Shown in pieces: positions 1 through 64,000 of a stretch of DNA of 64,000 nt. The stretch is from NCBI GenBank assembly GCA_009914755.4, contig CP086569.2, positions 15,232,001 through 15,296,000 on the forward strand. Direction: 5' to 3'. This DNA is from the human T2T-CHM13v2.0 reference genome, Homo sapiens. A program made the position numbers and the translations under genes. A model generated the notes under the pieces. It searched no databases and was not told the DNA's origin. It was given only the letters and a program-made list of their open reading frames with translations. The number at the start of each line of letters is the position of its first letter. The stretch's first letter is position 1.

Positions 1-13755: not shown

Positions 13756-15070
13756 TGCTTAAAAATAGTTAGAGAAAGCTGGAGTTATAGAAAGCCAGTC
13801 TAGTGTCAAATGGGTGATTATTTCTGGGGAAATATTTTGATAAGGGAACCAAGCTTAGAAGACCTAAACATATTGTATGATTGCTATACCACTTGCACTT
13901 TTTTTTCAACATATCCTTTATTCCCATAGTGCTTTTGTTGGAGTTTGCAAATTTAATATTGCACAGTTTGTCCATGAATACCTTTAATAGAGTTAGTCTA
14001 ATGATGATGGTGTTGGTGTTCTACAATTGAAAGAATCCTGATTTACACATGTGTTAAGATAGAAAGTCATTCTTGACTTTATATATACACTTAAAAACTT
14101 TTTATCAAGATTTATTTCATGAAATGTTAAATATTCAGTGGTGTAAGCAATTATCCGGTTAGACTTTTTATTTCTGTGACTTAGCACAAGAAAATACTAT
14201 TTTTGCTCAGACAATATTGTGTGTGGGTTACGCGTTGATCATTTTAAATATGAAAGAATAACTGCATAGTGTTTGGACAGTTCCAGTTTTGCACATCATG
14301 GCCTCCCTAGGGAATTGCCAGGATGAATTAGATGTGAACTGCACCTCGAGTAGCATGCACTTATGTTGAATTAAACAGCAAAAAGCATCTACTCCAAACA
14401 AAGCTTGTAGTGTGTGAATAGCTGTCACAGACCTGCTTTTGCTAATGATGATTTGATATGAAATCCAGATGTTCCTGGAGGAAGGGAGATAGCATTAGTG
14501 CCCTGATTTCTCAGCCTGTCATGAAACCAGGCCTTCACAATGTGACCACATTACAGCTTTTCTCACCAGAAAGTAGGGGATAGTTGATCCCTAAATTTTG
14601 AGTTCATCTCATTACTTGGTTTAGCAATGTTACAATGGGTGTCAACAGTGGCAGAGATTTTGAAAGTTCTTGTGCTTTTTCTTGTGCTCCTGCAGTTGGC
14701 CCCCATCTTTAGCTCATGCCTGAGCTAGCTTGCTGGAAGATAAGAGACCTATGGTGCAGTTATCTCAGATGATAACCATAGGAGTGAAGTCAACAGGGAA
14801 CCAAAATACCATTTGGCTGAACACAACCTAAATGTGCAACCCATAATCCATCTCATAAGTTAGACAACTGCATTTTATTTCAAGCCATCATGGTAAGGTA
14901 AAGGGTGTTTGCTGTGCTGCATTATTGTAGCACTAGATAATCAATCTTTTCTTAAGCATACCCTGGTTTTATTGACAGTAGTTGTTCCTCAGTATCCAGA
15001 GGTGATTGATTTCTGGACCCCCCCACATGTTTCAAAACTTGAGAGTGCTCAAGCCTTTATATATAACATC

Positions 15071-15656
15071 GAAATGAGACAAGAAGTCTTCTCTTGATGG
15101 AAGGTCTTTCCTGGATAGAAGGGTTCACGGTCTCACGGGCTTCAAGGAACAAAGCTGTGGATCACAGCTGCGAGTGTTATAGCTTGATTACAGAAAGGCA
15201 GGGACCTGAAGAGTGTGCAGTGGCAAGATTTATTAAAGCGAAAGTGAAAGTAAAACAAAAGCAAAAGTAAAGCTTCCAGGCAGTGGAAGGGGGCCCAGAA
15301 GGGTTGCTGTTTCTGGCTTGGATGCCTTATGCTTGTATCCCCTTAAGAATCTTCCCGTTTTCCTTTTTCCGTCCTGTAGGATTAGCTTATTTTCTATCAC
15401 TTGTAGGTTGGCAGGCCTGATTGGTTAAAAGCACTAGGCTACAGCTGCAGCTTAAACTCCCTATATGATTGATTGAAGTTTCAATCTGTTAGTTTGCAGC
15501 TATGACTCATTGTGGCTTAGAGGAAAGTCCCCTTTAATTGGTTAGAGTTTCAATCCCTTAGCTTGCAGCTATGACTCATTTTGGCTTAGGGGAAAGCCCT
15601 TGGGGAAGTCCCTATTGACCCAGGAAGTCCAGACAACTTAGCCACTTAGTCTCTCA
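15071..15656 (-). repeat. 3' LTR of provirus A
   Basis: About 80-85% identical by eye to 19310-19875. Contains two ~65-bp tandem repeats (15474-15599). Minus strand carries ctttaataaa poly(A) signal. Upper end is ...ctctCA. Confidence 0.8.
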
Positions 15657-16720
15657 GTTCTCCATCTCAACAAGAAAGCCCAAGTGCTGTTGGGAAGTTG
15701 GGCAACAACTGTTCTAGCTACTTACTGCTGAACTGGGGCATAGAAGTGGCTCTGCAGTTGAGTTTTCCTCAGGAGGGGAGTCTTCAGTGTCATGGTGAAG
15801 TAACAGGTTGGCGGTTCAGTCTAGGGGTCCTCGATAGCAGGTGCTAGTGGTGGTCATTTGGGGCTCCATCTGTAGAACCATTCGCAGTTTCATGGATTCT
15901 ATTCTGAAAGGATAAATTTTACAAGGAGGTTAAAAATGCAGGCTCCACAGATAGGCAACATCACAATAGCCACCAAGGGTCCCAAGAAGGGCAGAAACCA
16001 GGGCATCTATTGGTTGACAATACTCCAAGACCTGTGTCTTGAAGCTCTTGTGCCTGGCAGTGTATCTGGTCTCAAAGCTCCCTAAACTTCTTGGTGACAA
16101 GTCTAGATTGATTAATGACATAGCAGCACTCTTCTCCTAGAAAAACACAGGTTCCACCTCTTTTGGCTATTAATAAATCTAAGGCCCTCCAATTTTGAAG
16201 GGCTACTGTTGCTAAAGGGTTAGGCTGGCTTTATAAGGTGACCAGTGAGTCTGCAACTCATTCCATGTCATCATTTAACTCCTGTGATAATTTGTACTAG
16301 AATTGAGTGGTGGTGGTAATGCCACCAATGCCAGTTCCTAGTCCTCCTTTTATCCCAGCCTCAATAATAAATGGCAAGACTACTGCCCATTTGTAACGGG
16401 GTTTGGGTAAAAGAAAATCCTGTAATTCCTGATCCATATAGACAGTCATAGGGGGGCACCAAAAAGGAGAGAAAGCATAGACTTTTGGAGGAACTATTTA
16501 AGCAGTGGTAAGCTGAGAAGCCACAAACAAAAAAGATCCCTGATGGTAAGCAAGAGAGTCGTGGAGGTAGGGTAATCCATGTTTTGCACTGGAAGATGGC
16601 TGCATTAATGGTTGTGCTAAATTTTACACAGGTGAGATTTGATGTATGTGTTATTTCTAGACTTGAGACTAAAGGGCCCACCAGGGCTGTGGTGTTTGTT
16701 CTCAGTTCATGGCTTTCCAA
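15657..16720 (-). pseudogene. env: env remnant of provirus A: SU fragment (IFFVCGFSAYHCLN...) and TM C-terminal region up to the 3' LTR
   Basis: ORF 16361-16720 resembles the SU ORF of locus B (FFLYGTSTYICLPTNWTETC). 15600-16030 is collinear with 25130-25560, the env 3' end of locus B. Confidence 0.6.
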
Positions 16721-17106
16721 TGTTTGGGAGCAGGAACTGGGACAAATAGTTTAAAGCATAAGGGGAGGAACATCCAGCAGTCAGTTGGATTTTGGCTGGA
16801 GGCCTTGTGAATTTCAGCAATGGTGACATTAAATAAATTTAGCAAGTGGTAGTGACTGACTAATCCTTGTGCTTTTAGGTCTTTGACGATCTTTTGTAAC
16901 CCGTATTGGGCTTCTGGTCTGAGGGAGTACAGCCTTCGATAAGGAAAGGAGGTAGGATCCTTTAATTTAACTTGAACTGGATAAGTGTTTTTTGCTCATC
17001 TGTATTGTCCTTTCTCTGCTCACACTTCAGGATTAACTCCCTCCTCGAGTAGAGGGCAGCAAACAGGTATTCCTTCTCCTATATTCAATATATAATGCTC
17101 CCTGCT

Positions 17107-17353
17107 TTAGCAGTATATAACTATATAGTGGTCTCTCCCTAGTAAAGGAGTAGGGCTCTCAGGAATAATAAGAAATGCATGAGAGAAAAATAAGGTTCCC
17201 CAGTCACAACTTAGGGAGTGGGAGAAATGCCTAGTGACTGGCTGTCCTAGGAACATTTTGATGGTGACATACCTGGACAGTAGTTGTCCAGGACAGAAGA
17301 GTAAAACTGAGAAGGCCACACCAGTGTCCAGGGGGAAGTTATTTTCCTGGACA
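17107..17353 (-). pseudogene. pro: Protease remnant of provirus A (active site LDTGVAFSVL, flap motif LLGRD)
   Basis: Minus translation IDVQENNFPLDTGVAFSVLLFCPGQLL...PLLGRDHYIV. DTG-variant and GRD motifs are diagnostic of retroviral aspartic protease. Confidence 0.8.
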
Positions 17354-19101
17354 TCAATGGTTAAGCTTACCTGGGGCTCTGTGCAGGTGATGGCATGGGC
17401 TGGCAGGCACCCTTAGTCCTGTGTTAGACCATCTGGTTAGTGGCCTCTGGCCCAGAGGACCTTTGCCCTCAGGGGCAGTGTGCCTTCCAGTGATCCCCCT
17501 GGCACAAGGGACATAGATGAGGGGTGGCTTATTTTGGTTTGGGCAGTCCTTATTGAAGTGCCCCTGTAAGCCACACTGACAACCAGCCCTGTTAGGTGGG
17601 TTGCCTGCCCAGCCTTTCTTTCTTTTAGAGCCACCAAAGTTTGTCTGCCTGAGAGCCATGATTAAGATGGCGGCCTTTTTCTTGTCTAGTCTGTCTCATT
17701 CAGCCTGGTTCAGCCTGCTCCTCTTGGTTCCTATTATAAAACACTGAAGTGGCCAAATTCAATAGAGTTTCTAAATTTTGCTTGGGGCCCAGGGCAGGTT
17801 TTGAAGTTTTATTCTAATGTCTGCAGCTGACTGAATGACTGAACTTATCCTTTAAAATTAGTTGGCCTTCAATAGAGTCAGGTGACAAGGAGGTATAGTT
17901 TCTTAATGTCTCCCTTAGCCTCTCTAAAAATGCCATAGGGTTTTCTTCCTTTCCCTGCATTATGGTGGACATCAATTAGTAATTCATTGGCTTTTTTCTG
18001 GTCTTTCTTAATCCCTCTAGTATACAAGACCGTAAATGCCTGTGACTCCAGCCTCCATGCTCCGAATTGAGGTCCCAATGGGGATCCACACTGGGAACCG
18101 CCTGTTGGCCCCTGTGGAGAACTGTTTCCTTTCTTCTGATGTCATTTTATCATTTACCTGGCTTAGCTACCAGAGATCCCCAAACTCCAGGGCCACTTTA
18201 GTTGGGAGTTAATGTTTGACCTATCAACAATATAATATCTCTCCATGCTAAATCAAAAGATTGTCCTAATCCCTTTAAGAGGTCTATATATCCATCAGGA
18301 TTATCTGATAATTTTCCTATGTCCAGTTTGATCTGTTTTAAGTCTGAGAGGGAAAAGGGTACATGTATTCATGCCAGGCCAAAGTCTCCTCCTCCTCCCA
18401 TGGCTTGGAGGGGCACAATCGAGGGCCATTGGCACCTTACGGTTCCTTGACTATCTCTTTGTCTGGTTGCTTTTGGGCCAAAGGGAGAGACCTTACTAGC
18501 GGGAGAGAGAGATTTGGGGAGACCTGAGTATGGAGGTGGAGAAGTTCTACAATTCTAATCACTGATCCCAGACAGGAAAGCTGGTAATTAAAGTAGACTC
18601 TACAATCTGAGGTAAGTTTAGGGCAAAAAAAGGAAAAATGTCATAGACCTTCTATCAGCCACTGGCATGCCCTTTGAGGTCCCAGACAGTGCCTAGGGTA
18701 TAGGTTATGAGGGACAGGTCCTGTATAAGTATAGTGATATCCATTTGCATAAGAATAAGGCTGGGGGCACCATGAGCAAGGGTCTTTGGATTGCCACCCC
18801 ACTCAACTTAGGTTCCTAGCCAAAAGATTCTTAGACTCAGGGGTAGGAAAGATCCTAGAGGATAGGGCCTCAAGAAAGTCTTCTCTGAGGACATTAGGAC
18901 CCAGGAGGCATGGGTCAGAAAAGACAGAGAATGCACATATGGGCAGCTGCAGAGTAGAGGCTTCTCACTGTGCCATGATCTAAACCAGGTCAGTGCCAGG
19001 AGTAAGGGATGACAGTTTTCTTCCTCTAGCCAGCCCTCAGCTTTTCCCAGGAAAGGCAGAGAAAAGTGGAACTGGTTCCAGCAGATCAATGCTCTAAGCA
19101 C
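17354..19101 (-). pseudogene. gag: gag remnant of provirus A: MA/p12-like region, CA N-terminus near 18300, CA C-terminus and NC, with an intact zinc knuckle CQCGLQGHFNKDC near 17541-17581
   Basis: Minus-strand translation gives PFSLSDLKQIKLDIGKLSDNPDGYIDLLKGLGQ (CA start) and ...FLERLRETLRNYT..DSIEGQLILKDK (cf. MLV AFLERLKEAYRRYTP). ORF 17354-17659 contains C-x2-C-x4-H-x4-C. Frameshifts and stops are present. Confidence 0.8.
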
Positions 19102-19290
19102 AGAGGGATGGGGGTAATTAAAGAAAGAGTCCTTTCCCAGAAAGCCTCATACCTGTGTCTTAAGTCCAGTGGCCATGCTTGTCACTTTTAAATGGCAGAC
19201 AGGTGCCCAGTGTTTTCCTCTAATTTCTGGTGAGAAGATAGAAGAGAATAGCAAGCGAAAGGGGTCCAATGTTACTCACTGCTATGGATA

Positions 19291-19309
19291 ATCCCTATAT
19301 GGGCGACCA
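19291..19309 (-). other. Primer-binding-site-like sequence TGGTCGCCCATATAGGGAT just 3' of the 5' LTR (tRNA identity not resolved)
   Basis: Minus strand reads ...catttc TGGTCGCCCATATAGGGAT. TGG lies a few nt after the LTR end, which is the retroviral PBS arrangement. The match to known tRNA 3' ends is degenerate. Confidence 0.45.
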
Positions 19310-19875
19310 GAAATGAGATGAAAATTCTTCTCCTGATCTAAGGTCTTTTCTCAATTGAAGGGTTTCTGGTCTCAAAGGCTTCAAGGAATGTAGTCATGGA
19401 CCAGTGGTGAGTGTTACAGCTCAATTAGAGAAGGGCACCAACCCAAAGAGTGTGTGCTGGCAAGATTTATTAAAGCCAAAGTGAAAGTAAAACTTCCACG
19501 CGGTGGAAGGGGACCCAGAAGGGTTGTCATTTCTGGCTTGGGTGTCTTATGCTTATATCCCCTTATGACTTCCCCACCTTTTCCTTTTTCTGTCCTATAG
19601 GATTAGCTTATTTTCTATCTGTGGGTTGGCAGGCCTGATTGATTAAAAACATCAGGCTGCAGCTAGAGCTTAAATTACTAATATGATTGGTTGATGTTTC
19701 AATCCCTTAGTTTGCAGCTGTGACTCATTTCGGCTTAGGAGAAAGTCCCCTTTGATTAGTTGAAGTTTCAATCCCTTAGCTTGCAGCTATGAGTCATTTT
19801 GGCTTAGGGAAAAGCCCCTTGGGGAAGTCCCTATAGACCCAGGAAGTCCAGCCAACTTAGCCACTTAGTCCGTCA
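19310..19875 (-). repeat. 5' LTR of provirus A
   Basis: Homologous to 15071-15656. Upper end is ...ccgtCA, then unrelated flank. Lower end abuts a PBS-like sequence. Confidence 0.8.
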
Positions 19876-20879
19876 GTAGTATTTGCATTTAACCTACATA
19901 CATCCTCTTATATACAGTTAGCCCCATGTTCTACATCTGTGGATTCAACCAATATTGGATCCAGATATTTGGAGAAATCAAGAGCATCTATAATGAACAA
20001 TAAACACCTTTTTTGTAACTATGTACATAACTATGTACTTAACTACTACACAGTGTTTACATTGTATTAGGTATTATGAGTACAATTATGTACCACCTAA
20101 CAATGTTTTGGTCAATAACAGATCACATATATGCTGGTGGTCTCATAAGATTACAATGCCATATTTTTACTGTACCTTTTCTATGTCTAGCTATGTTCAG
20201 ATACACAACATTTACCATCGTGTTGCAATTGATTACAGTAGTAAGTGCAGTAGCATGCTGTTCATGTTTGCAGCCCAGGAGTGGGAGGCTATGATGTATA
20301 GCCTAGGTGTATATAACAGGCTATATCATCTAGGTTTGTGTAAGTACACTCACTAATATTCACACAACAAAAAAAATCATTTAATAGCACATTCTCATAA
20401 GGACTAAGCTCTAATATTTTCTTTCCCAAATTCTCATCAAAGGGGTCTGGGTAGTCATGCCCTACAAACTTGTAACTTCTCATCAAATGCATTTTATTTA
20501 ACCCTACATATCATGATGTACTTTCCAATATGACTCTGGCAAAACATTATGTGACAAAGAAGAAAGTGAAAATATTTTACCCCAAAACATGTTTCTTTGT
20601 CAATTCTTGAAATTACCCTGCAAATCTGTCCTAAGTGGGGGAAAATTTGCATCTGTAAAGAATCTCTATTAACATAGCTAGGTCTTTATCTTCCAGATGT
20701 TCCCTATCTTAAAAAGATTAACTTAAAGTCTAGCATGCTTTAGAAATCTGAACAGAAAATATTTGTCATCTATTTTTTCTAAGAGCTGCCACAATAAGAT
20801 TTCAAGAGAACCTTGGTCTCCACAATCATTTATTTTAACCTGAATATCCCAGGTCTTTAGACAAACTCAACGAATTCTC

Positions 20880-21232
20880 AACCAGAAAATACTTAAATTT
20901 ACCTATAGCCTGGAAGCCCCATCCCCTCCCACCCCACCCTGACCTTGCTTGAGTTGTACTGACTATCTGGACTAAACCAATATATTTCTTAAATATATTT
21001 GATTGTGGTTTCATGCCTCCCTAAAATGTGTAAAACCAAGTCATACCCCCATCACCTTAGGCACATGTTCTCAGGACCTACTTAGGGCTTTATCATGGGT
21101 CATGGTGACTTATATTTGGCTCAGAATAAATCTCTTCAAACATTTTACTGAGTTTGTCTCTTTTTATCAACACTCAGAACATAGCCCTGTTGTTAAACAA
21201 TACATTATTGTAATCTAGAGAGGATTTAATAT
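20880..21232 (+). repeat. LTR-like fragment (TATA-like ctaaaatgtgtaaaacc, then AATAAA, then gagtttgtctc). Its last ~127 bp recur at 22665-22791
   Basis: Promoter/poly(A) arrangement typical of an ERV LTR 3' part. Family not identified. Confidence 0.35.
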
Positions 21233-22664
21233 ATATGGGAGGGTGTGCAGAGGTTATATACAGATACGACACAATTTCATATCAAGACGTTGAACATGCA
21301 TGGATTTTGGAATACTCTGGAGGTCCTAGGACCAATCTCCTACTGGTACCAAGAGACGACTGTACTTTAAATCATCTCTAGTTTTTTGTTTCTGTTTTTA
21401 TTTTTATTTTTAATAATCCCTCATACAGTGTAAATGCTAAGCATAGTTGTTATACTGTATTGGGTTTTGGTTAAGTTTTTATTGTTGTATTTTTATTTTT
21501 AATTTTTAAAAAGTATTTCTGATCTGAGGATGGTTGAAATTGCTGATGTGGAACTGGAAATATAAAAGGCTGACTGGATGTGAAAGTCATCCCAGTAGGA
21601 TAAAGAATATATGCCATGGCGTGAAGGCAGACAATCAACCCAGGTTTGTGTTAAATTGATAAACTTAAGTTATAATTTATTGATACAATACACATGTATT
21701 GTTAACATAGGTGGGACTGAGTTGAATTGAGTTTCATAGCATTTATCAAATGCTGTGTCCCGAAGGGGAAAGGTAGGTTCATGTGTTCTCACTCTTTGAG
21801 GCATGCTTGTATTAGTACTTCCTGACACATCACGGAGGAAGTCAACAAAAGCAGAGAATTATCTCAAAAATTGTTCAAAGACCCCTAATAGTACAAAAAA
21901 TTTTGTTGAATAATCAAGACCCATAGGGGCCCTGTGTTCATGGAACTTCCATTGTCACCAAAGAGATAAAGTGATATAATAGACATTGGTTGTCAAATTA
22001 AATGACAACATGACGTGCTTAACTTGGGAGCCAAGGAGCCCCACGGTGAAATCCTAGCACAATCACTTATCAGTTTTAGATGTTTGGAGAAGGCGCTTAA
22101 ATTCTATTAGCATCAGCTTTCTTATTAAAAAAAATTGAGCTATTAATATTACTTCCATGTGAGTGTTGCTTGGAGAATTATTAAATTCAATGGTATATTC
22201 AGAATGCTTAGCAGAGCACGTGGAAGATCTTTAACTGCTCAATAAATTATAGTTATTATTATTAAGACAACTTACACCTCATAGAAGCTGGAAAACTTGG
22301 GAGAAGCAGTTTATTGAAAAGAAAATTAGCATAGAGTTTTGATAAGTGATGCAGAAAAGTAATGAATTACCATACTTGTGACACAGAATTAGGTCTTTTA
22401 GAAAATAAGGCAGATTATTATTACTTTTAATTCATCCTGTGGGATCTATGCCCAAGGATTCAGAAGAAGCACAGCCAGGATTGAGTTCTCTCTTTGAAAC
22501 AGGATGTAAACACATCTGAGGAACAAAGATCACCCAGGGCAGTTTTTAACCATGTTGACTAATCATACAAATTTTAATGGATGGTGCAAACAAAAATTGC
22601 TGATGCTTCCAAAATCATTAATGATTTCTTTAGTCATGTGAAGACTTGGGAACTATTAAACCAT

Positions 22665-22791
22665 CAACTTATATCTCGCTCAGAATAAATCTCTTCAAAC
22701 ATTTTACTGAGTTTGTCTCTTTTTATCAAAACTCAGAACATAGCCCTGTTGTTAAACAATACATTATTGTAATCTAGAGAGGATTTAATGT
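22665..22791 (+). repeat. Second copy of the 127-bp segment (direct repeat of 21106-21232, 1-2 mismatches)
   Basis: acttatat.t..ctcagaataaatctcttcaaacattttactgagtttgtctctttttatcaa.actcagaacatagccctgttgttaaacaatacattattgtaatctagagaggatttaat appears at both sites. Confidence 0.9.
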
Positions 22792-25129
22792 AATGTATCC
22801 TTTTCATTCCAATTCCAATAATAAAAATAATTGCACATTAGGAAAAATTGGACAATATAGGAAAGCTAAAACAAGAAAAAAAAATGGAAATCTCTCTTCT
22901 CGAAGAATCAATGTTTCATGTATTTTATCTCAATCTTTCTTCTTCTTGACATTTAAAGGAGAACCATAAACTACACTGAAAATTATTTTACAGAAACTCA
23001 AGACTTTTACCTTTCTTCCTGCGAAGAAAACAAGGTGTTATTTCATTGTCTGTGACAGATGATGTTGAGCAATGTACTCTCACATTCCAAATGTAACATC
23101 TCAGTAAAATACCCAACTTACCGTTGCACCCTTAGAACTGCTATAAAAGACCTTGATATGTTTGAATCCTTGTTCCACTGAAAGGTGAGAGGAAAGGAAA
23201 ATGTGCTCAGTTGTATGACATGAAAAAGATTGTATAAAACAGCCTGATATTGGTAGGTTGAAAGTATACTGATGAAGTGAAACTAACACAATGTGTTGAA
23301 ATAAGACAGATAAGTACACTTTCTGGTCTCTCTCTCTCTTTAGAAAAGCACACCTCTAAAATTTGCTTTGGTTTTTAGTTTGTGAACACTCTGCCTTTTC
23401 TCTTTTCTTCCTTAGAGTGTTCAAAAATGACCTCAGAATGCTACTTGTGAGCTCAATCCATGGATAATTGTGGTAGGAGTTTATCAGCCAGTCTAATACT
23501 CATTCTAATTAAACAAGTCAAAGTTCACTGGGTTTCTCAAAATTATGTCTAGAGCCATCACAGTTTATGGATCCAACAGGAGGTTTGATGAAATACAATC
23601 TGCCCCTAGCTGAGAAGACTGTTGAAAACCTACATGGGCAATTACACTTGTAGGATTTAAGATTGACTCAAGGCACCCTGGATTGGAGAGGATGCCCTGA
23701 GTTGAAGTAAATTCATGAGACCCCATAATACACAGTGTTTTGCTGGGGATGACATAACCAAATTCATGCCTGGTGCTCCTGGATTTCTAGTCTGATTTCT
23801 ACCCTGCCAATCTCTCCACTAGCCAGCTGTCAGTGTACACATGTGCTTCAGTGGTTCTGAGCTTCTCAATACACAGCCCAGGGCAGTAAGGGCCAATCCT
23901 TCAAGCAGATAAAGGAAATTGATAGTGACCCACTTCTGCAGCCCAAGATCTAAACCTTATTAAGAAAAGTGATGCCTATTTATCATCTCCATTCATGTGC
24001 CTTGCAGGGGGAAAAAATGACTAAAGTAAATCCTGCAACGCATGTGCCAGAGACTTGAATTTTACTTGGATTATCTGTAGAGTTAATCTCCAAAGACACA
24101 ACAGATCATAACAGAGCAATGGATCAGTGCCTGGCAGATGCATGTAGGGTGTTCTGCCAGATGTCAGAAGAATACTTCTTCATATCATTACCCTACCTCC
24201 ACTTTACAAACAGATATTAAGAATACAGAGGGGAGATTCTCAAATCACAAGCTTTCAAAGTTAACATCCAAAGAAGCCGTAATCATCACATATATTCCTA
24301 GACAATATCTCATTTTTTACCATGTATTAGTTAAACACTTAATTGCCCCCAACCCTTTGCTTCACTGGGAACATATCATAATTATGAAACTTCCTAACCA
24401 GTGTACATTCAATATATTTAAATTTCATTTTTTATGATTTCAGCAAGGTTGATGACCAACTTGCTAGACAACTAAATAAAACATATTAAAATTATACATA
24501 GGTAAGAGTAGCTTAATAGGATTTTTCTGACATTTCAGTATTTTGCTGAAACATGCTTTATTTTCAGAGTATGGTAGCTGCTAGATGCAGTCACATAAAT
24601 GAAAAAGGAATTTGGCCATTTTCCTAACCACAAGCATCATTGTTTCTACAGCTGTCTCCCCCACTTCTGTGTTGGGCTCAACCGAAAAGAAAGATTTAAA
24701 TGTGAAGGGAAGTCTGGACCTGGGCTCTGAGAAAGTGTGTGGAAGAAGATGGTAGCATGCACCTCATAGGGCCTAAACAATGAAGCACCTGTCCTTTACA
24801 AATATGAAAGCTAACAGTTATTCATGTTACTCAGGCTCTTTGCCCAGGTTTTAGTTCTTTTCTTTGCCCTGCAGTTTAAAAGTAATGACAATTAAATAGG
24901 AAATATTTTGGGGCATCTTCAGTTTGTAAGATGAGGTGATTAGGAACTGTTGTTTGGGAAGCATTGGAACAGATTGAGATGATTAGTCTAGAAAAGATAT
25001 GTCTTGCTGTTGAACTACATGAAATTTACAGGGCAGAGAAAAAGAATTCTCTTCCATTTCAGAGGAAGGAGCTAGATCTCATAGATAAAAGCCACAGGAG
25101 ACAGAGGTAAGAAAAACATATCCTCTTAT

Positions 25130-26456
25130 AAGACAGAAAAGTTGTCCAAGTCCCCACTTGACCCAGGACATCCAGCTGGCCTCACCTCTCACTCCGCCCT
25201 CTAAACAAGCCACCACAACTGCTGTCAGAAACTGGGCAATGACCACTCTAGCTACTTTCTACTGAATAAGGGCAAAAAGTTTTCCTGCAGTTGTAGTGTC
25301 CTCCAGAGGGGAACTCTCTAGGCCAGTCAAAGGGCCATTGGATCAGTCCAAGGGTCCTGAGTAGAAGTTGTGAGTTGCGCTCATTTGGGGTTCCATTTGT
25401 AAGACCATCTGTAGCTTGATGACCTCAATCCTGGAGGAAAACAAATTTGACAAAGAGGTTAAAATTATAGGTCCTGAAGGTGAATAATAGCAAGATGGGT
25501 GTCATGGGACCAAGAAAAAGGAGAAACCATGTTGCCCAACTCCAGAGGTTGGTATAAGAGTTTGAAAGGAGTTGTCTGATTTCAGAAGTCTTTTTCTATA
25601 AATACTGGGCAGCATCTAGTACTATCCCTGACTGGTTAGTGTAAAAACAACACTCTTCCTCTATAAAGGTTCAAAGTCCTTCATTCTCAGCAGTGAGGAG
25701 GTCTAGGCCTCAGCAGTTTTGGAAAGTCACTGCTGCCAAATAGTCTGTTTGGGATTGCAGAGTAAGGATATAGTTTGCTATTTCTTGAAAACTGTCTGAG
25801 AAATCCTTTGAAAGTCTGTGGTAATAGGATAATGAAGTAGATGACCTGGTTATTCCAGTTCTCTTAGCAGTGGCAATTCCTAACCTAATAAGTAGGCATA
25901 TTAGTTGCATGAGCCTGCACTGACAAACTTGAGTTTTGAGGGGCAATGATAGGGTCTCATTTCCTGGGGCAATGTCAATATTGGGACTTCAGAAGACTAA
26001 GGTGCAGGTTTCTGTCCAGTTGGTGGGGAGGCATATGTAGGTTGAAGTTCCATATAAGAAGAATATGCTTTGGCTGGGTAAATAGAACTGGCGGTGTATG
26101 TTAAAAAGATGTGTGAATTTGTTGTTTTCTTTTTCCCATACTCCTAGAGTACTTGCCAAAGTAGCTCCCGTGAGTGGCTGGAAAGGGGTGTTGGGAGCAT
26201 TTTGTGTTCTATTTTTGCATTGGAGAAAAAAACGTTTTGTATCTACCAGGAACCATTCAAGAGAGTAATTGAAAGAGGGGATGAGAAGGCATTCATTAAT
26301 GGTGGGGGAGCTGCTGCAGGGGTTCCAGGGATGAATGGTCATGCAGGGAGTATGTTTGCAATTGCAAAACCCAGACTGTTTGTTAAGCAGGGAAGTGCCT
26401 CTTGAGTGTTTCATTTGCCTTCTCAAACTTCCCTGAGGATTGTTGCCTTCAGGCAC
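25130..26456 (-). pseudogene. env: env of locus B: SU ORF (155 aa, ...FFLYGTSTYICLPTNWTETCTLVF) and TM carrying an immunosuppressive-domain/CX6CC remnant (25640-25745: QN.*GLDLLTAENEGL*TFIEEECCFYTNQSG), interrupted by stops
   Basis: Motif match to gamma-type env (YICGNN..YLPTNWTG.C; LQNRRGLDLLTAEQGG.C..L.EECCFY.NQSG). Confidence 0.8.
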
Positions 26457-29032
26457 AGGGAAGGTGATCTTGTATCCCTAGTGCCCTGGAAATTCCCTGA
26501 ATTACCATGGCTTTAAAAGCCAGGCAATTATTGCTTTCTAAGCTTTGGGAAAGCCCATATCTAGGAATTATTTCATGAATTAGGACTTTAACCACTTCCT
26601 GAATCTTCTCTGCCTTGCAGTGGAAGGCTTCGATCCAATTTGTCAAGGTATCAACACAGACCAACAAGTATTGAAATCCCTTTGACTTAGGCATATGGGT
26701 GAAGTCTAACTGCCAGTTGTCTCCAGGATAGTGCCATATTCTTTGTTTCCCCAGAGTGGCCTTATGATGGACCAAGGGATTATTCTTTTGGCACACCTCA
26801 CAGGCTTTGACTTCTTGCTGGATGGTCTGGAGGATATTTGGCCCTTTAAATAGGGATTTGGCCATTTGATAAGTGTTCTCAATACTGATATAAAAAATTT
26901 GCCGGAGAATCTTAAGCATTTCCCACTGACTGGCTTTGGGTATGAGTAACTTTCACTCTTCTGACATTAACTACCCTGAAGGGAGAAAACTATTCACCCA
27001 TGAAAGTCCCCATTCTGTTTCAGTCAGGGAATACTGGGGCTTAATCTCTTGGAGAGGGTTGTTCCATACCAAGGGTCCTTCTATAGGTGTTTTCAAAGGA
27101 AGGTTTCACCTGGCAGCAATTTTGGCCTCAGTGTCTGCCTGACATTTTCCTTCTGTTTTTTCTCCTTCACCTTTTGATGGTTTCAGCAGTGTAAGACTGC
27201 CACCTCTTTGAGTTTTTGCACTGTGTGCAATAACTCTATGATTTCCTTGTGATATTTAATGGGGGTTTCCCCAGAGGTTAGGAATTCCCTTTCTTTCCAT
27301 ATTGCAGCATGGGCATGTAGGATTAGATAAGCATACTTGCTATTTGCATAAACTTTTTTTTCCCCTTTCCCAGTTCTAAGGCTCGGGTAAGTGCCACTAG
27401 CTCTGCTAACTGGGTTCTTGTCCCTGGGGGAAGAGGCTTACTTTCAAGTACTGTTACAACACTAACTATGGCATAACCTGCCCTTGATATCACATTCTCC
27501 ACAAATGAACTTCCATCGGTATATAGGTCAAGGTCAGGATTAGCTAAGGGGACTTCTAAGAGATCTTCTCAGGTGAAATAATTTTGGGCTACAGTTTGTT
27601 GGCAGTCATGCTCGACTGGTTCCCCATCCTCTGGGAGAAATTAGCAGGGTTGAGGGTCACATACACATGCGTATTTGAAGCACCGGCCCCTCAAAAGTAG
27701 TGCCTGGCATCTAAGCAGGTGGTTTTCTGATAGCCATACCATAAATTTCCTTTGGCACCTAGTATGCAATTTACATCATGAGGAGTCCAGACACTGAGAT
27801 CCTTTCCTTGTATTATTTTGATAGCCTCTGATACTAAGACAGCCACAGCCAAAACTACCCATGAACAGTGAGGACAGCCTTTTGCTACTACATTAATTTC
27901 CTTACTTAGGTATGTCACGGGTTGTGGGGTTGTCCCACACATTTAAGTAATGGCTCCAAGAGTTATTGCTACTATCTATGTTACATATAAAGAGAAGTTT
28001 TGTCCTGTGGAAAGGCATAAGACTGGTGCTTGTACGAGGGCCTGCTTTAAGGTTTTGTTTAAGGCTGTTTCTGCCTCTGGTTCCCTTTCTACTAGATGAG
28101 TATTTGCCCTCTGGGTCTCCTTGATTAGAGTATAAAGTGGCCTGGCTATCTCCCTGTATCTGGGGATCCATAGTTGGCAAAAGCTTGTGATCCCAAGGAA
28201 AGCTGCAACAATTTTAATGTTTTAGGGCAAGGACAAGTCAGTATAGGCTGTATTCACTTTTTACTGAGGGCCCTGGTTCAGTTGGCTAAGATTATGCCTT
28301 GATATTTGACTTGTAGGTAGAGCTGGGCCATCAATTTAAATGCTTTGTACTCTTGATTAGCTAGAAAGTTCAAGATATCTAGGGTAGCCTGCTGGTATGA
28401 GGCTTTCAAACTGGTAGCCAAAAGTAAATCATCCTCATACAAAGAGATCAGAGTGCCTGAAATTGAGAAGTGACCTAGATCTTGGGCCAGTGCCTGACCA
28501 AATAAGGAGGGCTGTCCCTAAAACCTTGAGGCACGATTGCCCAGTAAGTTGGCAGGTGTGCTGTGGGATCCTCAAAGACAAAGAGAAACTGGGAGTCAGA
28601 GTGCAATGGAATGCAGAAGAAGGCATTCTTGAGGTCCAGAACAGTGAAACATTCTGCTTCCTCTGGTATTTAAGAGAACAGAGTATAGGGGTTGGGTACA
28701 GCTGGATATAGAGGAATTACTGCCTCATGGATGACTCTATGATCTTGCACTAGTCTTCACTGTCCATTCAGTTTTTATACTACTAGAATTGGGGTGTTGC
28801 AGGAACTGCTGCATTTTCTTACTAAGACTTGAACTTTTAAATGTCTACCTCTCTTCTGTAATCCTTTATGAGTTTCAGGCCTTAAGGGATATTGCCTTTG
28901 ATAAGGAAAAGTGGTGGGGTCTTTTAGCCTGATTTGAACTGGGCTGGCATTTTTTTGTTTGTTTTTTTTTTTCTGTATTGTCCTTCCAATGCCCTGAGTT
29001 AAGTGTTGATTCCCTCCTCCAGTATGGAACAA
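26449..29032 (-). pseudogene. pol: pol block 2 of locus B: RT (N-terminus at 28775-29032 with ...QYPLRPE...NTPILVV, YEDD at 28431-28442), RNaseH (AELVALT near 27385-27420, ADTEAKIAAR near 27050-27120), integrase (ORF 26449-26919: CEVCQ...WQLDFTHMP...GFQYLLVCVDTLTNWIEAF)
   Basis: Conserved RT, RNaseH and IN catalytic motifs read on the minus strand. Multiple frameshifts. Confidence 0.85.
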
Positions 29033-29099
29033 AAAATGGTTAACTTGTTCCCCAAATTTATGTAGACAATAGCTCCAGCTTTGGCTAATATATCCCTCC

Positions 29100-29340
29100 C
29101 TAATAAAGGTGTGGGACTTTCAGCCATAACAAGAAAGTTATGTGAAAAGGGGAAAGTCTCCCAATTACAGCTGAGGAGGTGGGAGAAATACCTGGTAACA
29201 GGCTGTCCCAGGATTCCTCACATGGTAAGAGATCTTGAGGACAGCTGTCTAGGGCAGGAGATTAACACTGAGAAGCTCACACCAATGTCCAGGAGGAAAT
29301 CAATTCTGTGGCCCTCAATGATTAAACTTACCCTGGGCTC
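29100..29340 (-). pseudogene. pro: Protease of block 2 (PRVSLIIEGHRIDFLLDIGVSFSVL; the active site DTGA is mutated to DIGV at 29278-29289)
   Basis: Minus translation aligns to the gamma PR N-terminus ([23 protein letters not shown]). Confidence 0.8.
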
Positions 29341-29937
29341 AGTGTGTGTGATGGCATGAGTTGGTGCTTGCCCTGGGCACCCTCAGTCCTGTTGGATTAT
29401 CTGGTTGAGGGCTACTGGCCCTAAGAACCTTTGTCCTCTGGGGCAGTGTGTCTTCCAGTGATTGCCTTGACATAGTGGATATGGGTGAGGGCATGGCTTG
29501 TTTCTCATTGGAGAATCTTTTTTAAAGTATTCTTGCAAATCACACTCATAACAAGCTATACTGGGTGATTGGCCTGCTCCATTTTCTGTCTTCTCTTAAC
29601 CACCAAGGTTTGTTTCTCTGAGGGCCATGACTAAGGCTGTGGCCTTTCTCTTATCTCACTTTTTTCTTCTCACCTGTCCTTGTTGGTCCCTATTATAGAA
29701 CACCAAGGTTGCAAGGTTTAAGAATGCCTCCAAATTTTGTTCAGGACCCAGGGCTAGCTTTTGGAGCTTTCTCCTGATATCTGCAGCTGACTGGGTAATT
29801 AACTTATCTTTTAGGATCAGTTGACCCTCAAGGGAGTTGGGGGACTGGGGAGTATATTTTCTTAAGGTCTCCCATATATCAGCTACGATGGCTTGGAGAA
29901 ACAGTGCAAACTGGCAATGTAAACAAGAGTAGGGCAT
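29340..29937 (-). pseudogene. gag: gag CA C-terminus plus NC of block 2 (ORF 29656-29937: IVADIWETLRKYTPQSPNSLEGQLILKDKLITQSAADIRRKLQKLALGPEQNLEAFLNLATLVFYNRDQ). The NC knuckle is degenerate
   Basis: Matches MLV CA AFLERLKEAYRRYTP...[37 protein letters not shown]. Confidence 0.8.
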
Positions 29938-30773
29938 TTATGAATAGTTGAGCAAGGTGAATAGGAGTATGATGAGACAGAAGATAGTAGGGATGACAAG
30001 TATTTTGTGGTGCAGTCCAATTTGGTCTGGTGTCTGGAATGAGACTGGGGCCTAATAAAAAGGAGCATCTATATAGGAGCTCAGATGGGCTATACTCTGT
30101 AGCATTCCGAGGACAGGCCGGAATTCTGAGAAGGGCAAGCGGTAAAGTATTGTCCAGTCCTTTTTAAGTTGTTGGCTGAGCTTGGTGAGGTGTGTTTTTA
30201 AAAGACCATCAGTCCATTCTACCTTTCCTGAAGAATGAGGACAGTAAGGGATATAAAGGTTTCAGTGAATACCAAGAGCCTGAAAAACTGCTTGGGTGAT
30301 TTGGCTAATATAGGCCAGTCCGTTATCAGACTGTGTAGAGGTTGGAAGGCCAAACCAAGGAATTCTGTCTGACAGAAGGGAAGAAATGACCGAGGTGGCC
30401 TTTTCAGATCTGTGGGAAATGCCTGTACCCATCCAATGAAAGTGTCTACCCAGATCAAGAGATAATTTAGTTTTCTGACTCAGGGCATGTGAGTAAAGTC
30501 AATTTGCCAGTCCTGGGCAGGGGCACATCCCTGAGCTTGATGTGTAGGGAAGTGGAATGTGGGGGGCCTGAACAATCCCTGAGGAGGAGGAGTAGAATAG
30601 CAGATGGAACACTGAGAAGTTATTTCCTTAAGGATAGATTTCCACAATGGAAAGGAAACGAGAGGTTCTAAAAGGCAGGCTAGTGGCTTGTATCCTACAT
30701 GGAAGAGGTTATGAAATGATGACAGAATAGAATGGGCCTGTGAGGCTGGAATCATTCTTGCTCCAAGAACCAT
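29900..30773 (-). pseudogene. pol: Integrase of block 1 (…QDWQIDFTHMP; IWVDTF.GWVQAFP; C-terminal TKLSQQLKKDW...SRHQTKL), running directly into the CA C-terminus of block 2 near 29940
   Basis: IN core (D,D) and C-terminal similarity to MLV IN on the minus strand. No LTR or leader separates it from the following gag fragment. Confidence 0.7.
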
Positions 30774-30893
30774 TTGCCTTGTGTAGGAAGAGATTGGTAG
30801 TTGGAAGTTTCATTGGGGAGTAGGTGGGAGTGAACAATGAGAAGGAAAAAAACTGCTTTAGGGATAGAAGTTGGAATACTAGCTGCTTTTTAG

Positions 30894-31419
30894 CTACCTT
30901 ATCAGCATAAACATTGTGCTGAGTGATGGGACCTGATGCCTTTGGATGGCTGCTCTTTTAGCTACCTTATCAGCATAAGCATTGTTCTGAGCAATGGGAT
31001 GTGATGCCTTTTGATGGCCCTTGCAGTGAATGACTCCAGCTTCCTTCGGAAGTAAAGCAGCTTTGAGAAGCGTTTTTATTAAAGAGGCATTAATGATGGA
31101 GGACACTTGCATAGTGAGGAATTTTTTTTTCCCATATAACAGCTTTGTGGTGCAGGATATGGAAGGCATATTTAGAGTCAGTATAAATATTGATGCATAG
31201 TCCTTTTGCAAGAGCAAGGTCTCAAGTTAAGGCAATGAGTTCAGCTTGCTGAGAGGTAGTGTGGGTAGGTAACAGAAAGTAGATGCACCAGGTGTGAGGC
31301 AGGAAATAGATTTTGGAAGTTATTAGAACTGTAGAGAGTAGAGAGTGAGTTGAGCATAGTTTGTGATTTTGAGGGCCTCTATAAGTATTAAGGCAGTGGC
31401 AGCTGCAGCACACAGACAT
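30894..31419 (-). pseudogene. pol: RNase H of block 1 (TSQQAELIALT ... AGVIHCKGHQKASHPIAQNNAYADKVAKRAA)
   Basis: Conserved RNaseH motifs (AELIAL; IHC.GHQK...N..AD..A) in ORFs 31222-31419 and 30894-31217. Confidence 0.85.
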
Positions 31420-31452
31420 GAGGGCTAGGCTAAAAGAGTAAGGTTAAGTTGT

Positions 31453-32100
31453 TTAGATGAAAAGGATACAGGATGTGTTCACAGGTAGGAACTCTGGCTT
31501 GACTGAAGTAATGGGGACTGTCTGTGAAGCCTTGTGGCAGTACAGCCCAGGTAATTTGCTGAGCCTGATAGGTGTCAGTGTCAGTCCAAGTGAAAGTGAA
31601 GAGAAGCTGGGGTTAAGGGTGCAAACAAATAGTGAAGAAGGCATGTTTGAGATCCAGAACAGAATAATGGGTTGTGGAGGGAGGTATTGAGGATAGGAGA
31701 GTATATGGGTTTGGCACCATGGGGTGGGTAGGCAAAACAATTTGGTCGATAAGGAACAGATCCTGAAGTAACCTGTAAGGCTTGTCTGGTTTTAGGACGG
31801 GTAAAATGGGGGAATTGTAAGGAGAGTTTATAGGCTTTAAAAGGCCATGCTCTAACAGGATAGTGATAACAGGCTTTAATCCTTTTAAAGCATGCTGTGG
31901 GATGGGATATTGGCATTGAGTGGGGTAAGCCTGATTAGGTTTTCATGGGATGGTAAGGGGGTGCATCATCTATTGTCAAGAAGGACGTAGAGGTGTCCTA
32001 TACTTGTGGATTAAGGTGGGTAGATACAAGGAGAGGATGTGAAGGAGGATTTGAATTGGGGGAAAATGTGGCAATGAGGTGTGGCTGTAGCCTAGGAATA
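31453..32100 (-). pseudogene. pol: RT N-terminal part of block 1 (LPQGF-like ...RLSKLPGLYCHKASQ). The YXDD region is missing, so there is an internal deletion of roughly 0.8 kb before RNaseH
   Basis: RT finger/palm-like ORFs 31453-31740 and 31581-31916. Only about 70 codons separate the RT fragment from the RNaseH AELIAL motif. Confidence 0.6.
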
Positions 32101-32122
32101 GTCAGGGAAGCCAATAATTTAG

Positions 32123-32407
32123 TTAAAATGTTTGACCTAATAAGGGAGCTGGGCAGGTGGGGATAACTAAGAAGGAGTGCATAAAAGAATATTGTCCAAG
32201 TTTGCACCAGATTTGGGGAGTTTTAAGAGGTTTAGAAGCCTGTCCATCAATACTCACAACAGTTATGGAGACCAGGGAAACGTGCCCTTGAAAAGAAGGT
32301 AATGTGAAGTGGGTAGTCTCTGTACTGATTAAGAAGGGTACAGACTTACCCTCCACTATGAGTGTTACCCAAAGCCTCTGTGATGGCCTCCCATACAGAT
32401 GTGACAC
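32123..32407 (-). pseudogene. pro: Protease of block 1 (VTLIVEGKSVPFLISTETTHFTL...PLLGQTF; the DTGA active site is degraded to STET and GRD to GQT)
   Basis: Collinear with the PR of block 2 and of provirus A. Confidence 0.7.
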
Positions 32408-32890
32408 AGCTTAGGAGGAATCCCAGGCTGCAGGTATTCCTTGGCTCTGTGGACAGATTTCTGGCACTTGAAGCAAGATCCTGGGGTAGGAGTTCCTGGA
32501 GGAACACTTGGCCACTGCAGTTCAGGCATTTGGAAGTTCTTGTGTGCTGAAGATGTGGCTGGGGTTTGTCTCACAGTGGAAACAAGGAATTGCAACTCAG
32601 AAATATGTTGTTACTTGGCTGCCTCTACACTATTATTGTAAACCTTGAAGATGAGGCTAATTAAGTCCTGTTGTGGGGTTTGAGGGCTGGAATTTAATTT
32701 TTGGAGTTTTATTTAATGTCAGGAGCTGACTGAGTAATAAAATGTATACTAAGAATAAGACAGTCTTTTGACCTTTTAGGGTCTAGGGCTGCAAAGTGTC
32801 TCTGGGTTGCTGCCAAATGAGGCATGAACTGGGCTGGGTTTTTCTATTTGATGAAAAAGAGCCTAAATGCTAACTGATTTTGGAGAAGTC
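32365..32890 (-). pseudogene. gag: gag NC (CFKCQKSVHRAKEY with the final Cys mutated to Tyr; second CHICMGGHH) plus truncated CA (PFSLSDFSKI ... region) of block 1
   Basis: ORF 32365-32595 and minus-strand translation of 32600-32890. The CA N-terminal motif PFSLSDF matches provirus A (PFSLSDL). Confidence 0.7.
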
Positions 32891-32937
32891 AGATAAAGAA
32901 AAAGGAGCATTAACCTTGACTGTGCCTTTAGCTCCAG

Positions 32938-34259
32938 TCACCTTTTTAAGAGGAAAGTGCTAGTCATGTAGGGGAGAGCTAGTCGTGGAAAGAAACTGTG
33001 AGCCAGACTGGAACAAAACTGTAAGCCAGACAGGGTTTGAGGAGGGGAGGTGATAAAAGGATTATAGGGTGCATGAGCAGAGGCTGAGGAAGAATTGGGA
33101 CCTGGCTTGGCCTGGTGAGGAGCAGCCTGGGGAGGAGGGGAGAGGTCAGATGGGTCCATAGAAAGGAAGATTGGAAAGACTCAGTGACACTTGGGATTGG
33201 GACTGAGGGGACAGGCAGGAGGGAAAGAAGCAAGATTTGGGACTAGTTGCATTGGGAACAGAGACTAGGGAGGGACCAATGTGTGAAAGAATGCCTGGAC
33301 ATCAGGCACCTCAGACCATTTGCCCATTTTATGACAAGAACTCATTAGATCTTATAGGATGGAAAAATCAAGAGTGCCATTTTCTGGCTATTTGGAACCA
33401 CTATTGTGTTTGTATTGAGGTCAAGAGGCATTGCAGAAGAAAATAAGGCATTTAGGTTTTAGGTTAGGTGTGAGTTGAAGAGGTTTTAAATTGTTGAGAA
33501 TACAGTCTAAAGGAGAAGAAGGAGGAATGGAGGGTGGAAGTTTGCCCATAGTGAAGGAGGCAAGTCCAGAGAAAAAAGAGTATAGAGACATAGAGAGAAG
33601 GTGTGGGGGATACCTGCCCCCCAGGAAAGTGGAGAAGGGGTGGAGACAGGGAGAGAAGGGGCAGGAGGTGCTTGCCCCCTAGAAAAGTGGAAAAGGGATG
33701 GGTAGAGATGTGGAGAGAAGGGGTGAGTGAACAGCCCTGGGCTGCCTGTGGGTGTACATCCAAAGCAGGCATCCCCACAACTGACTTGCCACAAAAGGAA
33801 TGTGGTTAAATGACCAAGGCAGGCATCCCTGTGGTGATCAGACATCAATGAAATGTGGGTGAATAATCAGGCAGGTGTCCCCGCATGATTAAATACCTAG
33901 GGAAGACTGTCTTCCTAAGTCTGTGACCAGGGCCAGAGTTTTGGGTCCACAGAAAAAACACATCTCCTTTGTCTCTACCAGAAAAGGAAAGGAACTGAAA
34001 TTAAGGGAAGGGAGAGACTGAAGTGTGGCCCCAAGATTGAAATGGAAAGAGGTTGACGGATAGTGAGAGAGGTTGGAGAAGAGAGTAAAAAGAGGCCGTT
34101 AACCCGATTTAAAATTGGTGAGATATTCCTTGGGCTGGTTGATCTGAGGACCAGAGGTTGTATGTTGATCTTTCTCATGGAGAAAAGAGCAGGAGGACAG
34201 GGGATTGATCTCCCAAGGAATGTTACCCAGTCTGGGTCATGGCACCAGATGTCATGCAC
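32938..34259 (-). other. Presumed p12/MA/leader region of block 1. It includes a Pro-rich segment (PPPQ.., PYNPF) and three ~48-bp tandem repeats at 33715-33900 (…ggcaggcatcccc…)
   Basis: Position relative to the CA start fits a leader plus MA/p12. Homology to the provirus A leader is weak, so the assignment is tentative. Confidence 0.4.
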
Positions 34260-34640
34260 ATCCGTGTGAAGAGACCACTAAACAGACTTTATGTGAGCAA
34301 CAAAGCTGTTTATTTCACCTGGGTGCAGGTGGGCTGAGTCTGAAAAGAGAGTCAGTGAAGGGAGATGGGGTGGGGTTGTTTTATAGGATTTGGGTAGGTA
34401 ATGAAAAATTACAGTCAAAGTGGGTAGTTCTCTGGTGGGCAGGGACAGGGGTCACGAGTTGCTCAGTAGGGGAGCTTCTGAGCCAGGAGAAGGAATTTCA
34501 CAAGGTAAAGTCATTAGTTAAGGCAGGAACAAGCCATTTTCACTTCTTTTGTGATTCTTCAGGCCGTCTGGATGAATACATGCAGGTCACAGAGGATATA
34601 ATGGCTTAGCTTGGGCTCAGAGGCCTGACACTAACAATGG
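34260..34640 (+). repeat. LTR12-like (HERV-9 LTR) R-U5 fragment in plus orientation
   Basis: gtgaagagaccactaaacagactttatgtgagcaacaaagctgtttatttcacctgggtgcaggtgggctgagtctgaaaagagagtcagtgaagggagatggggtgggg...ttttcacttcttttgtgattcttcaggccgtctggatgaatacatgcaggtcacagaggatataatggcttagcttgggctcagaggcctgaca. I recall this as the LTR12 3' part. The poly(A) signal is mutated (aacaaa). Confidence 0.55.
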
Positions 34641-37331
34641 TTACTTTACTTTTGAAATACTAGAGCCCTTTCCCCACTACTCTTTATGAACACAGAGATC
34701 ACCTGGAAAAAGTCTGTGCACTTAACCCTTTTACTAGATGACCTTGGGTGTAGGAGAAAAAAAGCTCCATGTCCTGGAGCAATCAATATTTGGAAAGTAA
34801 AATCACAGGAGAAATAGGGTGTCATACAAGTCGCTACTAATTTCCTTGACAAACACTTTTTTGAAGAGCAATGTTAACTATCTGAAATCACTGTTTTCTC
34901 CATCCCAGAAGACTTCTAGAGAGGGTTCCTTTCAAAATTGGAAGTCCGGGTTCTGGGAGTCCGGGTTCTAGTGGAATGCTGTCACCATGAGATCCTGTGA
35001 TGCACTAGCCCAGGAATGATGTCAATAGTCAAGCAGAGCCCTGTGCCTGTTCTCTTCCTGGCACAGAGGCACATCCAACTGAAGCAGTCCTCCCCAAATT
35101 GCATCCTGGGCTTTGGGAAAGCCTTTGTGAATGAGATCATTGAAGTGGATAGATGAAAATGAGGTTGTTCTGAAACTGGCAGGGCCTGCAAAGGATTCCT
35201 GGGGGGAATTCCTCTGCGAAGAAAACAAGGTAAGGTACCTAAAGCCCAATGAGAGCCCTCCTGCTTAATAATGAAAGACAGAAAGCTGCGCTTTCTTCAC
35301 CTCACCTCCCTTACTACCCCATAAAACAAAACTTGCCAGGATGCTTCAAAAGCCAAGTGGTGCAACAAGTCACTTTGCCAAATGTGGTCTTTGAAGTCAG
35401 GGGACTCACCTCCTGCAAATGCCATTCTGTGTCTGCTCATCCACACAGGAAACTTTGCAATGAGAATGTTTACACTAGCCCTCCATAAAGCACAGAGTTA
35501 CAACCCATCAGGAGGTATACAATCAGCAACCAGGATGCACTATCTGCTCTGGGCTTAGAGGCATGTCTCTGCATACCTGAGACAATGAATGTGGTGAAAG
35601 GGTTTTGATTTCCATCTTGCATGTGGAATCTCATTCCCTCTTAGACATAATGAGTAATGGGGTCATCTACACCTCCCTTGAAAAAAAATGTTCTGAGATC
35701 ACACTGTAGCTCCTCATCCTCTGGGAATCATTGATATCTGTTAGATATTATAGAAAGCAATAGAGTTGACAGTACCCCCTTCCCCTGTCCTCAAGCTAAG
35801 TGATAATATCTGGCACCCTGACAGGTGTCAAAATGCTTTGTTGATCTGACTTCTGGAATCCATTTAATCCCTAACTGGGCTTCCCACAATACCAGTGCTC
35901 TGACTTCAGTGAGATTTGTAATATACACCTGTCTCTGAGGATGGCTCAACTCCCCTGGCCCCCAAGGTATTCCAAGTATTCTATCTCTTCTAATTTCTCC
36001 TGAAATTCCTTAACTTCCATTACACATCCTGTAATTCAGCCTAGATGACCAGATTCAGATTTGCACCTGTCAATCAGCCTTTCATGTTCTTAATGGAGAG
36101 AATGGAAAACATTCCATTCTTACCAGACAATTCCTCTCCATGCCCCAGAGCTGGCAGAGCACCTAATTGTGATGCTGGATAAAGTGGGTCTCCAGGGGCA
36201 CTGGGCAGCTACAGTTTTGAGGACAAGACCCACACACAGCCAGTGGGCCTCAGGGCAAGGGCACTGTGGGGTGTAAGACTCTACCCAGTAAAATTAGAGC
36301 CTTCAAACCCATAACTCCTCCAATTTGAAACCTCCAATTGCCTCTGGAAGATACTGCTGCTTTCTTCTCTAAGAAAGCACCTTTTGTCTGGTGAGAGTAA
36401 TAATTGTGTGTGGGAAGTCCCTTACCACGTGGTGTTCAGACATTGGAGAAAGGGAAAGGGAGTCATCACTCTGACAGCCAGGAGAGATCTGTGAAGCTGA
36501 TGGAATTTCAGAGTGCAGGGTGTCCTTTTCATACAGTAGACCTGAGTGTGTGCTGCTCACATTCCAAAACAAAAGGACAGGGGAGGTGAGGACCTATATA
36601 GAGAGCCACTGCCTATATAAATCAGCTTTCCTTGCAAACCATAAAACCAAGGAACAATAGAGCTGTGAACCCTGGGAAGCATTTTGATTTTGTATTCTTT
36701 CACAGCTGTCTCATTAACAAATCAACATCTCCAGGAGAGCATATCTTAAATGTAAAGCGAACAGCTAATGTTCCTAAACTATCTCTTATTTTAAGGCCAT
36801 AGGAAACCTTTTATGGGGAGTATCTTCCCAAACTCCTGTACATGACAAAAGCTCTGGACAGAAGATAGAAAGACTGGGTCACCCTGGACCCCCTCAGTGA
36901 GGTGGTTGGGTTATGTTCTGTTGAGAAACCATGGAGTGATTACATGAAGAAAGCCTCTCCTCTTTACTGGTGTCAAGAAAAACATTAGATAAGAAATGGC
37001 AACTGGGGAAAAGAGGGGTGAATTGTTGTTTAATTTTTAACACACACTGCATAATCTATTAGTATGGTTGTTCCCTGCCACAGATGTTTCAAGCATTAAT
37101 TGAATAAAGGGGTGGTTTCACCAAGTTTGTCAAAGTGATTTGTTGTACTGTTTGGTGTTTGAAGAATCCTGGATATTTTATCTCCAAACAGAATGGTCCT
37201 TTGTGATTGGTGAGAATAGTTTGAGATTACATAGTCATGGAGCCTCAGAAGGACAAGTTTGTGTTTTTCAAATGATTAGATCCAATCTGTGGGTATTTGG
37301 TAGGTTGCCAATATGTTTCTTTAAATGTGTC

Positions 37332-37660
<329 letters not shown>

Positions 37661-38663
37661 CAGGCATCATTTCTAATTTAAGCAGGCAATTTCTTTGGAA
37701 AACCAAATTGTTATAAATAAAGTTTCAGTGCCTAAAAAGAAACAGCACTTGAATATAAAATTGTCTTTTTAATTCTCAGCAAGACAAGGTACTTCTATAG
37801 AAGGGTGTGCTCTCAATGATGGAGCAATGGTGGGCACACACCTGGACAAGAGAGGGGATGGGGTTCTTATCCATGACGCATGTGGCCCCTGCTGCTGTGT
37901 CATTCCCCTATTGTTTAGGGTTAGATCACACAGGCTAAACTAATTCCAACTGGCTAATTTAAAGACAATGATGGGGTAAGCACTTTGGTGGGAGTCAGGG
38001 CAGAGCAGGTAGCAGGTAATCAGAATGAGTTAGGGTGGAGCAGGTGATCAGAATGAGTCGGGGGGGGGGGTAGGTAAATGAAAAAGGTTGCTTTACAAGG
38101 AATTTAAGTTTCAAAGTAGAAGGCAAAGAATTGAACATACTGACATATTAATTATCTGAAGAGAAATTTAGAATTCATATTCAACAAAATGCAAAGGAAA
38201 CCACATAGAATCATATGGAAAAACTCCTACACCTAAAATATGCTTGTGTGAAAAGAAAAATATATATATTTTATGCTTTATGCTCCATTAAAAACCGCTG
38301 GATCCTTTCTCACTGTTAAATCTACCATTAGCTTAAAAAGTTAATCTGACATTATTAAAAACTAAGATGGTTAAAAATGAAACGGGTAGATAAAATACAT
38401 AGAACATATGGTTATCTACTTTAGAATTGTTAGGCAGGTTGCTAAGGAGCCCTTGTAGCAGGACTAGTGGGAATCCTTGAGATCATGACCCATATTGCCA
38501 GGCATAGTCCCCAATGCACAGGCATGGAGTCTTTAAAGTTAAAGTTTATTTAAAGAAAAACAATAATGGCAACAACTAAAATATGGTGAAAGCTATACAA
38601 TAAAAATATATAAGCAGAGGAAACAAAGTGCAATTTATAGACTTGAACTGATTCTGAAACAAA

Positions 38664-38930
38664 AGGAGAACAGGAGGAGGAGAACAAGAAAGAGAAGGAG
38701 GAGAAGAAAGGGGCAGGGGAGAGAAAGAGAAGAGATAGGAGGAGGAGAAGGTGGAAGAGGAAAGAGAGAAGGATGCAAAGGAGAAGGAAGGGAGGGAGAA
38801 GTGGAAGGAGGAGGAAGAGGAGGAGAAGGGAGAGGAAGACAGGAGAAGAAGAGAGGAGAAGAAAGGCGAAAGAGAGAAGGAAGAAGTGGGGTGAAAAGAG
38901 GAAGGAAATAGGAGAATAAAATAAAATAGA
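38664..38930. repeat. GA-rich polypurine low-complexity tract ((GGA)n/(GAA)n-like, about 265 bp)
   Basis: aggaggaggagaacaagaaagagaaggaggagaagaaagggg...aggaggagaagggagaggaagacaggagaagaagagag. Confidence 0.9.
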
Positions 38931-39225
38931 GGGCCCAGTGAAATTACTCACCCCTGTAATCCCAACACTTTGGGAGGCTGAGCTGGGTGGATCCATTGAG
39001 GCTAGAAGTTTGAGACCAGCCTGGGCAACATGATGAAACCCTGTCTACTAAAAATACAAAAATTAGCCTGATGTGATTGCTCACACCTCTAATCCCAGCT
39101 ACTCAGGAGCCTGAGGCAGGAGACATTTTTGACTCAGGAGGCAAAGTTTGCAGGGAGCCAAGGTTATGCCACCACACTCCAATCTGGCTGACAGAATGAG
39201 ACCCCATCTCAGAAAAAAAGAAACT
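38931..39225 (+). mobile_element. Alu SINE inserted in the GA-rich tract
   Basis: cccctgtaatcccaacactttgggaggctgag...cctgatgtgattgctcacacctctaatcccagctactcagg...ccatctcagaaaaaaag. Confidence 0.9.
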
Positions 39226-39240
39226 GCAGGTCCTGCCATC

Positions 39241-39375
39241 CAGGAAGAGAAAGAAGAGGGTGAGGATAGGGAAGGTGAGAGAAGGAGGAGGAATAGAATG
39301 GGGAGAAGATGGAGGAAGAAAAGAAGGAGAACAAGGAGGAAGAGAAGGAGCATGGATAGGAAGAGGAAAAAGATG
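39241..39375. repeat. Second GA-rich polypurine tract, continuing the first across the Alu
   Basis: caggaagagaaagaagagggtgaggatagggaaggtgagagaaggaggaggaatagaatggggagaagatggaggaagaaaagaaggagaacaaggaggaagagaaggag. Confidence 0.85.
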
Positions 39376-39399
39376 ACTATCGAATGCACTAATTTTAGG

Positions 39400-39678
39400 T
39401 GGGGAGTAGTGGCTCATGCTTGTAATCCTAGCACTTTGGGAGGCCGAGGCAGGTGGGTAATTTGAGGTCAGGAGTTCAAGACCAACCTGGCACACATGGT
39501 GAAATCTTGCCTTTACTAAAAATACAAAAATTAACTTGTTGTAGTGGCACATGTCTGTAATCCCAGCTCTCAGGAGGCTGAGGCAGGAGAATCGCTTGAG
39601 ATTGGGGGTCAGAGGTTGCAGTGAGCACAGATTGAGCCACTGCACTCCATTCTGGGCAAAAGAGTGAGAAAAAAACCC
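39400..39678 (+). mobile_element. Alu SINE
   Basis: ggtggggagtagtggctcatgcttgtaatcctagcactttgggaggccgaggcagg...cactgcactccattctgggcaaaagagtgagaaaaaaa. Confidence 0.93.
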
Positions 39679-40805
39679 ACTAATTTTAGAACAATTGGGA
39701 ATATTTCAATGAGCACCGCATCACAGAAGATGATATTGAATCATTGTTATTTTTCATATGTGTGACAATGCTAAAGCAGAAGAAATTCCTCCTTTGAAAA
39801 CTCAGGCTGCAGGTGTGAGGGAAACTAAGAGTAAAATTGTCCAAACTTGAACAAACAGAAATCAAAAAATCTCAGCTAAAAGGGCCATAGGAAGAATGTC
39901 TAATGAGGGGCCATGCTGTTCTATCCCCAGGGCAGCAGGTAAGGATCAATAGGGTAGGGGAATCTTGAGGTCAGACAAGAAAGAGAAGCTCACAATGTGT
40001 GGAAGAGTTCAGCAGTGGATACACCAAATGGATAAAGACACCAGTACAAAAGCAGGACAGAAACAGGTGAGATGACCCATTTGTGGATCTATAAATAGTT
40101 CCAAACAGCTCTGTACCTCCTCAGGCAAGCAGGTGGAGGAACTGGGTGACAAGAAGTCTGTTATTAGATGAAACCATGAATTCAAGCAACTCCTGTTCCT
40201 GAAATGGAAATCTTGATGTCATGCAATGTAGCTTTTCTCAGGCTATGTATAAAAGCAACACCTGAGCATATAGGTTCCAATTAAAATTATGCAAATAAAA
40301 TGAACTCTCACAACACAAATTCATGAGGATTGCTGACTAGTTGCTATTCTGAGTGACTCTCTATGAGCAGGAACAATTCATGCCCTTATGGTATTACCAG
40401 GGAGTGGATCTAGTCCATTCCTCCATGAATTGACGCAATCCCTGAGCACTTACTTTGAAACCTATGGTTCTAGAAGACTCTGCAAAAATTGGCGGATAAA
40501 AGAAAGAATGTGAAGGCCCCATCAGCTGAGAACTTCAAATGAGGATATAGGAATGAGATGGACACACACAAAAAGATTCAAAGACAACAAATGTGAAATT
40601 TGAAGTAATATACTGAACACTGCAGATAAATATCTCTGAGTTATTATTTTGAAGACACTTTATAAAGACTATAATAGATAGTCTTTATTTGTTATAGACT
40701 TATACTACAGGTGTTCCTCTGTGAAGGAGAATGGATTCCATGTAATGATCCTTCATGGGGATAGAGAGTCTTAAGGTTAATCACACTGAGGGATTAAAAA
40801 CGTAG

Positions 40806-41128
40806 GACAGGCTGGGAGCAGTGGCTTATGTCTGTAATCCCAACACTTTGGGAAGCCAAGATGGCAGGATCACTAGAGCCCAGGAGTTTGAGACCAGCCT
40901 GTGCAACATCTACAAGACTCCCATATCTACAAGAAAAAAAAAAAAAAAAGAGCCAGACATGGTAGTGTGCATCTGTAGTCCCAGCTGCCCATGAAGCAGA
41001 GGTGGGAGGGTCACTTGGACTCAGATTAAGGCTGCAGTAAACTATGATCATACCACTGCACTCCTGCCTGGGTGACAGAGCAAGACCTTGTCTCAAAAAA
41101 AAAAAAAAAAAAAGAAAAGAAAAAAAGA
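40806..41128 (+). mobile_element. Alu SINE with long A-rich linker and tail
   Basis: gacaggctgggagcagtggcttatgtctgtaatcccaacactttgggaagccaag...aaaaaaaaaaaaaaaagagccagacatggtagtgtgcatctgtagtcccagc...gcctgggtgacagagcaagaccttgtctcaaaaaaaaaaaaaaa. Confidence 0.93.
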
Positions 41129-41384
41129 CAGATGTTGCTGGATGAAAAGTGGGATTAGGTGGGTGGAAGTGAGGAAGCACAGGACATCTTTGGGGGAAAT
41201 CACAGGGAGCCCATGAGACAGAATCCAGAGCTGTAGAAGGGAAGTTAGCACAAACATTGGCCTAAGCCCTTCTCGTAAGGGGCTGCAATGTAAAATGAAA
41301 CCTTTCATACTACAAGAGACTCCAAGGACTCCTTATCCAGACCAATAAGGAGAAATCTAGCAGATTTGGAATCTTAAATTCCTT

Positions 41385-41535
41385 CTAAGAGGCAGAAAAT
41401 ATAAGACACAGACACAGCGGAGAAGACCATGTGCAGATGAAAGTAGAGACTCCAGTGATATAACCACAAGCCCAGGGATGCCTGGAGCCCCCAGGAGCTG
41501 GGAGAGGCAGGAAGCATCCTCCCTTAGCATCTCTG
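41385..41535 (+). repeat. MaLR-family LTR internal fragment (same family as 8604-8967)
   Basis: aatataagacacagacacagcggagaagaccatgtgcagatgaaagtagag...agcccagggatgcctggagcccccaggagctgggagaggcaggaagcatcctccc. Confidence 0.5.
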
Positions 41536-41659
41536 GAAAGAACTGGTTACAATTATAGTGAATGGAACAGCTGCCTCCAGAAAAGATAAATCCACATCAC
41601 AAAGCCCAGAACCTGGAATATGACCTTATTTAGAAAAACAGTCTTTACAGATTTGTAAT

Positions 41660-41998
41660 TAAAGTCAGATCTGGAGATGAGATTATTCTGGCTTAGGATG
41701 GCCTTAATTGAATGACCAGTGTCCTTCTAAGGACAGAAGAGGAGACATGGAAACAGAAGACGATGCCATGTGGAACCAGAGGTGGAGACAAGTGACAAGG
41801 CCACAGCCTAGGGATGCCTGAAGCCCCCAGGAGCTAGGACACACAGGAAGGATCCTCCCCTGAAGCCTCCAAAGGCATGCCACCCTGTCCACACCTTGAT
41901 CTCAGACTCCCATTCTCCAGGACTTGGAAAGGATACAATTTTTATTATGCTAACCAACAAGTTTGTAGTAATTTCTTACAGCAGTCCTAGGAAACTAA
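41660..41998 (+). repeat. MaLR-family LTR (MLT/MST-like), 3' two-thirds
   Basis: ...ggccttaattgaatgaccagtgtccttctaaggacagaagaggagacatggaaacagaagacgatgccatgtggaaccagag...cacaccttgatctcagactcccattctccaggacttggaaaggatacaatttttattatgctaaccaacaagtttgtagtaatttcttacagcagtcctagg. Confidence 0.6.
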
Positions 41999-42589
41999 AA
42001 CTAAGTACAGATTTGTGACACTATTGTGTTGATTTGCCTTTGCAGAGAAGTAGGTACTATCCAGGCAAGGGTTGAAACTGGCTGTAGACAGCTGGACTCA
42101 GAGCAGGAGAAAAGGCCAGGCTTTCCCTTGTCTCCTGGATGGACATGAGCTGTGGAAGTTGGCCAGTGACTGGCTGTAAAAAGGACAGGTTGGTGTGTTG
42201 ACCTGACAGACCTAATGCAAAGTCAAACAAAGCTTCAAAATCAATGCACCAGTTATTCCCAGCAAAATTCCATGAATGCATTGAAAATCTTCTATGTCTG
42301 TAATGTGGCTGACTCTGGCTGATGGGACTCTTTGCAAAGGGAGTATAAAATGTGTCTTGTGTTGCAAAACTTTTTAATATATCTTATCATTTGTGCCTTT
42401 CAAAAACCAAAGTGACTCTGCAGAGTTGGCCTGTCTCTACAATTTGGCTGAAAGACAGCCTACGGTACCCTTCCAAGAGGTTTTTCTTAGCTGATTGATT
42501 GGGAAGCATACAGGCACAGCCCCCTTCATGGAAGGAAGAGTCATTTTCTTCAATAAGTATATGACTGTGGCTGGCAGATTAAAGGGACA

Positions 42590-42965
42590 CTACAATGGAG
42601 TTATTTGGATTCTTAAAGTTACCCAAAAAAATAAGCAAAGAAAATTCAAATAACCCCATCAAACAGTGGTCAAATGCCATGAACAGACATTTCTCAAAAA
42701 AAGATATACAAATGGCCAATAAACATGATGCTCAACGTGCCAACAAACATGTTCAAAATGCCAACATGCAAATTAAAGCCACAATGAGATATCAACTTAC
42801 CCTGCAAGAAAGGCCACTGGGGGAGGGATAGCATTAGGAGATATACCTAATGCTAAATGACGAGTTAATGGGTGCAGCACACCAACATGGCAGATGTATA
42901 CATATGTAACAAACCTGCACGCTGTGCACATGTACCCTAAAACCTAAAGTATAATAATAATAATT
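42590..42965 (+). mobile_element. L1 (L1PA-type) 3' end with an internal deletion: ORF2 C-terminal segment (NNPIKQW..MNRHFSKKDIQMANKH..IKATMRY) joined to the terminal 3'UTR and A-rich tail
   Basis: ORF 42595-42831 matches the L1 ORF2 C-terminal peptide. gggagggatagcattaggagatatacctaatgctaaatgacgagttaatgggtgcagcacaccaacatggcagatgtatacatatgtaacaaacctgcac is the L1 3'UTR end. Confidence 0.85.
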
Positions 42966-43055
42966 TTTTATTAACTTAAAATATAATAATAATTATTATT
43001 TATTATTATTATTTATTATTAACTTAAAGTATAAAAATAATAATAAATTATTATT

Positions 43056-43161
43056 ATACTTTAGGTTTTAGGGTACATGTGCACAACGTGCAGGTTTGTT
43101 ATATATGTATACATCTGCCATGTTGGTGTGCTGCACCCATTAACTCGTCATTTAGCATTAG
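43056..43161 (-). repeat. Inverted duplicate of the L1 3'UTR end (arm 2 of a palindrome whose arm 1 is 42846-42951; 104/106 identical; 104-bp AT-rich spacer)
   Basis: The reverse complement of 43056-43161 equals 42846-42951 except for 2 mismatches, read directly. Confidence 0.9.
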
Positions 43162-43185
43162 GGGACTATTAATCATGCTGCTATA

Positions 43186-44035
43186 AAGACACATGCACAC
43201 GTGTGTTTATTGTGGCACTATTCACAATAGCAAAGACTTGGAACCAACCCAAATGTCTAACAATGATAGACTGGATTAAGAAAATGTGGCACATATACAC
43301 CATGGAATACTATGCAGTCATAAAAAATAATAAAATTTTTTAAAAAATCAATAAATAAAATAAAAAGTCAAAAAACAATAAATGTTGGTGTGGATATGGT
43401 GAAAAGGGAGTGCTTGTATACTGCTGCTGGGAATGTAAATTGGTATATGGAAAAGAGTTGGAGATTTCTCAGAAAACTAAAAGTAGACCTACTATTTGAT
43501 CCAGCAATCTGACTACTGAATATCTACCCAAAGGAAAAGAAGCCATTATATGAAAAGGACACCTAAATGCATGTTTATTACAGCAGAATTCACAAATGCA
43601 AGATATGGAATCAACCTAAGTGACCATCAACCAATGAGTAAATAAAGAAAATATGGTATATATACAGCATAGAATACTACTCAGCCATAAAAATGAATGA
43701 AATAATGTCTTTGTGATGGGGCTGGAAGCCATTATTTTAAGTGAAGTAACTCAGGAATGGAAAACCAAATACCATAGGTTCTCACTTATAAGTGAGAGCT
43801 AAACAATGAGTATGCAAAGGCATACAGAATGGTAAAATAGACACTGGAGACTCAGAATCTGGGAGGGTGGGAGGGATGTGGGGGATAAATAACTACATAT
43901 TGGGTACAATATACACTACTCAGGTGACAGGTGCACTAAAATCTCAGACCACACCACTATACAATTCAACCATGTAGGCAAAAAATATTTGTATCCCAAA
44001 AAGCTATTGAAATAAAAAAACTATATATTTTAAAA
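43186..44035 (+). mobile_element. L1 3' end (ORF2 C-terminus ..IAKTWNQPKCLTMIDWIKKMWHIYTMEYYAVIKNNKIF.. plus an older-type 3'UTR and A-rich end)
   Basis: tattgtggcactattcacaatagcaaagacttggaaccaacccaaatgtctaacaatgatagactggattaagaaaatgtggcacatatacaccatggaatactatgcagtcataaaaaat ... gggagggtgggagggatgtggggg ... ends aaagctattgaaataaaaaaa. Confidence 0.85.
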
Positions 44036-44140
44036 AGTTGCTGCAACTATAATTGATGTGATGTTTACTTTTATGTGACCACTTGACTAGAAACTGGTGA
44101 CAAGTTGTTTGCCTGGACACATAGACTATGTCTTGTTGGG

Positions 44141-44455
44141 AAGGAACTCTTTTGTTTCTTTGTTTTTGGTACAGGGTCTTGCTCTGTCACCTAGGCTGAA
44201 GAGCAGTGGTACAAAATATAGCTCACTCCAGCCTCAAACTTCTGGGCTCAAGCAATCCTCCTGCCTCAGCCTCCTGAGTAACTAGGACTACAGGTACATG
44301 ACACAATGCCTGGCTATTCTCAAAAAAAATTTATAGAGATGAATCTTTCTATGTTCTTCAGGTGGGTCTCACTATGTTGTCCAGACTACAAGTCATCCTC
44401 CTGACTCAGCCTCCCAAAGTGCGGGGATTACAGGTATGAGCCACCAAACCTAGCC
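44141..44455 (-). mobile_element. Alu SINE, reverse orientation
   Basis: Plus strand reads the Alu reverse complement: ttgtttttggtacagggtcttgctctgtcacctaggctg...cctcagcctcctgagtaactagg...cctcccaaagtgcggggattacaggtatgagccaccaaacctagcc. Confidence 0.93.
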
Positions 44456-44863
44456 AAGGGAGGGGAATTTTTTTTTTTTTTTTTTGAGATGTGGTGAAAA
44501 TTTACAATCAGTAGAGTTTTAGTAAAGCACATTGCCCTCCATAACATGGGTGGGCCCCATCCAGCCAGTCGAAGTTCTTAAGCATAAAGACCAATGTTTT
44601 CCAAAGAAGGAAGAATTCAGCATCCAGACTAACATAAAAATTCAGCCTGGGTTTCCAGCAGTTAGACTCAAGGCTGTGTTATACACTATTTTCCCGGTCT
44701 CCAGCCAGCCAGTCTGTTCTACACATTGTTGCCAGCCTCTGGCCCAATCAAATAAACCTTTCTCCCTCTCTGTCTCTCCTCTCTCTCTGCATATATAGAT
44801 TGGTACAAAACTAATTAAAATTTTTGTCATTAAAAGTAATTTTGCACCAATTTAATACATGCA

Positions 44864-45114
44864 TCTGTGTGTATATATGTATACCTACATATACATATAT
44901 GTATATGCATATGTATATGTTAGTATATGTATATATGTGTATGTATGTACACATGTGTATATACACAGATGTGGGTGTGTGTATTATGTGTTTATATGTA
45001 GTGTGTGTGTGTGTATGTATATATATATATATATATATACCTGTATTTGTGTGTATTTAAATATATATATATATATACCTGTATTTGTGTGTATTTATAT
45101 ATATATATATATAT
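44864..45114. repeat. Compound (TG)n/(TA)n/(CA)n microsatellite with an internal ~38-bp direct repeat, preceded by a short (CT)n at 44760-44800
   Basis: tgtgtgtatatatgtatacctacatatacatatatgtatatgcatatg...gtgtgtgtgtgtatgtatatatatatatatatatacctgtatttgtgtgtattta repeated twice. Confidence 0.9.
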
Positions 45115-46832
45115 CTCCTTTGTGTTACAATCAAATGATACTTAGTTATTGTTAAATGATAATTAAATTATTATTGACTATAGTCACCCTGTTGTGCTAT
45201 CAGGTACTAAATCTTATTCATTTTTTCTGCTATTTTTTGTACCTGTTAATCATCCCAACTTCCCCTTCACCACCACCCCCACTACCCTTCCCAGTTTTTG
45301 GTAAGCATCATTCCACACTCTATTCCCATGAATTCCATTGTTTTAATGTTTAGCTCCTTTAATAATGTTAATTCTGCTGGGTCACTTTGTGTGTTAGTAG
45401 GGAACAGAGAGATACAGACAGAGAAAATAAACAGAGAAAGAGAGAGAGATAAGAGACAGAGATAAAGAGACAAATGGAAACAGCTGTTTTTTGTATATGA
45501 AGCATATATTTCTCATCATCTCTAGATGAAGAATTGTACATATGGTAACTTTCCAGAGTGGTTTTGTTGTGCACTGTCTTAGGTAACCTAGGACTACACA
45601 TTACAATATACTCTTCAGTCTCTGTTTCAGAGCCATTGCATTACTCAGACTTTAAAGCTTTCACAGACATTGCTGCCTTTTATTCTTATAATATTTCTCT
45701 AAGGTCAAACTAGGTGATATTTTTATTACCACTATCATCACTTTCTTGTTGTCTCATTTATATATGAGAATGCTGATAGGAACAAAACCAGAATTTGGTC
45801 TTTTCACACTGCCTGCTTATCTCTTTTTATTACACTGTGCTGGTAGTATTATGAGGTTCCTATGTGCATTCAATTTTGTAGCATATTGTCTGATACATAG
45901 TATCCAGAATAAACAGCATTAATAGTAACAATTAACAGTTCACATTAAAATGCCACTCACATTTAGTTTAAAAAAGTGGATATATATAAAAATAAGAAAA
46001 CCTAATTTAGTGGATTATCAATGTTCATACAGATCTCACATGAAACTGGACAAATACATTAATCCAGCAGCTAAAAATGCAAGTTTCCATATGTGTTCTT
46101 TTCCTAGAAATGTATGTATTGTTTAAGTCATTGTGCCATTTTGCATGTATACTCTTCTTGGCAAGTTTAGAGTTACAATATGTTTAAAGACGGACATGAA
46201 TCTTTGATAATTGCGTTCTCTCAACTGTAAGGCAGGTTTCTCCACAATCCCTTGAGTAACGCAAAACTACATTTTCAAGCAGAGTGGAACTAAAGTTCCC
46301 ACTACCCATCACCCTCTTTATAAAGGCATTAGGCTAATACCTTAATAAGGACTCTGTAAATAGCATTAAAGAACCACTTAAGATTTTTCCTTGAGAGCGT
46401 TGAGTTCTGTGTCACTGAAACATTTTGCTAGTAATTATTTGAGGGAAATTATCAACCGAGCAGAACAGAAGTGAAATTCTTGAAGCTACAAAATGTTTTT
46501 AATTTACTCTAGAAAAGAGTCCATTCACAAACTTGGAGGTCTCTTTTGCAATCTTTCAGTGGCATTGTCCTTACTGAACAAATGTTCTGACTCATTTTAA
46601 AATTATCTTTGATACAGTGGCTGTAATATCACCCCCTCTTCAGAGTTCTTCAGAAGATCCTTTGAAACTCTTTTTGAATTTAAATATACATTTACAATGT
46701 CATGGTTGTAAGGCAGAGTGCTGCAACCCTTCTTTTTGTTTCTCAAGAGCCAGGTAATGTTTTAGAATTTTCACTCTGTATACACAATAAGCAATACAGA
46801 GAAAATTATGTAGGTATATATACAACTGGTTA

Positions 46833-47300
46833 TTTTTTTTTTTTCAACTTTTAAGTTCAGGGATACACGTGCAGATTTCTTACATAGGAAAATGTGTGTC
46901 ATGGGGGTTTGCTGTGCAGATTATTTCATCACTCAGGTATTCCCATTAGTTATTTTTCCTGATGCTCTCACTTTTCCCACCCTCCATCCTCTGATATGCC
47001 CCAGTGTGTGTTGTTCCCCTCTATATGTCCATGAGTTCTCATCATTTAGCTCCCACTTATGAGAGAGAACATGCAGCATTTGGATTTCTGTTCTTGCATT
47101 AGTTTGCAAACGATAATGGCCTCCAGCTCTATCTATATCCCTGCAAAAAACATGAGCTCATTCTTTTTTATGGCTTTATAGTTTTTCATGGTGTATATGT
47201 ACCACATTTTCTTCATGCAGTCTGTAATTAATGTGCATTTAGGTTGATTCAATGTCATTACTTGTGAATAGTGCTGCAATGAATATAAGAACCATTCTTA
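46833..47300 (-). mobile_element. L1 3' end fragment, antisense (older subfamily)
   Basis: ttttttttttttcaacttttaagttcagggatacacgtgcag...ctcccacttatgagagagaacatgcagcatttgg.tttctgttc...tttatggctttatagtttttcatggtgtatatgtaccacattttc...gaatagtgctgcaatgaa matches the L1 reverse-complement consensus. Confidence 0.85.
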
Positions 47301-59273: not shown

Positions 59274-59330
59274 TATGTGTGTGTGCATGCGTGTGTGTGT
59301 GTAGTGTATGTGTATGTATACACACAAAAC
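59274..59330. repeat. (GT)n/(GTAT)n imperfect microsatellite
   Basis: gtgtgtgtgcatgcgtgtgtgtgtgtagtgtatgtgtatgtatacacac. Confidence 0.9.
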
Positions 59331-59430
59331 ACCCACATACCCATAAGTATATATAGATATGCATACACACCTATATATATGCACACATAAATATGTATAC
59401 ACCTATATATGCATATAGTTCTCTCTCAGA

Positions 59431-59640
59431 GATATAGATAGACAGACAGATACATAGATGGATAGATAGATAGATAGACAGACAGATATAGATGTGGATA
59501 GAATAGATGGTAGATAAATAGGATAGATGGAATAGAAGATTGAGATAGATATGGATGGAATAGATACCTCGATAACATGAGATAGATAGAATAGATAGAT
59601 ACATATAGATCAGATAGAGAGATTAAATAGAGATAGATGT
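59431..59640. repeat. (GATA)n/(GACA)n degenerate tetranucleotide block, about 210 bp, in the opposite strand sense to the TATC block at 57712-58260
   Basis: agatatagatagacagacagatacatagatggatagatagatagatagacagacagatatagatg... Confidence 0.9.
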
Positions 59641-60674
59641 GACACACATACATGCATATATACAGATCTTTAGAGTTCATGTCAGGCAGCTTTCTGAAGA
59701 TAATCTATGTATTAACTTCACAATTAAATCTTCACAACAGCCATGAGTTAGAAGATATCATTATAACAACATTGCACAAAGGACTGTTGCCCAAAGAGGC
59801 AAGTTACCCGACTTCCCCCAGCTAGCAAAAAGTGCAGGAGTGATGTGAACCCAGCCTGTGTGGTCTGTAGCTCCTTCTTCTGAACCACTATGTGCTATTG
59901 GAAGTTGCCATTTCTTTAGTTTTCCTGAAGTGCAAGGTGGCACTACAAGTGGATACCAATGTGCATAGAAATATTCACAGCAATCCTTCCTACTGAATTT
60001 ATTATTCCACTCCCAAAGCCAATCATCAATATAGAAATTTAACATTCATCCCTGCCATTCTATGTATTTAACCAAATCTCTTCCATATGACAGTTGCATT
60101 TTTACTTCCAAGCCGCTGGAGGAGATGAAGGATCCTCTGTAGTTTCTCTTGCTGGCAATAAGAGTTGCAAAAGCAAACTTTTGAATGCATCTAAGTTAAT
60201 CACCAAAGAGTGGCATTAGTAGTCCTGGTTCCATTTAAGTAGGTCCTGTATAGGATGTTCTTTATGTAATGAATATTTTAAGTCCTATCATTACTATTCT
60301 CATGTACATTCATCATTATCCACAAGTAATGGAAAAGCTTTTTCTGGCTCCCCAAGTACTGTGTGCTCATTTCAGAATATCTAATGCTCCTAATGCATTC
60401 CTTAATGATGACTCCAGTGTGTGATGAGGAACAGGGGTTTTGGAACTCAGAAAGCCAGCATGTCATTGCACACTCATCTTTAGTGGAGGCCCCTTGCCTA
60501 GTTTGAAATGCAATCCTGATACATACAGCTCAAAATACCTAGCCTTTCTGCTTCAGGTTATTCAAACCCAATGAAATTCTGATATCGTTTTAAAGATAAC
60601 TGTTGCACATAAAAAGTCACTTCTGATTTTTGTATGAGGAAGATAATGATTGCACATAATAAACCACCTATGAC

Positions 60675-64000
<3,326 letters not shown>

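What the first reader, a model, noticed from the sequence alone, without database searches (positions are those of the whole stretch)
42846..43161. Near-perfect 106-bp inverted repeat (palindrome) made from an L1 3'UTR end, with a 104-bp AT-rich spacer, between two L1 3' fragments
The reverse complement of 43056-43161 matches 42846-42951 at 104/106 positions. The left arm is the genuine end of an L1PA-type 3'UTR whose ORF2 tail is deleted. The right arm is followed by an older-type L1 3' end in the same plus orientation that supplies exactly the ORF2 C-terminal region missing from the first. A palindrome this good is young, and it is a potential hairpin/cruciform and fragile or assembly-problem site. 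It may have arisen by twin priming or by fold-back repair at an L1 insertion.
Basis: seen in the sequence. Interest (0 to 1): 0.55.

Follow-up and report, generated by a model that had tools for sequence, protein, structure and literature searches.

The report
Tail-to-tail nested L1 fragments forming palindrome
A real 317-bp near-palindrome in human DNA, most likely made when a second L1 retrotransposon copy with an inverted 5' end landed backwards in the tail of an earlier L1 fragment: an ordinary by-product of L1 activity with modest hairpin potential.

Summary
The inverted repeat is real. The arms extend to 116 nt (42846-42961 / 43047-43162, 114/116) around an 85-nt, 96.5% AT spacer.

An old L1 (~70% identical to L1PA) is split by a ~530-bp block of young L1PA3/4-like pieces:
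- the last 145 nt of an L1 (+, 42819-42961);
- the last 116 nt of an L1 (-, the right arm);
- 166 nt of L1PA ORF2 (+, 43163-43328, ORF2p aa 1195-1236).

The right arm plus the ORF2 piece have the architecture of a 5'-inverted ("twin-primed") L1 on the minus strand. It sits tail-to-tail against the earlier plus-strand fragment, at a reconstructable TTTTTT/AAAAAA endonuclease site with a possible 16-17-bp target-site duplication.

Both arms share two substitutions absent from 18 other L1PA 3' ends, so they share a template: the same source, arm-to-arm conversion, or a fold-back copy. The spacer is not palindromic. It is a tandem array of the left arm's tip.

It is not a PATRR. No spanning assembly or ape orthologue was available. 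Known mechanisms, low novelty.

The parts
42621..42816 (+). Left half of the old host L1 (ORF2 region)
   Evidence: 71% identity to full-length L1PA coordinates 5278-5469; 70% to the in-window L1PA copy. Independent human contigs L019, L021 and L022 are 99.6-100% identical across this region and its junction with the next part.
42819..42961 (+). Element 1: 5'-truncated L1PA3/4-like 3' end (last ~145 nt of an L1), plus strand. Contains the left arm.
   Evidence: 96.6% identity to L1PA coordinates 6007-6151. Panel alignment shows 3 differences from consensus, 2 of them shared with the right arm.
42846..42961 (+). Left arm of the palindrome
   Evidence: 114/116 complementary to 43047-43162. 42906 G and 42922 C are confirmed in independent contig L021.
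42962..43046 (.). AT-rich spacer (85 nt, 96.5% AT). Not palindromic. Holds two further plus-oriented copies of the L1 terminus, AACTTAAA[A/G]TATAA, at 42973 and 43021.
   Evidence: The two halves are not significantly complementary (P=0.12) but are significantly direct repeats (37/42, P=0.0005). blastn matches 43021-43048 to the L1 terminus 6129-6157.
42941..43057 (+). Tandem array of the left-arm tip (L1 terminus + (AAT)n + (ATT)n): three head-to-tail copies
   Evidence: TRF: 42941-43005 period 32, 2.0 copies, 87%; 42963-43057 period 48, 2.0 copies, 87%. The repeat finder D2.
43047..43162 (-). Right arm: the last 116 nt of an L1PA 3' end on the minus strand (non-inverted, tail-proximal cDNA of Element 2)
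   Evidence: 96.5% to L1PA coordinates 6148-6034, minus orientation. Carries the same two private substitutions as the left arm.
43163..43328 (+). L1PA ORF2 C-terminal piece, inverted relative to the right arm (inverted 5' segment of Element 2). Ends at the internal A-run CATAAAAAAT.
   Evidence: 96.5% to L1PA coordinates 5656-5824. 5/166 differences from a 14-copy consensus. Translation matches human ORF2p residues 1195-1236 of 1275, E=4e-23, and homology stops at the A-run. The junction with the right arm (...CATTAGG|GGACTAT...) has no microhomology.
42953..42969 (+). Candidate left copy of Element 2's target-site duplication (AATAATAATAATTTTTT)
   Evidence: 17/18 match with one gap to 43326-43341. 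Not significant on its own in AT-only sequence (P=0.12).
43326..43341 (+). Candidate right copy of the target-site duplication (AATAATAAAATTTTTT), directly followed by AAAAAATC
   Evidence: Joining the left copy to 43342 onward reconstructs ...AATTTTTT/AAAAAATC..., a canonical L1 endonuclease site.
43342..43360 (+). A-rich stretch (AAAAAATCAATAAATAAAA): probable remainder of Element 1's tail and/or A-rich old-L1 target
   Evidence: Read from the sequence. The boundary with the old L1 cannot be placed to the base.
43361..44030 (+). Right half of the old host L1, through its 3' end and A-rich tail
   Evidence: 69% identity to L1PA coordinates 5476-5988, colinear with the left half (5469 -> 5476). 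Sequence read.

Best explanation
Two nested L1PA3/4-type retrotransposition products lie tail-to-tail inside an older L1.

Step 1 (inferred): a heavily 5'-truncated L1PA (last ~145 nt plus a short AT-rich tail) inserted in plus orientation into an A-rich spot of the old L1.

Step 2 (inferred from the architecture): L1 endonuclease nicked the plus strand at TTTTTT/AAAAAA in or next to that tail. Target-primed reverse transcription from this T-run made the minus-oriented L1 3' end, which is the right arm (116 nt). The opposite 3' overhang primed internally at the ORF2 A-run (CAUAAAAAAU) and made the 166-nt ORF2 piece. This is twin priming. The two cDNAs were joined blunt, leaving about 210 nt of L1 missing between them.

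The result is L1-end(+) / tails / L1-end(-), a palindrome.

The arms are nearly identical and share two private substitutions because they derive from the same template. Either both insertions came from the same source lineage (possibly close in time), or substitutions were copied between the arms by conversion or template switching.

The centre was later made asymmetric by tandem duplication of the arm tip (32- and 48-nt periods). This lengthened the spacer to 85 nt and should reduce hairpin or cruciform formation.

The feature has no function. It is a structural scar with some secondary-structure potential.
For: - The old L1 is colinear across the block (5278-5469 | 5476-5988), so the block is an insertion.
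- All three young pieces are of similar age: 96.5% to a full-length L1PA, and 3/143, 3/116 and 5/166 differences from consensus.
- The right arm (L1 6034-6148, minus) abuts the ORF2 piece (5656-5822, plus). The inverted piece comes from upstream in the L1. Its 3'-most end (an A-run) faces the flank, and the two 5' ends are joined internally. This is exactly the twin-priming layout described in PMC2837659 and PMC12016303.
- 5' inversions occur in 18-22% of L1 insertions. 54% have more than 20 bp of gap or overlap between the cDNAs. TSD median is 13 bp. Blunt internal junctions without microhomology are documented.
- A candidate TSD of 17/18 sits at the predicted places and reconstructs a TTTTTT/AAAAAA EN site.
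- Shared private bases: G in CATGGCAGAT (0 of 18 panel copies have G) and C in AAAACCTAAAG (16/16 T); chance about 2e-4.
- L1 tails and homopolymers are noted as targets for later insertions, and L1s tend to insert into L1s.
- The spacer is a tandem array rather than a palindrome.
Against: - The sequence where Element 2's poly(A) should lie (42970-43046) is 39 A: 35 T in plus reading, not T-rich. It contains two plus-oriented L1-terminus motifs that simple TPRT does not predict.
- The TSD is not statistically significant by itself in AT-only sequence (P=0.12).
- No TSD for Element 1 can be identified.
- The shared private substitutions need an extra assumption (same source lineage or conversion). 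None of the panel copies carries either variant.
- The internal terminus copies carry the consensus T where both arms carry C, which also needs an extra step.
- The 210-nt gap between the two cDNAs is larger than in the 46% of cases that lie within 20 bp.
- The order of the two insertions is not proven.
- No orthologous or spanning sequence could be obtained.
Confidence: 0.55

Rival explanations
1. Fold-back (inverted duplication) at an L1-induced break. An L1 insertion attempt broke the DNA in the tail of Element 1. The 3' overhang of the left end self-annealed in the (AAT)n/T-run and primed DNA synthesis back along Element 1, copying its last 116 nt as DNA to make the right arm. This end was then ligated to an L1 cDNA (the ORF2 piece) made on the other end. 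A non-L1 replicative template switch at the AT-rich tail is a close variant.
For: - The arms share two private substitutions and match each other better than any panel copy, as expected if one arm is a DNA copy of the other.
- When the tandem copies are collapsed, the centre reduces to L1 terminus-(AAT)n-T6-(ATT)n-terminus with essentially no poly(A)/poly(T), as a small-hairpin fold-back predicts.
- The left element extends 27 nt beyond the arm, so the left could be the template for the right.
- Local inverted duplications of genomic DNA next to new L1 insertions, primed from self-annealed overhangs with about 2-bp homology, are documented in L1-expressing clones and in tumours (bioRxiv 10.1101/2024.12.14.628481).
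- The right arm | ORF2 junction is blunt, consistent with end joining.
Against: - The accompanying L1 cDNA must lack its own 3' end and poly(A) (primed at an internal A-run or 3'-truncated), which is uncommon.
- It would be a coincidence that a DNA fold-back plus such a cDNA exactly mimics the canonical twin-priming order and orientation.
- Inverted-duplication outcomes look rare compared with 5' inversions (single examples, against 18-22%).
- The internal tandem copies carry T where both arms carry C. This is awkward if those copies were made from an arm after the fold-back.
Confidence: 0.2
2. The whole block is a single plus-strand insertion of a read-through transcript. A source L1 elsewhere already had the inverted L1 fragment downstream of its tail. 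Transcription ran through it and was polyadenylated after the AATAAA at 43329. The 5'-truncated cDNA (from L1 position 6007 onward) was inserted here with its 3'-transduced palindrome.
For: - The block is bounded on the left by a typical 5' truncation point.
- It is bounded on the right by AATAAA (43329-43334) followed 8 nt later by an A-run (43342-43347) and A-rich sequence.
- Only one event is needed at this locus.
Against: - It only moves the origin of the palindrome to another locus, so it needs more events in total.
- No TSD flanks the block.
- No paralogous sequence could be searched for with the available collections.
Confidence: 0.07
3. Assembly or sequencing artefact: a chimeric fold-back read or a mis-join through L1 repeats created an inverted arm that does not exist in the genome.
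For: - None of five independent short-read contigs of this locus crosses the palindrome. They end at 42842-42932 or jump into another L1.
- No contig holding the right-arm junction was found.
Against: - The arms differ at two positions and the spacer is asymmetric with its own tandem structure. Fold-back artefacts give perfect palindromes.
- Both outer flanks continue one colinear old L1.
- The right arm is joined to a specific L1PA piece in a biologically canonical layout.
- The left junction and the left arm's private bases are reproduced at 100% identity in independent human samples.
- Short-read contigs are expected to break in any young L1 sequence.
Confidence: 0.03

Closest known systems
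L1 5' inversion by twin priming (Ostertag & Kazazian 2001, as described in PMC2837659 and PMC12016303)
   Same: The right arm plus the ORF2 piece are two fragments of one L1 type in opposite orientation. The inverted one comes from further 5' in the L1. It was primed at an internal A-run next to the flank. There is an internal deletion and a blunt inner junction, and a plausible EN site and TSD.
   Different: The tail is not a recognisable poly(A). The TSD is statistically weak. The gap between the cDNAs (~210 nt) is on the large side. Twin priming alone does not make a palindrome. The palindrome exists only because the element abuts another L1 3' end in opposite orientation.
Nested L1-into-L1-tail insertion (tails and homopolymers as targets for later retrotransposition; PMC2837659, PMC12016303)
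   Same: A second L1 event lies in the AT-rich tail region of an earlier one, and both lie inside a still older L1.
   Different: Insertions into A-tails are usually expected in the same orientation (T-run on the bottom strand). Here the orientation is opposite, made possible by a T6A6 site that reads as an EN site on either strand. The two elements also share private substitutions.
L1-induced local inverted duplication / fold-back at ORF2p-generated break ends (bioRxiv 10.1101/2024.12.14.628481; PMC7058536 for large fold-backs)
   Same: An inverted copy of the DNA next to an L1 integration site, a small AT-rich turn, and a blunt junction to L1 cDNA.
   Different: Those cases are somatic (tumours, engineered clones) and carry polyadenylated insertions. 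Here the event is fixed in the germline, and the L1 cDNA lacks its 3' end under this reading. It is not distinguishable from twin priming with the data at hand.
Palindromic AT-rich repeats (PATRR11/22/17/8) that mediate recurrent translocations
   Same: A near-palindrome of a few hundred bp with an AT-rich centre and strong predicted hairpin.
   Different: PATRRs are more than 90% AT throughout and have no spacer (PMC4940405). Here the arms are only 61-63% AT, the whole is 71% AT, and there is an 85-nt asymmetric spacer.
Closely spaced inverted Alu pairs as fragile or replication-stalling motifs
   Same: Two highly similar retroelement fragments in inverted orientation close together.
   Different: The arms are shorter (116 vs ~300 bp) and the spacer is longer. 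In primate cells, stalling was seen with a 12-bp spacer but not a 52-bp one (PMC7999016), so this 85-bp-spacer repeat is expected to be comparatively stable.

Membership tests
Twin-primed (5'-inverted) L1 insertion | Two fragments of the same L1 in opposite orientations, adjacent to each other | tested here: met
   Right arm = L1 6148-6034 (minus); ORF2 piece = L1 5656-5824 (plus). They are directly abutting at 43162|43163, and both are 96.5% identical to L1PA.
Twin-primed (5'-inverted) L1 insertion | The inverted fragment derives from L1 sequence 5' of the non-inverted fragment. Its 3'-most end faces the 5' flank, and the two 5' ends are joined internally. | tested here: met
   Read on the minus strand, the order is flank - rc(5822..5656) - 6034..6148 - tail.
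Twin-primed (5'-inverted) L1 insertion | The non-inverted fragment ends in a poly(A) tail | tested here: inconclusive
   After the L1 terminus comes AT-rich microsatellite and tandem sequence (39 A: 35 T in plus reading), including a 29-nt (ATT/ATTT)n run that could be a decayed tail. There is no clean poly(A)/poly(T).
Twin-primed (5'-inverted) L1 insertion | Target-site duplications bound the whole insertion | tested here: inconclusive
   AATAATAATAATTTTTT (42953-42969) vs AATAATAAAATTTTTT (43326-43341), 17/18 with one gap, but P=0.12 against shuffled AT-rich sequence.
Twin-primed (5'-inverted) L1 insertion | L1 endonuclease consensus (TTTT/A) at the priming nick | tested here: met
   The reconstructed empty site is ...AATAATTTTTT/AAAAAATC.... 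This depends on accepting the TSD.
Twin-primed (5'-inverted) L1 insertion | Internal deletion or duplication of L1 sequence at the inversion junction | tested here: met
   About 210 nt (5823-6033) is missing between the two fragments. 54% of surveyed cases have more than 20 bp of gap or overlap.
PATRR (palindromic AT-rich repeat) | Several hundred bp in length | tested here: met
   317 bp (42846-43162).
PATRR (palindromic AT-rich repeat) | More than 90% AT content | tested here: not met
   Whole 71.3% AT; arms 61.2% and 62.9%; only the spacer is 96.5%. Criterion from PMC4940405.
PATRR (palindromic AT-rich repeat) | Nearly perfect palindrome without a spacer | tested here: not met
   The 85-nt spacer is not significantly self-complementary (P=0.12).
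PATRR (palindromic AT-rich repeat) | Site of recurrent or constitutional translocation breakpoints | not testable with these tools
   No human variation or breakpoint data are available here.
L1-induced local inverted duplication (DSB-end remodelling) | An inverted copy of genomic DNA immediately adjacent to a new L1 integration, on the reciprocal end | tested here: inconclusive
   The right arm is an inverted copy of the adjacent 116 nt and shares its private bases. Because that DNA is itself an L1 end, an RNA-templated origin cannot be excluded.
L1-induced local inverted duplication (DSB-end remodelling) | A polyadenylated TPRT insertion on the primary RT end | tested here: not met
   The plus-strand L1 piece ends at an internal ORF2 A-run (ORF2p aa ~1236) and lacks the L1 3'UTR and poly(A).

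The most novel reading that the evidence does not exclude
The right arm was not reverse-transcribed from RNA. It is a DNA fold-back copy of the neighbouring L1 end, made at an ORF2p-induced break. That would make this a germline-fixed, evolutionarily old example of the L1-induced local inverted duplications so far documented only in tumours and engineered cell clones. The arms may also have been kept alike since then by arm-to-arm conversion, despite being only 116 bp long.
Probability: 0.2. Interest if true: 0.45.

Novelty: new member of a known kind. Interest (0 to 1): 0.2.

Why it matters
It matters little beyond this locus. It is a clean worked example of how nested L1 events can build a near-perfect palindrome of a few hundred bp without any large-scale rearrangement, and of how the centre of such a palindrome becomes asymmetric by tandem duplication. 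Practically, it is a site where short-read assemblies break: five of five independent contigs stop or go chimeric here. It could also form a hairpin on single-stranded DNA. The 85-nt spacer and 61-63% AT arms argue against PATRR-like fragility. If ape orthologues showed the fold-back origin, or ongoing arm homogenisation, it would be a small but useful germline counterpart to L1-induced rearrangements seen in cancer.

Tried and rejected
They were replaced by the register from the repeat finder.
- 'The spacer is part of a degenerate palindrome' was rejected. The halves are not significantly complementary (P=0.12) but are direct repeats (P=0.0005) (TRF).
- 'Dual priming / both ends primed on poly(A)' (PMC2837659) was rejected on geometry. 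It gives tails-out, not tails-in.
- 'One L1PA insertion (ORF2 piece to 3' end) later rearranged by inversion or multi-step template switching' was rejected. The ORF2 piece keeps plus orientation, and at least four jumps would be needed.
- 'Two independent same-family insertions with no shared template' was rejected on the two shared private substitutions.
- PATRR membership was rejected.

Searches that led nowhere:
- The viral contig scan for L1 ends found 0 hits.
- Two metagenome scans found 0 hits: one for the right-arm|ORF2 junction and one for the right flank or predicted empty site.
- Nine exact-protein look-ups of ORFs in or beside the palindrome found nothing.
- L018 and L020 turned out to be repeat-induced chimeras and say nothing about the palindrome.
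- The original twin-priming paper (PMC311219) is not held, so its criteria are taken from later papers.
- One literature query failed on term length.
- Dating from substitutions is too imprecise to be useful: 2 private arm substitutions in 232 nt versus 5 in 166 nt for the ORF2 piece, P=0.11.

Full report
OBSERVATION

The sequence around 42846-43161 was read directly and scanned for repeats.

The pairing continues inward through TATAATAATAAT. The true arms are therefore 42846-42961 and 43047-43162, at 114/116, with an 85-nt spacer that is 96.5% AT. The two mismatches are at 42906/43102 and 42922/43086. Outside the arms, complementarity stops at once.

As single-stranded DNA the segment folds into one hairpin at -147 kcal/mol, against -30 +/- 4 for shuffles (z = -30). 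No other inverted repeat outside low-complexity sequence, of at least 40 nt with arms within 2 kb, exists in the 64-kb window.

SOURCE AND INDEPENDENT SUPPORT

A 78-aa ORF crossing the left junction is present, identically, on five contigs from human-gut and other metagenomes and from a Logan run. L019, L021 and L022 are 99.6-100% identical to the window. The window is therefore human. The junction between the old L1 and the L1PA piece, and the left arm's own bases (the shared G, 42906 G and 42922 C), are reproduced in independent samples.

None of the five contigs crosses the palindrome. They stop at 42842-42932. L018 jumps into a different L1 3' end at about 42922, and the first half of L020 is foreign. 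Nine further ORF look-ups and two metagenome scans for the right-hand junction and flank found nothing. So there is no spanning confirmation. This is expected for short-read assemblies in young L1 sequence.

ANATOMY

No repeat library was available, so I built references from two sources. One is an L1PA copy on the minus strand of the same window (60677-61420). The other is 17 human L1 3' ends found as contaminants in bacterial genome assemblies, several on ~6-kb contigs that are essentially full-length L1s.

On the coordinates of one full-length copy (L003, sense strand), the locus reads:
- 42621-42814 = 5278-5469 at 71% identity;
- 42819-42963 = 6007-6151 at 96.6% (plus);
- 43048-43162 = 6148-6034 at 96.5% (minus);
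- 43163-43331 = 5656-5824 at 96.5% (plus);
- 43361-43852 = 5476-5988 at 69%.

The two ~70% pieces are one old L1, colinear across the gap (5469 to 5476). Everything between about 42817 and 43350 is therefore an insertion into it, made of three young L1PA pieces. By comparison with the panel, these are L1PA3/4-like: GCTAAATGACGAG...AACAAACCTGCACGTTGTGCAC. The subfamily names come from my own knowledge.

The plus-strand piece after the right arm encodes ORF2p residues 1195-1236 of 1275 (E = 4e-23). It loses homology exactly at the A-run CATAAAAAAT. It differs from a 14-copy consensus at 5 of 166 positions.

The ORF2-like sequence left of the left arm belongs to the old L1, not to an internally deleted L1PA. 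The first 166 nt right of the right arm are young L1PA, not old-type.

THE ARMS SHARE A TEMPLATE

In the panel alignment, both arms carry G in CATGGCA[G]AT. None of the 18 panel copies has G there: 17 have C (counting the in-window copy) and 1 has T. The search pattern left this base free, so the sample is unbiased at this position. Both arms also carry C in AAAAC[C]TAAAG, where all 16 informative copies have T.

Each arm has one further private change. The arms match each other at 114/116 but match no panel copy better than 112/116. The chance that two independent copies with three substitutions each share two of them is about 2e-4.

So the arms are not independent draws from the family. There are three possibilities: they came from the same source RNA or lineage, one was copied from the other as DNA, or changes were transferred between them afterwards.

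THE SPACER

The two halves of the spacer are not significantly complementary (P = 0.12), but they are significantly direct repeats (37/42, P = 0.0005). TRF resolves this as a tandem array of the left arm's tip: 42941-43005 with period 32 (2 copies, 87%) and 42963-43057 with period 48 (2 copies, 87%). The L1 terminus AAC[C/T]TAAA[G/A]TATAATAAT followed by (ATT)n occurs three times head to tail.

If the copies are collapsed, the centre becomes L1 terminus-(AAT)n-T6-(ATT)n-terminus, that is, almost no spacer. I infer that the palindrome originally had a very short centre and was later made asymmetric by tandem duplication.

The two internal copies carry the family-consensus T where both arms carry C. 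Either they predate that change, which was then copied between the arms, or they have a separate origin. I could not resolve this.

MECHANISM

The right arm and the ORF2 piece have the layout of a 5'-inverted L1, read on the minus strand: flank, inverted upstream fragment whose 3'-most end (an A-run) touches the flank, then the non-inverted 3' end, then the tail. This is the twin-priming product as defined in PMC2837659 and surveyed in PMC12016303:
- 18-22% of L1 insertions carry a 5' inversion.
- The TSD median is 13 bp.
- Only 46% have the two cDNAs within 20 bp of each other.

Blunt internal junctions without microhomology are described and attributed to end joining. The junction here...CATTAGG|GGACTAT..., has no microhomology.

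At the places predicted for the target-site duplication lie AATAATAATAATTTTTT (42953-42969) and AATAATAAAATTTTTT (43326-43341), matching at 17/18 with one gap. Joining the left copy to the sequence after the right copy reconstructs ...AATTTTTT/AAAAAATC..., a canonical endonuclease site that reads the same on both strands. This similarity is not significant on its own in AT-only sequence (P = 0.12), so I treat it as consistent rather than as proof.

The simplest full history is:
(1) a 145-nt 5'-truncated L1PA inserted into the old L1;
(2) a second, twin-primed L1PA inserted in the opposite orientation in or at its tail;
(3) tandem duplication at the centre.

The shared private bases then need either a common source lineage or arm-to-arm conversion. 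A common source is plausible when few elements are active, and coordinated or synchronous insertions are reported in tumours. The substitution counts (two shared and two private in the arms, against 5/166 in the ORF2 piece) fit conversion but do not exclude the alternatives (P = 0.11).

Weak points of this model:
- There is no recognisable poly(T) where Element 2's tail should be.
- Two plus-oriented terminus motifs in the spacer are unexplained.
- No TSD can be found for Element 1.
- The order of the two insertions is unproven.

RIVALS

(a) Fold-back copy. At an ORF2p-induced break in Element 1's tail, the 3' overhang self-anneals and primes synthesis back along Element 1, and this end is then joined to an L1 cDNA made on the other end. 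Such local inverted duplications next to new L1 insertions, with about 2-bp homology at the turn, are documented in L1-expressing clones and in cancers (bioRxiv 10.1101/2024.12.14.628481). This rival explains the shared private bases and the near absence of a tail directly. It also requires a cDNA lacking the L1 3' end and poly(A), combined with a rare outcome that happens to mimic the twin-priming layout. I give it 0.2.

(b) Single 3'-transduction insertion. The whole block was copied from a source locus that already held the structure. AATAAA at 43329 is followed by an A-run at 43342. This cannot be tested here and costs more events overall. I give it 0.07.

(c) Assembly artefact. This is unlikely. 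The arms differ at two sites, the spacer is asymmetric with its own internal structure, the flanks are colinear, and the left part is independently reproduced. I give it 0.03.

COMPARISON WITH KNOWN SYSTEMS

- It works like, and most probably is, a twin-primed L1 nested tail-to-tail in another L1 end. Four of the six defining features tested are met and two are inconclusive (poly(A) and TSD).
- It is not a PATRR. PATRRs are more than 90% AT and have no spacer (PMC4940405). Here the arms are 61-63% AT and the spacer is 85 nt.
- It resembles inverted Alu pairs as a potential hairpin. In primate cells, replication stalling at inverted Alus was seen with a 12-bp spacer and lost with a 52-bp one (PMC7999016). 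Strong fragility is therefore not expected.
- 'Dual priming' and the joined inverted L1 pairs described in tumours have their tails outward, the opposite of this locus.

VERDICT

This is a real, unusually clean palindrome, built from known L1 processes. Novelty is low: it is a new instance of known kinds. The one mildly interesting open point is whether the right arm is RNA-templated or a DNA fold-back copy, and whether the arms are being homogenised. Ape orthologues and a genome-wide census of the two private variants would settle it.

Noticed in passing
window 60677-61420 (minus strand): A second young L1PA copy. Relative to full-length copies, it lacks roughly 150 nt between ...GAAATCATCATTCTCAGTA and GATATACCTAATGC. 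That is the end of ORF2 and the G-rich start of the 3'UTR, partly the same region that is missing between the two pieces at the palindrome. Its 3' end reads ...AAAGTATAATAATAAAAAAAGTCATAGG.
   Followed up: partly
loci L001-L017 (GTDB species-representative bacterial and archaeal assemblies): Seventeen 'bacterial' contigs contain human L1 3' ends. Several ~5-6.3-kb contigs are essentially full-length human L1s, for example Actinomadura cremea JCM 3308 sequence060 and Senimuribacter sp. DSM 106208 NODE_32. This is human contamination in reference assemblies. I used them here only as an L1 panel.
   Followed up: partly
L018 (JGI 3300032031, 2870 bp) and L020 (ENA ERZ980147, 1003 bp): These are chimeric metagenome contigs. 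L018 follows this locus to about 42921 and then continues into a different L1 3' end with its own flank. L020 is identical to the window only in its second half. Both are mis-joins caused by repeats.
   Followed up: yes
window 44160-44490: An Alu-like element in antisense orientation (GGTCTTGCTCTGTCACCTAGGCTG...CCTCAGCCTCCTGAGTAACTAGGACTACAGG) lies just beyond the old L1's A-rich end, with a T-run at about 44469-44489.
   Followed up: no
window 30001-34000 and 38001-40000: Strong strand asymmetry: GC skew +0.31 to +0.35, and AT skew +0.30 at 38-40 kb. There is a GA-rich 24-nt tandem repeat at 39279-39347. The cause was not examined.
   Followed up: no
window 57054-59623: A cluster of simple and tandem repeats: (AT)40 at 57054-57133; a 233-nt unit x1.9 at 57712-58162 (96% identical); (TCTA)n at 57982-58249; (ATAG)n at 59434-59623.
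   Followed up: no
window 45008-45114; 19684-19820; 30882-31018: A 38-nt TG/TA-rich tandem repeat (2.8 copies, 94%), which the repeat finder also scores as a weak inverted repeat, and two ~68-69-nt two-copy tandem duplications (86-88%).
   Followed up: no
window 42973-42990 and 43021-43036: The two internal plus-oriented copies of the L1 terminus carry the family-consensus T (AACTTAAAG/AACTTAAAA), where both palindrome arms carry C (AACCTAAAG). This is unexplained. It hints at transfer of the C between the arms after the tandem duplication, or at a separate origin for the internal copies.
   Followed up: partly
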